64,000 bases of DNA from a virus. Lineage: Duplodnaviria > Heunggongvirae > Uroviricota > Caudoviricetes. The translations under genes were made by a program, and so were the position numbers. The stretch lies in IMG/VR virus record IMGVR_UViG_3300028549_001428; one strand, 5' to 3'. The first letter of the stretch is position 1; each line of letters starts with the position of its first letter. The notes under the pieces were generated by a model. That model made no database searches and was not told the origin of the DNA. It saw only the letters and a program-made list of their open reading frames with translations. Of the stretch, positions 1 to 64,000 are shown in pieces.

Positions 1-2
1 TT

Positions 3-1658
3 AGAACATATCAAAAAGCTATATCGGATAAATATAATATATACACGACTACAGGATCAGTAATTAAAGGAAAGGAAGCAGGTAGTATAATAAAAAATAT
101 TGTATCTACAATAGATTCCTCAATAGATTCCTCAGTAGATACTTCAGTTGATATATATAGAACCCCAAAAATAATATTGTTATGGGCAACTATACGACCC
201 GATATGTTTAAAAATACGCATAAATATTGGATTGATATGGCAAGCAATCCAGAAAATATAACAACACGTGTTGCTGTTAATTCAGACGTTGAAGCTGACC
301 AATTAACCGAATATAATGTATTGATTACAAATGACAACACTCCAGGCGTATGTTTTCCATGTTATTGTTTAAGTAGTACAACCAGAGCAAATTCAAATGA
401 TATCGTAATATTCGCATCAGATGATTTTTACCCACCGAAAAATTGGGATGTATTTTTACAGAATCAATTACAAAATCTAAATGAACGTGTTCTAATGGTA
501 TGTGATGGGATGCAACCAAATAATTCAAGTGTTGTCACCATCCCAATAATGACATATGGTGCACTTAAAAAAATGAATCATATAATATATAATCCAAATT
601 ATATCCATATGTGGTCTGATAATGAATTATATGATGTTGCAAAAAGATTAAATTTAATAAAAGACTGTAGATATACTGGTGTGATATTTGAACATCGTCA
701 TTATGGGAAGGGAAAGAGAACCCAAGACATTCATGATATAAATGTAGTTAATAAAGCTGATATTGATTGCACCAATTATGAAATTCGTAAAAAACTACCT
801 GTACCACAGATGTTACATATACCTGAACATATAACAGAAAAATTAAAAAATATAAAACCCAATAAAAAAGAACTGACTATAGTAACATCTATATCACCCA
901 AAAATATATCCAAGCAGGTTTCTTGCATAAATACATGGGAAAAATTTAATGGAAAAATATATTCACTAAATTCCATGAGTGAAATAGAGGTTATAAAACC
1001 TAATTTTCCTAACGTTACTTTCATAGAAACTACACGAAATGGAACCGAGGCATATGGTAAACCATATACCTACATAAATGATTTATTAAAATTTAAACCA
1101 ATCGCATCAAATGAATTAGTATCAATAATAAATTCTGATATATTCTTTGAAGATGCCTTTTTTGAAAAAAATATACATGAATCCATGCTAACCCAAGCTG
1201 TTGATTTTTTTGTGTATGCCAATAGATTTGATAAAAAAGACTCAAAATCTTTATATAAATTAGGCTTTGATGTATTTATGTTTTCGGGTAACTTCATACA
1301 ATTTATAGATAAAAATGAACTGGCTCTTGGTGTTCCTTGGTGGGATTATTATTTGCCTATGGTATCACTACTAGAAAATTATCCATTAATTCAGGTAATA
1401 TCTGATCATATAGTACATGAATATCACCAAACAAACTATTCCACCGAATTACATTCACGCTTATGCAATGATGTTATTGAGTTAATAAATAAAAAATTAC
1501 CTGAAAGCAATAAAATCAGCAAAGATATGAATTCAACTGAATTTGCTAATAATGTTCTGTACACCTTATGGACTAAATCTAAACAGGTAACTCATGTAAA
1601 GAAATCAAGTTACGATATCAGCATGCCAATAAAACATGGAATGCTAATAGGAAAATAA
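3..1658 (+). CDS. Glycosyltransferase, probably two GT-A domains; 5' end lies outside the window
   Basis: Frame is open from nt 3 (RTYQKAISDKYN...) into the listed 177..1658 ORF. GT-like motifs IFASDDFYPP, WSDNEL, IINSDI and LGVPWWDY. Confidence 0.7.
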   Translation, partial: RTYQKAISDKYNIYTTTGSVIKGKEAGSIIKNIVSTIDSSIDSSVDTSVDIYRTPKIILLWATIRPDMFKNTHKYWIDMASNPENITTRVAVNSDVEADQLTEYNVLITNDNTPGVCFPCYCLSSTTRANSNDIVIFASDDFYPPKNWDVFLQNQLQNLNERVLMVCDGMQPNNSSVVTIPIMTYGALKKMNHIIYNPNYIHMWSDNELYDVAKRLNLIKDCRYTGVIFEHRHYGKGKRTQDIHDINVVNKADIDCTNYEIRKKLPVPQMLHIPEHITEKLKNIKPNKKELTIVTSISPKNISKQVSCINTWEKFNGKIYSLNSMSEIEVIKPNFPNVTFIETTRNGTEAYGKPYTYINDLLKFKPIASNELVSIINSDIFFEDAFFEKNIHESMLTQAVDFFVYANRFDKKDSKSLYKLGFDVFMFSGNFIQFIDKNELALGVPWWDYYLPMVSLLENYPLIQVISDHIVHEYHQTNYSTELHSRLCNDVIELINKKLPESNKISKDMNSTEFANNVLYTLWTKSKQVTHVKKSSYDISMPIKHGMLIGK

Positions 1659-1659
1659 T

Positions 1660-2370
1660 ATGAAAATTATATCATTTGGCATTTGGGGTAATAATCCTTT
1701 GTATACCAATGGATTGATAAAAAACTGTTATAATATAAAAACTAATTATCCTGAATGGAATGTATGGGTGTATTATAATAATACTGTACCATCCGAAATC
1801 ATTTCACATTTAACTAATCTAGGCATTTCCTTATTCCATATAGACAATGTTAATACAACAGGCACTAACTCGGTCTGGCGATTTTATCCAACTATGGATG
1901 AATCGGTAGATATATTATTATCAAGGGATTGTGATTCAAGAATAACAAATCGAGAAATGCATTTAGTAAATGAATGGATTAACTCGGATAAAGAATTACA
2001 TATAATACGAGATCACGCATGGCATCAAATGCCAATTTTAGCTGGTATGTTTGGGTTAAAACGAGGTAGTTTAATGAATACATTCAAAGACGAATTATCT
2101 AAACACCTCAATGGAATTTCCATTATACAAAACATAAACGATAAGTCATTACTTGATAGTAATATGTATCAATTTGATGAGTTATTCTTACAGGAAAAGA
2201 TATTCCCATTAAGTGCACATAAAAGAATGACCCATATAAGCGCAGGTGCTATGTATGAGGGTGATATAATCATACCACCCCCGATAAATAACGATTTTAT
2301 TGGTAATAAAATTAATCAAGATAATGATAAACCAATTATAGAATATATTACAGGAATCACAAGGAAATAA
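1660..2370 (+). CDS. Glycosyltransferase-like protein
   Basis: KIISFGIWG, WRF and SRDCDSR (DxD) followed by HIIRDH; sits inside the glycan gene cluster. Confidence 0.6.
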   Translation: MKIISFGIWGNNPLYTNGLIKNCYNIKTNYPEWNVWVYYNNTVPSEIISHLTNLGISLFHIDNVNTTGTNSVWRFYPTMDESVDILLSRDCDSRITNREMHLVNEWINSDKELHIIRDHAWHQMPILAGMFGLKRGSLMNTFKDELSKHLNGISIIQNINDKSLLDSNMYQFDELFLQEKIFPLSAHKRMTHISAGAMYEGDIIIPPPINNDFIGNKINQDNDKPIIEYITGITRK

Positions 2371-2372
2371 GT

Positions 2373-3119
2373 ATGAAGATAGATATTGCAATTCACAGTT
2401 CTGACTCAAATCCTCTGTATTTGGACTTCTGGGAGTCCGTATCAAGAGCATGGAAAACTAAACTCGGTATAGACCCTGTTTTGCTATATATTGACCATGA
2501 TTATGCCACAAAACAAATTTCAGAACAATACGGTAAAGTGATAAGAATAAAACCACTCGAACACATACCATTGTACGTTCAGTGCCAGATAATTAGATAT
2601 TGGTACGCAACTCAATTAATGGACAAAGTAGGTATAATTTCTGATATAGATATGTATCCATTATCTAATTTTTATTTTAATACTCAATTAGAAAATATAG
2701 GTCCTGATAAATATGTACATCTAAATCCATGTATGGATACATATGGACAAGTACCTGCATGTTATCATGTGGCTAAAGGTACTACATATAGTAAAGTTCT
2801 AGGAAATATGGATTTCCAAAGTTACATGAATGTAGCACTGGAATTTTCTAGATATAACGACACCAACCACGCTGATAAAATGTATTGGTTTGTTGATGAA
2901 AGATATTCAACTATGCTTATAAATAAGTATGAAGATAAATCTATTTTTAATTTTATACATCGAGATGGTGGTCAAAATGGACATCGTATCGATAGACCTA
3001 ATTGGAAATATGATACAAAATTAATAACCCAAGGTTATTATTATGATGCGCATTCAATTAGACCATTTGGCAATCATGTCAATGAATTAAACAGCATAGT
3101 AGATTTGATCGGTAACTAA
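2373..3119 (+). CDS. Putative glycosyltransferase (DxD)
   Basis: IISDIDMYPL motif; tightly packed in the cluster. Confidence 0.5.
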   Translation: MKIDIAIHSSDSNPLYLDFWESVSRAWKTKLGIDPVLLYIDHDYATKQISEQYGKVIRIKPLEHIPLYVQCQIIRYWYATQLMDKVGIISDIDMYPLSNFYFNTQLENIGPDKYVHLNPCMDTYGQVPACYHVAKGTTYSKVLGNMDFQSYMNVALEFSRYNDTNHADKMYWFVDERYSTMLINKYEDKSIFNFIHRDGGQNGHRIDRPNWKYDTKLITQGYYYDAHSIRPFGNHVNELNSIVDLIGN

Positions 3120-3818
3120 ATGAGCAAAAAAATATTAATATTGGTTATATCATGCAATGAAGAACCCTATATATCACTTGAGCATATAGGATGTAGAAAA
3201 ACATGGGCTTCTAGTAATCATAAAAATATTGATATTCTATTCGTGCATTCATTAAACTATCTAGATGTACATAGAGATGGAAGTAACTTATATGTACATG
3301 GAAATGAGCACTTATATAACATAGGATATAAAACATTAAATGCATTTAAATATGCATTATCAAATTGCGAATTTGATTATATCTATAGAACTAATCTAAG
3401 TTCCTATATACATCAAGCTGGATTATATGATTATGTAAATACGTTACCTGATTCAAATATATATCAAGGGGTTGTTGGGTATTATAATGGAATTGAATTT
3501 GCTTCAGGTAGTGGTTATTTAATTAGTAAAGATTTAGTTAAATATGTTACTGACAATGAAATGCACTGGGATCATATCAATTTAATTGATGATGTAGCTA
3601 TAGCGTCTGTACTGCGTGGAAACAATGTATACCCAACCCCTATCAGCCGAATTGATATAAAAAACGAGTATGAACTAAGTACTTTTGATACTAATACAAT
3701 TGACCAGTGTTTTCATTTCAGATGTAAATCAGAAACCGATAGAACTCATGATATACGAGTAATGAATAAATTGCATGATTATTTTATAAACACAGGCTGT
3801 ATAGGAGTTAATAAATGA
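3120..3818 (+). CDS. GT31/galactosyltransferase-like protein
   Basis: KTLNAFKY, FDYIYRTN, FASGSGYLIS and IDDVAI motifs. Confidence 0.6.
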   Translation: MSKKILILVISCNEEPYISLEHIGCRKTWASSNHKNIDILFVHSLNYLDVHRDGSNLYVHGNEHLYNIGYKTLNAFKYALSNCEFDYIYRTNLSSYIHQAGLYDYVNTLPDSNIYQGVVGYYNGIEFASGSGYLISKDLVKYVTDNEMHWDHINLIDDVAIASVLRGNNVYPTPISRIDIKNEYELSTFDTNTIDQCFHFRCKSETDRTHDIRVMNKLHDYFINTGCIGVNK

Positions 3819-4486
3819 TAGTAATCGCAACAAATAATGGAAACGAATATCTACCAAATCTTTTAGCCAGCATCGATACTTATGGATGTGACAATCATAA
3901 AATATGTATAGTTGATACGGGGTCAACTGATAATACATTTATTGAATATTTGGCTAATTTAGACAAAAACAAATACATAATAACCCACACCCCATATAAA
4001 GGATATGACACTGGAGCATACATTCATGCTTATAGAAACTTTGCATCATCCGAATACATTTTTATGCAAGATTCCATTGAAGTAATATCAAGTGATTGGG
4101 TTTCCGAGTTCAAAAAAAATAATTCAGATGCATGTTATTATACAGCATTCGGTACATTTTTTGATACCGAGTCTGAACGACAACATATAATAGATATTGG
4201 AATATACAACCCAAACACAGTAAAATGTGTATTCGGTCCTATTTTTTATATTAAAAAACCTATATTAGATTCTATCTCCCAAAGATTTAATTTAGATAAG
4301 GTAATTCCCACAAATAAACAAGAACAAATGGGAATGGAACGAGGATGGGCTATGATGATAGATACAGTAACTCGTAATAGATCATGGCTAGGAGTGTTTG
4401 AAGAATGGGCAGTAGGAAGACCTTGGGACGAAAACCCAACTGTAATGTATAAAACTTTAAGAAAATATAGACCTGTGAGAAAATAA
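3815..4486 (+). CDS. GT2-family glycosyltransferase
   Basis: IVIATNNG...IVDTGSTD N-terminal GT2 signature; ATGA overlap with the upstream gene. Confidence 0.7.
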   Translation: MIVIATNNGNEYLPNLLASIDTYGCDNHKICIVDTGSTDNTFIEYLANLDKNKYIITHTPYKGYDTGAYIHAYRNFASSEYIFMQDSIEVISSDWVSEFKKNNSDACYYTAFGTFFDTESERQHIIDIGIYNPNTVKCVFGPIFYIKKPILDSISQRFNLDKVIPTNKQEQMGMERGWAMMIDTVTRNRSWLGVFEEWAVGRPWDENPTVMYKTLRKYRPVRK

Positions 4487-6975
4487 TGAAATTAATTATA
4501 TTTGATTTAGATGGTGTATTAATTGATTCACGTGAACTTCATTATGAAGTTCTAAATAAAGCACTTGCATCAGTATCTGATACATACACAATAAGTAAAA
4601 AAGAACATCTTACTAAGTATGATGGGTTATCCACTCGTCAGAAACTAGTAAAATTAGCCAAAGAAAAAAATCTACCTGAGAATATGTATGATTCCATATG
4701 GGAATCCAAACAACATCTTACATTTAAAGAATTAGATAGCTTGGTTACTGTTAATGATAAATTAATTAGTATATTCTCGTATTTAAAATCTAATGGGTGT
4801 ATAATAGCAATAGCATCAAATTCAATTAGAAAGACTATTGATATAGTTATAAATAATAGTGGTATATCGGAATTCGTCGATTTGATAGTATCTAATGAAG
4901 ATGTTATTTACCCAAAGCCAAACCCACAAATATATCTCACTGTAATGCAGAAATATGGAATTAGTCCATATGAAACATATATATTTGAAGATAGTTACAT
5001 TGGAAGACAGTCAGCATTCAAATCTGGTGCAACTGTATGTCCAGTAAATAATTCAACCGAACTAACATTGGATTATGTAAAGGAATGCATGCATATGACT
5101 AAAAATAATCAATTGAAATGGGAAAATAAGAAGTTAAATGTATTGATACCTATGGCTGGTGAAGGTTCTAGATTCGCTAAAGCTGGTTATACATTCCCTA
5201 AACCAATTATAGAAGTGAATGGCGAACCAATGATTAAGGTTGTGTTAGATAACTTGAATGTATCAGCTAATTACATATTCATAATTAGAGAAGAACACGA
5301 TGCTAAATTCAATATATCATCCACACTTAAACAATTAGAACCAAATTGTAAAATAGTAAAAATAGATGGATTAACTGATGGTGCTGCTTGTACTACGCTA
5401 TTAGCTAAAGAATATATTGATTCTGATGCACCATTACTTATAGCAAATTCTGATCAATTTATTGAATGGGACTCATGTGAGTTTTATCATTCAATTAATA
5501 CATCAATTGATGGATCTATTATAACATTTGAAAATGTACATCCTAAATGGTCATATGTTAAATTAGACGATGATGGAAATGTAACACAAGTAGCAGAAAA
5601 AGAAGTTATTTCAAATAAGGCTACATGTCTACATTATAATACACCAGTATTAATGGCAAATGGTAAACATGAACTTATCGGTAAATTGGTAAACTCGAAA
5701 TCAACTGCTGATGTGATGTCATTTAATCAATTAACTAATACATTTGAACCTAAAAAAATAACAAATTGGATTAAAAAATTAGAACCAGTTGAATGGTATT
5801 CATTATCATTTATAGATGCTCGAATGACATGTAATGGCTCAAAAAAGCGGGTACATATTACAGGAGATCATAAAGTATTAACCAATAATGGATATATTAG
5901 AGTTGATTCATTATCAATTAATGATAAAATATTAACAACCTATAAAAAATATAATAATAAACAAAAAGAATTCATAGATGGTACGATATTAGGAGATGCG
6001 TGTTATAGAGCACCAAATAAAACAGGTGAATTGGGTAGACTTGTTGTTAAACAATCATTAAAACAAAAAGAATGGTTTGATATAAAATATAATATACTAA
6101 ATCAATTTGGTGGATATAATATGCATGAAGATGCATCAACTCAATCCATATGCGACAGAAGTTGTAAATCATCTGGATCGATTGGATTTGCAGTATCATC
6201 CAATCCTTTATGGACTATAGAGAGAAATCGGTGGTATATAAATGGGATAAAAGAAGTACCCGATGATATAAATTTAACACCACTATCAATAGCAACTTGG
6301 TATATGGACGATGGATCAATTGGACCAACTCATGAACGATTAGTATTATGTACCGATAGTTTCTCTGATACAAGTATTAAAATACTACAACGAGAGCTAT
6401 TAAAATATAATATTAATAGCAATATATGGAATATAAAGAGAGGAAATAGCAATAAACGTATAGTTATATCAAATAACGGAAATGATTTAAGTGCTTTCAA
6501 TTTCTTTGATTTAATATGTAAATATATTATACCATCAATGCAATATAAGTTACCCGAACATTTTAGAGGTTATTATGACAGTAATTTATGGAATTTGGGC
6601 AATTCTGAATTATGTTATTCTGATATAGAAGTAACCAAAATAGAGTACAAAGATATAAAAGCTAAAAACCCACATCAATATTGTCTTGAAGTAGAAGATA
6701 ATCATAATTTCATTGTAAATGATATGGTTGTGAGTAACTGTGGTATTTATTACTTTGCTAAAGGTTCTGATTATGTTAAATACGCTGAATCAATGATATA
6801 TAAAGATATACGATATGGTCAAGGATTCAATGGAAAAGGTGAATTCTATGTGGCTCCTGTATATAATGAAGCTATTGCTGATGGTAAAATAATTAAAACA
6901 TTCGATATTAAAAAAATGTGGGGTTTAGGAACACCATCAGATTTACAAATATTTATCGATAAACATCATGAATGA
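4486..6975 (+). CDS. HAD phosphatase fused to a sugar nucleotidyltransferase-like (BcbE-like) domain, interrupted by an intein
   Basis: FDLDGVL, KPNP and FEDS are HAD motifs. LIPMAGEGSRFAKAGYTFPKP is the NTP-transferase motif. Exteins rejoin as EKEVISNKAT/CGIYYF. Confidence 0.85.
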   Translation: MKLIIFDLDGVLIDSRELHYEVLNKALASVSDTYTISKKEHLTKYDGLSTRQKLVKLAKEKNLPENMYDSIWESKQHLTFKELDSLVTVNDKLISIFSYLKSNGCIIAIASNSIRKTIDIVINNSGISEFVDLIVSNEDVIYPKPNPQIYLTVMQKYGISPYETYIFEDSYIGRQSAFKSGATVCPVNNSTELTLDYVKECMHMTKNNQLKWENKKLNVLIPMAGEGSRFAKAGYTFPKPIIEVNGEPMIKVVLDNLNVSANYIFIIREEHDAKFNISSTLKQLEPNCKIVKIDGLTDGAACTTLLAKEYIDSDAPLLIANSDQFIEWDSCEFYHSINTSIDGSIITFENVHPKWSYVKLDDDGNVTQVAEKEVISNKATCLHYNTPVLMANGKHELIGKLVNSKSTADVMSFNQLTNTFEPKKITNWIKKLEPVEWYSLSFIDARMTCNGSKKRVHITGDHKVLTNNGYIRVDSLSINDKILTTYKKYNNKQKEFIDGTILGDACYRAPNKTGELGRLVVKQSLKQKEWFDIKYNILNQFGGYNMHEDASTQSICDRSCKSSGSIGFAVSSNPLWTIERNRWYINGIKEVPDDINLTPLSIATWYMDDGSIGPTHERLVLCTDSFSDTSIKILQRELLKYNINSNIWNIKRGNSNKRIVISNNGNDLSAFNFFDLICKYIIPSMQYKLPEHFRGYYDSNLWNLGNSELCYSDIEVTKIEYKDIKAKNPHQYCLEVEDNHNFIVNDMVVSNCGIYYFAKGSDYVKYAESMIYKDIRYGQGFNGKGEFYVAPVYNEAIADGKIIKTFDIKKMWGLGTPSDLQIFIDKHHE
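5626..6738 (+). mobile_element. 371-aa intein with LAGLIDADG homing endonuclease
   Basis: Starts CLHYNTPVLMANG; block B ITGDHKV; endonuclease motifs FIDGTILGDA and IATWYMDDGS; ends YCLEVEDNHNFIVNDMVVSN followed by Cys+1. Confidence 0.9.
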
Positions 6976-7747
6976 TCTAGTACTAATTAACCACAATACA
7001 TTAACAATAGAACACGCTGATTTGTGTGTGTGTTCAATTTCATCCAATAATCAAACTAATAATATTCAATGGAACACAATATACATATACAACTCATGTG
7101 ATTATATATCTAATAATAGTATTATTGAATTACTTGATAAATACAACATAGTATATAATACTATAATTGAGATGAATGTATCTAACATAAAAACATTAAA
7201 TAGTGATCTATCATGTATAGCTAACCAATGCAATACAAAAAATAATGTGGTTCTATTAAAATGTGATTATGCATTAAGCAAACGATTCAATGAAATATTA
7301 TCCGAATATGATAATACTAGTAATTTTCTATACTCACTCCCAGTAACTAATGCCAAAGAATTCGTATCAGATGATGAAATAAAAACATTAGTCAAGAATG
7401 ATGAATTTATTATATGCAACAATTACATTTATTATAGAGGATCTGATTTATTTGAGCCAAAACAAGAATGCAGATCAACTCAATACGATGATACGCATGG
7501 GTCAATTAGATTTGTATCATGGGGTGGTAGTCTAGATTACAATGTTCATTATATGAGTGGTAATAACCTACACTTTTTCACATACTCAGATCCAAATCAA
7601 GGATGGGGTAGATGTACTGCATTCGATAAAATGCTACATAACGGAACACATATTATAAACAGTAAGAAATCATTTTGTGTACACAAATATCACTACACAA
7701 ATGAAAGAAACGACCATAGAAAAAATGTACATGGTCAAAAATATTAA
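6968..7747 (+). CDS. Hypothetical protein of the glycan cluster
   Basis: 259-aa ORF overlapping the upstream stop; no clear motif. Confidence 0.5.
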   Translation: MNDLVLINHNTLTIEHADLCVCSISSNNQTNNIQWNTIYIYNSCDYISNNSIIELLDKYNIVYNTIIEMNVSNIKTLNSDLSCIANQCNTKNNVVLLKCDYALSKRFNEILSEYDNTSNFLYSLPVTNAKEFVSDDEIKTLVKNDEFIICNNYIYYRGSDLFEPKQECRSTQYDDTHGSIRFVSWGGSLDYNVHYMSGNNLHFFTYSDPNQGWGRCTAFDKMLHNGTHIINSKKSFCVHKYHYTNERNDHRKNVHGQKY

Positions 7748-7763
7748 CAAAAAAGGCAAAATT

Positions 7764-8447
7764 ATGAATAAATATACAGAAATGCAAAAGAATTTTTATG
7801 AAGCTGAAACCGAAACAATGAAACAAGCAAATCATTGTCAGCATAACGCAAATCCTGATTATTGGGAAATTTTATTAGCTCCCCTTGATAAAATGAATGT
7901 AAAAAAATCAATTGCACTCGATTTCGGATGCGGTTGTGGTAGAAATGTATTGAATATGGCAAAAAAATATAAACTTAAAGAAGTTCATGGATGTGATATT
8001 AGTTCAAATAATGTAACATATTCAGAATCATTTTTGAAAGAAAATGGAATAACTAACAGTAAATTCTTTACCACTGATGGCGTATCATTGCAACCAGCAA
8101 CGTCAGATACATATGATTTTTTAATGTCAACCATTGTATTACAGCACATCCCTGTTTATGATATAAGAAAAACAATTTTAATTGATTTTTATAGGGTATT
8201 AAAAACTGGTGGAGTATTATCATTTCAAATGGGTTATGGAACAGGACGAACATTACCTACTGCTGAATATTATGATAATATATATGATGCTCAAAGTACA
8301 AATAGTGCACATGATTGTCGTGTAACCGATGAATCGCAGATAATTAATGATTTGAATGAGATTGGATTTAAAAATATAACCACGATAGTACGACCAGCAT
8401 TTGAAGACAATCACACCCAATGGATTTTTGTAAGAGCAGAAAAATGA
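7764..8447 (+). CDS. Class I SAM-dependent methyltransferase
   Basis: ALDFGCGCGR, VLQHIP and RVLKTGG motifs. Start moved to ATG 7764 (AAGG upstream, removes the overlap). Confidence 0.85.
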   Translation: MNKYTEMQKNFYEAETETMKQANHCQHNANPDYWEILLAPLDKMNVKKSIALDFGCGCGRNVLNMAKKYKLKEVHGCDISSNNVTYSESFLKENGITNSKFFTTDGVSLQPATSDTYDFLMSTIVLQHIPVYDIRKTILIDFYRVLKTGGVLSFQMGYGTGRTLPTAEYYDNIYDAQSTNSAHDCRVTDESQIINDLNEIGFKNITTIVRPAFEDNHTQWIFVRAEK

Positions 8448-8761
8448 TTAGTGTAGATGAATGTATAAAGGGTTGGCTTGTTGGTGATTTCACACCATCA
8501 TTATTCACGTCGAAGGATGTTGAAGTTGGTGTGAAATACTATAAGTCTGGTGATTTCGAAACCAGGCATGTACATAAAATAATAACCGAGTATACGATTG
8601 TTCTATCAGGTAAAGTCAGAATGAATGATCGTGTATATAGTGAAAAAGAAATAGTAACAATCAACCCAAATGAATCTACTGATTTTGAATGTATAGAAGA
8701 CGCAATCACCTTGGTTATAAAAACACCTAGTATACCATCGGATAAACATATATGCGAATAA
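8444..8761 (+). CDS. Cupin-fold protein
   Basis: KGWLVGDF...HVHKIITEYT...SG pattern; ATGA overlap at 8444. Confidence 0.7.
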   Translation: MISVDECIKGWLVGDFTPSLFTSKDVEVGVKYYKSGDFETRHVHKIITEYTIVLSGKVRMNDRVYSEKEIVTINPNESTDFECIEDAITLVIKTPSIPSDKHICE

Positions 8762-9201
8762 TATCTCATAGAGGAAATATATATGGAGTAGATTCATCTG
8801 CTGAGAATTCACCAACTCAAATAATATCTGCTATTATGTATGGATATGATGTAGAAATTGATCTATGGGTGATTGATGGTGTTCTATTACTTGGACATGA
8901 TGCACCAACATATGAGATATCACTAGATTGGTTGACCAACTATAATGAGTATTTATGGATTCATTGTAAAAATATAAATGCATTGAATTTGATAAAAGAT
9001 GATTTCAATGCATTTGGACATGATGTTGATGATTATGTATTAACGTCTAAAAAGTTTATCTGGGTATATCCAAATAAACCTTTAGTACCTAATTCAATTG
9101 CAGTGTTGCCAGAAAAAGCCACATATAATGCCGATGATCTAAATCAATGCTACGGTATATGCACTGATTTTCCATATAAATATAAAAAAGGAATCCGTTA
9201 G
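8752..9201 (+). CDS. Glycerophosphodiester phosphodiesterase-like protein
   Basis: IISHRGN, DVEIDLW, LGHD, WIHCKN and GICTD motifs. Confidence 0.75.
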   Translation: MRIISHRGNIYGVDSSAENSPTQIISAIMYGYDVEIDLWVIDGVLLLGHDAPTYEISLDWLTNYNEYLWIHCKNINALNLIKDDFNAFGHDVDDYVLTSKKFIWVYPNKPLVPNSIAVLPEKATYNADDLNQCYGICTDFPYKYKKGIR

Positions 9202-9210
9202 GATTCCTTT
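9187..9210. terminator. Intrinsic terminator between convergent genes
   Basis: AAAGGAATCC-GTTA-GGATTCCTTT inverted repeat. Confidence 0.65.
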
Positions 9211-9236
9211 AAGCCTGATTACAATGCCCTCACGCA

Positions 9237-10046
9237 TTACTTTACATAAACCCATGTTGGGTACTTATCTGAGTTTAATCTACGTCCTACGGTAGTATCT
9301 GACACACCAATCGCCCTACTAGCAGATATTAGACTATTATATAACACACCGTCAATTGAACATTTCAGTGACTGTAATACTGAAATTTTGGCTTTCGTTT
9401 CATCTGATACTTTTACACCTAATCTGGATGTCTTTAATGCATTTATATGGGCTTCGCTCATTACTTGCATCGCACGTTTTTGCTTTATTTTTTCAATTGC
9501 CTCTGGTGTGTGATGCTTTCCATAAAAATTATTATTAGATCCTATACGAGTTCCTTTCATAGACTGGGATAAATGTTGTTTCCATATATCAGTGAATATA
9601 CGAGTCTTACCGTATAATGGATGATTAGATTTTACTTTATATCGAGTAAATGCAGCAGTACTCATATTAAATTTTGCTATATCACTGTGTTTATATCCAA
9701 CAAACAATCCTATATGAGTTTTACTCATCTTATCTCTTGATACTTGTGTATGTTTGAATCCATATGCACCATATTCACCACCAACAAAACAATTATATAC
9801 ATGAGGTAATTTTATAAAATCCTCATTAACTATTTCTCGTTCACGTGCTAATAATTCACATCGCCAATCAAACCATTCTAATATATCTCTAGTAAAATTG
9901 GATATACCATATTTCTGGATTGCTTTGTTTATAGCAATACCAGATGCTATATATCCATCATTTAACACATTAGTTGAATGTATTCCTATATAAATATTGC
10001 CATTAATATTATTTGTGATTCTATATAAATAATGATATTGTTTCAT
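9237..10046 (-). CDS. Free-standing GIY-YIG homing endonuclease with NUMOD3-like repeats
   Basis: YLYRITNNINGNIYIGIH, GYIASG, REREIV, YN; repeated (Y/F)GKHHT-type motifs; C-terminal HTH. Confidence 0.85.
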   Translation of the reverse strand: MKQYHYLYRITNNINGNIYIGIHSTNVLNDGYIASGIAINKAIQKYGISNFTRDILEWFDWRCELLAREREIVNEDFIKLPHVYNCFVGGEYGAYGFKHTQVSRDKMSKTHIGLFVGYKHSDIAKFNMSTAAFTRYKVKSNHPLYGKTRIFTDIWKQHLSQSMKGTRIGSNNNFYGKHHTPEAIEKIKQKRAMQVMSEAHINALKTSRLGVKVSDETKAKISVLQSLKCSIDGVLYNSLISASRAIGVSDTTVGRRLNSDKYPTWVYVK

Positions 10047-10052
10047 ACCATT

Positions 10053-10060
10053 GTTTATAA
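10053..10060 (-). promoter_or_regulatory. Late-type promoter box TTATAAAC
   Basis: 6 nt upstream of the endonuclease ATG; same box recurs before virion-type genes. Confidence 0.5.
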
Positions 10061-10083
10061 TAGAACCAAAATACTCACAACTA

Positions 10084-11352
10084 TTAACTTTCTTTTTTGT
10101 CCCATTCTGCTAAATAAATTGGTGATCTGACTTTAAATGATATACTTGGATTGTCTTTTAATCTAATAACAATACCTTCTCTTCTAGTTGCTTCATTTAA
10201 TTTAGAATACCCATTGGAATAATCTAATAATTCAGCAACCGTCTCTGGAAGTGTAAAATTATCATCCAACACGGGAGCCATTTTAAAATCATTATCCTTA
10301 CAGAATTTAACCAATTCATCGTATGCCATCATTTCTTTACTATCTATTTTATATACATCGAATATATAAATATCAGTTGTATTTAACTTATATACATTTT
10401 TTTGAATTTTTATTCCAATATGTTCACCCCTAACAAATAAATTTTGACCAGCATGAATTAGTTTCTTTCTGAATTCAAGACGATTGACTGTATTCCAGAA
10501 TTGAGAATATTCGGTTTTAGGGATGCTTCTAACATGAGAGCAAACACCAAACCGATTAATCTTAATGATTCCACCCAAGAACTTAGTAATACGAAGATGT
10601 GCTGAAATATTCTGACCTTCAAGTTTTTCAGTCACATACCATTTCTTATCACCATGCGTATTTTTCATACGAGTAAATACAGCCTGTGCATTCTTCTGAT
10701 CTGACTTAGATGGGAAGAATGAATACCAGTTATCATTCTCGTATGCACCAAGCAATCTAATCTTACGATATACAGAGAACTTCATTAGGTGCTTATCAAG
10801 GAATCGTTTGATAGGATTCTTAATAGGTTGAGGCATAAACACACCAGCTTCTTCCGCATCTTCGACAATCTGGGTAATACCTAGTTCTTTTGTAACATCC
10901 TGTCCTACAATATAATTTCTACCTAATGGCAATAATTCAAATGTATTAAATAAAATACCTTGTGAAATAATATTAAAAATTACATAAGGAACACAACGAA
11001 CCTTAAATTTTCTACTACGAAGAATTTCAGTAGCTGGTAAAGAATTAAAGCTGGTTAGTTCGGTGATTCGATCCTTAATAACCTTAATTTCATCAACATG
11101 CTTATCTCGTTTTCTATTCAGTTTGGTTAGCTGTTGCGTAAGCGTGTTCATCTCTTCCCTATATTCTTCTGGTAGAGTATCGGGGAAAATTGAATCCATT
11201 TCTACATATACAGCTAGATCACCAACCATAAACTGTCCTTTACGGACAACAACATGCCAATCAAGAACCTGTGCCATTTCAATCGAATCAGCACCTTCAA
11301 TTGGATACACCTTTACAATTTGCTCAACATGAGCCATTGATTTTCCATACAT
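10084..11352 (-). CDS. ATP-dependent RNA ligase, DRB0094-like
   Basis: N-terminal PIEGADSIE...VVRKGQF...VYVEMDS OB domain; motif I EKLEG, RGEHIG, FDVY, REGIV, SFKV. Confidence 0.85.
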   Translation of the reverse strand: MYGKSMAHVEQIVKVYPIEGADSIEMAQVLDWHVVVRKGQFMVGDLAVYVEMDSIFPDTLPEEYREEMNTLTQQLTKLNRKRDKHVDEIKVIKDRITELTSFNSLPATEILRSRKFKVRCVPYVIFNIISQGILFNTFELLPLGRNYIVGQDVTKELGITQIVEDAEEAGVFMPQPIKNPIKRFLDKHLMKFSVYRKIRLLGAYENDNWYSFFPSKSDQKNAQAVFTRMKNTHGDKKWYVTEKLEGQNISAHLRITKFLGGIIKINRFGVCSHVRSIPKTEYSQFWNTVNRLEFRKKLIHAGQNLFVRGEHIGIKIQKNVYKLNTTDIYIFDVYKIDSKEMMAYDELVKFCKDNDFKMAPVLDDNFTLPETVAELLDYSNGYSKLNEATRREGIVIRLKDNPSISFKVRSPIYLAEWDKKES

Positions 11353-11365
11353 AATTTATTTTCCT

Positions 11366-11698
11366 TTATTCCACCATTTTTGCTTGTATTCTTCTGGTAG
11401 TTTTTCTAAACATTTTTCTTTTGATGTTATCATCGGATAATCCAAGTGATTCAGTTGGGTCATTTAAAGAACTTTCAGTAAGTACCAACCCCAAATCAAT
11501 TCGCATGATTGGTTTTCCGTTCTCAATCTGTACCATCATATAATTAGGAAAGTTCAATGCAATTTCCTTCTTGCATTTCTTACATGATAGTTTCTTACTA
11601 TCAGTATTCATCACATCAGATATGAAATACTTAATAACTTCACCGCATGAATGGGTGAAGCTCATTTCTGGTTCACATGATCCATTTACAGTACGCAT
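11366..11698 (-). CDS. Hypothetical protein, possible Zn-binding
   Basis: HSC...CKKC; coupled to neighbouring genes. Confidence 0.5.
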   Translation of the reverse strand: MRTVNGSCEPEMSFTHSCGEVIKYFISDVMNTDSKKLSCKKCKKEIALNFPNYMMVQIENGKPIMRIDLGLVLTESSLNDPTESLGLSDDNIKRKMFRKTTRRIQAKMVE

Positions 11699-11904
11699 TA
11701 TGTTTCATCCACCTTGATTGGATTAAGTTCATTTCCTGTTGCCTCAACCCAATCGTTATCAATAGGCACAGTTGAATTACCACAAAGTTTGCATGTATAT
11801 ACATCAGCATAGAATACAACCGAATCGTTAATTACGATAGGTTTTGCTGTCTTTGTACAAGCCATGAACACACAACAATTAGCACATAAAACTCGTTTAA
11901 TCAT
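11698..11904 (-). CDS. Small Zn-ribbon protein
   Basis: CANC...CKLC; stop overlaps the next start. Confidence 0.5.
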   Translation of the reverse strand: MIKRVLCANCCVFMACTKTAKPIVINDSVVFYADVYTCKLCGNSTVPIDNDWVEATGNELNPIKVDET

Positions 11905-11912
11905 AATTTACT

Positions 11913-12335
11913 TTAGTTCCAGTTACAAACATAAATTTCAATGTCGGTATTTGCAAATTCTGCCTTCAATATTTCTCTTGCTTGAGGCCATGATAACTTA
12001 TCAAGACCACATCCAATCTTTGGCATAGCAATCTGCTTGAGGTCTTCCTGTACTGCAATGTCACGCATCTTAATGATGGACATATGCAAAGAATTGAGAG
12101 TAGGCTTACCACTGCTCTTTGCTTTAGTAATCAGATTGAAAACACGACCTGTAAGAATAGTAGTTGGGTGATGTAGAGGAAGTCCAGTATTTAGAATCTT
12201 TCCACGCAGACCAAATGTTTTCTGCATAGGAACCGCAATACCAGCAGCCATTCCTAAGTCACTGGCAATACAATGAGCCAAATGATAAGTATCAGGCATC
12301 GTAAATAGACCTCGATATTCTTCAGTATATGTCAT
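11913..12335 (-). CDS. Macrodomain ADP-ribosylhydrolase (TARG1/DarG/Poa1-like)
   Basis: LAHCIASDLGMAAGIA, FNLITK and IAMPKIGCGLDKLSW. Start moved to MTYTEE just after the tilS stop. Confidence 0.85.
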   Translation of the reverse strand: MTYTEEYRGLFTMPDTYHLAHCIASDLGMAAGIAVPMQKTFGLRGKILNTGLPLHHPTTILTGRVFNLITKAKSSGKPTLNSLHMSIIKMRDIAVQEDLKQIAMPKIGCGLDKLSWPQAREILKAEFANTDIEIYVCNWN

Positions 12336-12339
12336 TAAC

Positions 12340-13200
12340 TCAATCCTTAAAGGTGATGATATTCCATTGCTTCTTTCTTTTATCACACACGAAATGATTC
12401 GTAGTGAATTTATTCAAAGAGTTATCAGTTGAAAAAATATTATTATACATTTTTTCACTTAATGAGCAATGCTTGCTCATAATCTTAGATAAATATAGAA
12501 ATAATAAGTCATCTTGTCCAAGATTTTTATCAATTTTAATTTCATTTTCACTAATGATGATACAATCGGCATATTCAATAGATGCCATATCAATTAATTT
12601 AGGTAACAATTCTTGTACCAGTGAGGCAATATTGCAGAGCGAATCAACCATAGAATCCTCTACATATTCATGCCTAAACCAATTACGTAGATATTTGGTA
12701 TCAGTATTGGTAGAATCCTCATGAAATGGGATTTCTAGGCGTTTGCATTCGCTGTAAATATATTCTTTTGTTAGGTGAAGCATTGGTCTAACCAAGTTCC
12801 CTAAACTTTTATGCACACCAGCCAAGCCACCGAATCCAGTGCCTCTTAGAAGGCGCATTAGAACCGTTTCTGCTTGGTCATTCGCATTATGTGCAGTGAT
12901 TACCGTATTGATATTATAAGTGGCACACAACTCCTTAAAAAAGGAATGCCGCACATCCCTTGCCCACTCTTCGATACCAGTATCTTTAGTAGGGTAAACT
13001 TCCAGTACATGGAAGGGAATATTAAATTGAGTGCAATAGTCATGCACAAGTTTTTGATCCACATCGGAATCAGTTCTGATATGATAGTTGACATGTGCAA
13101 CATGAATACCAGAAACATGTCTGTATTGGTGGAGCAAATACATCGAATCAGCACCACCCGACACAGCCAATAAAGAATTTTCGATAAGGTCAATTTCCAT
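12340..13200 (-). CDS. tilS: tRNA(Ile)-lysidine synthetase, short form
   Basis: AVSGGADS PP-loop, HVNYHIR, EEWARDVR, TAHNANDQAETVLMRLLRGTG, DSTN..YLRN. Confidence 0.92.
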   Translation of the reverse strand: MEIDLIENSLLAVSGGADSMYLLHQYRHVSGIHVAHVNYHIRTDSDVDQKLVHDYCTQFNIPFHVLEVYPTKDTGIEEWARDVRHSFFKELCATYNINTVITAHNANDQAETVLMRLLRGTGFGGLAGVHKSLGNLVRPMLHLTKEYIYSECKRLEIPFHEDSTNTDTKYLRNWFRHEYVEDSMVDSLCNIASLVQELLPKLIDMASIEYADCIIISENEIKIDKNLGQDDLLFLYLSKIMSKHCSLSEKMYNNIFSTDNSLNKFTTNHFVCDKRKKQWNIITFKD

Positions 13201-13206
13201 GACCAT

Positions 13207-13235
13207 AATATAGAAAACTACTATAGTTCTGTCAA
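13207..13235 (-). promoter_or_regulatory. Sigma70-type promoter TTGACA-N17-TATATT
   Basis: Exact match; predicted start site coincides with the tilS ATG at 13200. Confidence 0.75.
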
Positions 13236-13243
13236 TGAAAAAT

Positions 13244-13269
13244 AAAAAAAGCCATATTACTGGCTTTTT
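13244..13269. terminator. Intrinsic terminator
   Basis: A7-GCCA-TATTAC-TGGC-T5. Confidence 0.65.
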
Positions 13270-13273
13270 CTAT

Positions 13274-13480
13274 TTAATCGTCATATTCTAACATACCGTC
13301 ATTTTCAAATTCAATACGTTCTTTTTCATCACGAATATTTAACTTATCGAAACAATCCTGACATACGCTTATTTCATAGTATGGGAATAATTCACTTTCA
13401 TCAGATACACGAGCACCGCATCTATCGCATGCGCATTCTTCTGTCTGATCGTCCATTAAATACAAATCGGAATTTTTCAT
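13274..13480 (-). CDS. Small acidic Zn-finger protein
   Basis: CDRC...CQDC; GGAG SD upstream. Confidence 0.6.
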   Translation of the reverse strand: MKNSDLYLMDDQTEECACDRCGARVSDESELFPYYEISVCQDCFDKLNIRDEKERIEFENDGMLEYDD

Positions 13481-13577
13481 CTATAATCTCCAATAGAGTT
13501 TTCTATTAATTCGATATTAGTTTATTATTTACTAATATCGAATCATAAAAATTGAAAATTATAAACTAATTTCTATA

Positions 13578-14105
13578 TTAATTTCTCACCAAATCTACAA
13601 TTTCAGCGCAGATACCCTGAAGATATTCCTCAGAGAAATCGCTTGGAGAAATAACAAATTCCTTACTTACACCGATGGTAGCACCAGACGCAATCAGGGA
13701 CTCTCTCATAGCGACAAGACGATCCGGTGGAACTCCATGTGTCTGACGAGCAAAATGTTTATTGACATCATCAGGCAAGAATCGAACTGCGATAACAGGA
13801 TAACCAGCACCAACAGCAGACTCAGTATAGTTCTTGTATTCCTTTGCCTTTAAATTTGTGTTATCTACGACAACAACATTAACATCGGTATTCAAGGAAG
13901 TACAAAAATCCTCATGGTTTCTACGATGGAAGTAAGCCAACTTACTCATCTGAAATACGTATTTACCATCCACCATATGAAAATCATCGGTGGAATGGAT
14001 AGAAATGTCAAGTCCTTGTTGTTCACACACGGACTTCAGAATACGATTGAACGTACTCTTACCAGAGCCAGGGATACCCCGACTAATCAATGCAATTTTA
14101 CTCAT
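13578..14105 (-). CDS. P-loop kinase (AAA_33 / polynucleotide kinase-like)
   Basis: RGIPGSGKST, HSTDDF, VVVDNTN and RQTHGVP. Confidence 0.8.
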   Translation of the reverse strand: MSKIALISRGIPGSGKSTFNRILKSVCEQQGLDISIHSTDDFHMVDGKYVFQMSKLAYFHRRNHEDFCTSLNTDVNVVVVDNTNLKAKEYKNYTESAVGAGYPVIAVRFLPDDVNKHFARQTHGVPPDRLVAMRESLIASGATIGVSKEFVISPSDFSEEYLQGICAEIVDLVRN

Positions 14106-14125
14106 ATATTCTCCTATATAACATC

Positions 14126-14154
14126 AATGTAGAAAAATTATGGTGATATGTCAA
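14126..14154 (-). promoter_or_regulatory. Sigma70-type promoter TTGACA-N17-TACATT
   Basis: Upstream of the kinase, with AGGAG SD. Confidence 0.65.
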
Positions 14155-14417
14155 GGTTTAATTTTATGCAATTCAGGGTATACCCGATGAGAACCGTTTA
14201 AATACTTAGTATATAATCCCTTAGTAAAAGGATCTATCTTATCTCGCAACGCACTATGTCGCTCTAACTCCTCAAAATAACCCTTATTCAGAGTAACTTT
14301 GGATTCGAGTAAAACTGCCATTTTAGACGCTTCTTCCGTTGTTCTAATTGGTTCACCTATTTCACTTTCAATCATAGGAACCCATTTTTCTATTCTTTTG
14401 TGTATGTTTATTGGCAT
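14151..14417 (-). CDS. Hypothetical protein
   Basis: Start overlaps the upstream stop (TAATG). Confidence 0.5.
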   Translation of the reverse strand: MPINIHKRIEKWVPMIESEIGEPIRTTEEASKMAVLLESKVTLNKGYFEELERHSALRDKIDPFTKGLYTKYLNGSHRVYPELHKIKP

Positions 14418-15277
14418 TATAGTATCTCAGGAAATTCTTCTGGGTTCGGTCCAACACTGCGCCAATTCAATGACGGTGCATGAGTATTGGTTCTCCAATG
14501 ATTCCATACTTTTATTAACATAGCAACTCTAACTACAACAGGACTTGGGTTATTTGCTGTTCCACGCAACCATAATTTGTATTGATACATTGCATCATAA
14601 TTTCTCAATCCTAAACTCTCGTATTCTTCTACAGGCATATCTAGAATTTCAATGAATTTCTTTGCCATATATTCATTTTTTGATTTCATTATATGATATA
14701 AAAATGCCAATACCGATTGTGAAACACCTGAGTTTTTACGGCAGTTAGCTATATAATTAAATGATTCAACTATGTCTTGATTTGCATTAAGAAATTCCAA
14801 TGCTGTATTATTTTCAATACTTTGAGCAACGCTTACATAATTTTTATACTTGTTTACATATCGGTAGTACAATTTTACCGCAGATGCTAAATTTCTTGTA
14901 TTTTTATAGCCAATTGAAGCTAATACATCTTCAAATTCCAATCGTTTCTTATTGTCAATAGTTGAATCATCGTGTATTAACACAGGAAATATAAATAATG
15001 ATTTTTTTGTTTGAACAACAGCATGAGTTCTATGTTGTCCATCCTTCATTTTTCCATCTTTATCAATTCCAATTGTGTCGCCATTAAATTGCCATTTACC
15101 CTGTTTCATCGACTTAGCATATCGAGTAACTTCATTTGGAGAAACCCTTCTAAAATTATCATTAGCTTGCATTAATAGTTTTTTAGCGATATCAGGTGTT
15201 ATCTCAACCAAATCATCTTTAGTTAATGCATTTACTTTAACACCAGCAATAGTTATTTTTTTCATGTTAGTTACCAC
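14417..15277 (-). CDS. ParB/Srx-like protein (DGQHR)
   Basis: ITPDIAKKLL, NFRR, WQFNGDTI and DGQHR. Confidence 0.7.
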   Translation of the reverse strand: MVTNMKKITIAGVKVNALTKDDLVEITPDIAKKLLMQANDNFRRVSPNEVTRYAKSMKQGKWQFNGDTIGIDKDGKMKDGQHRTHAVVQTKKSLFIFPVLIHDDSTIDNKKRLEFEDVLASIGYKNTRNLASAVKLYYRYVNKYKNYVSVAQSIENNTALEFLNANQDIVESFNYIANCRKNSGVSQSVLAFLYHIMKSKNEYMAKKFIEILDMPVEEYESLGLRNYDAMYQYKLWLRGTANNPSPVVVRVAMLIKVWNHWRTNTHAPSLNWRSVGPNPEEFPEIL

Positions 15278-16127
15278 TCATCATGTGTATTTCAGGTATT
15301 TTCTTTGATGAAGTCCAATGTAATGAATTACAACTTAGGTTTTGCTTCAATAAATTATATGATTTTATTAATAATGCAAGCTGTTTCTTCTTTGACATTT
15401 CTGTTCTGGTTTGTAACGAATTAGTTACTATGTTTCTGAACATTACTACTGGATGTGTAGAACCTGCTGGTATTTTATTTGATAATACATCTAAAAACTC
15501 ATTTGCTATCTTTGGTTTCTTATCAATGAATCGACATAGGTAATCTAAAATAATCAAATGATATAATGTAGTTATTAAGTATTTTTGCTTATTGTCCATT
15601 ATTAGATTAACTGAAGTGGTTAAATCTGGGGTACTTTCAATTATATCCAAAATTTCTTTATTTGATACATTTGACTCATATTTCTCTTTGATTCCATCAC
15701 TATCATCATCTGCGGTTAATATACCATTCAATATTAGTGAACATTGATATAGTGCCTTTGGGTGTTTGTATCCTTTCTTGGCAATCAATTGAACTACATT
15801 TCTAGCACGACCAGTATCCGTTGTGTACTGACCTTTTATATCAACGCCCCAAACAATCAATGTCTTGAATGATATGCCTGTATTTACACATGCAGTTAAT
15901 CTAACTTGTCCATCAACCAAATTTCCATTAGAATCTAACGAAATCGTAGCACCATTAAACTTAAAATTGTCTGAATAAAGATCACTTTCAATTTTCTCGA
16001 CTCTTGCTTTGTCGATTTTCTTTGCGCATTTGTTTTTTGATAATAATTCAGATGCCATTTTTGGAGTCATTAATATGGCATCATCAATATCATAACACTT
16101 TAATTTGTTTATTATTTTCATGTTCAT
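15267..16127 (-). CDS. ParB/Srx-like paralog (DGQVR)
   Basis: MTPKMASELL, FKFNGATI, DGQVRL and DTGRAR. Confidence 0.65.
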   Translation of the reverse strand: MNMKIINKLKCYDIDDAILMTPKMASELLSKNKCAKKIDKARVEKIESDLYSDNFKFNGATISLDSNGNLVDGQVRLTACVNTGISFKTLIVWGVDIKGQYTTDTGRARNVVQLIAKKGYKHPKALYQCSLILNGILTADDDSDGIKEKYESNVSNKEILDIIESTPDLTTSVNLIMDNKQKYLITTLYHLIILDYLCRFIDKKPKIANEFLDVLSNKIPAGSTHPVVMFRNIVTNSLQTRTEMSKKKQLALLIKSYNLLKQNLSCNSLHWTSSKKIPEIHMMSGN

Positions 16128-16171
16128 TCCAAATAGTTATTATCAAATATAGCAAAAAATATAAGTTTTTG

Positions 16172-16179
16172 TTATAAAC
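16172..16179 (+). promoter_or_regulatory. Late-type promoter box TTATAAAC
   Basis: Upstream of ORF 16201. Confidence 0.5.
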
Positions 16180-16200
16180 ATAATTAAAAGGGATATAAAT

Positions 16201-16389
16201 ATGAAAGAAGTTTATGACAATGACTTTTATGAAGAAGTTGGTGATTTATTATCACCATTTAGGCAAAAATATGCTGGTGCAATCATTGGAAAAGATGGAG
16301 CAGATCCATTCGCTAAAGACCCTGATTCACTTCAAGGCGACCATGACGGGCAATTAAGAGAAAAACAATCAAATAATCTCAATCTTTGA
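16201..16389 (+). CDS. Small acidic hypothetical protein
   Basis: Late box and AAGGGA SD upstream. Confidence 0.5.
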   Translation: MKEVYDNDFYEEVGDLLSPFRQKYAGAIIGKDGADPFAKDPDSLQGDHDGQLREKQSNNLNL

Positions 16390-17730
16390 TTCAATATAGC
16401 CGCATTCTTCTTTGGTGAGATTATACTTTTGATATAAAAATTCATCGGTATATTCAACAGTATAGGAACCCATATCAGGAACCCATATAAATTTTTCCTT
16501 GTTTAATATTGGTGATAATGCTCTAATTCCAAGTACAAATCTATAGAATTTAGTTTTCATATATTTAACATAGTTGATTGCTTCTGGTTCAGTATCAAAA
16601 TGAGCAACTACTATATAAGTATATGTACTAACTTCATATGGTGCTAATATAATGATATCACCAAATACTCGTTTAGTGCCATAATTAGCTTCATTTCTAG
16701 CACCACCATTAACAGTTGCTGTGCATATTTTCCATTTATGTACTATCTTTGGTTTGTCCTTTACATATTTACAATCTACATATTTATATGCCTTAGTGCT
16801 ATATTTATCACCTTTACATAGACATTTTAATCCCGTAGTGGAATAATTACTGAAATTGGTTGGAAGTCCAAATATACTTATACTTTGACATAAATAAGCA
16901 ACAGATGATTTAAGAGGCAATATTTTATTTAATATATCTATAGCATTATTATCAATTACTATTATATCATATTCATCAAGATATCGTTCTCTCATAGTAC
17001 CATCTGAATAGATTTCACATGTGCCATTATGATTTTTATCTATTAGAAAATAACTAACACCACCAGGAATCACAACATCGGGGAATACTTTACTTAAACC
17101 ACCAAAATGATGAATTTCTTTTATTGTGCGCAAATTCATCATATAATTTCGATAATCATCCAATCCTTTACCACCTATCATCCATCTTGATGGTGTGATA
17201 AATGTGAAATATTCTGGATTTATGTTATTTATAATAGATTCAACAAATATATTATAAATAGTATCATATACATTGCCAGTATCCGAGTGTGGTTTTGCAA
17301 AGGGTGGGTTTCCGACAACTACAACCTTTTTTTGATCAATCACCTCATATAAATATGAGGTCTTGTCATTTATCAACTGCAATGAGTCATCAACTTTGTG
17401 TATTTTGTTAAATGAATCTATTGGGATATTCAAAATCTTGCTTAATCTAGTTTTACAATCTAATATGTTAGCATCCAATATATCAAACCCAATCAATTTA
17501 TCGGCTATATCATACACAGAAATACCTAGATTTAATAATTTTAAAGCAATTTGGACTAAAAAATTACCGTTTCCACAGGTAGGTTCAAAATATATAACAG
17601 ATGTATCTGTCCATATAAATGGAGGTAGTTTGTCTAACATTTCATCTACTATGTTTATAGGAGTGTATACCTCTCCATGACTTCTTATATTATCTTTGGA
17701 CCTATACTTGGATTCATTCACATCATACAT
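16369..17730 (-). CDS. N6-adenine DNA methyltransferase (Eco57I-like M domain plus specificity region)
   Basis: GEVYTP, FEPTCGNGNFL, GNPPF and FITPSRW; no cognate endonuclease adjacent. Confidence 0.85.
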   Translation of the reverse strand: MYDVNESKYRSKDNIRSHGEVYTPINIVDEMLDKLPPFIWTDTSVIYFEPTCGNGNFLVQIALKLLNLGISVYDIADKLIGFDILDANILDCKTRLSKILNIPIDSFNKIHKVDDSLQLINDKTSYLYEVIDQKKVVVVGNPPFAKPHSDTGNVYDTIYNIFVESIINNINPEYFTFITPSRWMIGGKGLDDYRNYMMNLRTIKEIHHFGGLSKVFPDVVIPGGVSYFLIDKNHNGTCEIYSDGTMRERYLDEYDIIVIDNNAIDILNKILPLKSSVAYLCQSISIFGLPTNFSNYSTTGLKCLCKGDKYSTKAYKYVDCKYVKDKPKIVHKWKICTATVNGGARNEANYGTKRVFGDIIILAPYEVSTYTYIVVAHFDTEPEAINYVKYMKTKFYRFVLGIRALSPILNKEKFIWVPDMGSYTVEYTDEFLYQKYNLTKEECGYIESKIEII

Positions 17731-17773
17731 TAAAAACTACCTAAATCGATATATACATAATATATTTTAATTT

Positions 17774-17781
17774 TTATAAAC
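17774..17781 (+). promoter_or_regulatory. Late-type promoter box TTATAAAC
   Basis: Upstream of ORF 17804. Confidence 0.55.
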
Positions 17782-17803
17782 TATTAAAAAATAGGAATGT
17801 ATT

Positions 17804-19291
17804 ATGACACTATTAGAATATGCACATGGTTGGTATGATTTATATCAAAACACAAAACCATATATGGAATTTAGAACGTTTGTTGAAAGCCTAAAAAGAC
17901 CAGCAAATAAAACCTTAATTGAATCAATTAGTAATGGTGTTAGCATTATAATTGAAGCAAATTTAGGCATGAAATTAGGTACAATAAAAAATGATACCGC
18001 TGAATTTAAGCAATTAGTAGAAGGCGGTGATAAACGTGCTGTTTTGGGATATGCATTACCAATATTGTATAGACTAGTTCAAGCACAGGGCGGTGATGAT
18101 GCCACTAAAACCGATAGATTGTTAACTCATGCAGTTGATTACATCACAGATAACTGGAAAAAACTATTAGATTATGATGGTTCTACTAAACCAAGCACAT
18201 TTTTAAGTAATTTCGTATTATGGCCAGCAAAACAGACCAGAAAGAGAGAAGCAGGTAGAACACCAGAAGTAATAAATTATCCACATGCGGAATGCTATGC
18301 TACATTTGAAGAAGATTTTGACGGCATGAAAACTAAGGTGTATGGTATTGTAAAAGATCCTGATGTTCCTGGCGGTAAGGCAAAAATAAGTTGGAAAGGC
18401 GGTCCAGATGAAGGAAGAATCACAACTGAGTACAAAGATGGATTAGTATTCTATGATTTAGTAGAAGATAGTAATAAAACTATATCAGCATCAACACCAC
18501 TAGGTTCAGGTCCAGATGATCAAAAAGAAACATTAGGCGATACTGCATCATTTGCTGATAAAAATCCTGAACAAGAAGCTAGAAGTACAGAAGCTAGTGG
18601 AATAATAACTAAAGCAATAAATAAAGCAGCTACTATATTAGCAGGTGAAGTTGAACCTGAAGATGATGCTAAATATGAAGCTCTCATCAAAACATTTAGT
18701 AAATACCTAAACGCAACCTTAACTAGTGCTGAAAATGCTGAAAATACTGCTTCATCTGAAGGTGATGTTGGATTCGACGTTAATGAAAAACGAAAAGAAG
18801 TAGTAATGAAACAAACTAGAAAAATTCAAAATTTGTGGATAGTAATACAAAAAGTCGTTAATAAATTAGAAAGTACTGGACAGCTACAAGAAATAGACCC
18901 ATCACTTATTGAAAGAGCAGGTGGTATACCTGTTGGTGATTATGTGAAATCGGAACTAAATAAGTTGACGGCAGCCCCAACAAACCCATCAAAAAAACCA
19001 GCTAATTCGGAAAATATTAAATCTATCATAGGCGATACACTATATGGATTGATATCAAAAGCAAAACAAGCTGATTTTGATATGGTTGATGGCTATTATA
19101 AAGAAATAGAGGATCTAAAATCAAATAAAGGAGCAGTTAATAGAAAAAATATTTTAGCTGAAAAATATGGAATAGGTCCAGCTATTGCAACTAAATTATA
19201 TAATAAATTCAAATCGGTAGCTGCTGATGATCCAGCAATGAAACGATACGGATCAAAGGAAAAAATACTAGCTGATTCAACAGAAGACTAA
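17804..19291 (+). CDS. Divergent sigma70-like protein with N-terminal putative virion-targeting motif
   Basis: FVESLKRPANKTLIESISNGVSIIIEA motif; region 2-like DYDGSTKPSTFL; region 3-like SASTPLGSGPDDQKETLGD; HTH-like ILAEKYGI. Confidence 0.45.
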   Translation: MTLLEYAHGWYDLYQNTKPYMEFRTFVESLKRPANKTLIESISNGVSIIIEANLGMKLGTIKNDTAEFKQLVEGGDKRAVLGYALPILYRLVQAQGGDDATKTDRLLTHAVDYITDNWKKLLDYDGSTKPSTFLSNFVLWPAKQTRKREAGRTPEVINYPHAECYATFEEDFDGMKTKVYGIVKDPDVPGGKAKISWKGGPDEGRITTEYKDGLVFYDLVEDSNKTISASTPLGSGPDDQKETLGDTASFADKNPEQEARSTEASGIITKAINKAATILAGEVEPEDDAKYEALIKTFSKYLNATLTSAENAENTASSEGDVGFDVNEKRKEVVMKQTRKIQNLWIVIQKVVNKLESTGQLQEIDPSLIERAGGIPVGDYVKSELNKLTAAPTNPSKKPANSENIKSIIGDTLYGLISKAKQADFDMVDGYYKEIEDLKSNKGAVNRKNILAEKYGIGPAIATKLYNKFKSVAADDPAMKRYGSKEKILADSTED

Positions 19292-19293
19292 AT

Positions 19294-19324
19294 AAAAAAA
19301 GACCGAATTCAATTCGGTCTTTTT
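19294..19324. terminator. Bidirectional intrinsic terminator
   Basis: A7-GACCGAATT-C-AATTCGGTC-T5. Confidence 0.8.
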
Positions 19325-19326
19325 CT

Positions 19327-19910
19327 TTATCTGCTCAATTTATTCGAATCATAGAACGTTGGTTCTTTCTTAGATACCCACTTAATAAAATTCTGAATAT
19401 CATTATTTTCTTTTAATTTTTCAATTGTATTATATGTATAAAATATTTCACTTTCTGTAAACAGGGAGTGAATTTTGCTATGGCATATTCTATGCAAATC
19501 AATAGTTTCGTTTGAGGCACCAGCCTTTAGCTTAGTTTTCAAGTGATGAGCACTACGTTCTGATTTTGGTAGAAAACGTCCACATAGAGGACAATTATCA
19601 TCCTCTCGTGGACGCATATATTCAGGCAGACGTTCTAAGTACAATTTGTCAATAACAGATTGCATTCGATCTCTACCTACTGGATTGCTACTAACGATTT
19701 TGATTTCTTGTTTAGGAAGATGTTCTGGGTGTTCTTCTAACCAACACATCACATCATATCCTGTCCATTCCTTACCATCTTCATCGTAACAGGCTAAAGC
19801 AACAGAACATCCCATTCCGATGTTTCTAATGCTTCTACACCGCTAAAATAGTCTCTAGCTACCTTTGTAGCTGGAAGGTTTCGGATATCGTCAATGGGTA
19901 ATATTTTCAT
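19327..19910 (-). pseudogene. Receiver-like (cyclic-phosphate-processing type) domain plus HNH domain, frameshifted near 19796
   Basis: ATG 19910 gives MKILPIDDIR...WDVLLL then TAG. Another frame continues LACYDEDGKEWTGYDVMCWLEE...SSNPVG and CPLCGR...HHL...CHSKIH. The expected DHD before L is missing. Confidence 0.65.
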
Positions 19911-20305
19911 AGTAATTTCAAATGTCTAGTAATTGCATCAATATTTTCTGGATAATCTGGACCAATTGCAATACAGGTCTTGGTCACGACACCATTGAAT
20001 TCGGTTAGTCCAGCATCTTCAATCATTGCACATGGAATTCCGTATTCAATCGCCTTATTATACATATCAATCAATTCCTGTTCTGAATCAACCGATAAAC
20101 ATATTTTAGTAAATAATCCTTCAATCCACTCTCGCATAGGATCGGTCATATTTATAACACGTTGATCCATTCCATTTTGATCAACAATTACCTTGGATCT
20201 ATCTAAAAGTACTTTCATTGACGCATGAGCACCTTGAGCTACCATCTTACCTTTGCGCATATTTAGATCTTTACGCATTACTATTACTTGCTTTGGGTAG
20301 GACAT
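19907..20305 (-). CDS. pth2: Peptidyl-tRNA hydrolase Pth2
   Basis: KQVIVMRKDLNMRKGKMVAQGAHAS, KICL, DAGLTE, TCIAIGP and ITRHLKLL. Confidence 0.92.
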   Translation of the reverse strand: MSYPKQVIVMRKDLNMRKGKMVAQGAHASMKVLLDRSKVIVDQNGMDQRVINMTDPMREWIEGLFTKICLSVDSEQELIDMYNKAIEYGIPCAMIEDAGLTEFNGVVTKTCIAIGPDYPENIDAITRHLKLL

Positions 20306-20334
20306 GAAAAAACCTCATAGTTGTATATGAGGTT

Positions 20335-20363
20335 AATATAGTAAATTATTTTAGTTTTGTCAA
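20335..20363 (-). promoter_or_regulatory. Sigma70-type promoter TTGACA-N17-TATATT
   Basis: Exact match upstream of pth2. Confidence 0.75.
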
Positions 20364-20367
20364 TTAT

Positions 20368-21063
20368 TTATTTTGATGCTGTCATTGGAGATGCAACGGC
20401 AACAAAATTACCATTTGCTAATTGCTTTACACCAACATCATATCCAGTTACACCAGATGCTTTCAAAATATCATGACCTTGACTTAGAGCAACTTGTTCA
20501 TCATCGCTTTCGGTCTGCTTCATATCGTTTGCTAATTTTTTAACATTACCATTAGCATCACCATGTCCAGAATCGCCAAATATTTTATGAGTATCAATTC
20601 CAGCCTGATCGGTTACTTTAGTTAATCCATCCATATAACCAGGATTTTTTGCATGTGATTTCATTGAGTCGAAGTGTTTAGCTAATTGGTTATTATCTAC
20701 TTTATCATTTTTCAACAACTGCAATAATTTCTGACCATCGGCTTCGCCTTGAGATGTGCCATCACCACCTGAACTCATTTGAGTTTGTGCTTTACCACCG
20801 TATGAATGTCCACCATCATCTACATTGACTTTAGCATTTCCAGTACCTGCACTAGCAACACTAGCCAATAACATTAATCCAGCCATAAATGCTTTTACTT
20901 TACCACCATGCTTACGAGCAAAGTCATTAAATGATGCTTCGGTCAATACATTATTTTGTATATCATATAATGCACAATAACCTTCAATGATAGGAATTAA
21001 ACTGTCAATATTATCATTAGTTGAAACAGATTCAATAAACGTAAAAAAATATTTATTTCTCAT
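20368..21063 (-). CDS. Putative virion protein: targeting motif followed by a signal-peptide-like segment
   Basis: FFTFIESVSTNDN...IIEGY...LTEA, then RKHGGKVKAFMAGLMLLASVASA. Confidence 0.5.
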   Translation of the reverse strand: MRNKYFFTFIESVSTNDNIDSLIPIIEGYCALYDIQNNVLTEASFNDFARKHGGKVKAFMAGLMLLASVASAGTGNAKVNVDDGGHSYGGKAQTQMSSGGDGTSQGEADGQKLLQLLKNDKVDNNQLAKHFDSMKSHAKNPGYMDGLTKVTDQAGIDTHKIFGDSGHGDANGNVKKLANDMKQTESDDEQVALSQGHDILKASGVTGYDVGVKQLANGNFVAVASPMTASK

Positions 21064-21073
21064 GAATTACTCT

Positions 21074-21769
21074 TTATTTTATATGTTGTCTAATGTTTTC
21101 TATCTCTTCATCTGATACATTAACAAGACCAAATGGGGTTCGACCACCATTTTTATCCATAATATATACTAGATCTTCTAATGTATATTTATCACCATGA
21201 TTTAGCCAACGATTTCCATATGATTTAATCGGTTTATGACCTAATGTATTACCTGTTTCTTTGATAAATTTATATGCATCATTTATATTAGATGTATTGT
21301 ACAATAAATCGCCTCCATCTGTATATACCTTAAAAGTTGGGTATCGTTCTTCTTCCATATCTACATAAATATCTAATGGTTCTTCATATTTATAACTACC
21401 ACCAGATGCACCCTCATCTCCATATGCTGAATATGATGGTGCGTCATTTTCTTGTGTATATACATCTTCATATGCTTCATTAATAGTATTATATGCTAAT
21501 ATAATCGACTCAACTAATAATTCGTTATCTGGTGTTCTAATCTTATCCATGAATTGCAAGAACATATTATCATCAACACTTGCCATTACTGCACCTGCAT
21601 CACCTGTTGCGACAACACCACCACTAGGTGTAGGTGCTGAATTAGGTAAACTAGCTTCACCAGCACCACCAACAACGCTACCCATTGTATTTTTTAAATC
21701 AAGATTAAATCTTTTTTTCTTATCAGCCTTACCCAATACCACAACACCAGACTTATCATTATTAGACAT
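21074..21769 (-). CDS. Putative virion protein with internal targeting motif
   Basis: FLQFMDKIRTPDNELLVESIILAYNTINEA; ATATAAAC box at 21796-21803. Confidence 0.5.
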   Translation of the reverse strand: MSNNDKSGVVVLGKADKKKRFNLDLKNTMGSVVGGAGEASLPNSAPTPSGGVVATGDAGAVMASVDDNMFLQFMDKIRTPDNELLVESIILAYNTINEAYEDVYTQENDAPSYSAYGDEGASGGSYKYEEPLDIYVDMEEERYPTFKVYTDGGDLLYNTSNINDAYKFIKETGNTLGHKPIKSYGNRWLNHGDKYTLEDLVYIMDKNGGRTPFGLVNVSDEEIENIRQHIK

Positions 21770-21825
21770 AATAACACCATTAAATTATATTTATTGTTTA
21801 TATAAAATCATTTATATTACTAAGT

Positions 21826-22632
21826 ATGACAGATTTAGAAAGCCTACAAACCTTTTTTACAAACATATCATTCAATGATGATCCTAAAAGACGCAATAAA
21901 GATACCTACATAGTTCAATTAGATCCATTTCATAAATGTCCAAATAACTATTCGGTAAAAACGTTACCTCAGTACAGAGGCATTCTTACATGGAATTCAC
22001 GTATATATACACAATTAAAACAAATTGGTGCAAATGTAGCAAAATTACCATTCTATCCATTTCTAGATAACACCGCTATATTAGATGAATTTATTGAATA
22101 TGAAGATAAGGTTGGAATATGTTTGGTTGAAAGTAATTATAGCCCCAATACGTATCCATTTGATATTTCTGAAAAACAGATAAACCTATTCATGTCACTT
22201 AAAGGCATGACAAAACATACATATGGAAATATTCCTATATGTGGAAGTCATTATATATCTAATCCATTTTCCAATTATGATAGATTACAGATAATTAATG
22301 AGTATAAATTCTGTTTATGTTTCGATGATATATACCATCCTCTATGGTCATGGGATTATATCAGTAATAAAATGTTTGATTGTTTTCGAGCAAAAACACT
22401 TCCCATATATTATGGTTGTTACAATATAGATGAAATTATACCAGGAAACTTTTATATAGATTATCGTAATTTCGATTCCTTTGAGGAATTGAATGAATAT
22501 ATTACAGAATTCGATATAAATATCTATATTGATATTGTAGAAAAAGCATATGATTGGGTGAATCGAGTTGATATTGGAAATGTTAATAGATTTGCTATGT
22601 CATTAGAAAAACAACTGAAGGATACAAAATAA
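21826..22632 (+). CDS. GT10 alpha-1,3-fucosyltransferase-like protein
   Basis: YKFCLCFDD...DYISNKMFDCFRAKTLPIYYGC, a variant of the YxTEK motif. Confidence 0.7.
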   Translation: MTDLESLQTFFTNISFNDDPKRRNKDTYIVQLDPFHKCPNNYSVKTLPQYRGILTWNSRIYTQLKQIGANVAKLPFYPFLDNTAILDEFIEYEDKVGICLVESNYSPNTYPFDISEKQINLFMSLKGMTKHTYGNIPICGSHYISNPFSNYDRLQIINEYKFCLCFDDIYHPLWSWDYISNKMFDCFRAKTLPIYYGCYNIDEIIPGNFYIDYRNFDSFEELNEYITEFDINIYIDIVEKAYDWVNRVDIGNVNRFAMSLEKQLKDTK

Positions 22633-23096
22633 TGCAACTATATACACCACCAACAGTTTTTCCAATAGATGACGGAAAAACAAAAATATTTTTAGCTGGT
22701 TCTATCGAAGGTGGAAACGCTGAAGATTGGCAAGCAACATTATGTAAAGAATTAGAAGATACCGATCTGGTAGTACTCAATCCTAGACGTAGTGATTATG
22801 ATCCTACACAAGATCCAATTGCATCTAATCCTTATTTTAGAGGACAGGTTGAATGGGAATTGGCTGCTTTAGAATATGCTGATATAATCTTCATGTATTT
22901 TGATCCTAATACAAAATCAGCAATTTCATTACTTGAACTTGGGTTGTTCCATAAAAAAGCTATGGTTGTGTGTTGTCCCGATGGATTCTGGAGACAAGGA
23001 AACGTTCAAATTGTATGTGAGTGGTATGATATACCGTATACAACCAATAAAGAATTATTCTTTGAACGTGTAACTAAATTATGTAAAACACTATAA
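22632..23096 (+). CDS. Nucleoside 2-deoxyribosyltransferase-like protein
   Basis: IFLAGSI, WQ, NPRR, QVEWE and ISLLELG. Confidence 0.8.
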   Translation: MQLYTPPTVFPIDDGKTKIFLAGSIEGGNAEDWQATLCKELEDTDLVVLNPRRSDYDPTQDPIASNPYFRGQVEWELAALEYADIIFMYFDPNTKSAISLLELGLFHKKAMVVCCPDGFWRQGNVQIVCEWYDIPYTTNKELFFERVTKLCKTL

Positions 23097-23098
23097 AT

Positions 23099-23128
23099 AA
23101 AAAAAGCGGTTTTTAAACCGCTTTTTTT
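23099..23128. terminator. Bidirectional intrinsic terminator
   Basis: A7-GCGGTTT-TT-AAACCGC-T7. Confidence 0.8.
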
Positions 23129-23129
23129 G

Positions 23130-23309
23130 TTACTTAGTTTCTGTAGATTCAGTTTTCTTTTCCTGAATCGCAAGTCTAGCTGTCTGTGCCGCACCTTTAA
23201 TATCCTGTAGGATCTTACGAGCACGAGTACCTGCCACCTTATTGCCTCCCTCAAACTTTGCAACTTCAGTTTTGAGAGCTTCCATTAGTGTTTCTAGTTG
23301 TGTTAACAT
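23130..23309 (-). CDS. Hc1/histone H1-like small protein (59 aa, absent from the ORF track)
   Basis: Translated by hand as MLTQLETLMEALKTEVAKFEGGNKVAGTRARKILQDIKGAAQTARLAIQEKK...; GNKxAGTRARK signature; AAGGA SD. Confidence 0.8.
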   Translation of the reverse strand: MLTQLETLMEALKTEVAKFEGGNKVAGTRARKILQDIKGAAQTARLAIQEKKTESTETK

Positions 23310-23330
23310 TTTTTTATCCTTGTTTAATTG

Positions 23331-23564
23331 TTAATTTTCTTCTCTAGGCTTGATATTGTTATGAGCAAGCCACCCAGCCGTTGTTCCAGTCCATAAACCA
23401 GTAGATTTGCATATAAATCCAAACTCTGTTATTTGCACAACAGGATCTAGAAATACATTTGCATTTACATTAGATACCAACCAACCAACTTCAGGTGTAA
23501 ACCGTTCACCTGCTATGGTGGCAACTGGCTTATCTATTTTCGCATGAGTCTTGTTTTTCTTCAT
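23331..23564 (-). CDS. Hypothetical protein
   Basis: AGGAG SD; TATATT upstream. Confidence 0.55.
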   Translation of the reverse strand: MKKNKTHAKIDKPVATIAGERFTPEVGWLVSNVNANVFLDPVVQITEFGFICKSTGLWTGTTAGWLAHNNIKPREEN

Positions 23565-23597
23565 TTCAATCTCCTATGCGTATAATATAGCATATTA

Positions 23598-23825
23598 TTA
23601 TTTGATTTGGGTATCGTATTTATTATTTTTTACATCAAACAACAAATCCATAAGTTCTTTTTCCGCATCGAACATGATATCTTCATCTATCCATCCCTTC
23701 GCATCGTGAAATTTCTGACCAAAGCCTACAAAAATTCCATAGATTCGATTTTTAAGAGGATTACCAGTATCAACTACTCTATCCTCTGGAGTCATTTCCA
23801 TTATAGCATCATATCGTTCACTCAT
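23598..23825 (-). CDS. Hypothetical protein
   Basis: ORF co-directional with neighbours. Confidence 0.5.
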   Translation of the reverse strand: MSERYDAIMEMTPEDRVVDTGNPLKNRIYGIFVGFGQKFHDAKGWIDEDIMFDAEKELMDLLFDVKNNKYDTQIK

Positions 23826-23865
23826 TATACATCCAATTCTATTTCATATAATATACAATATATTT

Positions 23866-24591
23866 TTATTCTTCTGGTGGTGGAGGTACTGGTATTGCAG
23901 TTTTCTTATCAGAAGGCTTTCTTGGTGTTGGTTTACGTGGTGCTTTCTCTTTTTTTGGTTCTATCTTTAAATCAGCAGAATTGAGAACATCAAAATATTT
24001 ACCCATCTTTGGTACAACATTTTTTTCCCACCACTCAGTAACAAATTCTAATCGATCATCATTTAAACGCATTCTACCTAATTTAGCTAGTGGTTTAACA
24101 ACACTATTTGCAATTTCATCAAATACAACATCCATATTATTGCGCAATTCCATTGGTTTTAATATCTTTGCCTTAACCGTAGGATTCGATGACAACGCAC
24201 TTTCTATACAATCAATTAATACATCATCTGCTAATTGTGCAATAGCATTAGGTAATGCTGGGTGTTGGGTTCCATGTGCAATTAATGTAACTATTTTCTT
24301 AATTGCGTCCTGACCTCTACGAGAATTAGAATCATATAATTTCTTATTTAAAATTGTACGAGATATTGCGTTCTTAAATGTTTGTTCTTCTGATGCACCA
24401 AAAATTGCTTCCTTTCCAGTTGCACCAATTGTTTTCACTCGATTTTTTACATCACGGAAAGTATCACCAATACCTTCCATCTGATATTGTTGCTGTGATA
24501 CAACAAATCCTTCTAATATTGTATCTACTAATTCCGAATTGCGATCAGTACGCAAAGATTCTATAAAGATTTCAAATTCGCTGTTATGCAT
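23866..24591 (-). CDS. Putative virion protein with N-terminal targeting motif
   Basis: FEIFIESLRTDRNSELVDTILEGF...QMEG; TTATAAAC box at 24620-24627; Lys/Pro-rich tail. Confidence 0.55.
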   Translation of the reverse strand: MHNSEFEIFIESLRTDRNSELVDTILEGFVVSQQQYQMEGIGDTFRDVKNRVKTIGATGKEAIFGASEEQTFKNAISRTILNKKLYDSNSRRGQDAIKKIVTLIAHGTQHPALPNAIAQLADDVLIDCIESALSSNPTVKAKILKPMELRNNMDVVFDEIANSVVKPLAKLGRMRLNDDRLEFVTEWWEKNVVPKMGKYFDVLNSADLKIEPKKEKAPRKPTPRKPSDKKTAIPVPPPPEE

Positions 24592-24631
24592 TATAAGCCT
24601 AAATATATTATTACCTATAGTTTATAAAAAC

Positions 24632-24659
24632 AAAAAAGACTCTCGTGAGAGAGTCTTTT
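24632..24659. terminator. Intrinsic terminator closing the TerD-protein/RNA unit
   Basis: A6-GACTCTC-GTGA-GAGAGTC-T4. Confidence 0.8.
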
Positions 24660-24662
24660 ATA

Positions 24663-24758
24663 ATAACGGAAATCACAAAATCTATTATGGTTAGGGGAAC
24701 TGCTTATTAGGCAGAGTCCCTAAAGGGAGGTAGAAGGAAGACTTTGTATAGCCCATAT
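24663..24758 (-). ncRNA. Putative structured RNA, copy 2
   Basis: GG-CUAU-ACAAAG-UCUUCCU-UCUA-[internal hairpin]-UAGA-UUUUGU-GAUUU-CCG. Confidence 0.6.
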
Positions 24759-24765
24759 AAATAAT

Positions 24766-24838
24766 CAGCGGAAAGGCGGTTCTCTAATTTGTTTATTTTA
24801 TGTAAAAGTTTTAGAAGGAAGAAAACCAATAGCCACTG
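24766..24838 (-). ncRNA. Putative structured RNA, copy 1
   Basis: CAGUGG-CUAU-UGGUUU-UCUUCCU-UCUA-[AU-rich loop]-UAGA-GAACCG-CCUUU-CCGCUG. Confidence 0.6.
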
Positions 24839-24900
24839 TAATATCAAATATATATTATTTTTCCTATTTGTATAGGAAAATGTGGCTTTCGCCACACTTT

Positions 24901-27063
24901 TTACAGGAATTCACCCATGATCTTTTCGATATCGAATGGGGTAATGTTACCATCCATTGATACGACAAGATCAGCATCTTCCTTTTTATCCACGATTGTT
25001 CCACGAGCACTTGCATGCAAGGTCATCAAATCATGAATAGTAGCCTTCTTGATAGAAGAAATAGACTTACCCATTAAAGTAATGCTACCCTTCATGTTCT
25101 CGACGTTTGCGCCACGACGATATGAATAACCACCTTCATTGCGTGGATCGTTATTAAGAGCCAAGTCACCCCAGATCATTTCACGATTAACCACATCAAT
25201 TACCAATGGAATGCTGTAACGGCTTTCCGCAGTTAAATCAATCTTATTCTGCACTGTTTTTGCATCAAAGATTTCACCTGACTGTGGTTTGTCACGCATC
25301 ATCCAACCAGCGAAACACTCTGGCATATCAGAGAACTTCTGAGAAGTGAATGAAATTACATTCATTACAATATACTGACCACCACTTCTCAACACACTAT
25401 CTAGATCAATATCAATAAACTCACATGCACCATGTGGTGCAGAAGTGATATCACCGCTATGACATGCAATAATACTATCATTAGAACGAAGGTTAGTATA
25501 TGAAATATGCGTCATATGCTTCCAGTTAGTATCGTACATCATAGCAGACAAATCAACGTCTACACGTTCACCAGCAATATCATGCCACCACAAGAAGAAA
25601 CGAACTGTATTCTTATCAGCATCCAACTTAACACGAGAACCACGTACAAGAGTACGGAGGGTTCTGCTTGCTGAACGCTGTGAGAATGGAACAATCATTC
25701 CCTTCATGGAGGCATCAATATACACCTTACCCATAGGTTCAAGTGCAGAGAACCGAGTACGCATAGCATTTTCACATGCGCTAATTACCTGCAAGCAGAG
25801 TGAATCTGAAATTACTGGTAGATCATTTTCAAGTGCCATAGCCTTCGCAACATTTCCTTTTGGGAAAATGACACGAAGTTCTGAATTATTTCGGCTATTG
25901 AAATGCGCCATCACCTGCAAGAGTACAGGAGTAGCAATCTTGTCAGCAATCGAAACGAATGCATTTATAATGACATTCTGCTCTGAACGAGTAGAAGCAA
26001 TACGCAATAGATGGTCAAGGCGACGGGCCAATTCACCAGGTCTACGCTTCAACTGATTAATAGCAACCTTGATATCCTTGGATACCAAAGCACTTTCAAC
26101 AGTTCCACCAAAGGTAGAAATCTTATCACCATCACGCAATGCATTGAATGCACTTACGGCAGTGCTATACTTCTTATAACGATCTTCTGATGGATGTAGA
26201 CGCTCGGCTAAACGAATCCAACGACCCTTATTGCGCAACATATCTTCCTTAACATTACCCATAGCATCAATCATTTCCATGAGAGACTTACGTTCACTGC
26301 GAGTAAAGTTACGGAACTTGGTGTTTTTTGCAAGGCTTACATCACCATCAGACATAGCAGTAGCTAGACGAAGAACGTCAGTTACACTATTAAACAATCC
26401 AGTGACTTGTTCAGTCAGCTTGGTATACTTCAACAATTCACCTGCGATGAATGTAAGATTTTCCTTATGGGTCACTGCTGTTGGGAGCATAGTAGAAACT
26501 TTGTCACCAAATAGCTTGATAACAGTAGTGATATCATCCTTATCGGACTGTGAAATCGAAGTCTTTGCACCCATTAGATTGCTAATGAGTTTCTTAAAAT
26601 CTTGCTCTGTAGCAAGATTAATAACCTTTAGATCAATATTGTCCATCAAAGGAAAACGTACCTTCACATCATACTTAGGCATGATGCGAAGATTAACAGC
26701 ATCACCGAGGTAATGCATGATTGCATTGATATACAATTCAGAATCGGTTGCTTCCATCACCTGCGATGTGAAATTAGGATACATTGGTGTCCACTGCTTG
26801 TTAGAGCCAGTTAGTGACTTCAATTCACCAACCAATGAACTGTATACTTGGTATACAGAATCGACACTCAAAGTACGAAGTTGTTCAATCATAGCCACGG
26901 ACATAATGTATCCATAGCGTTCCAAATTCTTTAGCATAGTAGCAATATAAGTTGAAGGCAACTTATAACCAACTTGCATACATGCCTGTTCATCAGGCAC
27001 AATAAACTTCATCGAACGACGAAGAAAAATAGAATTGATACTGTTAATTTCTCTCTGATTCAT
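24901..27063 (-). CDS. 720-aa protein with large helical N-terminal region and C-terminal TerD-like domain
   Basis: PMYPNF, TDVLRLA, RPGELARRLDHLLR; TerD motifs DVDLSA, HSGDITSAP and EFIDIDL. Confidence 0.75.
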   Translation of the reverse strand: MNQREINSINSIFLRRSMKFIVPDEQACMQVGYKLPSTYIATMLKNLERYGYIMSVAMIEQLRTLSVDSVYQVYSSLVGELKSLTGSNKQWTPMYPNFTSQVMEATDSELYINAIMHYLGDAVNLRIMPKYDVKVRFPLMDNIDLKVINLATEQDFKKLISNLMGAKTSISQSDKDDITTVIKLFGDKVSTMLPTAVTHKENLTFIAGELLKYTKLTEQVTGLFNSVTDVLRLATAMSDGDVSLAKNTKFRNFTRSERKSLMEMIDAMGNVKEDMLRNKGRWIRLAERLHPSEDRYKKYSTAVSAFNALRDGDKISTFGGTVESALVSKDIKVAINQLKRRPGELARRLDHLLRIASTRSEQNVIINAFVSIADKIATPVLLQVMAHFNSRNNSELRVIFPKGNVAKAMALENDLPVISDSLCLQVISACENAMRTRFSALEPMGKVYIDASMKGMIVPFSQRSASRTLRTLVRGSRVKLDADKNTVRFFLWWHDIAGERVDVDLSAMMYDTNWKHMTHISYTNLRSNDSIIACHSGDITSAPHGACEFIDIDLDSVLRSGGQYIVMNVISFTSQKFSDMPECFAGWMMRDKPQSGEIFDAKTVQNKIDLTAESRYSIPLVIDVVNREMIWGDLALNNDPRNEGGYSYRRGANVENMKGSITLMGKSISSIKKATIHDLMTLHASARGTIVDKKEDADLVVSMDGNITPFDIEKIMGEFL

Positions 27064-27119
27064 AATAGCCTCTAGTTTAGAAGATTCTGCTGTATTGCAG
27101 GTCTTTGTTTGGTAGCTAT

Positions 27120-27148
27120 AATATAGAATAAAATGAGAAACTTTTCAA
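27120..27148 (-). promoter_or_regulatory. Sigma70-type promoter TTGAAA-N17-TATATT
   Basis: Upstream of the TerD-domain gene. Confidence 0.6.
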
Positions 27149-27152
27149 ACTT

Positions 27153-27383
27153 TTATTTGATATCTGGAATTTTTATTAAAACTTCTTCCCCATTGACAAT
27201 AGCTTTAATGGTATCCAATGATTGATTAGATGGATTTGCTTCTGCTATAGACAGTTGAATATGATATTCATCTATAGCTGGTTCAATAGGTGCTTTATTA
27301 ACATTTGCTAATTCAGCTATACGAGCTGGGGGTACTTTCATAGACTCTACTAAGTTTTTCTTAAAATATTTTAAACTATCCAT
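27153..27383 (-). CDS. Small hypothetical protein
   Basis: Follows the nuclease gene by 2 nt; N-terminus resembles a gp20 portal segment. Confidence 0.5.
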   Translation of the reverse strand: MDSLKYFKKNLVESMKVPPARIAELANVNKAPIEPAIDEYHIQLSIAEANPSNQSLDTIKAIVNGEEVLIKIPDIK

Positions 27384-27385
27384 AT

Positions 27386-28162
27386 TTATCTCTTTGTTGA
27401 TGTATAATGGTCGAGCATCAATTTAACATTGTCAGTATAATCATAACACTTAAATATTTTATAAGTATCATTTGATTCATTAAACCACACCAAATACGAA
27501 TCACCTAGTTTTAAATTTGTATTCTTGTGTATAATGTATTTATATAAGCTCAACTGTAAAGAATATATATCAATTTCAGCAGTTGATAGATGAGAAAGTG
27601 GTGATAATAATTTATATCGGCTTGAGGTCTTTATTTCTTTATTTGTTTTCCAATCCCACAACTCTAACATACCAGATTTTTTATTGTAGAAAAGTTGGTC
27701 AATCATTCCACAAATTCCAAAATCACCATCACCAACAATCAATTCAGACTTTATAGGAAGTAACTTTCCTTTAATATCATCATAGAATTTATGAATAAGA
27801 GGAATTATTTTATCATACTTTTCACGCACAGGATCTTCACCATTAAAATTACTTTTAACAATAGCTTCTGGGTATGGAAATACTTTATGTGCTAAATAAT
27901 TTTCTGTATATGAGTGGACAGCAGTTCCCTTTACGGTAGATATTCTATTTGTACGCTTCCACATAGCAATAACTTCTTCTGGAGTCATTCCTAATTGTTT
28001 AGCCTTATTAGCGGCATGGAATTCTTCATCAAATGGCTTTTCATATTTACCAATCAATGTAGTAACTGAAGTCATTTTTTGATCATTTTTATAATAGACA
28101 TGAGGATCATCATAATAAATGATGTCGTTAAACTTAGATAATTCTTCAAAGATATGTAGCAT
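27386..28162 (-). CDS. PD-(D/E)XK exonuclease
   Basis: SVTTLI, GTAVH, SELIV, GMIDQLF, DWKT and YSLQLSLY. Confidence 0.8.
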   Translation of the reverse strand: MLHIFEELSKFNDIIYYDDPHVYYKNDQKMTSVTTLIGKYEKPFDEEFHAANKAKQLGMTPEEVIAMWKRTNRISTVKGTAVHSYTENYLAHKVFPYPEAIVKSNFNGEDPVREKYDKIIPLIHKFYDDIKGKLLPIKSELIVGDGDFGICGMIDQLFYNKKSGMLELWDWKTNKEIKTSSRYKLLSPLSHLSTAEIDIYSLQLSLYKYIIHKNTNLKLGDSYLVWFNESNDTYKIFKCYDYTDNVKLMLDHYTSTKR

Positions 28163-28174
28163 ATTTATTCTCTA

Positions 28175-29563
28175 TTATTGTAATATATTTAATTTATTGC
28201 TTGCACGAGTAAATGCAACATATTTTAATTGATTTCGCTGAACATCATCCCACGTCAAACGATTCAAATCACGTTCAACTACATACACTTTTTTAACTGT
28301 GCTTCCTTGGCTCTTGTGTGTAGTCATAGCGTAAGAATATTTAACCCAAGAATAACCTTCCTTGAAATTAAAGTATTCAGTCCATGCTTCTGCTTTGGTA
28401 TATGCATTCTTCATGGTTCCGTTTTTATCGGGTATTTGTTTAATTAATCTAGATTTAGCCTTGGACGCTAATTGACCCAACGCACCATAATATAATTCAA
28501 CATCTTCTTTATGTACTACACTGATTACTTTCTTAACCTGATCTTCTTCAGGATCTTCATAGTTAATAACTCTTAAATCCCATATACGGAATCCATACTC
28601 GCCATCAACTGACGTATCTACATTCAATACACGCAGACGCTGACCAGCATTATAAATAATCTTAGATACTTTAGAATTAATTCGTTCAGTAATTGGCTCA
28701 TCGGCAATTAGGTTTTCACCTACGACATATTCAAGTAATGTATCTGATTGAAATAATCTCTTTCTAATCTGCTGATTCATCGCATAAATTGCTTTATTTG
28801 TATAGGCAATACTTCTAACATAATTATTATCAGTCTTATACTCATCTGAGCAGAAATCAGTATATAAGTCTTCCATGAACTCATCACGAGAATCATAGAA
28901 ATGAATGCCATCACCCCTTTCATTTATTTTAGTATCTCGTGCAAATACATCTTCAGCAGAATGTAAATTGTTTCGGATATCAGTAACAACACCAATAATA
29001 GGATTGTCCTTTGCGGTTCTCATTACCTGTGTTAGTTCAACTTTATTCTTTAAATTGAATACAATTGATTTCTTAATTCCCTTTTTTGTATCCTGTATTG
29101 GAGGTAATTGTGCATCATCTCCAATATAGATTACCTTCAAATAGCTAAATTGTCTCAATGCCTGTTCTATTTTTTGTACTATATCATGGTCAAGCATAGA
29201 ACATTCATCAATAACGACCAAATCATACTCTTGGATTTTTTGACTGCCAATAGCCATCAATATAGGATCTTTGTCATCAACGTGAACCAAAGCTAATCCA
29301 AGCAATGAATATATGGTTTTGCTAAAATTTGTACCTGTTGTTTTTGAAATCACTCTAACTGCTTCATTGGTAGGGGCAGTACAAACAACTTCTACATGAG
29401 ATTTACGCTCATTTATATACTCAAGGAACAATTTCAATATAGTTGTCTTTCCTGTACCTGCATATCCAGCCAATAACATCTGGCGATTTGCCGAAGCTAC
29501 AAACTCAATCATGTACTGCAATGCAATTTCTTGATCGGCACTTAAATCTTTTCGTTCTATCAT
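28175..29563 (-). CDS. dda: Dda/RecD-like SF1B DNA helicase
   Basis: GYAGTGKT, APTN, IDECSM, GDDAQLPP, YAMTTHKSQGST and YVAFTRA. Confidence 0.85.
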   Translation of the reverse strand: MIERKDLSADQEIALQYMIEFVASANRQMLLAGYAGTGKTTILKLFLEYINERKSHVEVVCTAPTNEAVRVISKTTGTNFSKTIYSLLGLALVHVDDKDPILMAIGSQKIQEYDLVVIDECSMLDHDIVQKIEQALRQFSYLKVIYIGDDAQLPPIQDTKKGIKKSIVFNLKNKVELTQVMRTAKDNPIIGVVTDIRNNLHSAEDVFARDTKINERGDGIHFYDSRDEFMEDLYTDFCSDEYKTDNNYVRSIAYTNKAIYAMNQQIRKRLFQSDTLLEYVVGENLIADEPITERINSKVSKIIYNAGQRLRVLNVDTSVDGEYGFRIWDLRVINYEDPEEDQVKKVISVVHKEDVELYYGALGQLASKAKSRLIKQIPDKNGTMKNAYTKAEAWTEYFNFKEGYSWVKYSYAMTTHKSQGSTVKKVYVVERDLNRLTWDDVQRNQLKYVAFTRASNKLNILQ

Positions 29564-29605
29564 ACACACAAATATAGTTAAACCCATCGAACTTTTGGTT
29601 ATTTT

Positions 29606-29613
29606 TTATAAAC
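29606..29613 (+). promoter_or_regulatory. Late-type promoter box TTATAAAC
   Basis: Upstream of 29638, with GGAG SD. Confidence 0.55.
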
Positions 29614-29637
29614 TAATATTAATTACGGAGATTTATC

Positions 29638-30360
29638 ATGCCTTTAAAATCAGGTTCATCAAATAACACAATAAAACAAAATACGAAATCATATAAAGAA
29701 ATAGGCAAATCCAAGAAGAAAAAGCCAGTTAATGAAGCATTGGAATCTTTCATAGATTCATTTAAGACATCCGAAAATGAGTTTTTCTTAGAAAGTATAG
29801 TTAAACATGGTTTGCATGTATGTTTTGAGGCATCAATGGAAGAACCAATTAATGTATTTGGTAGAAGGCTTCAATATGATGCGCCTGTTGGTAAATATTA
29901 CGATCCATCAACTGATACATATTTAGAACATGATGAATATGATTCATTAAGAAAAGCTGACGATGATGCACAACAAAAATTCAAAAGATTAATAAAGTTA
30001 GCGGTACAAAAATCCACTAGTCCTAAAGAAATCAATAAATTTATCAATGGATCACATTTGCATTGGAATCAGGACTCAGCTAGACAACTAGAACGAGAAG
30101 CAATGGCAATAGTCGGAAATCCTGTATTTGAAGATGCTACAATATCACAAGTTACTTCCCCCGATTCAACAAAAACTGTAGTCGATACCGATAAATTAAC
30201 ATCCAATGAAATTGATGTTATGCAAACTGAATTGGATAAAGTAAAAATGCAAAAAGCTGATATCGAAAAGAAGAATACAGATTTAGCAAAAACGCAACAG
30301 GATTTACAAAAAACAACTCAAGCAATGACATTAAATAATGATGCAAACAGAACTATTTAA
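29638..30360 (+). CDS. Putative virion protein with targeting motif and C-terminal coiled coil
   Basis: SFIDSFKTSENEFFLESIVKHGLHVCFEA. Confidence 0.5.
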   Translation: MPLKSGSSNNTIKQNTKSYKEIGKSKKKKPVNEALESFIDSFKTSENEFFLESIVKHGLHVCFEASMEEPINVFGRRLQYDAPVGKYYDPSTDTYLEHDEYDSLRKADDDAQQKFKRLIKLAVQKSTSPKEINKFINGSHLHWNQDSARQLEREAMAIVGNPVFEDATISQVTSPDSTKTVVDTDKLTSNEIDVMQTELDKVKMQKADIEKKNTDLAKTQQDLQKTTQAMTLNNDANRTI

Positions 30361-30874
30361 TTTTATCGATAGCCTCGATATTGAACCATCGTTGCATGAA
30401 TCAATCATGCAGGGGTTTGATTACATATTTGAATCGTATAATGCATGGAATCCTAATGTTACTCCAATAATGCCTCCATCAAGCCTTGTAGGTCAGCCTA
30501 TGGCTACCTATCAGAACATAATGAAACAACTTCCTAGTCAGGTGACTGCAAGTGGAAGTGGTAGTTCAGGTGGACCAAATGATAATTACAAATATGAACC
30601 ATCATTAGCAGAACCAACACGAGATATTAAACACGAAACTCAAACACAATGGCAAAAAGCACCAGAGTTCAGAAAATATGTTAGCAAGCCATCTAAATCA
30701 ATTGATAAAATGATTAAGACTGCAAAACAACACACACCAAATGGTGCTGAACAGTTATTTACACAAACAGGTGCTGGGTCAATGGTTAGTGGAATAGCAT
30801 CTGCTAACTTTAATCTTGATGTTCCATTGATACAAGGTGGATCGGTTGGGGGATCTTCCCCTGGTGGCTCTTAA
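30338..30874 (+). CDS. Putative virion protein with targeting motif
   Basis: FNFIDSLDIEPSLHESIMQGFDYIFES; Gly/Ser-rich. Confidence 0.5.
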   Translation: MMQTELFNFIDSLDIEPSLHESIMQGFDYIFESYNAWNPNVTPIMPPSSLVGQPMATYQNIMKQLPSQVTASGSGSSGGPNDNYKYEPSLAEPTRDIKHETQTQWQKAPEFRKYVSKPSKSIDKMIKTAKQHTPNGAEQLFTQTGAGSMVSGIASANFNLDVPLIQGGSVGGSSPGGS

Positions 30875-31188
30875 AAGAAAAATACTTTCACACACAATGC
30901 AACAATTACAATACTCATACCAATGAGTATTTTTTTGTGTCTCTCTGCTTGATTATATAAAGCAGTTGTATTCAATTGTTGAATTGTCACAATCTGCGCA
31001 TGGCGTTTTAGTAATTTATGTGCAATTTCCAATGACTGTATAATTTTCTTTATATTCTCAGCATTTCGACTTTCAATGAATTCATTACGCAATTCACCAC
31101 CCGATGAAAGTGCATTCATTTCATATTCTATCTTATCTATTTCATTATGTAATTCACTATCATCAAACATTTCGGGATTCATATTCAT
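30871..31188 (-). CDS. Hypothetical protein with C-terminal TM helix
   Basis: ILIGMSIVIVALCVKVFFF tail. Confidence 0.5.
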   Translation of the reverse strand: MNMNPEMFDDSELHNEIDKIEYEMNALSSGGELRNEFIESRNAENIKKIIQSLEIAHKLLKRHAQIVTIQQLNTTALYNQAERHKKILIGMSIVIVALCVKVFFF

Positions 31189-31679
31189 TCCTTATACAAT
31201 GGTTGGAATTGTTGTTTTTCTTTATTTTTAAATACATTCAAGGCATCGAATGCAATTCCATTCATAACTACATATGTTCCATGCTGTAGTGATTGGGAAT
31301 ATGCAATAGCACACCCAACATTAAACATAGCATCTGATTTTGCTACTACATATGGAATTATTGACCCTGTTAAAATAATTGTTTTGTCTTTCAATGTACT
31401 TAATGCTTTAGCAGTATCAACTATTGTATCTGTTCCATGAATAACAATTATACACTCATCTTCAACCGTTTTGCAATATTCTCGCATGCAAATTCTATCA
31501 GATGCATTCAAATCTAAACTGTCTTTTAACGTAATTGTTTGAATTGAATAATCCACCGTCATGCGAGATTGCTCAATAATCTGATGGATATTAGATACAG
31601 TATAAGCTAGATCTCCTTTATATTCGGAGTATACTTTATCTATAGTCCCACCAGTAATTAAAAATTTTATCTTTTTCAT
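31185..31679 (-). CDS. Short L-asparaginase-like protein
   Basis: ITGGTIDK, KDSLD, HGTDT and ILTGS. Confidence 0.85.
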   Translation of the reverse strand: MKKIKFLITGGTIDKVYSEYKGDLAYTVSNIHQIIEQSRMTVDYSIQTITLKDSLDLNASDRICMREYCKTVEDECIIVIHGTDTIVDTAKALSTLKDKTIILTGSIIPYVVAKSDAMFNVGCAIAYSQSLQHGTYVVMNGIAFDALNVFKNKEKQQFQPLYKE

Positions 31680-31693
31680 GATATTCGTTTATA

Positions 31694-32353
31694 TTATTTC
31701 TTTAATGAATCACCATACTCAGCACTTCCTACGAGTGGTGCTAATGCGCCATGAACACTACGTAACTGCTTTGGTGATTGCAAATACACAACAGCCAATT
31801 GGCAAGCTGCACCAAATGTATTACCTGAATGACCATCATCCATATCAGGAACTAACTGCTTCATTTCATCAATGAACGAATCTTTATGAAATTTAGTAAC
31901 ATTCTCTACTGTTTTACATCCATTAGCTATTTTGATTGCTTCCATGCAACAAAATAACTCATATGCTTCATACTCAACCCTGAAATTTGGATTATTTGTA
32001 CGGAATTTATCAATTCGTTGTTTGAAACATATAAGTAATGAATCATATTGAGAATCTAATTTTGATTTCGATTTCTCAAATTCATCAAGCTGACGCTGTT
32101 CATATTTAGCCAACTCTTTTTTACGATGATCTTCTAATTGCTCGTCTGTTTTATAGAATATCTTAGTTCCATTGATATCCATTCCACGAATATGAGCGAA
32201 ACCTTTACAGTGTAATGTGATAGTATCACCCACTTTAGGGACTACATTATACTTTTTATATAATACGAATCCATTACTGTCCGACATTATTGTATAGCAA
32301 TCATCCGAGTCAGTTACCTTAGTAATGACATAATCATCTATATTATCTTTCAT
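31694..32353 (-). CDS. Hypothetical phage protein
   Basis: 219-aa ORF with AGGAG SD; DGHSGNTFG motif. Confidence 0.6.
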   Translation of the reverse strand: MKDNIDDYVITKVTDSDDCYTIMSDSNGFVLYKKYNVVPKVGDTITLHCKGFAHIRGMDINGTKIFYKTDEQLEDHRKKELAKYEQRQLDEFEKSKSKLDSQYDSLLICFKQRIDKFRTNNPNFRVEYEAYELFCCMEAIKIANGCKTVENVTKFHKDSFIDEMKQLVPDMDDGHSGNTFGAACQLAVVYLQSPKQLRSVHGALAPLVGSAEYGDSLKK

Positions 32354-32365
32354 ATTCTCTCCTAG

Positions 32366-32451
32366 TGCGGATAAAGGGGTTCGAACCCTTGACGTGTATT
32401 GCTACAAAAGGATTTAGAGTCCTCCGCTTTCGACCACTCAGCCATATCCGC
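32366..32451 (-). tRNA. Amber suppressor tRNA, anticodon CUA, long variable arm (Tyr/Leu-like body)
   Basis: Acceptor GCGGATA/TATCCGC with A73; D-loop AGTGGTCGAA; anticodon arm GAGGA-CTCTAAA-TCCTT; variable stem TGTA-GCAA-TACA; T arm AAGGG-TTCGAAC-CCCTT. CCA is not encoded. Confidence 0.92.
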
Positions 32452-32478
32452 AAAAAATGAGCCATTTCTGACTCATTT
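32452..32478 (-). terminator. Terminator-like hairpin abutting the tRNA 5' end
   Basis: AAATGAGTCA-GAAA-TGGCTCA-T6 on the minus strand. Confidence 0.65.
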
Positions 32479-32480
32479 GT

Positions 32481-32509
32481 AATATAGTAAATTAATCTCT
32501 TAGTGTCAA
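32481..32509 (-). promoter_or_regulatory. Sigma70-type promoter for the tRNA, TTGACA-N17-TATATT
   Basis: Exact match. Confidence 0.75.
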
Positions 32510-32773
32510 TCGAATTTGTGATGATAGGTCTTTTACAACTTTACCAATGATTTCATCATTGAATGACTTGGAGTTCCAAGTATTTCCTTTGATAACATCA
32601 TCAATTCGTTTGATAATCAACTGATCAATTCGATCTGCATAATTATATTCAGCAAGTGCCTTTTTAGCCTGTTGTGTAACAGATTCAACTACCCACATCT
32701 GAATATCATCCTTGGTAATTCCAAGTTCATTATACATATAATTCTTAAACATAACCCATTTGCTATTATCCAT
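32492..32773 (-). CDS. Hypothetical protein
   Basis: Start moved to MDNSKW (GAGG SD), overlapping the upstream stop. Confidence 0.55.
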   Translation of the reverse strand: MDNSKWVMFKNYMYNELGITKDDIQMWVVESVTQQAKKALAEYNYADRIDQLIIKRIDDVIKGNTWNSKSFNDEIIGKVVKDLSSQIRLTLRD

Positions 32774-32957
32774 TGTTAGCCTCTCTATATTCAAGTTCAT
32801 TAATAAATTCATCTACAAAGGTGTTAATGATATCATTATTTAGCGATGAATATATACTAGGACAGCATCCATGTCTACAGCCATCATCATATTGATAATA
32901 CCATGCCTCTTCGTTTAATTTATTAATTAAAAGTTCCTTCAATAATGCCTTATCCAT
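32766..32957 (-). CDS. Small hypothetical protein
   Basis: AGGAGG SD upstream. Confidence 0.55.
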   Translation of the reverse strand: MDKALLKELLINKLNEEAWYYQYDDGCRHGCCPSIYSSLNNDIINTFVDEFINELEYREANNG

Positions 32958-32969
32958 GACAGACCTCCT

Positions 32970-33389
32970 TTATCTTATTGAGGATGCCAGTGATAAATCC
33001 ATTTTTTCATTGAAATCAATAGAATTCATTATTTCAGCGGAATCAATATACAAGGAAATCATACCCTTTAACTTATCCACATTCAAAGCCTTTTCAGTCT
33101 TTTCAGTCTTTTCAATTTCGGATAATTTGTTTCCCTTCAATAATGAATAGGCTACGTGCATATGTCTAGCATATGATTTAACGAAATACATAGCATATTG
33201 AGGATATGCAACATTTATGTTTAATGTTGTTGATATGGCTTTATATTTAGCCAATACAGCTTCTACTGCTGTTGTCGTGTCAGTTCTCTGTCATTCTTTG
33301 AATGCGTGTTTATACTGACGGGTGAATTCAGAAACCAACTTGATGTCAGCTTTGAATTTAGATAATGCGATTTTTAATTCATTGTTCAT
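32970..33389 (-). CDS. Hypothetical protein (RHMHVAYSLLKG motif) with an in-frame TGA at codon 33; readthrough, pseudogene or error
   Basis: AAGGAG SD and ATG 33389 give MNNELK...HAFKE*QRTDTTTAVEAVLAKYKA..., in frame with the listed 32970..33254 ORF. Confidence 0.65.
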
Positions 33390-33396
33390 AATAATA

Positions 33397-33510
33397 CTCC
33401 TTAAATTTGTGAACTTTGTTTGTTTTGTTTTTATCGTTACAGTACAGCCGAAAACAAACCAAATTAAGGAGGGCGGTTGTTAAATACCTACATCATGGTA
33501 TATCCTTTTA
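33397..33510 (-). promoter_or_regulatory. Leader with amber uORF (ATG ATG TAG) and SD-sequestering hairpin
   Basis: AAAGGA-6nt-ATG ATG TAG GTA TTT AAC AAC CGC CCT CCT TAA. CTCCTTAATTTG (33471-33460) is complementary to CAAATTTAAGGAG (33409-33397). Confidence 0.75.
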
Positions 33511-33535
33511 TTAAAATTATTTTCTTCATATTGGT

Positions 33536-33564
33536 AATATAGATTATTATCGCTTTCTTGTCAA
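33536..33564 (-). promoter_or_regulatory. Sigma70-type promoter TTGACA-N17-TATATT
   Basis: Exact match; drives the amber-uORF leader. Confidence 0.75.
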
Positions 33565-34026
33565 GACTTTATATAAAAAATCTTCTTTGTCTTCGGAATG
33601 CGTCAATTCCCACTTAGATTCATCAAATGATGGAAAGTATATATCACCATCATAATCACCCTTTATCTCAGAAATATGCATTTCATTTATAATATCAGCA
33701 TCTAATACTGACTTATACAACATACCACCACCAATAAAGAAAGTAGGACTAGACTTGTACTTATACAAATTCCACGCAGATTCCAACGTAGGAACTACTT
33801 TCACATCGTCGCCATGCTCAAACTTGGACGATGATATCACTATATTGTTGCGATTTAGTAGACCATTAGGGCGACCTAAAGATACAAAAGTATTCTTTCC
33901 CATCACAATAGAAGAATAGCTAGTAAGTGCTTTAAGATGCCTTAAATCGCTAGGTATATGCCAGGGCAGTATTCCATTCTTACCAATGACTCTATCTTTA
34001 GTCATAGCGACAATCAAGTTACTCAT
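33547..34026 (-). CDS. folA: Dihydrofolate reductase
   Basis: IVAMTKDRVIG..LPWHIPSDL, MGKNTF, RNNIVIS, FIGGG and GDIYFP. Confidence 0.92.
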   Translation of the reverse strand: MSNLIVAMTKDRVIGKNGILPWHIPSDLRHLKALTSYSSIVMGKNTFVSLGRPNGLLNRNNIVISSSKFEHGDDVKVVPTLESAWNLYKYKSSPTFFIGGGMLYKSVLDADIINEMHISEIKGDYDGDIYFPSFDESKWELTHSEDKEDFLYKVLTRKR

Positions 34027-34087
34027 TATGCATTTCCTGTGGCAGAACCACCATATTTTATATTTATCATTGCATTAATATAGTAAA

Positions 34088-34525
34088 TTATTTGCGGTTT
34101 GGCTCGACTGCAACATAACTTAATCGATAATCTGGTAAAATTATTCCATCAGCACCTGCAACACCATAGCCAACAGGGAAAAATTCAACCCCTGCAATAC
34201 CAGACGTTTGAATTAGTCCAGCCAACATATTACCATCACGAGTTGTTTTACATTCACAATTTATTATAAGAGATGAATTCACAATAGAAGCACCCATTAC
34301 ATAAGCCATTGCTTTTTTATCCCAAGGTTCTGATAATGGAATGTTTTTCATCTTCCGTTCTACTGGATTCATTTCTTGTATAATAATTCTTGGTTGCAAT
34401 GTAAACCGTTCCATCAGTTTATTCAATACATGCATAGGATAAATGTTTCCATCTATTGTTGGCATACCTGCAACCATTAACACAGCACTAAATTTATATC
34501 CTTCGACCTTAGTTTTTGGTGCCAT
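34088..34525 (-). CDS. Hypothetical protein, weakly prohead-protease-like
   Basis: PTIDGNIYPMHVL resembles the NxNGRxYP motif of T4 gp21-type proteases. Confidence 0.4.
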   Translation of the reverse strand: MAPKTKVEGYKFSAVLMVAGMPTIDGNIYPMHVLNKLMERFTLQPRIIIQEMNPVERKMKNIPLSEPWDKKAMAYVMGASIVNSSLIINCECKTTRDGNMLAGLIQTSGIAGVEFFPVGYGVAGADGIILPDYRLSYVAVEPNRK

Positions 34526-35204
34526 GTTCTACTCCATGCAATGCAAATTTTCTCATACGACTAACACAACGAGCTATGATAAATTTCAATCTACTTGAAT
34601 TAATACCTATTTTTATCGATAGGTCTTTTATGTTATAATTTCTGGATAGTCTTAAAATTTCCAAGTCTTCTTTTGCTTGGTCATTTAATTTACCATTAGC
34701 TTCATACACTTCTATAAGTGCATCTAATTCAATAGTACAATTTTCATCATGTGGCTGTACAAATGCTTCCATATCACCCATGTTAGAACCGTCTTGATGT
34801 TCGTTATAGTCATTAAGATCGCTATAATCTATTTTTACATCTTTCTTTTTCATAACAGGAACATGTATCAAATCATTATTGTAATTATACCAGTTCTGTA
34901 CTAAACCTCTAATGGTTTGCATTGCATAATGATAAAAGGGCATTCCTACTGCTGGATCATATGTTTCAGTTGCTTTACATAAGCCTTCATATGTGAAAGA
35001 CATTATAGAAGCCAACGGCTGATTATAATTGTATTGGTAATATATTAGATAAATCAGACGAGCATTATTTTTTAATAATTTTTGTAGATTTGCATCCTTC
35101 TTATCACTCTTGGATGGGTCTTGAATATCCTTGACTAATATATCATTAATCTCAGCACCATTGGATGGGAAGGGATGTCTTTTTATAAATTCTTCAGGAG
35201 TCAT
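34509..35204 (-). CDS. Phage RNA polymerase sigma factor (sigma70 family)
   Basis: KLLKNNARLI, EGLCKATETYDP..GMPFYHYA..IRG, LIHVP and C-terminal HTH IKDLSIKIGI. Confidence 0.8.
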   Translation of the reverse strand: MTPEEFIKRHPFPSNGAEINDILVKDIQDPSKSDKKDANLQKLLKNNARLIYLIYYQYNYNQPLASIMSFTYEGLCKATETYDPAVGMPFYHYAMQTIRGLVQNWYNYNNDLIHVPVMKKKDVKIDYSDLNDYNEHQDGSNMGDMEAFVQPHDENCTIELDALIEVYEANGKLNDQAKEDLEILRLSRNYNIKDLSIKIGINSSRLKFIIARCVSRMRKFALHGVEHGTKN

Positions 35205-35262
35205 TATGCAACCAGTATTTTCTATTAATTAAAAAATACTATATTTATTACATAATTACTAT

Positions 35263-35532
35263 TTATTTTTTAAATGATTCTATAATATCTGGAGGTAATA
35301 CCCTTTCAAGCGACTGTCTACGTCTTATCCAGTAATCAGAAACATTACGCATCAGAGTTCGAGTATTATAATCGACTTCTTTGTTTTTTATAAATGATAT
35401 GGCTTGTGTATATTGAGAATTACACAAAAGCCACTCATTCTTCAATTTTTCTAAATTACCATAAAAGCCGTCATAAATAGCTCTGGCATCTGCTGGTAAT
35501 TTATTGATTATTTGCTTGCTGAATAAATCCAT
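35263..35532 (-). CDS. Hypothetical protein
   Basis: TATATT 7 nt upstream of the ATG. Confidence 0.5.
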   Translation of the reverse strand: MDLFSKQIINKLPADARAIYDGFYGNLEKLKNEWLLCNSQYTQAISFIKNKEVDYNTRTLMRNVSDYWIRRRQSLERVLPPDIIESFKK

Positions 35533-35574
35533 ACAAACAAATATATATCAAATTAGCATATTAGACAAAATTAA

Positions 35575-35985
35575 TCACTTTACAGTTGGCTTACCGCATA
35601 TACGTTCGTATAATTCGTTAATCTCACGCTTAGTTTTATCCGATGCATCCATCATGGCTTGCATAGTTGGATACCCTGTGATTCTCCTAACCATATCATC
35701 ATCACTTTCTCTCTCACATGTGGTATCTTCACATTCCTCCACAATGCTTATTGCAGAGTATCCATTAAACCAGCTTCCGCTGTAACATAAGGATATTTCC
35801 CCTTCTTTTCGGAATGTCACTGAGAAGTCATGCTCCCATCCATTAGACTCTATTGGGTCGTTGGTGTATCCCTGTTTCTCCAATAGATCAAACAGATCAC
35901 TAGGCGTAACACCGTCTAGACTCACCTCATCTGTATCCTGACCTTTCAGAAGAAGTAACACACTATCAATTATTTTTTTACGCAT
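35575..35985 (-). CDS. Hypothetical protein
   Basis: ESNGWEHDF...SGSWFNG; acidic. Confidence 0.55.
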   Translation of the reverse strand: MRKKIIDSVLLLLKGQDTDEVSLDGVTPSDLFDLLEKQGYTNDPIESNGWEHDFSVTFRKEGEISLCYSGSWFNGYSAISIVEECEDTTCERESDDDMVRRITGYPTMQAMMDASDKTKREINELYERICGKPTVK

Positions 35986-36002
35986 AAATATACCCGTTAC
36001 AA

Positions 36003-36413
36003 TTAAGTAATATATGAAAGCATTTCGATATTAAATTTATCGAGTCTAAGTGATTTGTCAGTCACATACCGCATAATATTCTGATCGGCAAAAAGACCAA
36101 CCATATACTTTCCATCATCACGAGTGGAGAAGTATAAATTAAAGCCAAGGTGTCTCAACGATGATGTTAACTTTGTATACCCATCTTCATCAATCTTGTT
36201 GTCAATTAATTTATAAGATAGCATCAAATCATCACAACAATAGGTAGAATACCCGAAGAAGCCTTCGAAAATTTTCTTTGCAATATAATAGTTCGTGGGG
36301 AGCGTATCATTCACTCTCACCACCAATAGTTCCTTTTTGTAATATACTGCTTTTACGCCTTTTACATTACTACGAACCCATTTAATGCCCTTGATCCACT
36401 TAATAATATTCAT
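36003..36413 (-). CDS. Hypothetical protein
   Basis: GAGG SD; promoter at 36433-36461. Confidence 0.55.
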   Translation of the reverse strand: MNIIKWIKGIKWVRSNVKGVKAVYYKKELLVVRVNDTLPTNYYIAKKIFEGFFGYSTYCCDDLMLSYKLIDNKIDEDGYTKLTSSLRHLGFNLYFSTRDDGKYMVGLFADQNIMRYVTDKSLRLDKFNIEMLSYIT

Positions 36414-36432
36414 TTATTCCTCTGTTTTTGTT

Positions 36433-36461
36433 AATATAGTAATATATCAGGTGTTTGTCAA
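36433..36461 (-). promoter_or_regulatory. Sigma70-type promoter TTGACA-N17-TATATT
   Basis: Exact match. Confidence 0.75.
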
Positions 36462-36989
36462 TGATGCACATAGCAAAATATTAGAAAGATGCTCGGCTTG
36501 TTCCTTATTACATGAACTCAAATCAATGTCAATGTATACTTCTGGTGATTTACCGTCAATATTCGCAAGAAACGCAATAATCTTTTCACGTTCCATTGAG
36601 GTATAGTCATTCAGACAAAAAGTAATCTTCTTGTCTTTTTCTTGATTCACATTATTATCGATGCCAAGTGTAGTTTCAACATCGGACTTCATATTCTGTT
36701 GTAATGGAACATCCTTCTTAGTGATTGGATGATTCTTAATAAATTCTTGAAGCTGTACCAAAATGATATTACACTCTGTCGTAGACAGCTTATGATTGAT
36801 TGGAAATGATGCATAATCATTACCAGCAAAAATAACCACTGATTTGATACATCTTTCGGTGAATGTTGGATACCAGATTTTATCATTTTGTACTGTTAAT
36901 ACACAAATGCTATAATTCTGTGTTATAGATTTAAAGTGTTCAGCAAATGTGCTTGTACACCATTGACGAGCAAAAAAATTGAGATACAT
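36447..36989 (-). CDS. Hypothetical protein
   Basis: AAGGA SD; promoter at 37022-37050. Confidence 0.55.
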   Translation of the reverse strand: MYLNFFARQWCTSTFAEHFKSITQNYSICVLTVQNDKIWYPTFTERCIKSVVIFAGNDYASFPINHKLSTTECNIILVQLQEFIKNHPITKKDVPLQQNMKSDVETTLGIDNNVNQEKDKKITFCLNDYTSMEREKIIAFLANIDGKSPEVYIDIDLSSCNKEQAEHLSNILLCASLTNT

Positions 36990-37021
36990 AGGGTGTCCTT
37001 GGTTGAAGGTCTATGTATCTC

Positions 37022-37050
37022 AATATAGAAATATTATTTTAGTTTGTCAA
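37022..37050 (-). promoter_or_regulatory. Sigma70-type promoter TTGACA-N17-TATATT
   Basis: Exact match. Confidence 0.75.
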
Positions 37051-37065
37051 TTAAAAAATAAAATA

Positions 37066-37893
37066 TTACGAAATTATTCCAAAAGCAGCCTTAACAGAGT
37101 CAATTAATGTGGCATTTGAAGAATCTTTCATGCTTTCCAAGAATGCTATGAACTTATCACTATTCTCATTCAAAGCAGCTCTACGAGTATTAGCGGTTCT
37201 CTTTTCAAACTTGTTTGACTTGAATCCACCAACTTCCTCTTCATCATCTTCGCCAACTTCTGCATCTTCAAATGGATCTGCATCATTATAGTCAACTTCA
37301 GTACCTTCAGCTAATGCACCTCTACGAGTCTTAGCTAATCTCTTAGCGTCCTTATTTGATTTGAACCCACCAACTTCTTCTTCATCTTCGTCTTCTTCAA
37401 TTTCAGGTTCGTAATCATCTTTATAATCAACTTCAGTACCTTCACCCAACATAGCTTTACCCATGTTCTTTATTCTCTGACCAAATCCAACTTTAGCAGA
37501 ATCAGTACCATATGTCTTATCGATGCCTAATTTACCTTGCTTGATAGCTGGCTTTAGAACTTCGTTCATCCATTTTTCAACATCAACCGGTGAGTTCATT
37601 GCAAACTTAGCAATCTGTGCCATCGCACCACTTGCTCTACCACCAGCCTGTTTAACAACAGAACCTTCACGCTTGAATTTAGCGGCATTAGCAGCCTGTT
37701 CTTCTGGTGATAATGGCTTACTACCTGTACTTGGTAAACGTCTGCGTTCAGGTGACTTAATATCAGGTATTGGCATGCCACGTACTGATGCTTCTGTTAA
37801 TACGAAAGCCTGTTTAACAGCTTCAATTAACGCAACGTTTGAATTATCTTTCAAACTTTCTAGAAATCCAATGAATTTTTCTGTCTTTTTCAT
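37066..37893 (-). CDS. Putative internal head protein; targeting motif at both ends and two acidic/basic repeats
   Basis: FIGFLESLKDNSNVALIEAVKQAFVLTEA and FIAFLESMKDSSNATLIDSVKAAF; TTATAAAC box at 37936-37943. Confidence 0.55.
   Translation of the reverse strand: MKKTEKFIGFLESLKDNSNVALIEAVKQAFVLTEASVRGMPIPDIKSPERRRLPSTGSKPLSPEEQAANAAKFKREGSVVKQAGGRASGAMAQIAKFAMNSPVDVEKWMNEVLKPAIKQGKLGIDKTYGTDSAKVGFGQRIKNMGKAMLGEGTEVDYKDDYEPEIEEDEDEEEVGGFKSNKDAKRLAKTRRGALAEGTEVDYNDADPFEDAEVGEDDEEEVGGFKSNKFEKRTANTRRAALNENSDKFIAFLESMKDSSNATLIDSVKAAFGIIS
37166..37444 (-). repeat. Two tandem ~46-codon repeats inside the ORF
   Basis: EGTEVDY...EEEVGGFKSNK..KR.A.TRR.AL.E occurs twice; boundaries approximate. Confidence 0.8.
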
Positions 37894-37957
37894 AATATGT
37901 TATATCCTATAGTTAGGGTTATTACCTTGACTATAGTTTATAAAAAGACACAAAAAT

Positions 37958-37984
37958 AAAAAAAGGTGGCTGTTAACCACCTTT
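37958..37984 (-). terminator. Intrinsic terminator after ligA
   Basis: AAAGGTGG-N7-CCACCTTT with A-tract on the plus strand. Confidence 0.7.
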
Positions 37985-37988
37985 GAAA

Positions 37989-40088
37989 TTACTTAATCAT
38001 TCGTAGAAACTCATCGGAATCTTCAATTACTTTGATATCGAATCCTTTTGCCTTGAGTTCATCGATCTTTTTTACCTTTGCAGGTCCAGCCGATTCACCC
38101 AATAGAACATAATCAACTGTCTTAGTAATGGATGAGGCGATTGATCCACCATTCTCAATAACCATGTCCTTAAAGTCATCACGACCTAACTTATCAAAAG
38201 TTCCCGTCATAATAAATGTAAGTCCCTTCAACTTATCATTCTTGACACGAGAAGGCTTTGCATTCAATGCGATTCCATTAGCAATGATCTTGGAAACCAA
38301 TACTTGATTCTTACCAAACCATTCAACAATGGATTCTGCCAAATCATGACCAACACCATCAATAGTTTCCAGTTCATTCACCGTAGCACTGGAAACTGCG
38401 TCAAAGCTCTTAAACTTATCGGCAATTGGTCCAGACATGGTTTGACCCAAATTAGGAATACCAAGTCCAGATAGAAGTTGGTTCAAATAAGCATTCTTTG
38501 ATTCCTTGATAGCATCAATTGCCTTTTCAGCAGAACGTTGTTTTACACCATCTATTTTAAGCAAATCATCCACAGTAACTGTGTAAAGATCAGCAATGTC
38601 ATGGATAAGACCAGCGGAAAGCATTGATTCAATGATTGATTCACCAACACCCATAATATTCATGGAAGTCTTGGAAACAAACTTAACAATCTGACGGAAT
38701 TGCTTTACAGAACATGCTTCATTTGGGCATACCCACGCAACTAGATTATCACCACTGCGATTAGTGTCTTGGCACAGTGTAGAACCACAATGCTTACAGG
38801 TAGTAGGACGCAAATACCATTTCTTACCTGCGTGGTTTGGGTCATTATGTAAGGATTCAATACATCCCTTAACATCAAATCCAGCACTCATATCTCGTTC
38901 ATATTCATCCTTAGTACGACCAGTTTCAACAACTCGCACAATTTCAGGAATGATTTCACCAGCTTTTCGAATTACAACGGTACATCCTTCAAACATACCT
39001 AGATATTCAAGCAAATCCCAATTATGTAACGAAGCACGACGAACCTTGGTCATTGCCAATTCAACTTCATTTACAATTGCAACAGGAGTAACAGCACCAG
39101 TACGACCATATGAATGTTCAACTTCTTTAGGTACAGTATCCTTTTCTTCTGGTGGAAACTTCAATGCAGTACAGAAGTGAGGAGTCTTTGCAGTCCCACC
39201 AAGGCGTTTGTAAGCAGATTTGTCATTGACCTTAATCACAAGACCATCAATGTGATATGGAAGACTGTAACGCTTCTTTTCCATGTATTCAGCACCAGCA
39301 ACTACCTTATCGGTAGTTGGACATACATAATATTCAGAAATGTTGAATCCAAGTACATCACGCAGATAATTCAAATCCTGCGCATGAGTATCATTTGGGC
39401 TACCATCAACAATATTGTAAGCAACGAAATGCAACTTACGATCAGCAACTTCCTGTGGGTCTTTGGACTTCATCGTACCAGAAGCACCATTTCTAGGATT
39501 GCTCATAAGATCTTTACCAACACTTTCAAGATATTCATTATACTTCTTGAAATCTTCCTTCAACCATACAACCTCACCACGAATTTCCATTGGATCAGTA
39601 TGAGGAATTGTCTTGGGAACATTTGGGACTTGTAGAATATTGGCAAATACGCTATCACCAACCTTACCATCACCACGAGTCACAGCTTCAAATAGCTTAC
39701 CATCGATATAACGGAGAGACATTGCAAGACCATCCATCTTGAATTCCATAGTCTTTTCCGTACATCCCTTACTGTCCTTATCAGAAGACCAATTACGAAG
39801 TTCGATAAGACTATTGGAGTTTGCGATAGAAATCATTGGAATATCATGATTTACCTTCTTGAATCCATCGGTGCTGTCCGATGCAACTTTCTGTGAAGGG
39901 GAATTTGAGTCAATAATCTCAGGATATTGAAGTTCAATAGCCTTTAGCTTCTTGTATTCTTCATCATATACGAAATCACTTACAATAGGCTTGCTATTGG
40001 CATAATGCTTACCCCATTCAGTCAATGTTTTGACCAATTTGACATAAGAATCAATAATATCCAGTGGGATTTCAACATCTTCTTGCAT
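37989..40088 (-). CDS. ligA: NAD-dependent DNA ligase
   Basis: SDFVYD, HDIPMISI, KMDG, TRGDG, EIRGEV, NPRNGASG, DGLVIK, GRTG, Zn finger, HhH and BRCT. Confidence 0.95.
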   Translation of the reverse strand: MQEDVEIPLDIIDSYVKLVKTLTEWGKHYANSKPIVSDFVYDEEYKKLKAIELQYPEIIDSNSPSQKVASDSTDGFKKVNHDIPMISIANSNSLIELRNWSSDKDSKGCTEKTMEFKMDGLAMSLRYIDGKLFEAVTRGDGKVGDSVFANILQVPNVPKTIPHTDPMEIRGEVVWLKEDFKKYNEYLESVGKDLMSNPRNGASGTMKSKDPQEVADRKLHFVAYNIVDGSPNDTHAQDLNYLRDVLGFNISEYYVCPTTDKVVAGAEYMEKKRYSLPYHIDGLVIKVNDKSAYKRLGGTAKTPHFCTALKFPPEEKDTVPKEVEHSYGRTGAVTPVAIVNEVELAMTKVRRASLHNWDLLEYLGMFEGCTVVIRKAGEIIPEIVRVVETGRTKDEYERDMSAGFDVKGCIESLHNDPNHAGKKWYLRPTTCKHCGSTLCQDTNRSGDNLVAWVCPNEACSVKQFRQIVKFVSKTSMNIMGVGESIIESMLSAGLIHDIADLYTVTVDDLLKIDGVKQRSAEKAIDAIKESKNAYLNQLLSGLGIPNLGQTMSGPIADKFKSFDAVSSATVNELETIDGVGHDLAESIVEWFGKNQVLVSKIIANGIALNAKPSRVKNDKLKGLTFIMTGTFDKLGRDDFKDMVIENGGSIASSITKTVDYVLLGESAGPAKVKKIDELKAKGFDIKVIEDSDEFLRMIK

Positions 40089-40111
40089 AAAAAACTCCTT
40101 TGATTTTGAAT

Positions 40112-40140
40112 AATATAGATAAAAAGTTTGGTTATGTCAA
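40112..40140 (-). promoter_or_regulatory. Sigma70-type promoter TTGACA-N17-TATATT
   Basis: Exact match upstream of ligA, with AAGGAG SD. Confidence 0.75.
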
Positions 40141-40142
40141 TG

Positions 40143-40169
40143 AAAAAGGCGAAGTTTCCTTCGCCCTTT
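40143..40169 (-). terminator. Intrinsic terminator
   Basis: GGCGAAG-N4-CTTCGCC stem with A-tract on the plus strand. Confidence 0.7.
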
Positions 40170-40172
40170 AGT

Positions 40173-40763
40173 TTATTTAGATGATCTATAACTCGTAGTG
40201 TAGTTTGATAGGGTATCATATGCCCCACGCATACCAGTCGAATTAGAAGCAAATGCAAATGAATTTTCATTTCTAATACCGATCATATCAGCAGCTTGCG
40301 CAACGTTGATATTAGCAGCCATGAATACAAATTCCCATGAATACTTTTCAGTTTGATGTTGAATCATATCCTTTATATTCTTTGCATTATATTCTTTAGA
40401 TGCATTATCCTCACCATCAGTCATGATACAAAATAAAACTTTAGATGGTCTTTCAGATTCATCTGTTTTATGTAAATCAGAACCAATGGTATTCATTGCA
40501 TATGCAATTGCATCATACATTGCGGTTGATCCACCCACATAATAAGTGGTATTATCAAATAATGGAACATCAGCAATTGGAATTCTTTCATATACATGAT
40601 TAATAACATGATCAAATAAAATTAGTGAGAATTTTGCTTCTCCTTCTAAGTTTTTTTGATCTTTGATAAATTGGTTCATACCACCAATAACATCATTAGT
40701 CATGTTTCCCATTGAACCTGATCGGTCAATAATCGCTATTATTTCTGTTGAATTTTCTTTCAT
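40173..40763 (-). CDS. vWA domain protein
   Basis: IIDRSGSM MIDAS, GSTAMYDAI and MTDGEDNAS. Confidence 0.88.
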   Translation of the reverse strand: MKENSTEIIAIIDRSGSMGNMTNDVIGGMNQFIKDQKNLEGEAKFSLILFDHVINHVYERIPIADVPLFDNTTYYVGGSTAMYDAIAYAMNTIGSDLHKTDESERPSKVLFCIMTDGEDNASKEYNAKNIKDMIQHQTEKYSWEFVFMAANINVAQAADMIGIRNENSFAFASNSTGMRGAYDTLSNYTTSYRSSK

Positions 40764-40776
40764 ATTTACTCCTTAA

Positions 40777-41961
40777 TTAGCCTACTGGCAATCCACTTAA
40801 CATACTTCCACTTTCACCGACAAATCCATGCGATGCCCATTTATCGAATTCATCTTGGAATACAAAATACACACGCATTACTGCATCTGGTGCATTCTTC
40901 CAAGTTGAAATTCCATATTTATCTTCCGCAAGTTCTTGCTTAATAACTGCACCTGCACCAACCGCAACTTCCTTTACCTTAATCTCATCATTGCTATATA
41001 AGGTTATACCACGTTGTTTTTCTTCATAACTATCTTCCAAACAATTAGACAAAAAATTATCTGGCGCAACTGAATTAGTTAATGAAGTCACATTCGAACC
41101 ATTTGAATTATCTATCGCACAACAATAAAAAGTTTCTGTTACAGGTGTCCATTTAGTAGTTAATGATTTCTTTTTTGGTTGTGAACTAAATCCTCTCCCA
41201 GCTACGCCTTGCACACCAGGCGCACCAGCAATACCTTGCACACCTTTAGAATATAGACCTGCTATACCAGCAAATGCAATGCCTGAGTTAATGTCATTTG
41301 GTTGATTCAATTTACCTTTAACAACATTGGTTTTATAAAAACTTTCATTTACTGTTCTAAATGTACCAGTAGTTTTATCATATATAACTGACATATGTTT
41401 TTCTACTGGTGTATAGAAAGCAAATCCAAATGCAGGTACGGTATTTTCTGAACCTAGTTTCTGGGATGCAACATCACGCATCATATCTTCGGTAAAGAAG
41501 AATTGACGTACAGTTCCATCAGCATCTCTAAATCCATCCCACCATAAGTAGTTAGGTGCGGTTACATAATTTTGCGAAGCCCACTTATAACCACATTCTG
41601 GGCAATAACGATCTTTTTCAAAATCGACTCCATGTACAGGACATTTAGTTTGATAGGATTCAAGTGTGAATCCATCTATCTGCTGACCTGTGATTGGATT
41701 ACATCCTTTAACAGATGGAAGAACTGCTGTATTTTCTTGGTCATTCAATGTCCAATCAAACCACAATCCTTTATTTGCCTTTACAGGAACAACAACAGAA
41801 CCTTCAGCATCCATCCAATTATCAGGACGTTTTTTAAACGAACTTACTTTATATGTTGGAAGTGGTTTACCTGGAGGCAATCCAAATTGCTCGGAACCAA
41901 CTAGACGATCAGCTTCCATTATTCTTGCTTTAAAACCGTTACATTCAATAACATTATTCAT
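40777..41961 (-). CDS. Hypothetical protein with Zn ribbon and short collagen-like insert, in an operon with the vWA gene
   Basis: GLPPG, GLWFDW, CPVH...CPECG, WWDGF...VRQF; GVQGIAGAPGVQGVAG. Confidence 0.6.
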   Translation of the reverse strand: MNNVIECNGFKARIMEADRLVGSEQFGLPPGKPLPTYKVSSFKKRPDNWMDAEGSVVVPVKANKGLWFDWTLNDQENTAVLPSVKGCNPITGQQIDGFTLESYQTKCPVHGVDFEKDRYCPECGYKWASQNYVTAPNYLWWDGFRDADGTVRQFFFTEDMMRDVASQKLGSENTVPAFGFAFYTPVEKHMSVIYDKTTGTFRTVNESFYKTNVVKGKLNQPNDINSGIAFAGIAGLYSKGVQGIAGAPGVQGVAGRGFSSQPKKKSLTTKWTPVTETFYCCAIDNSNGSNVTSLTNSVAPDNFLSNCLEDSYEEKQRGITLYSNDEIKVKEVAVGAGAVIKQELAEDKYGISTWKNAPDAVMRVYFVFQDEFDKWASHGFVGESGSMLSGLPVG

Positions 41962-41970
41962 ATGATCTCC

Positions 41971-42867
41971 TTAGTATATTTTCTTGCTTGGGTTAAATGG
42001 ATCGCTTACTTTAGCAGTAGGTGATTCATATACAATTAATTTAGGCAATGAATCAGTGCGATCTTTCTTTTCCCATACAGATACTAATTCAGGATATGTA
42101 GCAAATAAGTTATTCAATCCTTTTTCAGCTTCTTGCACTAAGAATATCTCTGCATTCTTGCTTTGCTTTCCTGTTGATTCGTATACCAATCTCATGAATT
42201 GACGTTCTTTATTACCAACCTTGGAGAAATTCAATCCACAGTCTGCACAATATCCATCAAACAAAATTGATTGTGGACGCAATGGAGAAACATAGCGTTC
42301 TCTATTTTCTGGGTGATATTCTTCAATTCGATATATACGAATTATTTCATTATCTGTTGTTTTGTACACTGCTGGAATTTCTTCTTTTCTTGCTCTCTTT
42401 AACATTAGAAGAGTTGCTTCGACATCAATTGTATTTGTCTTAGTTAATACAACAAAACGTCTTCCCTTGGAACGCTTATTCAATTCATATTCCAACTCTT
42501 GACTTTCTGATTCCATATATGAATTAAGAACTTCAGTGTCAGACCAATTCGCAATTGGCTTAGTTGAATTCAAAATCTTTTCCAATGAACTTTCAGACAT
42601 AATACCTGATTTCTGTTCGGTTGGTTGATTTATTGTATCTCTCTTTAAAATCTTAACTGCTGTAACCAAAGCTACTTCAGTTTTAGAAATAAATAAACGA
42701 GTCGATAGAGATTCCAATATTTCGGATTCTGTTGCGTTATTTAATATTATTTCGATTAGTTCATCTGATGGATCACCCTTAACGGTGAATGCGATTTTTA
42801 ATTCAGATGCTGTGATGCCTAATATGGCAGATGCTTGGTCAATACGACCTGATATAGTATTATTCAT
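41971..42867 (-). CDS. Hypothetical protein
   Basis: 298-aa ORF; AAGGA SD; first gene of a three-gene unit. Confidence 0.6.
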   Translation of the reverse strand: MNNTISGRIDQASAILGITASELKIAFTVKGDPSDELIEIILNNATESEILESLSTRLFISKTEVALVTAVKILKRDTINQPTEQKSGIMSESSLEKILNSTKPIANWSDTEVLNSYMESESQELEYELNKRSKGRRFVVLTKTNTIDVEATLLMLKRARKEEIPAVYKTTDNEIIRIYRIEEYHPENRERYVSPLRPQSILFDGYCADCGLNFSKVGNKERQFMRLVYESTGKQSKNAEIFLVQEAEKGLNNLFATYPELVSVWEKKDRTDSLPKLIVYESPTAKVSDPFNPSKKIY

Positions 42868-42997
42868 ACTGAGTCCTTTGTATCTTATTGATACGATTAT
42901 GTTATGTACAAATCCTCTGTACTGAGAGCTTGCGTTTTATTCCCTGCAAGTCTTTCGGGATATTATAAATATAGTTTTTTATTAGTTATTTACTAAA

Positions 42998-43183
42998 TTA
43001 TTTTTCATATTTTATTTTTGAATTACATGAGTGTTCTTGTGCATATCTAAGCACCTCACAAAAATCCAACATTTGTTGATGACGCACTTTCTTCTCGATC
43101 TCATATTGTTCTTCGGTAATGCCCATTATTTCTAGCATTCTCTTTTTGTTATTTTTAAGTTCATCTTCACTTAATTGCATCAA
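42998..43183 (-). CDS. Small hypothetical protein
   Basis: Overlaps the RNA ligase stop. Confidence 0.4.
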   Translation of the reverse strand: MMQLSEDELKNNKKRMLEIMGITEEQYEIEKKVRHQQMLDFCEVLRYAQEHSCNSKIKYEK

Positions 43184-43841
43184 TCATTCCATTTTTAATT
43201 ATTTCTTTATTCATCCAATGATCGGTGTCATCATTCACATGACCTTTACGCACAAATTTAGCTATGTATTGAGCAAATTGCTCATCATCGTGTTTAGAAT
43301 CAGAAAAATCAACGGTAAACGAATCAGCTATGCGTATTACATAACCTTCTTGACGTTCTAAATCCATGTTAGCCACAAGTGTTTTTAATATTTTTTCATC
43401 AAAAATACCACGATACAGAACAGGAACTGCTGTAATTCCTAATTCATCGAACCACCTCATAGTTTCATCCCATGATTTGCATTCATTTCCTTCCCATAAT
43501 GAAAACCCCATAAAATATGATGGTAATGCATCATATCCAATAGAATGCCTAGCATATAGATTTTCACCACATACTCTCCAACCATAAGGAAGTTTAAAAT
43601 ATCGTTCAGACCAAAATTTCTTTAACCAATTGCGAGATGGATGATTATTAGAATCCAAAGAACGAGCATGTGTATATCCATCAAAATAAGCCGATGAATT
43701 TTCACCATCTTTTTTCTCGGAACAAACTATCTCTTTACCAATAAACTGATCGATTGACTTCAATATCTTATCATCACGTGATGCCCCTTGGCTCCACGGT
43801 AAATGCGATGTTTTAGGATATTTTACTACATAGTTATTCAT
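43167..43841 (-). CDS. RNA ligase, compact Rnl2-like nucleotidyltransferase
   Basis: KYPKTSHLPWS, EKKDGEN, HARS, CGENLYARHS, EGYVIR and AKFVR. Confidence 0.85.
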   Translation of the reverse strand: MNNYVVKYPKTSHLPWSQGASRDDKILKSIDQFIGKEIVCSEKKDGENSSAYFDGYTHARSLDSNNHPSRNWLKKFWSERYFKLPYGWRVCGENLYARHSIGYDALPSYFMGFSLWEGNECKSWDETMRWFDELGITAVPVLYRGIFDEKILKTLVANMDLERQEGYVIRIADSFTVDFSDSKHDDEQFAQYIAKFVRKGHVNDDTDHWMNKEIIKNGMIDAIK

Positions 43842-43879
43842 AATTACCAAATATAACAATTTTTTACTATATTTCCAAT

Positions 43880-44215
43880 ATGCGCATACGAAATTTACCA
43901 AAAACCGATTGGGATATATCCCTGTATAACACCGACTACTATGGTTATGGTGATGTCGATGTGTTTACATCAAAAGAAAAAAACATTGGGGAACGAGTCA
44001 TTTGCCTGTTTAGAAAAAAAGACCTTGAATATTATACAAATGATTCATGCACAAAAACAGTATTCGCTATCCTATGTAATAGCTGTGGGGTAAAATCGGG
44101 GATAAATGAACTTCGGGGATTGGTAGCAGGTCAAATAGTTCCAATTCAATTTAATGGTGAGTATAGTCCTCAAATTCCTCTAATTTGGATACAAAAACGT
44201 TTCTGGGAAATGTAA
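43880..44215 (+). CDS. Hypothetical protein
   Basis: TATATT 6 nt upstream of the ATG. Confidence 0.45.
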   Translation: MRIRNLPKTDWDISLYNTDYYGYGDVDVFTSKEKNIGERVICLFRKKDLEYYTNDSCTKTVFAILCNSCGVKSGINELRGLVAGQIVPIQFNGEYSPQIPLIWIQKRFWEM

Positions 44216-44229
44216 GATTCATTATTCCA

Positions 44230-44257
44230 TTGACAATTCGGCTGTTTTTTCTATATT
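44230..44257 (+). promoter_or_regulatory. Sigma70-type promoter TTGACA-N16-TATATT
   Basis: Upstream of 44290. Confidence 0.7.
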
Positions 44258-44289
44258 AGTCTCATAAACCTATAACCTGTGAGATTACA

Positions 44290-45342
44290 ATGACAGAAAA
44301 TACATATACGTTGGATAAAGTTGCATTCAAGGCAATGGACAAAGCCGAAAAATACAACGAGGTGGCTAACTATATTACTCGATTTGGTAAACTACCATCT
44401 ACAAATGGTAAACCCGATGATGAACGTACCCTTGGTCAATTTTGGACTAATGCAAAGGCAGCTTCTAAGCGTGAAGATGCTAAACAATGGGAACTTGATC
44501 GCATTGCCGAGATTATGAACAGCCTTCCCAATAAGAATAGTCGCATGGAAAAGATCAAGACCATCATCAAATTCTGCAACACCCATAGTAAAACACCAAG
44601 TCAATCTAGTTCAGATGACACTGAACGCAAGTTATCTCAAAGTCTGAATGCACTCAAGATTTTAGCAAAAAATGGAAATCTGTCTCTAGCAGAAGCTGAA
44701 TTGTTTGCAACAATCCACAACTTCCGCAGTAATTATCAGAAGGCTCGTTCCGAAAAACTCAAGGAAATTCTGGAATTCTGTAATGAGCACGAGCACACTC
44801 CACGCCAACATGTTAAAGATGATGAAACCGAAAAGCGCATGGCTGAACTTCTTTCAACCACAAAGGCACTTCTTGCAAAAGATAAGCTGGATGCTGAATG
44901 CACTGCACTATTGAAGCAAATTTTGGATTTTGCTCCTATGAGTCGTATGGAAAAATTGAAGCAACTTCAAGAATTTGTTGCTGTAAATAAGTATGCACCA
45001 AAGGTCAATTCCAACAATAGCAATGAACGTCAGTTATCAGCTTTCCTTACCAAAATGAAGGCGTTCATGAAGTCTGATAAATTGACTCAGGATGAAATCA
45101 CACTCCTTAATACCATTCTTACGATGGCAAACGTAAAGAGTCGGATGGACAAGTTGAATGATTTGTATACGTACACTCAATCAATCGGTCATTATCCTAA
45201 GTTGAATACCGATGATGAAGAGGAACGTAAATTTGCAATGTTCTTTACGAATATCAAGCAATGCAGACGTGCAGGTAAACTAACTGATGCTGAATCTGCT
45301 GTACTAACTCTGGTAGAAGAGTACACAACAGAACCTGTTTAG
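44290..45342 (+). CDS. Five-repeat helical protein, helicase-associated (HA)-like repeats
   Basis: Five ~65-aa units: RxEKL..I..F......P.....DxxERKL..F....K. Confidence 0.65.
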   Translation: MTENTYTLDKVAFKAMDKAEKYNEVANYITRFGKLPSTNGKPDDERTLGQFWTNAKAASKREDAKQWELDRIAEIMNSLPNKNSRMEKIKTIIKFCNTHSKTPSQSSSDDTERKLSQSLNALKILAKNGNLSLAEAELFATIHNFRSNYQKARSEKLKEILEFCNEHEHTPRQHVKDDETEKRMAELLSTTKALLAKDKLDAECTALLKQILDFAPMSRMEKLKQLQEFVAVNKYAPKVNSNNSNERQLSAFLTKMKAFMKSDKLTQDEITLLNTILTMANVKSRMDKLNDLYTYTQSIGHYPKLNTDDEEERKFAMFFTNIKQCRRAGKLTDAESAVLTLVEEYTTEPV

Positions 45343-45364
45343 CATAAAATACTTAAATTTTAAT

Positions 45365-45392
45365 AAAAAAGCCCCTTTTGGGGCTTTTTTTT
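45365..45392. terminator. Intrinsic terminator
   Basis: A6-GCCCC-TTTT-GGGGC-T8. Confidence 0.85.
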
Positions 45393-45450
45393 ATTTACAA
45401 ACACCTCCAAAATTTCTATTTTATTAGAGAGATACTAACGATAAATCAAG

Positions 45451-46179
45451 GTGACTATTATGGCTAAAATATTTTTGTTTGATCAATGGAATTCAGTGTT
45501 AAAATCATGTCCTACAGCAGATTACAATGCTGGGAAATCTGTATATGATCAACTGGTAGCTATTTATACAGGTGATGATAGGCATCATCATGGTATTAAG
45601 CATATCATGCACTATATAACACGATTGAGGGATTTATTCGGTGTGTATCAATTTGATGCTATTGAATTAAATAAATGTATAATGGGTGCGTTTTTCCATG
45701 ACGTTGAGTATAATGTAAAGAAACCCACTGATACCACAACTATTATTAGTGATGAACAACTAAGTGCTATGTATGCAAGTAATGCGTTGAAGCAAATCGG
45801 ATTTGATGAAGATTTTATAACCGATGTCAGTAATTTAATTCTATTAACTGAATCGCATAAGCCAAATGAGTCGCTTTCTATTGATCCGTTACTTCAAACC
45901 ATATTCATTGACGCTGATATGGCAATTCTCGGAGAAGAACCATTTTTATATGTCCAATACAGTGATGCAATTAAAGAAGAATACAAAAATATAGAGCCTG
46001 AAGCATTTATCTTAGGTCGAAAGAATTTTTTAACCAAACTTGGCAAACATAAAACTATATTTTTAACTGAATACATGAATGAACTATACAACGATCAAGC
46101 CCATTCTAATATTGAAAGTGAAATAAAGGATTTGAATCGATTGTATGTTGAATTATTAACAGCACCAGAAGAGGTTTAA
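45451..46179 (+). CDS. HD-domain phosphohydrolase
   Basis: RHHHGIKHI, AFFHDVEY, EQLSA, DADMAILG and EEY...GRKNFL. Confidence 0.85.
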   Translation: MTIMAKIFLFDQWNSVLKSCPTADYNAGKSVYDQLVAIYTGDDRHHHGIKHIMHYITRLRDLFGVYQFDAIELNKCIMGAFFHDVEYNVKKPTDTTTIISDEQLSAMYASNALKQIGFDEDFITDVSNLILLTESHKPNESLSIDPLLQTIFIDADMAILGEEPFLYVQYSDAIKEEYKNIEPEAFILGRKNFLTKLGKHKTIFLTEYMNELYNDQAHSNIESEIKDLNRLYVELLTAPEEV

Positions 46180-46180
46180 T

Positions 46181-46936
46181 ATGAATAAGAAATTCCCAAT
46201 TAATTACGGTAAAGATGAACTTGAATTTATTTTTAACATGTGTGCAATGAGTCCATACATTAAGAATAATTCTGATTATAAAAAGAAAGCATCTGAAACT
46301 CGAATTGTTTTATCCGATACTACACTTGTGAATGCGTTTGCATCTGGATCGAATGGATCATTCAAAATTCAGATGAATTCTGGCTTGTGTAATATCTATG
46401 TATTTATTGGATTGGCACTTGCTAAATACAGAGTCGATAATAATATTAATGACTTGATTCAAGCATGTAGATGGGCAGGTGAACGCACCAATAAAAACCA
46501 ATATCATTTCAGCAAAGAAATGATAGCTGAAGGTATCGCTGAATTTAATTATTCAGAAAGTGATCCATTCATGCATGATGCTGGTTCATATTTCACAGGG
46601 CTTGCGTTAAGCGTTTGTGGGCATGAATTAGGGCATATTTGTTGCGGTCATACTCTGAACCAATCTGTTAGCGATCAGACCTCCAGAAACGACGAAAGAA
46701 CCGCTGATTTGTTTGCACAGTCAATCATCGCAACAACTCCATTCGGTAGCTATCTAATTCTGTCATCTATGTTTGTCGAAATCGTATTTGCATGGATGAG
46801 TCCAAATGAAGCCGATTCCCCTGCTACAACACATCCGTATAGCCGTGAACGTGCATATAACATATTAACAAGTCATGAAGAATATCTTCAATCTATAGGA
46901 ATCAATAAGTCAAATATTGATGACTTTCTACCTTGA
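46181..46936 (+). CDS. Zincin metallopeptidase (M48/Lit-like)
   Basis: NAFA, HELGHICCGH, ERTADLFA and THP. Confidence 0.75.
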   Translation: MNKKFPINYGKDELEFIFNMCAMSPYIKNNSDYKKKASETRIVLSDTTLVNAFASGSNGSFKIQMNSGLCNIYVFIGLALAKYRVDNNINDLIQACRWAGERTNKNQYHFSKEMIAEGIAEFNYSESDPFMHDAGSYFTGLALSVCGHELGHICCGHTLNQSVSDQTSRNDERTADLFAQSIIATTPFGSYLILSSMFVEIVFAWMSPNEADSPATTHPYSRERAYNILTSHEEYLQSIGINKSNIDDFLP

Positions 46937-46945
46937 GAGGCATAA

Positions 46946-47320
46946 ATGAACATAGGAATTGACATACATGGAGTTCTTGATAAACATAGATTTTTTAAAA
47001 CTATGGGTAAAGTAATGAGAGAGGGTGGTTCTCATATTCATATCATAACAGGAACCACAACTGAATCAGCACTGAAAGACCTTGCCTTGCTTGGTATGAA
47101 GAAAGATATTCACTATGATTATCTTTTTTCGATTACTGATTATTTGATTGCGAAAGGCATTACAGTTGAATGGAAGGATGGAAACAATCCATTATTTCCA
47201 TATGAAGAATGGGATAAAGCAAAAGCTGAATATTGTGCTAGAAACAACATTGATATTCACTTCGATGATACAGTAAGATATGGAGAGTATTTCACTACTC
47301 CATTTGCTCTGGTTCGCTAA
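46946..47320 (+). CDS. HAD-superfamily hydrolase (5'-nucleotidase-like)
   Basis: IGIDIHGVLD, IITG, KAEYC and HFDD. Confidence 0.7.
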   Translation: MNIGIDIHGVLDKHRFFKTMGKVMREGGSHIHIITGTTTESALKDLALLGMKKDIHYDYLFSITDYLIAKGITVEWKDGNNPLFPYEEWDKAKAEYCARNNIDIHFDDTVRYGEYFTTPFALVR

Positions 47321-47600
47321 ATTTTATTCTATTCATTATATGTTCGGGAAGTATAGGTAACATTGATTCAACGTCTGCTTTCACTTCCTGAACATAATAA
47401 CAATCTAATACATCTTTACCACTTAATTTAGGAGCCGTGGATTCATCTAATCCTGGCTTTTTTATTTGTTCCTTTGGTATATCTATAATCGAAGTGTAAC
47501 CACTTTCTGGTTCTGCGTCTTCAACCATTATTAATAAACCTTCGGAATCAAATGTAATTGCTTCTTTTAGTGTAGCGTATGAGAAAAAATTAGGTGGCAT
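47295..47600 (-). CDS. Hypothetical late protein
   Basis: TTATAAAC box at 47608-47615. Confidence 0.5.
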   Translation of the reverse strand: MPPNFFSYATLKEAITFDSEGLLIMVEDAEPESGYTSIIDIPKEQIKKPGLDESTAPKLSGKDVLDCYYVQEVKADVESMLPILPEHIMNRIKFSEPEQME

Positions 47601-47613
47601 ATTTTTAGTTTAT

Positions 47614-47640
47614 AAAAAAAGCCTACGTAAGTAGGCTTTT
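47614..47640. terminator. Intrinsic terminator
   Basis: A7-GCCTAC-GTAA-GTAGGC-T4. Confidence 0.8.
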
Positions 47641-47642
47641 AT

Positions 47643-48611
47643 TTATTTTTCGGTTAATACTACACCATTCGGTAATATTGCTTTTCGACTTTCTCCAACC
47701 ATTTTAATTGGAACTTCTTGAATTACAAAATCATCACCATGAACAAAAACCAATCCAAATCCTAATACATGATTTGTTGGTTGACCACCATGCCAACCCA
47801 TTTCAGTCTTTGCAAGTGAACCAAATGACCATGCTGATACAGATTCACTAGTAATTGGATTTCTATTTGTGTAATGCTGTGATCTATGTGTATGAGCATG
47901 CACAATTGAATAACCACCAGATATCATTTCCAAATGCACTTTAGCTGAGTTCTTAGAGATAGACCAGCCATGAATACATAATAGTTTTGGAGTTAATTGT
48001 AACACACCCTCAGTAACGCTTTCATTTCCATATGGAAGTACATGAACACCCAACTCTTCGTATACATCGGTAGGTAATAGTTCATTATAGATATGTATTG
48101 CAAGATCATTACCAAAACCAGCACCCTTCATAATATCTTTCGCAATCTTTTTGTTTAATCTATTTTCATGATTACCCAATAAAGAATAGAAATTTGCATT
48201 TGGACATGACTTCATTGCTGGCTTCCAGAAATCTTCAATCGCCCATTCAATTTCTTCTGCATATTCAGGAACACGTTCAAATACGGAAGATGATGGATGT
48301 GATGACATACTACCACATTCAAGTAAATCACCCATCTGAACAACTTTAGTTACGTTATATGCCTTATTTAATATCGGCAATGCTTTCATACATAAATCAA
48401 ATGCTTTCTTATCTCGCATATATGAATGTACATCTGGTATCAATATAAAACATTGGTCATGTTCATCTGATTTACGTTTACTTACCTTTTCTTGAGGTAA
48501 AGGTTTTATTGCCTTTTCTTCTCTAAATTTTTCAGTTTTAGCCTTGTCACTAGCTTTAAAGGCTTTCCGTTCCATATGTTTTTCAAGTAATTTTTTTACT
48601 CCGCTTGCCAT
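47643..48611 (-). CDS. Calcineurin-like metallophosphoesterase
   Basis: PDVH, MGD, GNHE, HGW and HAHTH; start moved to MASGV (GAGG SD). Confidence 0.85.
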   Translation of the reverse strand: MASGVKKLLEKHMERKAFKASDKAKTEKFREEKAIKPLPQEKVSKRKSDEHDQCFILIPDVHSYMRDKKAFDLCMKALPILNKAYNVTKVVQMGDLLECGSMSSHPSSSVFERVPEYAEEIEWAIEDFWKPAMKSCPNANFYSLLGNHENRLNKKIAKDIMKGAGFGNDLAIHIYNELLPTDVYEELGVHVLPYGNESVTEGVLQLTPKLLCIHGWSISKNSAKVHLEMISGGYSIVHAHTHRSQHYTNRNPITSESVSAWSFGSLAKTEMGWHGGQPTNHVLGFGLVFVHGDDFVIQEVPIKMVGESRKAILPNGVVLTEK

Positions 48612-48625
48612 ACTATTCCTCGTTG

Positions 48626-49258
48626 TTAATTTAACCATAACTGAACAGGAGTAGTATCCCAATCAGTATTAAATTGATTTACATATACATAACCATTATT
48701 TTTCAGCCCATTAATAGTATCTTTATCGGACACATCAGGAACAACAAACATAGCAGGGGCAACTGTTTCTAATAATCTACGCAATTCACCAGCGATGCCC
48801 ATTTGTTTATACTCATCAATAACAGTAAAAAATTCTTGTTGTATTCTATTTTCTAGATTGGTTGCCGCTTTCAATGAATAAAAATCTAATGGTGTTATAC
48901 CCATATAATTTTCAACCGTAGGATCAACTATTGTAGCAACTCCTACTGGTATATTTTGTTCGGTTACATACGCAACAGCTAATGATGCTAACAATTTATC
49001 TATTGTATTCGGACCTTTGGTTGTGGTAGTGTCCGTCTCTGGTGTATCTAAGTTGTTTTTCTTATCAATTATATCAGACAATTGATATAATACATCATCG
49101 GGTAAATCTGATGGATTTACAATCGTTGATTCAAATCTATTAGAATCAAATGGATGTGACTGTTTCTGTCCCTCTTCCTTTACATTATATTCTACACTTT
49201 CATTAAACGATTTTAAATCACCTAGTGTTAAAAAATCATGTATTTTTGTTGTTTTCAT
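48626..49258 (-). CDS. Hypothetical protein, possible GNAT fold
   Basis: VIDEYKQMGIAGEL resembles the acetyl-CoA binding motif; ATATAAAC box at 49289-49296. Confidence 0.45.
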   Translation of the reverse strand: MKTTKIHDFLTLGDLKSFNESVEYNVKEEGQKQSHPFDSNRFESTIVNPSDLPDDVLYQLSDIIDKKNNLDTPETDTTTTKGPNTIDKLLASLAVAYVTEQNIPVGVATIVDPTVENYMGITPLDFYSLKAATNLENRIQQEFFTVIDEYKQMGIAGELRRLLETVAPAMFVVPDVSDKDTINGLKNNGYVYVNQFNTDWDTTPVQLWLN

Positions 49259-49439
49259 TAACTTAATTTCCAGCTATATTTAAGCAATGTTTATATTTAC
49301 ATTGTTGTTTAACTAAATATAACATAAATTGTTACATTATATATAATTTTTTTGTGTTATTTTTGTACACATGGTGTTCCACATTTAAACAGACACTATT
49401 TTACCCCCGAAATACATACAAAATTACATGATATTTATT

Positions 49440-49455
49440 TGGCACGTATATTGCT
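49440..49455 (+). promoter_or_regulatory. Sigma54 (-24/-12) promoter
   Basis: TGGCACG-TATA-TTGCT matches the consensus TGGCACG-N4-TTGCW, 63 nt before the Hsp20 ATG. Confidence 0.8.
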
Positions 49456-49518
49456 CTTATATAATTCAGAAAACGTGATATGTACGTTTTCTAATTAACA
49501 CAAATACAAGGAGAAAAA

Positions 49519-49893
49519 ATGCGTGTACTATCTATGACAAATCTATTAGACGAATTGGTATCTGAATCATTTGGCTACGTCCAACCAAACAATGATTATA
49601 TTGTTGAGAAGGATGATTCATTTGAAATTGAAATCGATATACCAGGTGTTACTAAAGAAGACATCGAACTTAGTGTCGAGGATGATTATCTAACAATTAT
49701 AGCAGATAGAAAGCCTAGTGCTTCTACTGGTAAAGTTATTAAATCATCTAAGAGTAAAGGATATCTCAATTCATATAAGTTAGGTGCTGGAGTCAGTCAA
49801 ACAGAGATCAAAGCTAAATATGAAAATGGAGTTCTTAAAGTTATTGTTGGTAAAAAACAGAAACCTAAAGAAAACAAAATAGTAGTTGAATAA
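49519..49893 (+). CDS. Small heat-shock protein (Hsp20)
   Basis: DIPGVTKEDI, LTI and IKAKYENGVLKV; AAGGAG SD. Confidence 0.92.
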   Translation: MRVLSMTNLLDELVSESFGYVQPNNDYIVEKDDSFEIEIDIPGVTKEDIELSVEDDYLTIIADRKPSASTGKVIKSSKSKGYLNSYKLGAGVSQTEIKAKYENGVLKVIVGKKQKPKENKIVVE

Positions 49894-49923
49894 AAAAAAG
49901 CCCATGTAACAATGGGCTTTTTT
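49892..49923. terminator. Bidirectional intrinsic terminator
   Basis: A8-GCCCAT-GTAACA-ATGGGC-T6. Confidence 0.8.
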
Positions 49924-49924
49924 G

Positions 49925-50164
49925 TTAGATTAATTTATACCATATAAATCCACAAGTCAGTAAAATAGAACCAAAAAATATAATTAAGAAAATAAAAAGC
50001 GATCCCCACCATACTAATTTTCGTATATTAAATTCATCTAACATCTCATTATATATACCAAAAAATGTAGCAATTATCATTAATTCATTAAGGATTGCCA
50101 ATAATGCCAATTGTAGAATATTGTAATAATTCTGTCCGTAGTCTCTATAAATCTTTTTTATCAT
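49925..50164 (-). CDS. Small membrane protein, two TM helices
   Basis: Two hydrophobic segments. Confidence 0.5.
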   Translation of the reverse strand: MIKKIYRDYGQNYYNILQLALLAILNELMIIATFFGIYNEMLDEFNIRKLVWWGSLFIFLIIFFGSILLTCGFIWYKLI

Positions 50165-50168
50165 TGTA

Positions 50169-50654
50169 TTAACCTATTTTATTTATATCCATTAACATAT
50201 CAAAACTCAAATTTTCCATGTATTCTATAGCATTGGGATTTTTGTTCACGATACCAATTCTTAGTTTATCAATAATAGCCATAGCATTTGAAGTTTCTTC
50301 ATTGTTCCATGTATTATTAGAAAAATCTATTCTTGATTCATACTCATCTAACTCCGATAAATCTAACGATCCTAATATAATACAATCCAATAAATACGAC
50401 AACCACATTTTTCGGAATAAGTTCTTTTCAGGTAATCTTAAATCGGATACAATGCCTATTTCTTCTGCTACTAACTGACTCATCAACTTTTTATTTTTTA
50501 GTATTTCTATTACTAACAAATAATATTTTCTATACTCATAATCATTAATTAAATCATTGTTATAAGAACCATATATAGATATCATATCATCTTTAGGTAT
50601 AAACCCGATATAATATAACTCACGGATAGCTAAGTTCCAAAATTTATCGGTCAT
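50169..50654 (-). CDS. Hypothetical protein
   Basis: Start overlaps the upstream stop. Confidence 0.5.
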   Translation of the reverse strand: MTDKFWNLAIRELYYIGFIPKDDMISIYGSYNNDLINDYEYRKYYLLVIEILKNKKLMSQLVAEEIGIVSDLRLPEKNLFRKMWLSYLLDCIILGSLDLSELDEYESRIDFSNNTWNNEETSNAMAIIDKLRIGIVNKNPNAIEYMENLSFDMLMDINKIG

Positions 50655-51083
50655 TATTCACCTAATCTATACAACTTAATTATTTTACCAGCTCCAGAAT
50701 TTACATCGGCTCCTATGATTGCTAAGTTTTCTTCACCATCTAGGAATAAACATGCTTTATCATCAATATAAATATCAGCATAAATTTTTCTGCTTAGTTT
50801 AATACCTGGATATTTAGATTCATTCAAGTTCTCATTAATTGCATCAAACTCTAATCCAAACTGACGACACCATTCAACAGCATCATCCAAATCATGATCA
50901 TTATTAAATCCCATATCAGGAATACTAGAATTTGATCTGCATGTCCATAATATTAATTTATGTCCATCATTCCGCAATTCCTTTAGCATATTAATTAACC
51001 ACATTCTAGGAGTGCCAATATCAGGATAATTATTTCCAACACACCGTGCCATCAAAATCAACTGCAATTATCAATTTCTTCAT
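50654..51083 (-). pseudogene. HAD-family hydrolase with a one-base insertion near 51045
   Basis: ATG 51083 gives MKKLIIAVDFDGT. Removing one G restores CVGNNYPDIG...LILWTCR...KIYADIYIDDK. Confidence 0.75.
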
Positions 51084-51140
51084 TTTTAGATCCCTAACAA
51101 TATATCTTTATATAAAAGATACTATATTTGCGAGGTAATT

Positions 51141-51416
51141 GTGTTAAGTATTGAAAATATATTAGATAAATATGATAACGTATATGTATGGGAAGATGGC
51201 GTAACACTAGATGTATGTCATGAAAATACATCATTTCTTGAGATACTTAAACATAGCAAATGCCTTGTATGTGATTCCAGTTTAATAACTGGAAATGAAT
51301 CTTTTATATCACATATATCAGATACGGTAAAAGGTGCTAAGATTAGATGTAAAGAATGTAATCAAAAATATTTTTTACATATTTTCGTGTCTATGAGTAG
51401 CGTTAGTCCAAATTAG
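51141..51416 (+). CDS. Small Zn-binding protein
   Basis: CLVC...CKEC; GAGG SD and GTG start. Confidence 0.5.
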   Translation: MLSIENILDKYDNVYVWEDGVTLDVCHENTSFLEILKHSKCLVCDSSLITGNESFISHISDTVKGAKIRCKECNQKYFLHIFVSMSSVSPN

Positions 51417-52284
51417 TTAAGAAATCAAGCGTTAGTGGATCGTTCTCTAACATTGCACTAAATAATTCAACTTGATCAGCTAAATATAGTATAAAACTTT
51501 CACCGCTATATTTATTTGCTGGTCTATCATGCTCTATATGTTTTATACCACTTTTCATATCTGGTAATAATACAACCTTGACACCGCTTAAATATGACTG
51601 AATACCAATAAATCCATCTTCACCACCCCAAGTACCTAAAAAATTACTGTGGAATACTTCATCGATTCCATAATATTTTTTATTTATATACTTGAGTAAT
51701 TTTATAGCCTTCAAATTAAATCCTATATTACAACTCCACGTAATTGCAGATGTTTTAAATAGGTCAATTGTAGAAATTATTTGTGGGGTGTTTCCTTTAA
51801 ATAATCCATATCTAGCTAAATTATTAACCACTTCTCTTTGATCTTTATAACCATGCTTTGATTCACGCCTTCTACCAATGGATACCATTGGGTAATTGGT
51901 GGAATGAGCTTCCATATGTGATTTAATTAAATCCTCTTGAGGAACACAATCACCATCTATGCATACAAATGAATCACACCCATCATTAATAGCATCATTT
52001 ATAGCTATATTTCGTCGATGCCCTGTTAAAAATAAACTTTGTAATGGTGTTATGTTTGGTCTACCTACGAATTCGGGTATTTCTTGTACATTATATACTT
52101 TATAGGTATTTTTTAACCCATTTTTAGTACATTGCTTCTTTACCTGTTGATATTCCAACGCTAATGGTCGATCCATCATAACATATACAATATAGGGATT
52201 AATGGTTAGATTTTCAATCGCAACCATCATTTTTTCCCAATATTGTGCTTGTTTATGTAGTGGTATAATTAGAGCAACTTTCAT
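51403..52284 (-). CDS. GT2-family glycosyltransferase
   Basis: RNIAI, CIDGDCVP, WSCNIG and WGGED. Confidence 0.8.
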   Translation of the reverse strand: MKVALIIPLHKQAQYWEKMMVAIENLTINPYIVYVMMDRPLALEYQQVKKQCTKNGLKNTYKVYNVQEIPEFVGRPNITPLQSLFLTGHRRNIAINDAINDGCDSFVCIDGDCVPQEDLIKSHMEAHSTNYPMVSIGRRRESKHGYKDQREVVNNLARYGLFKGNTPQIISTIDLFKTSAITWSCNIGFNLKAIKLLKYINKKYYGIDEVFHSNFLGTWGGEDGFIGIQSYLSGVKVVLLPDMKSGIKHIEHDRPANKYSGESFILYLADQVELFSAMLENDPLTLDFLTNLD

Positions 52285-52301
52285 ACCCTAAATATACATT
52301 A

Positions 52302-55300
52302 TTACCCAAACATATTAGCAAAGGTTTCTGATATCTTTGTAACCGATACTTGAGTCGATACTGATAATCTAGGTCCCATTGCAGGTGTCCATAATTTTGC
52401 GGTTAGCATAGCACTATTACCAGGATCACCACCGTTACCTAATTGAACAATTCGACTACCCTCACTTATTACAGATACTATACTTAATCTTTCCCAATTA
52501 CCGTCACTAGTAGTAATCTCACCTGTCCAATCATTATCAACGCTACTCCAATACTTTCTACCTTTCATTAATATACAAGCAGAATTAGATATCTGTTCAG
52601 ATGTAGGTAAATCTATAGTAGATGGCCATATAACCATTACATTACCAGAACCAATAGAATAATAATACTGCACATCTTCAGGTAGTGCATAATTTGCTTT
52701 CTGTTGAATATCTGATACTAGTAATGTTAAATAACCACTAGATTCCGCATTCGCTCTCTTATATAATCCACTTATTTTTGGAGTATCTATATTTGTTCCA
52801 CTAAGTCCATCTATTACCATCCATCCATATAAATCAGAATATACAGTAACTAGTGGAGTATAACTACCTCCATTTACAGAATATTCAATTATATAATCAC
52901 TAGGAGTTGGATTGGCTTTAATATTTATTGTTGTACTGCATGACATAGTTAAATCAGGTGTATTAGCACTCTTTGAACCACCCCATCCAATATCAAATGA
53001 ATTAAATACAATTTGATATCTATAACCATTTTCTATTAGAATACCATCAGTTGAATTTCGTAAATTTCCTGATATATCACTTAAATTTTCTGGAACACTT
53101 GAATCAGATGATTTTCTCCAAAAAATATCGTAATCATAACCAGTAATTGTCATACCAACATCAATACCTGTACCTGCTATGGCTGTGTCATCCAAATTAA
53201 GCGAAATATAATGATCACCCATCGACATATACATTAATGAAGATCCGTGTAATGTGTATACAGTTGATGATAATAACGTATTTGGTGAGTTATATGAACC
53301 CCACTTAACTTTAGCAATATTACCACTTGTAACATAATCAACCACTAATACATCACCTGTATGTGGTGTGTTATCGGTTAATTCAAATGTTCTATCAACT
53401 AATGTAAGCGAGTTCGTAATTAACGCATTCGATCTGAATTGTACTGTGTGATGATCACATGCAATAACAGCAACATTAGTGCAATTAGTTATATAATTAG
53501 CATCACCAAGTATTATACCACAATTGGTTGCGCATATAATTTTATTATCATATCCACCAATAATATTACATTGACTAGTAGAAGCAATATAATTACGATT
53601 ACCACCAATAATAATTGCATCAGTTACGCCACTCACATAATGATCAATACCTCCCATTATGACAGTATTACTAAAGGAATTCATTGAAGCATCGGTAGTT
53701 GCTATTAAAGCACCTCTAGAACCCGACTGAACGATTCCATTATATGCAGATAATATAGAAATTGTGTTTCCGTAATATGCATTACTATTCACTGATCCAG
53801 CTATAAAACTAGTATCTATATTATTATAAGTATAATAAGTACTTATGGTTAGTCCTGTTAATGCATTAGGTGTTAAATTAGTAATTATAGTATCAGTACC
53901 ATATAACTTTAATTTAACTGTGTTAGTATATATCTGTCCAGACACTGATACTACTGTATATCTATTTAATGAATTACCAATAACAATATACCCAACAGCC
54001 GTTGAAGTATCTATAGTGGTTGCACATACAACCGTATCATTTGTATTAGATATAATAGAAGTAGATGTATTAGTTGTATTTATTACTTTTATAGTAATTG
54101 CATCTGTATTACTTGTATTAAAATTCACCTGTGTACTATTTTTATCAACAAAATATAAAAACTTATTAGGTACATCGATATCATATATTCTATATTCTTC
54201 TGTATATGAAGTAAATTCAGCACCTGTTAATTTTACTAATTGACCAATCTTAAAGTCAGTTATATCACTAACACCTAATCTAATAGTTGTTTTTGATATA
54301 CTATCAACGCTATTAGGTAATATATAGTATCCAAGCGATGAATCTACACTAGCCGATATTGAAGCATTTTCACTATGCCATATATATGAGTTAGTTGAAC
54401 TTTCAATTGAAACTGCTGTGCTATTATATATAGTTAAATTTTTTGTTGTGTATGTTGATGCTATTATATTTGCGAATGTTGATTTACCAATTGAGCTATT
54501 CGTAGATATTGATACTAACGCATCTGTGCTGTCGCCTATTTCTATGTAGGATGATAAATTTATTCCACTGTATTTACCACCATATATATAGGAAGTTGCA
54601 CTATTATTAATAGCAGAAAAATTACCATCTTCTATATATCCATATACAGAACCAAATACAAATGATCCATATGAGTCAGTAACATTTTTATAAATATAAT
54701 TATCATGACCACCAATTATACCACTTTCAATAGAATTATATACTGCGTTTTCCTTACCTGCTAATATGAATACAAGTAATGCATCAGTTCCTATTATATT
54801 TGAATAACCACCATATATAGACGAATTATATGCATCGTATATATAGTTATTATAACCATTTAGTATATTAGAATGTGCAGATGATGACATACGAGAGCTA
54901 TATCCACCCATAATAACACCATAATTAGATGTATCTAATGTATGATCGCCACCTAATACAATTGCATATATACTATCATCAACGACCGATGATAAAACAG
55001 TTCCATCATCTGATGATACAATGGAACCAATTCCTTCAGTATCTCGTATATGTTTTAAATAACATACTTTAGTTAATTGTTCATCTAATTGCTCAAATGC
55101 AAGTTGTGCTGTTGCTCCATCATCTATATAATGGTAGTCTTTATCTTCTAAATTTATCCAATGAGTTCCTGATACATTAGCATCAGTATTACCTAACAAT
55201 TCCAGCGTTGGAATTGATCTTCGTATTCTATTAGTTCCACCATCTAATGTAGTATCATATTCAAACGTAACTATATAATTAGTTTTTTCATATGTATCAA

Positions 55301-55424
55301 TAACAGCATCAGTAACTGGTGTTGTATTTATGATAAGTTCTCTATCAAGGTTTCTACTTAAATCGGTAATGTCCGATTCACTTAATGGCGCAAGTAGATG
55401 TATTCCAGCTAATTTTTTTCTCAT
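52302..55424 (-). CDS. Tail fibre/spike-like protein with beta-helix repeats
   Basis: Many S.I.GG..N.I repeats; Ser/Thr/Asn-rich; TTATAAAC box at 55451-55458. Confidence 0.6.
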   Translation of the reverse strand: MRKKLAGIHLLAPLSESDITDLSRNLDRELIINTTPVTDAVIDTYEKTNYIVTFEYDTTLDGGTNRIRRSIPTLELLGNTDANVSGTHWINLEDKDYHYIDDGATAQLAFEQLDEQLTKVCYLKHIRDTEGIGSIVSSDDGTVLSSVVDDSIYAIVLGGDHTLDTSNYGVIMGGYSSRMSSSAHSNILNGYNNYIYDAYNSSIYGGYSNIIGTDALLVFILAGKENAVYNSIESGIIGGHDNYIYKNVTDSYGSFVFGSVYGYIEDGNFSAINNSATSYIYGGKYSGINLSSYIEIGDSTDALVSISTNSSIGKSTFANIIASTYTTKNLTIYNSTAVSIESSTNSYIWHSENASISASVDSSLGYYILPNSVDSISKTTIRLGVSDITDFKIGQLVKLTGAEFTSYTEEYRIYDIDVPNKFLYFVDKNSTQVNFNTSNTDAITIKVINTTNTSTSIISNTNDTVVCATTIDTSTAVGYIVIGNSLNRYTVVSVSGQIYTNTVKLKLYGTDTIITNLTPNALTGLTISTYYTYNNIDTSFIAGSVNSNAYYGNTISILSAYNGIVQSGSRGALIATTDASMNSFSNTVIMGGIDHYVSGVTDAIIIGGNRNYIASTSQCNIIGGYDNKIICATNCGIILGDANYITNCTNVAVIACDHHTVQFRSNALITNSLTLVDRTFELTDNTPHTGDVLVVDYVTSGNIAKVKWGSYNSPNTLLSSTVYTLHGSSLMYMSMGDHYISLNLDDTAIAGTGIDVGMTITGYDYDIFWRKSSDSSVPENLSDISGNLRNSTDGILIENGYRYQIVFNSFDIGWGGSKSANTPDLTMSCSTTINIKANPTPSDYIIEYSVNGGSYTPLVTVYSDLYGWMVIDGLSGTNIDTPKISGLYKRANAESSGYLTLLVSDIQQKANYALPEDVQYYYSIGSGNVMVIWPSTIDLPTSEQISNSACILMKGRKYWSSVDNDWTGEITTSDGNWERLSIVSVISEGSRIVQLGNGGDPGNSAMLTAKLWTPAMGPRLSVSTQVSVTKISETFANMFG

Positions 55425-55463
55425 AATTCAAGTCCAATCTATTACAGATAGTTTATAAAAAAC

Positions 55464-55493
55464 AAAAATCCCCCATATGGGGGATTTTTTTTT
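55464..55493. terminator. Intrinsic terminator
   Basis: A5-TCCCCC-ATAT-GGGGGA-T9. Confidence 0.8.
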
Positions 55494-58400
55494 AATCAGC
55501 ATCGAATTCGTAGTATTTATCTCTACCAGAATTTGAATCATTTCTGATCTTACCATCTGATATTAACCAACCTGCATTCAACCAATCCGTATTCATATCT
55601 TCATGCCAAGGAATATAGAATTGCGGATCTCTTGGATTTGGATATGTAAATATGTTATTAAGTACAGGATCTGCCATTACTCCACCTGTTCTTGCTTCGC
55701 CTGTAGGAATGTCAGTTCCTTCCATAGCACAAACAGCAGGTCGCATATGCCAGTATACCTTCCACATATGAGGCTGATACATAAATAAGTCATTATTAGC
55801 ATAGAATTCACCACCAAATACATTATTTGGAACTACAAAGTTAATACCTACAGGTGATTCCTTATTAGGTTCTAGTAATCTAGTGAATCTATATATATCA
55901 GCACCTTGTACATCCTGTGTATAATCCATTTCCTCTACTAGATTGCCAGTGGAATCATATGGTAATTCTTCGCCTAAGAATGGATAACAGAAACGATTTA
56001 GTTCCATTGCTGGCATTTCCCAATATCCAATATTACTTAATTGTTTAAATGCGCTATAAGACTCAGTACATATAGTATTCTTCCATAAGTAATCTAATAC
56101 TATATTACCATTAGAATCAATTGGATAAGTTCCATTTTCTATAGTATTTACAGTGCCTTCGCTAGTTGTATATTCAATTGGTACATAATCTTCAGTATAC
56201 ATTCCTGTTCTACCTGCAAATACCATTGATTTTTCTTTTTGTTCTAGTGCCACTGAACCAAATGTAGGCGTTAGATATGATGTAGGAGCCTGTCTATAAT
56301 CAAAAGGCAACCATCTACCTAACAATTCAGAAAATACGAATGACATCTTAATACGAGTGTAATTAAACTGCATTTTATTCAAATAGAATTCACGATCAGC
56401 TAAATAATTCATACCACTAACTGTTATAGCACTCTTTATTGTAGATGATATAGGCATTGTATTTGGATTTCCACTTTCAAAATACCACCATGATGGGTTT
56501 GGATCTTTTACAATCATATCTTCATGATTAGCTGTTATGTCACCAAACCATTCATCTACCTGACTCGATTGGATATTTATAGCTATTGATTGTGCATCAA
56601 AATAACCATTATCTCTACCTGGGCATAATAGTAAATCAATATCATCTGTTGTAAATCCATTTGCATTAGGAATTTTCAATTGTGTTGTATATTCACATAC
56701 TAATGAATTATCAACAGTATTGTAAACTTTCAACATGAATGTATTTGTTGCCTTTCGTGCAAAAATAGCTCTATAAGTAATTCCTTGTGTATATGTAGCA
56801 ATTCGAATATTGTCATATTCGTCCGTATGTCTAAATAATCTCTCATATGTGTTAGTCATATCATAGTCATACATTATAGGACTATCATTTTTTCTAACAA
56901 TAGCATAAATTCCATTTGCACCGCTACCATCTATTGGATTATTTTCAAATATCAATCCAAAATAAGATAATTCTCTTGCTGTAAAATAATTTACCATTGT
57001 TGGATCTGCTCTATGAGAACAGAAGTATAATGATTGGTCATCCTGTGGATTTATAAATGATTCTACAATAAATGTATCAGTAACCCCTGTGGTATAACGA
57101 TAGAAAGGATTCTGACTGGAACTGTATAATTTACCATCGCTTACATAACCAGTACCAACAGGTGTCCATAATTGACCTGATTGTGTTTCCCACCCATCTA
57201 ATGTAGACCAATTACATAACACAAGAGTTGACTCCCCGTTATTATCTGTAATGATTCCATTTTCTATAAGGGTATACATGCTAGTTTCATCAATCAATCC
57301 AGTCTCAGTACCAGGAACATCTTCAGGTATTTCGCTCTGGAATAATAGGAAATTATCATCCATATACATTCCATTATCATCAGATGGAGCCTCTGAATAT
57401 TCATTTAAATAATCACGTAGTGAATAACGATATATTCTTTCCGAATCTATTTCTGTTGTTACTTCTGGCTTGCTTAAATCAGTTGAATAACCAATACTTT
57501 CTACGTTACCTGCAACCATAATCTTATTATCATTATAAAATCTAAATGGCAATTTATTAGAATAACCAGCAACATAATTTCGAATAAATTCTTCGTTTGC
57601 TGTCTGTGTTTCTCTGCTATTTATAGAAGCAAACGCATCTTCATATCCTGTAGATATAAATCTAGTGGCAATCGGATTACTCTTTAAGCATTCAGCTAAA
57701 GTAGAGTTAATATTTGCATATACCCCACCTGCTGATATTGAACCATAATCAGTTATGTCAGTAATGTTTTCATTTACTGGTGTTGCATAATCAGTTGAGA
57801 ATACCTTTGCAAATGGTATCCAGTTTGCTCCGTGGAATTTCACAGTATCTTCAACAGTTGCACCATACTTATCAATATAGTATGCATTTTGCATCTGGCG
57901 TTGTGTTGCACTTGGTATCTGTATGAAAGAATCCCAAAAACGTCTTTTCACATCTGTTTTATCAACATAACTAGCAGTATCTTCAATAAATTGAATGAAT
58001 TTATTAGTTGAAGGGTATCCAAATGCAAATGATGGATACATAGTTGGAATTAAATTACCTACTACATATCTAGGATCAGCATTATTTTTATATTTGTCAG
58101 CATCGAAGTAATCTTCCATATGCAAATCAAGACTACTTGGCATATCATGGTATACATCAGTCATATTAAGATTTGTTTCATTGCTTGCATTATATATGAA
58201 ACTTGGCACATATATTTCTTTAGTGTCCCATCTACTTTCAGCATATACACCTGAAGTTGTCGAATAAGGGAGAACAGTAGAATCAAATACTAAAAATTCA
58301 TAATCAGTATCGGAATCAAAAAATGATGTTGGTACATATGAGTTGCCGTGATTTTCAGGCAATGATGCTACATATGATAATATGTTAGTCAATTGACTTC

Positions 58401-61400
58401 CATCAACAGAGCCATTTTCAAGTATAAATGGCGTATCATCTTCAGCTAATATAAATCCACCTAATTCATTTAATAGATATAAGTACTCATCTACTGGCTT
58501 TACAGTATTTACAGTTATTTTTGATGTTATAAAATCTTTTATCAAATCAATATATGCTACATTTGCTTGATATGTAAATGACCCAACTGTACTAATATCA
58601 TCAGTTGCCATTAATGTGCCTATTGTTTCAGGAAGTCTGATTTTAATGAGCGCATTTAATTGCTGTTGTGTAAATGATGGGGATAGACTAGATACATATG
58701 ATAATGGATTTGCATATACACTAAACAAGCCATTACTACCACTCTTAAATAGGGTATTAAATTCATTAAATATGGCTTTATTTCTCTTATATGTAACATT
58801 CGCAAAGCTACCAGTGGTTTCAGAGCCACCGCCAGCATTTACATTGAGCATGCTCCACTGTAACATTCTTAATTGAGGATCATTATCAATTCTCCACTGG
58901 AATGTACTTGTTGATGTTGGATATACGGTAGCTAATAGAACTCTTTTATCAACTTGTATAGCACCTGTAGAATCGGCATATGAAGTACCTACAATATTAT
59001 CAGCAGTAAATGCTTGATGATATATGTTATCGGTTGATGCATATTCAGCTTCTGGCATAGCACCAAACAATGCAGTGTTATATCTTTCGGTTAATCCATA
59101 TACACCAGCAGTTCCATGTACAGCAACTGCCTTTGTTATATAAATATTATCATTAGTTACCGATGAACTATAAGTTTCATCAACATCAAATTCTATTTTA
59201 GTTAATGTGAATATAGTTCCCCTAAATTCTTTATTATATTCAGATGCCGAAGATCCATCTATAGTAAATTTAACTGGTTTACACAATGTAATTATCTGTT
59301 TACCAGAACCCACGGTGGAAATTGTTATAGCAACATCGGATGATGTACTTAATTTAATACTTCCATTTGTTATAGAAGCAACTTTATATTTTACACCACT
59401 TGCTATTTGAGGTGAAGTTGTAGGTAGTGTTCCATCTGTATAAATAGTTAAATACTCACCAACTTCTATATCCTTCCAATTTGGCATATAAATTGAGTCA
59501 GCAGAAGCACTAATATTATCAGTGTCAATGCTAATAGTGTGCATACCATGTGGTTCAGTTGTTGTTACTGTTGCGACTGAGCCATTGGATACTATTCCAG
59601 ATACTGACATCAACTCACAACGTATATCTTGATAACCACCAAATACATACGCTCTTGGTTGTGTTACATAATTTTTATAACCACTCAATGAACCAACTGT
59701 ATTAAATGGGAATGAATTGGTATGAGGAACGATAGGCAATGAAATATCAATTTCAATTGGTGTACCATCTTTCAAATCCAATGGTGTTGGTAAGTGTATA
59801 AATGTTTTCTTTGATCTAATTTTTTCACTCTTGAATATATCATCACTATAATCAATCAACGAATTAGAAGCAAATAATTCGGTTAAGAATATGGTATCAG
59901 TAGTTGAAGCAAATGGAACAGGTATTAAATCATTATTATAATTTAAATCACTTAATAATTCAGCAGTGGTTTTTGTTAAGTGTGTAAATGTAACATAATC
60001 AATTTCTGCTGAATTTAAGTAAATATTTATTCCGTTTGCACCAGTAGCATCATATGATAAAGTAGTTGCTGTCCACGATCCCTTTGTAGCAATAGAACTA
60101 AGTGAACGTTTTTCTCTGGTCTTAATATAATATTTAGTTACGTTTCCAGTAACTGTCTTACGACATAATACTAATCCACTATGTAATGTTATCGAACTTA
60201 ATTCATCTAATGCTGTTGATACTTCAATATCATTGTATAAATCAAACGCTACACGCTGGATAGTAAATGTACCATGACCTGTACTCAAAGTAGCAACTTC
60301 GGAGTTATCTATATTTACTACCTTTATGGTATTTCCTGATGGATAACCAACCGCAATTTTGTACGTTACTGATGAACTCAATCCATTAGGAATACTTACA
60401 CCCATTGGGAAAATAAATCTAATGTAATCACCCTCGACAAATTCACCCACATCATCCAATTCAATATATGTAGAAGCACCGTAAGATATATTAGAAGCAA
60501 CAAAATTCTGTGAGTATATACCAACAAAATCAGGCGTATCTAAATTATTTATCAATGATATAGTATGTTTACCAAATACATTATCAGCACTCATATCCAA
60601 CGTAATATTATTATGGTATGCATTTTCTCTATGATACCAAACAGTGTCGATAGCAACAGGTCTAATATTAGTGTCTGTTGTACTCGATGTACCAGTAGCT
60701 GACATTCTCATTCTTTCAACATCAACAGTTAAGTCAACATGACCACCTGTTAATTGAGGCTCAACTTCACCAGCGTCATACTTGCTATTATAAATAAATG
60801 GATAATCCTTAACATAAGGGGATTTATCGTTATATCCATCTAATGTTCTACTATGATGATTTGTTAATCCCCATAAAGCAGTGCGTTTATATCTGGATAT
60901 CAATGTTCTCTGATTATTAACTTCGGTATTATTAAAGGGATCAATAGAACCCCAATTTCTTTCAGTACGCACTACACTATTTGGATTACCTAACCCAAAC
61001 CCATCTACGATAACTTCTTTATCGCTTATTTTACCAATATTTAATTTACGACCATCCAATAACCATCTAACGAATGCACCTTGATCTTTAAGATCACGAT
61101 TTGAACCAGCAAACTTACCAAATTCAATTGGTTGATTCAATTTGCTTCTCAAGAAATCAGCGGTTTCTTTAAGTGAATATCCATTTCTGTAATGTGTAAG
61201 TGGATTTCCATTTCTATCACTTAAATTACCATAATAACCAGCAACGTTGTCATTTTCGGTTCCGTTATATTTATAGAAATCACCAAAATAATTCCATGCA
61301 GAACCAGAATTTACATAATAAATTCCATTTTCATCAGCATCAGTCTGATTCAATAACAATACCAAATCACCGTTTACTGTCTGGTATGATGCTGTTGCAC

Positions 61401-62310
61401 CACCAGTTATATCAGATGCTTGTATAGAAGGTATTCCATATCTAAATGTGTAAGCATTAACAACATCTATAACAAATGTTCCGTTATATTCTGCTACAGT
61501 AGACCCAGTTATAGTAACACTGTTTCCAGAGGCAAATCCGTGTGCTGTGGTGGTTATAACTGATGCGCTATAGTATGAGGTGTCTGTAGTTTGCGATACT
61601 ATAGAAGCCACGCTAAAGGTAACTAAAGGAGCAACCGCTGATGCTATATTTATGTTTGAGTAAATATTAGCATCTATAATAATAGCTTCTTTTGAAACTA
61701 AGTAAAGTACACGCCATACATATTCGGTTATAATATAATAACCATTTGATTTATTATCATCTTGAGATACTAATTCAATTACTGTATTATCAATCAATTG
61801 ATATGTAGATTTAATAGATCCAGTTGCTGTAAAGGATGAAGGTACTGCACCCAATGCATATGTGAATGTATAATCATCCACCACTGTTATAGCAAATGAG
61901 CCATTATAATCTACTTCGTTAGCACCACTGACTGCAATTGTAGCACCATTAGCATAACCATGCTTATATTTTGATATAGCAGTTACAGTACCTGTATTAT
62001 AAGTTAGTGTGTCTATTGATAGCACAATAGAAAGCAACCCATACAACTCTGATATTGGTTTGTGTGATGTATATGCTACTGTAAAACTACCCATTAAATT
62101 ATTATAAGTGGCAATAAATTCAGGCGTTATTCGTGTTGGTATAACTCCCAATTCCCCACTTACATTGCGTTCTGGGAATCCAATTGGACTAATATTAAAA
62201 TTACCCGTACCGTCATCAACAATAGCCTCTACAGGTCTAGTAACAAGATACTGAATGGTGTCTTTTACATTTATGGTCGGTTTATTAATTTCAAATGACA
62301 TTTGATGCAC
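55492..62310 (-). CDS. Very large (2272 aa) virion structural protein, tail/baseplate-type
   Basis: Repeated HG....V.I.G....YNG.F beta modules; GDLVLLLNQTDADENGIY tail-protein-like motif; late operon. Confidence 0.6.
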   Translation of the reverse strand: MHQMSFEINKPTINVKDTIQYLVTRPVEAIVDDGTGNFNISPIGFPERNVSGELGVIPTRITPEFIATYNNLMGSFTVAYTSHKPISELYGLLSIVLSIDTLTYNTGTVTAISKYKHGYANGATIAVSGANEVDYNGSFAITVVDDYTFTYALGAVPSSFTATGSIKSTYQLIDNTVIELVSQDDNKSNGYYIITEYVWRVLYLVSKEAIIIDANIYSNINIASAVAPLVTFSVASIVSQTTDTSYYSASVITTTAHGFASGNSVTITGSTVAEYNGTFVIDVVNAYTFRYGIPSIQASDITGGATASYQTVNGDLVLLLNQTDADENGIYYVNSGSAWNYFGDFYKYNGTENDNVAGYYGNLSDRNGNPLTHYRNGYSLKETADFLRSKLNQPIEFGKFAGSNRDLKDQGAFVRWLLDGRKLNIGKISDKEVIVDGFGLGNPNSVVRTERNWGSIDPFNNTEVNNQRTLISRYKRTALWGLTNHHSRTLDGYNDKSPYVKDYPFIYNSKYDAGEVEPQLTGGHVDLTVDVERMRMSATGTSSTTDTNIRPVAIDTVWYHRENAYHNNITLDMSADNVFGKHTISLINNLDTPDFVGIYSQNFVASNISYGASTYIELDDVGEFVEGDYIRFIFPMGVSIPNGLSSSVTYKIAVGYPSGNTIKVVNIDNSEVATLSTGHGTFTIQRVAFDLYNDIEVSTALDELSSITLHSGLVLCRKTVTGNVTKYYIKTREKRSLSSIATKGSWTATTLSYDATGANGINIYLNSAEIDYVTFTHLTKTTAELLSDLNYNNDLIPVPFASTTDTIFLTELFASNSLIDYSDDIFKSEKIRSKKTFIHLPTPLDLKDGTPIEIDISLPIVPHTNSFPFNTVGSLSGYKNYVTQPRAYVFGGYQDIRCELMSVSGIVSNGSVATVTTTEPHGMHTISIDTDNISASADSIYMPNWKDIEVGEYLTIYTDGTLPTTSPQIASGVKYKVASITNGSIKLSTSSDVAITISTVGSGKQIITLCKPVKFTIDGSSASEYNKEFRGTIFTLTKIEFDVDETYSSSVTNDNIYITKAVAVHGTAGVYGLTERYNTALFGAMPEAEYASTDNIYHQAFTADNIVGTSYADSTGAIQVDKRVLLATVYPTSTSTFQWRIDNDPQLRMLQWSMLNVNAGGGSETTGSFANVTYKRNKAIFNEFNTLFKSGSNGLFSVYANPLSYVSSLSPSFTQQQLNALIKIRLPETIGTLMATDDISTVGSFTYQANVAYIDLIKDFITSKITVNTVKPVDEYLYLLNELGGFILAEDDTPFILENGSVDGSQLTNILSYVASLPENHGNSYVPTSFFDSDTDYEFLVFDSTVLPYSTTSGVYAESRWDTKEIYVPSFIYNASNETNLNMTDVYHDMPSSLDLHMEDYFDADKYKNNADPRYVVGNLIPTMYPSFAFGYPSTNKFIQFIEDTASYVDKTDVKRRFWDSFIQIPSATQRQMQNAYYIDKYGATVEDTVKFHGANWIPFAKVFSTDYATPVNENITDITDYGSISAGGVYANINSTLAECLKSNPIATRFISTGYEDAFASINSRETQTANEEFIRNYVAGYSNKLPFRFYNDNKIMVAGNVESIGYSTDLSKPEVTTEIDSERIYRYSLRDYLNEYSEAPSDDNGMYMDDNFLLFQSEIPEDVPGTETGLIDETSMYTLIENGIITDNNGESTLVLCNWSTLDGWETQSGQLWTPVGTGYVSDGKLYSSSQNPFYRYTTGVTDTFIVESFINPQDDQSLYFCSHRADPTMVNYFTARELSYFGLIFENNPIDGSGANGIYAIVRKNDSPIMYDYDMTNTYERLFRHTDEYDNIRIATYTQGITYRAIFARKATNTFMLKVYNTVDNSLVCEYTTQLKIPNANGFTTDDIDLLLCPGRDNGYFDAQSIAINIQSSQVDEWFGDITANHEDMIVKDPNPSWWYFESGNPNTMPISSTIKSAITVSGMNYLADREFYLNKMQFNYTRIKMSFVFSELLGRWLPFDYRQAPTSYLTPTFGSVALEQKEKSMVFAGRTGMYTEDYVPIEYTTSEGTVNTIENGTYPIDSNGNIVLDYLWKNTICTESYSAFKQLSNIGYWEMPAMELNRFCYPFLGEELPYDSTGNLVEEMDYTQDVQGADIYRFTRLLEPNKESPVGINFVVPNNVFGGEFYANNDLFMYQPHMWKVYWHMRPAVCAMEGTDIPTGEARTGGVMADPVLNNIFTYPNPRDPQFYIPWHEDMNTDWLNAGWLISDGKIRNDSNSGRDKYYEFDAD

Positions 62311-62548
62311 CTTCGCTTGTTATAATAGCCAAATAATACTTACCTGATACAAAATTAGGAATTGTAAATCTAACTTGATTGTATGATTTATATGTCACGT
62401 AGTTATTTATATTATGCGCAACAAAATCAGAATCATACATATTCAGTTGGAAATCTACTCCATCCAAATTAGTTCCTGTAATTATCACACCACTATCAGC
62501 TACGTTTCCTGACATTGGTGAAACCTGTGTTATATTTGGTATTGCCAT
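62291..62548 (-). CDS. IPT/TIG Ig-like domain protein
   Basis: PNITQVSPMSG...VIITGTNL...VRFTIP; TTATAAAC box at 62575-62582. Confidence 0.7.
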   Translation of the reverse strand: MAIPNITQVSPMSGNVADSGVIITGTNLDGVDFQLNMYDSDFVAHNINNYVTYKSYNQVRFTIPNFVSGKYYLAIITSEGASNVI

Positions 62549-62605
62549 AATCTATTTATTTCTTATATAGTAGAGTTTATAACAAAAATAGATTAATTAA
62601 TAAAT

Positions 62606-62633
62606 AAAAAAAGAGTCATTTCTGACTCTTTTT
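62606..62633. terminator. Intrinsic terminator
   Basis: A7-GAGTCA-TTTC-TGACTC-T5. Confidence 0.8.
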
Positions 62634-62871
62634 ATTGTTATATCATTCTATTCGTGAACTACACAGAACCTAAAAAATTCTGAGTTTCAAACAACCTCAC
62701 AGTTATTCTTTCTACGCTAGTTCTATGTTATTTCTAACAGGAAGAATCCTATATCTCGTAGACTTATCTTTCTGGGTGTTCCTATTTTGACCCAGTAGTT
62801 TTTATTTTATAACCTAATAACGTTGGTACTTATCCAACTCAGTTATAATACAAATATACATTATTACTCAT

Positions 62872-64000
62872 TCATATAATGCGATTTTTAAATGCATCGT
62901 ATTCACTATCAGTATTGAATCTATACGGAGTTAGATTCGTATTACTGAATGGATCTTGGAATAGAGGGAAGGCTGCTGTCTCATATCCAATAAATGATGC
63001 ATTTGGATTAATTCCCATTAATTCATTATTAATATCTGCATTTGATGGGCTTTGTGGGTCAATAAAACCTACTGGTCCAACGAATACATGGTCAGGTAAT
63101 TGATAATAATCTAAACACATCCATCGTTTTTCAACAGAACTGTATATAAATGTTGCTCTGTAACATACAGGTTTATCAGGAATAGATACATTTTCACCAA
63201 ACATGTAGAAATTAGTTGTTCTTGCCATTGAAAATTTAGCTATTGGATTTTCACAAATATCATCCAATATACTATCTCTATTCACAACACTATATACATA
63301 AATTTGAGATTTATTTACAGTATGATCTCGTGTTATAGATCCATTCAATTGCGCATTCGGCCATATTCTAAAGAAGAATTCATAAGTAAATCCATCTTCT
63401 GGATATGCAATGCCATCATCACCAACTTCAATTTCAACTGGTAAATATATACACAATCCTTGATCTAAATCAGGACCATCGTAATTAACAAAATTCAATG
63501 TCTTTGCTTTATCCATTCTACTATGATCGAAAATCATAGATGCACTATACACCTGTCTTTTTGTGATAGGCAATGAAGTATCGGTTGGTCCATATACTGA
63601 TGAATCCCATACAGCTTGTTGATTATCAGGCCACATTAAGTAATTCGATGACGATACAATACCAACATTTTTCTGATATATGGACACAGGTTCAACTGAT
63701 TTTACAGATACTTGAACATGAATATTAGTTGAGTCTTGGCTACTTATAGAACTTTTATTTTTAAATAGAAATTCAACAGCATCACATGTAGCATACCATC
63801 TTCCTAATATTGATTTTGTGATTGTGCCAATTGAATCAATTTTAAATATTAATTTTTCTTCCCAATTTGATGTATCTAAATTAGGGGATAATGTAGACGA
63901 AATCACATTTGTAGTACATATATAGAATTTGTTATTATAATATACATAAGCACCATTAGTATAATCAGACCCAGAAATCCAACTATTAGCATACAACTCA
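62872..64000 (-). CDS. Putative virion protein, 5' end probably outside the window
   Basis: W.SG..Y..G..V.YNNKFY.C...SP...SNW carbohydrate-binding-like module at the window edge. Confidence 0.55.
   Translation of the reverse strand, partial: ELYANSWISGSDYTNGAYVYYNNKFYICTTNVISSTLSPNLDTSNWEEKLIFKIDSIGTITKSILGRWYATCDAVEFLFKNKSSISSQDSTNIHVQVSVKSVEPVSIYQKNVGIVSSSNYLMWPDNQQAVWDSSVYGPTDTSLPITKRQVYSASMIFDHSRMDKAKTLNFVNYDGPDLDQGLCIYLPVEIEVGDDGIAYPEDGFTYEFFFRIWPNAQLNGSITRDHTVNKSQIYVYSVVNRDSILDDICENPIAKFSMARTTNFYMFGENVSIPDKPVCYRATFIYSSVEKRWMCLDYYQLPDHVFVGPVGFIDPQSPSNADINNELMGINPNASFIGYETAAFPLFQDPFSNTNLTPYRFNTDSEYDAFKNRII

Follow-up and report, generated by a model that had tools for sequence, protein, structure and literature searches.

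What is the role, in a phage, of a reading frame that stops at an amber codon after two methionines, continues in frame to a Pro-Pro-stop, and there lies over the anti-Shine-Dalgarno (anti-SD) of the next gene? Such a leader occurs on the minus strand of the window, by which we mean the whole 64,000-nucleotide stretch of phage DNA analysed here, immediately ahead of a gene that we call gene A. The initial annotation read it as a switch sensing the state of the genetic code. From comparison of sequences across many phages, we consider it probable that the conserved amber and Pro-Pro leader acts as a translational ON switch for gene A, driven by readthrough.

The promoter, start region and readthrough peptide are where they had been reported. 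The sigma-70-type promoter TTGACA-N17-TATATT (33536..33564, minus strand, as for all leader features below) has its -35 hexamer at 33564-33559 and its -10 hexamer at 33541-33536, with 17 nt between; 11 of 12 positions match the consensus, and both hexamers are identical in L001, a syntenic contig. Promoter-like sites in the window are at chance level overall (14 seen, 14.1 expected from shuffles). TTGACA/TATATT promoters are repeated in the window (32481-32509, 33536-33564, 34076-34090) and in L001 (5031-5046), and an ATG often lies 6-7 nt past their -10 box, which suggests leaderless mRNAs in the phage. At the leader, an alternative ATG (33527..33529), in frame and 11 codons before ATG ATG, keeps the same position and frame in L001; lying 6 nt past the -10 box, it may serve to start the same uORF on a leaderless mRNA, without an SD. 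The leader SD, AAAGGA (33503..33508; GGAG at the matching place in L001), is followed by ATG ATG TAG (33496-33488), the in-frame amber (33488..33490) being succeeded by GT. Readthrough would yield M-M-amber-V-F-N-N-R-P-P-TAA (uORF 33464..33496), a design that is kept family-wide, and its terminal Arg-Pro-Pro-stop (33464..33475), which carries synonymous changes in relatives, is the predicted ribosome pause site.

A long hairpin is predicted at 33397..33471, formed by an anti-SD arm at 33471-33460 and an SD arm at 33409-33397 that holds the gene A SD, GGAG. One base is bulged between the arms in the MFE structure, and an inner T-rich/A-rich stem extends the pairing. The anti-SD/SD stem proposed for this leader thus stands as a predicted pairing. 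The 151-nt window leader alone is no more stable than its shuffles (z 0.04). A single leader could not show a hairpin at such a value, so the evidence for it is comparative. Transcription attenuation was rejected, as terminator calling gave none in 33389-33564. A second match in the window to the pattern of TAG followed by a Pro-Pro-stop, at 23545, was also set aside: it lacks an SD and lies out of frame inside another gene.

Gene A itself (32950..33389, minus strand) is a pseudogene in the window. An in-frame TGA occupies codon 33 (33293-33291), where nine of nine aligned homologues have Trp. Near 33090 a stretch of 9 nt is duplicated, and the absence of 1 nt near 33001 shifts the frame and removes the C-terminus of the family. 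Recoding of TGA as Trp does not account for codon 33, since coding density in the window does not rise under that code (0.86 vs 0.89), relatives have TGG there, and the same gene carries a frameshift. Read run X1 has the same gene A letters at a depth of about 68 and is not independent, because it is probably the window's own source; the lesions are absent from relatives in runs X2 and X4. Since gene A is broken, the switch in the window is probably vestigial. The leader and the tRNA described below are intact although gene A carries three lesions. No relative of the window's gene A was found in viral_contigs or among cultured phages, and no name for it came from Pfam, PHROGs, PDB-sequence or ESM Atlas searches. 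An exact search for the hairpin pattern gave no match, and a metagenome scan gave one locus.

Is the leader a property of the gene A family? A profile search gave 106 representatives of this family, whose core is R-H-x-H-I-A-Y-x-L-L-R-G, and the window clade joins the broad family at 99.5%. Alignment of 56 representatives led to 57 viral loci, chosen by protein alone with upstream DNA ignored, and these fall into 44 clusters (70% identity). Our fixed leader test called for an SD-led start 40-200 nt upstream, a first stop within 12 codons, and then an in-frame Pro-Pro or Pro-stop. By this test, whose motif rules, like the footprint positions used below, were set only after leaders had been viewed, 49 of the 57 loci have a TAG leader, as do 36 of the 44 clusters; TAA was found once and TGA never. 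The same test on 160 control genes, other genes from the same loci, gave TAG 1, TAA 3 and TGA 2. A frame-blind test, in which the start was chosen by SD alone, found an SD-led start in 38 of the 44 clusters and none in six. TAG was the first stop in 34 of the 38, and CCNCC stood in frame in 29, compared with 1 and 4 in the other two frames. Homologues thus keep the uORF described in the initial annotation, and they use TAG, not TAA or TGA, at its first stop. The refuting outcome that the annotation had named for homologues, loss of the uORF or free use of TAA/TGA, was thus not seen. Some features were scored in a set of 45 leaders, consisting of the 36 clusters and nine added by hand (the window, L001, L015-L019, L024 and L056). 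Here purine-T comes directly after the amber in 33 of 45, a context seen at 6 of 73 ordinary TAG stops. A purine 3′ of an amber favours suppression.

The eight clusters that failed the strict test differ in kind. L024 and L056 have the leader motif with a weak SD; the L042 leader ends K-P-L-stop; L028 has R-S-P-S; and L050 has the amber without Pro-Pro. In L030, as in L037, the upstream gene's own TAG serves as the amber, and in L057 the amber is codon 3 of gene A itself. Together with the ambers inside the PTH2-like ORF described below, we regard these two arrangements as simpler variants that follow one logic. L039 has no leader, no tRNA and no PTH2-like ORF of the kind described below. Several leaders (L020, L022, L024, L031, L032, L037, L042, L048, L067) contain two or three tandem ambers, some of them sharing a G-F-T-amber unit; tandem ambers could sharpen a threshold. 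In L016, L017, L019 and L068 the read-through leader continues in frame into the downstream gene, making an N-terminally extended product possible there.

Close relatives show which parts of the window leader change and which do not. The gene A of L001 is 46% identical to that of the window, and its leader, M-M-*-V-Y-R-T-R-P-P-TGA, equals the window leader in length and in its amber. Between the two, the Arg codon has changed synonymously, the stem carries a paired change, and the loop sequence of the hairpin is common to both. Read-run evidence, which consists of contigs only, adds a variant, present in runs X4 and X10, whose inner stem carries T insertions matched by A insertions. In a further X10 contig, which has a depth of only 2 and may hold errors, three leader residues differ while TAG, Arg and Pro are kept via synonymous changes. 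Runs X7, X15 and X6 gave no cover of the region.

We computed the cost of opening the ribosome-binding site (RBS) of the downstream gene with a hard ribosome footprint; in these model energies, the median of the 45 leaders is 9.6 kcal/mol free, 10.3 kcal/mol with a ribosome at TAG and 4.0 kcal/mol with a ribosome at Pro-Pro. The predicted cost drops by more than 2 kcal/mol in all 45. For the window the values are 8.7 free, 8.6 at the amber and 4.5 at Pro-Pro, and the predicted switch of L001 is shallow (6.6 to 3.3). When footprints were fixed and nothing was selected, 37 of 44 clusters showed a drop of more than 2, as did 20 of 160 controls. Pairing between anti-SD and SD across homologues, which the initial annotation had proposed as a check, is borne out in a locus-specific form: arms match their own partner (10.6) better than in 300 swapped arm pairs (5.1). 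The models place the SD within a sequestering hairpin whose 5′ arm would lie under the footprint of a stalled ribosome, the arrangement that characterizes attenuators.

The leader is also linked to an amber suppressor tRNA. As had been noted, a tRNA with a CUA anticodon lies downstream on the same strand of the window (32365-32451), and it is syntenic in L001. It has a long variable arm, A73 and no encoded CCA, and by identity rules we take it to be Tyr-derived. In the Rfam search this tRNA was the one significant match. ARAGORN labels it 'Pyl', which follows the anticodon only. True tRNA-Pyl has a short variable loop and pyl genes nearby; we rejected this assignment for an 86-nt element with a long variable arm and a match to the general tRNA family. 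Across the family, the expected co-occurrence is strong: 41 of 44 clusters have a CUA tRNA no further than about 3 kb away, and the next most frequent anticodon is found in 4 of 44. In the L067 record the CUA tRNA is about 4.4 kb away, and for G001 (33% complete) there is no CUA tRNA in the part of its tRNAs covered by a listing of 30 loci for 76 matches over three records. Position 73 of 51 CUA tRNAs is A in 27, U in 14, G in 7 and C in 3, and acceptor-stem identity is not shared. With N73 and acceptor stems so varied, no single charging route is evident. Three loci (L035, L045, L049) have two CUA tRNAs each. Directly before the leader in L044, L045, L049, L051, L053, L054, L056, L073 and L074 are tRNA-like genes with odd anticodon loops, for which ARAGORN returns 'aaa', 'tc' or no call.

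In 41 of 44 clusters gene A overlaps, or is fused with, a PTH2-like ORF, as detected by a profile seeded from 14 ORFs of the same loci. This ORF is divergent, matching Pfam PTH2 at E 5e-4, under the cut-off. Structure modelling of a fusion gives the gene A helical domain followed by an alpha/beta domain (pLDDT 93). Residues Q, H, E, D and T are invariant in the PTH2-like domain, and in a weak alignment no Lys stands at the place of the GK motif. The catalytic residues of PTH2 are Lys, Asp and Thr, and PTRHD1 provides a model for a non-catalytic PTH2 fold. An in-frame TAG lies inside the PTH2-like ORF in L038, L057 and L067. Beside gene A in the window and in L001 the ORF is absent. The window has a canonical PTH2 gene at 19907-20305 (minus strand; Pfam E 2e-32), with the GK motif, 13 kb from the leader. 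Other genes connected with ribosome rescue were seen near the module: tmRNA genes in four loci (L032, L033, L043, L067), and, in L037 / L134 (G015:C1:78363-78548), a short GGQ gene, presumably ArfB-like, that ends in the TAG opening the leader. RF-1 family matches were found in 3 of 36 records, all of them short GGQ proteins, one of which ends in the leader amber; gene A has no match to that family.

The design extends beyond the gene A family. A blind DNA pattern gave 13 loci, one of which holds the module (L006/L015): there the tRNA, leader and hairpin precede a small protein other than gene A. The other loci from this pattern (L007-L009 left out) are antisense to or inside genes. Relatives of that small protein in the cultured jumbo phages fHe-Yen9-04, CBB, BF and XbC2 have M-L-amber...G-P-P leaders, with a CUA tRNA 17-19 kb from the leader. 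There is little support from hhalign (probability 6.5%, E 0.006) for homology between the P0126/cultured-phage protein and gene A, and the leader design alone is shared. L167, a further independent case from a separate genome collection, has the full module with R-A-P-P; the other match, L168, is not a gene.

The sampled genomes are not TAG-recoded. In forty 20-kb stretches from nine genomes of the set and the window, reading TAG as sense gave no gain in coding density beyond the TGA control (window, 0.89 vs 0.90), and the 548 long ORFs end in TAA 344 times, TGA 131 times and TAG 73 times. The sampled genomes use the standard code, TAG is a working stop, and ambers within genes are confined to the module. 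The sensor of the genetic code in the initial annotation is therefore supported in a narrower sense: the switch would sense amber readthrough rather than a genome-wide change of code.

How might such a switch work? The input would be a contest at UAG between RF1 and the phage CUA suppressor tRNA. RF1 would end most ribosomes at UAG, too far upstream to reach the stem, and the SD of gene A would stay hidden. Where the suppressor tRNA wins, the ribosome would reach Pro-Pro and pause. Termination and elongation at Pro-Pro are slow. The paused ribosome would open the hairpin and thereby unmask the gene A SD and, through the overlap between the two genes, the PTH2-like ORF as well. Readthrough, pausing and induction are steps that we infer. 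As to the output, we would put at slightly under an even chance that gene A and the PTH2-like domain have a feedback or rescue role, limiting suppression or clearing its peptidyl-tRNA and stalled-ribosome by-products; tmRNA and ArfB-like neighbours, together with working TAG stops, favour this over a loop directed against RF1. Output roles of other kinds are unlikely.

It is also possible that the output feeds forward. Gene A, with its PTH2-like domain, would then inhibit RF1 or help to charge the CUA tRNA, and readthrough would amplify itself during infection as a positive loop or timer. Ambers within gene A and the PTH2-like ORF fit such a loop, as do the tandem ambers, which would make its threshold sharper, and the acceptor stems of the CUA tRNAs, which are more diverse than a single host synthetase would recognise. 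A timer function has also been proposed for recoding, in the available part of 10.1101/2021.08.26.457843. Against it, the sampled genomes have no recoded regions, and because 73 of 548 long ORFs end in TAG, the phage's own genes would suffer under strong RF1 inhibition; a strict leader pattern run on 35 records recovered known leaders only (four records) and no second regulated gene. We consider a positive loop rather doubtful, if worth keeping in mind. A different account has the amber minigene sense peptidyl-tRNA drop-off, or termination stress in general, with the tRNA a fellow traveller and readthrough incidental. In 30 of 45 leaders the TAG comes as the third codon, which gives them the length of bar minigenes, and the PTH2-like ORF follows in the great majority of clusters; lambda bar minigenes are toxic at low Pth (PMC8012679, available sections). 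Drop-off sensing leaves unexplained, however, the in-frame Pro-Pro past the stop, the predicted opening from the Pro-Pro position only, the exclusive use of TAG and the linkage specifically to CUA, and it seems improbable.

Another question is whether the conserved letters specify a peptide at all, or an RNA site in which the anti-SD is combined with a motif that gene A would bind to repress itself, the peptide being a by-product of CCTCC. The window's CCT CCT doubles as the anti-SD, so that Pro-Pro and anti-SD coincide; L001 shares the loop; and gene A, modelled as a small protein with a helical hairpin domain (pLDDT 93), could bind RNA. Across loci, however, each of the four Pro codons occurs, and 29 of 45 leaders have both Pro-position codons clear of the stem, with the anti-SD beginning just past the stop. 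Pro-Pro is therefore not a by-product of CCTCC. The hairpin sequences are otherwise unrelated between loci, and both TAG and CCNCC stay in register with the SD-led start. We judge an RNA site quite improbable. Chance or assembly artefact, for which one might cite the chance level of promoter-like sites and the stray pattern at 23545, is scarcely credible given the excess of TAG-then-Pro leaders over controls (36 of 44 clusters vs 1 of 160 genes) and their conservation in syntenic as well as unrelated phages. As for the peptide, its ending varies, which counts against the proposed switch where Pro is followed by TAG or a sense codon: after Pro, the next codon is TAA in 25 leaders, TGA in 7, TAG in 5 and sense in 8 (n = 45), and the residue preceding Pro-Pro is K in 19, R in 10 and G in 8. 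Leaders of the gene A family with a sense codon past Pro-Pro have the motif R-x-P-P (L029, L043, L067, L068, L167). R-x-P-P at a uORF end resembles arrest motifs, and RDPP and RSPP are partly permissive, according to the available part of PMC12992588. R-[AG]-P-P near the C-terminus is not found in the window (N-R-P-P) or L001 (T-R-P-P), and RGPP or RAPP occurs in a minority (L032, L037, L043, L067, L167). By eye, none of the leader peptides (6-24 residues) has a localisation signal or membrane segment.

Several known systems resemble the phage leader in part. The secM-secA, mifM-yidC2, ermCL-ermC and cat systems and the RAPP/RGPP arrest peptides ApdA and ApdP likewise have a uORF before a hairpin-masked SD, and in such attenuators a ribosome stalled in the uORF melts the hairpin over the next SD. 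Our leaders similarly consist of a short uORF with its own start upstream of the putatively regulated gene. They differ in that their peptides are very short and carry no localisation signal, an in-frame amber would gate the predicted stall site, and a suppressor tRNA is linked. The main text of PMC12992588, as available, contains the words 'phage' and 'stop codon' zero times. In the prfB frameshift, expression depends on an early in-frame stop that registers release-factor activity (PMC12421855, available part). The phage leader would rely on UAG and RF1 where prfB relies on UGA and RF2, and on a tRNA that reads through where prfB shifts by +1; moreover, its hairpin would act on a separate gene whose product is not a release factor (no Pfam RF-1 match). 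PepNL and TnaC arrest at a stop codon, as would the Pro-Pro-stop leaders. In PepNL, readthrough by host Trp-tRNA at UGA releases the arrest (PMC11890864, available part), whereas in the phage leader the pause would itself be a product of readthrough. Phages with TAG recoding (crAss-like, Lak; code 15) also carry CUA suppressor tRNAs, and readthrough has been proposed for regulation and sensing in them (10.1101/2021.08.26.457843, in the sections available); the phages with the module, in contrast, have a standard code. PTH2 across jumbo phages is described as a likely rescue enzyme in the accessible portion of PMC7824862, and start-x-stop minigenes load Pth in that of PMC8012679. The PTH2-like ORF of the module differs from canonical phage PTH2 in being divergent, lacking the GK motif, and being fused to or overlapped with gene A. 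No description of an amber-gated leader was found in the full-text literature searched, which takes in few subscription journals and excludes supplements. The stall-and-unmask step is already known; that literature has no account of the amber gate, the suppressor tRNA or the gene A/PTH2-like output.

If the switch operates as proposed, amber suppressor tRNAs of standard-code phages gain a concrete, testable job, and a natural readthrough sensor would need only a 30-nt leader and a hairpin. Because the same design is found in four cultured jumbo phages, it is directly testable. The unstudied gene A family and the divergent PTH2-like domain would be likely actors on translation termination, and synthetic biology would have in the leader a ready-made reporter of RF1 activity or of how efficient suppression is. 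A broader proposal, to which we give an even chance, is that the suppressor tRNA serves as a built-in probe of host RF1: leader readthrough would switch on the gene A family and a non-canonical PTH2-like domain acting on termination or on the suppressor tRNA, in a feedback circuit on the meaning of UAG that is a widespread phage module. If true, this would explain amber suppressors in standard-code jumbo phages, and it could be a step from which TAG-recoded phages arise.

Finally, the surroundings of the module deserve mention. A protein recorded on a 365,647-base contig, together with gene content, points to a jumbo phage as the source of the window. Genes at 24901-27063 (a 720-aa protein, which we take to be TerD-like), 31185-31679 (an asparaginase N-domain protein) and 34509-35204 (a sigma-70-like factor) belong to a jumbo-phage early region. 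In one clade, a shared gene with the pattern ..AHAGE.AAY.AY.GH.., ferritin-like by eye, lies beside the CUA tRNA (L066 3718-4191, L071 3746-4216, L073 3735-4130).
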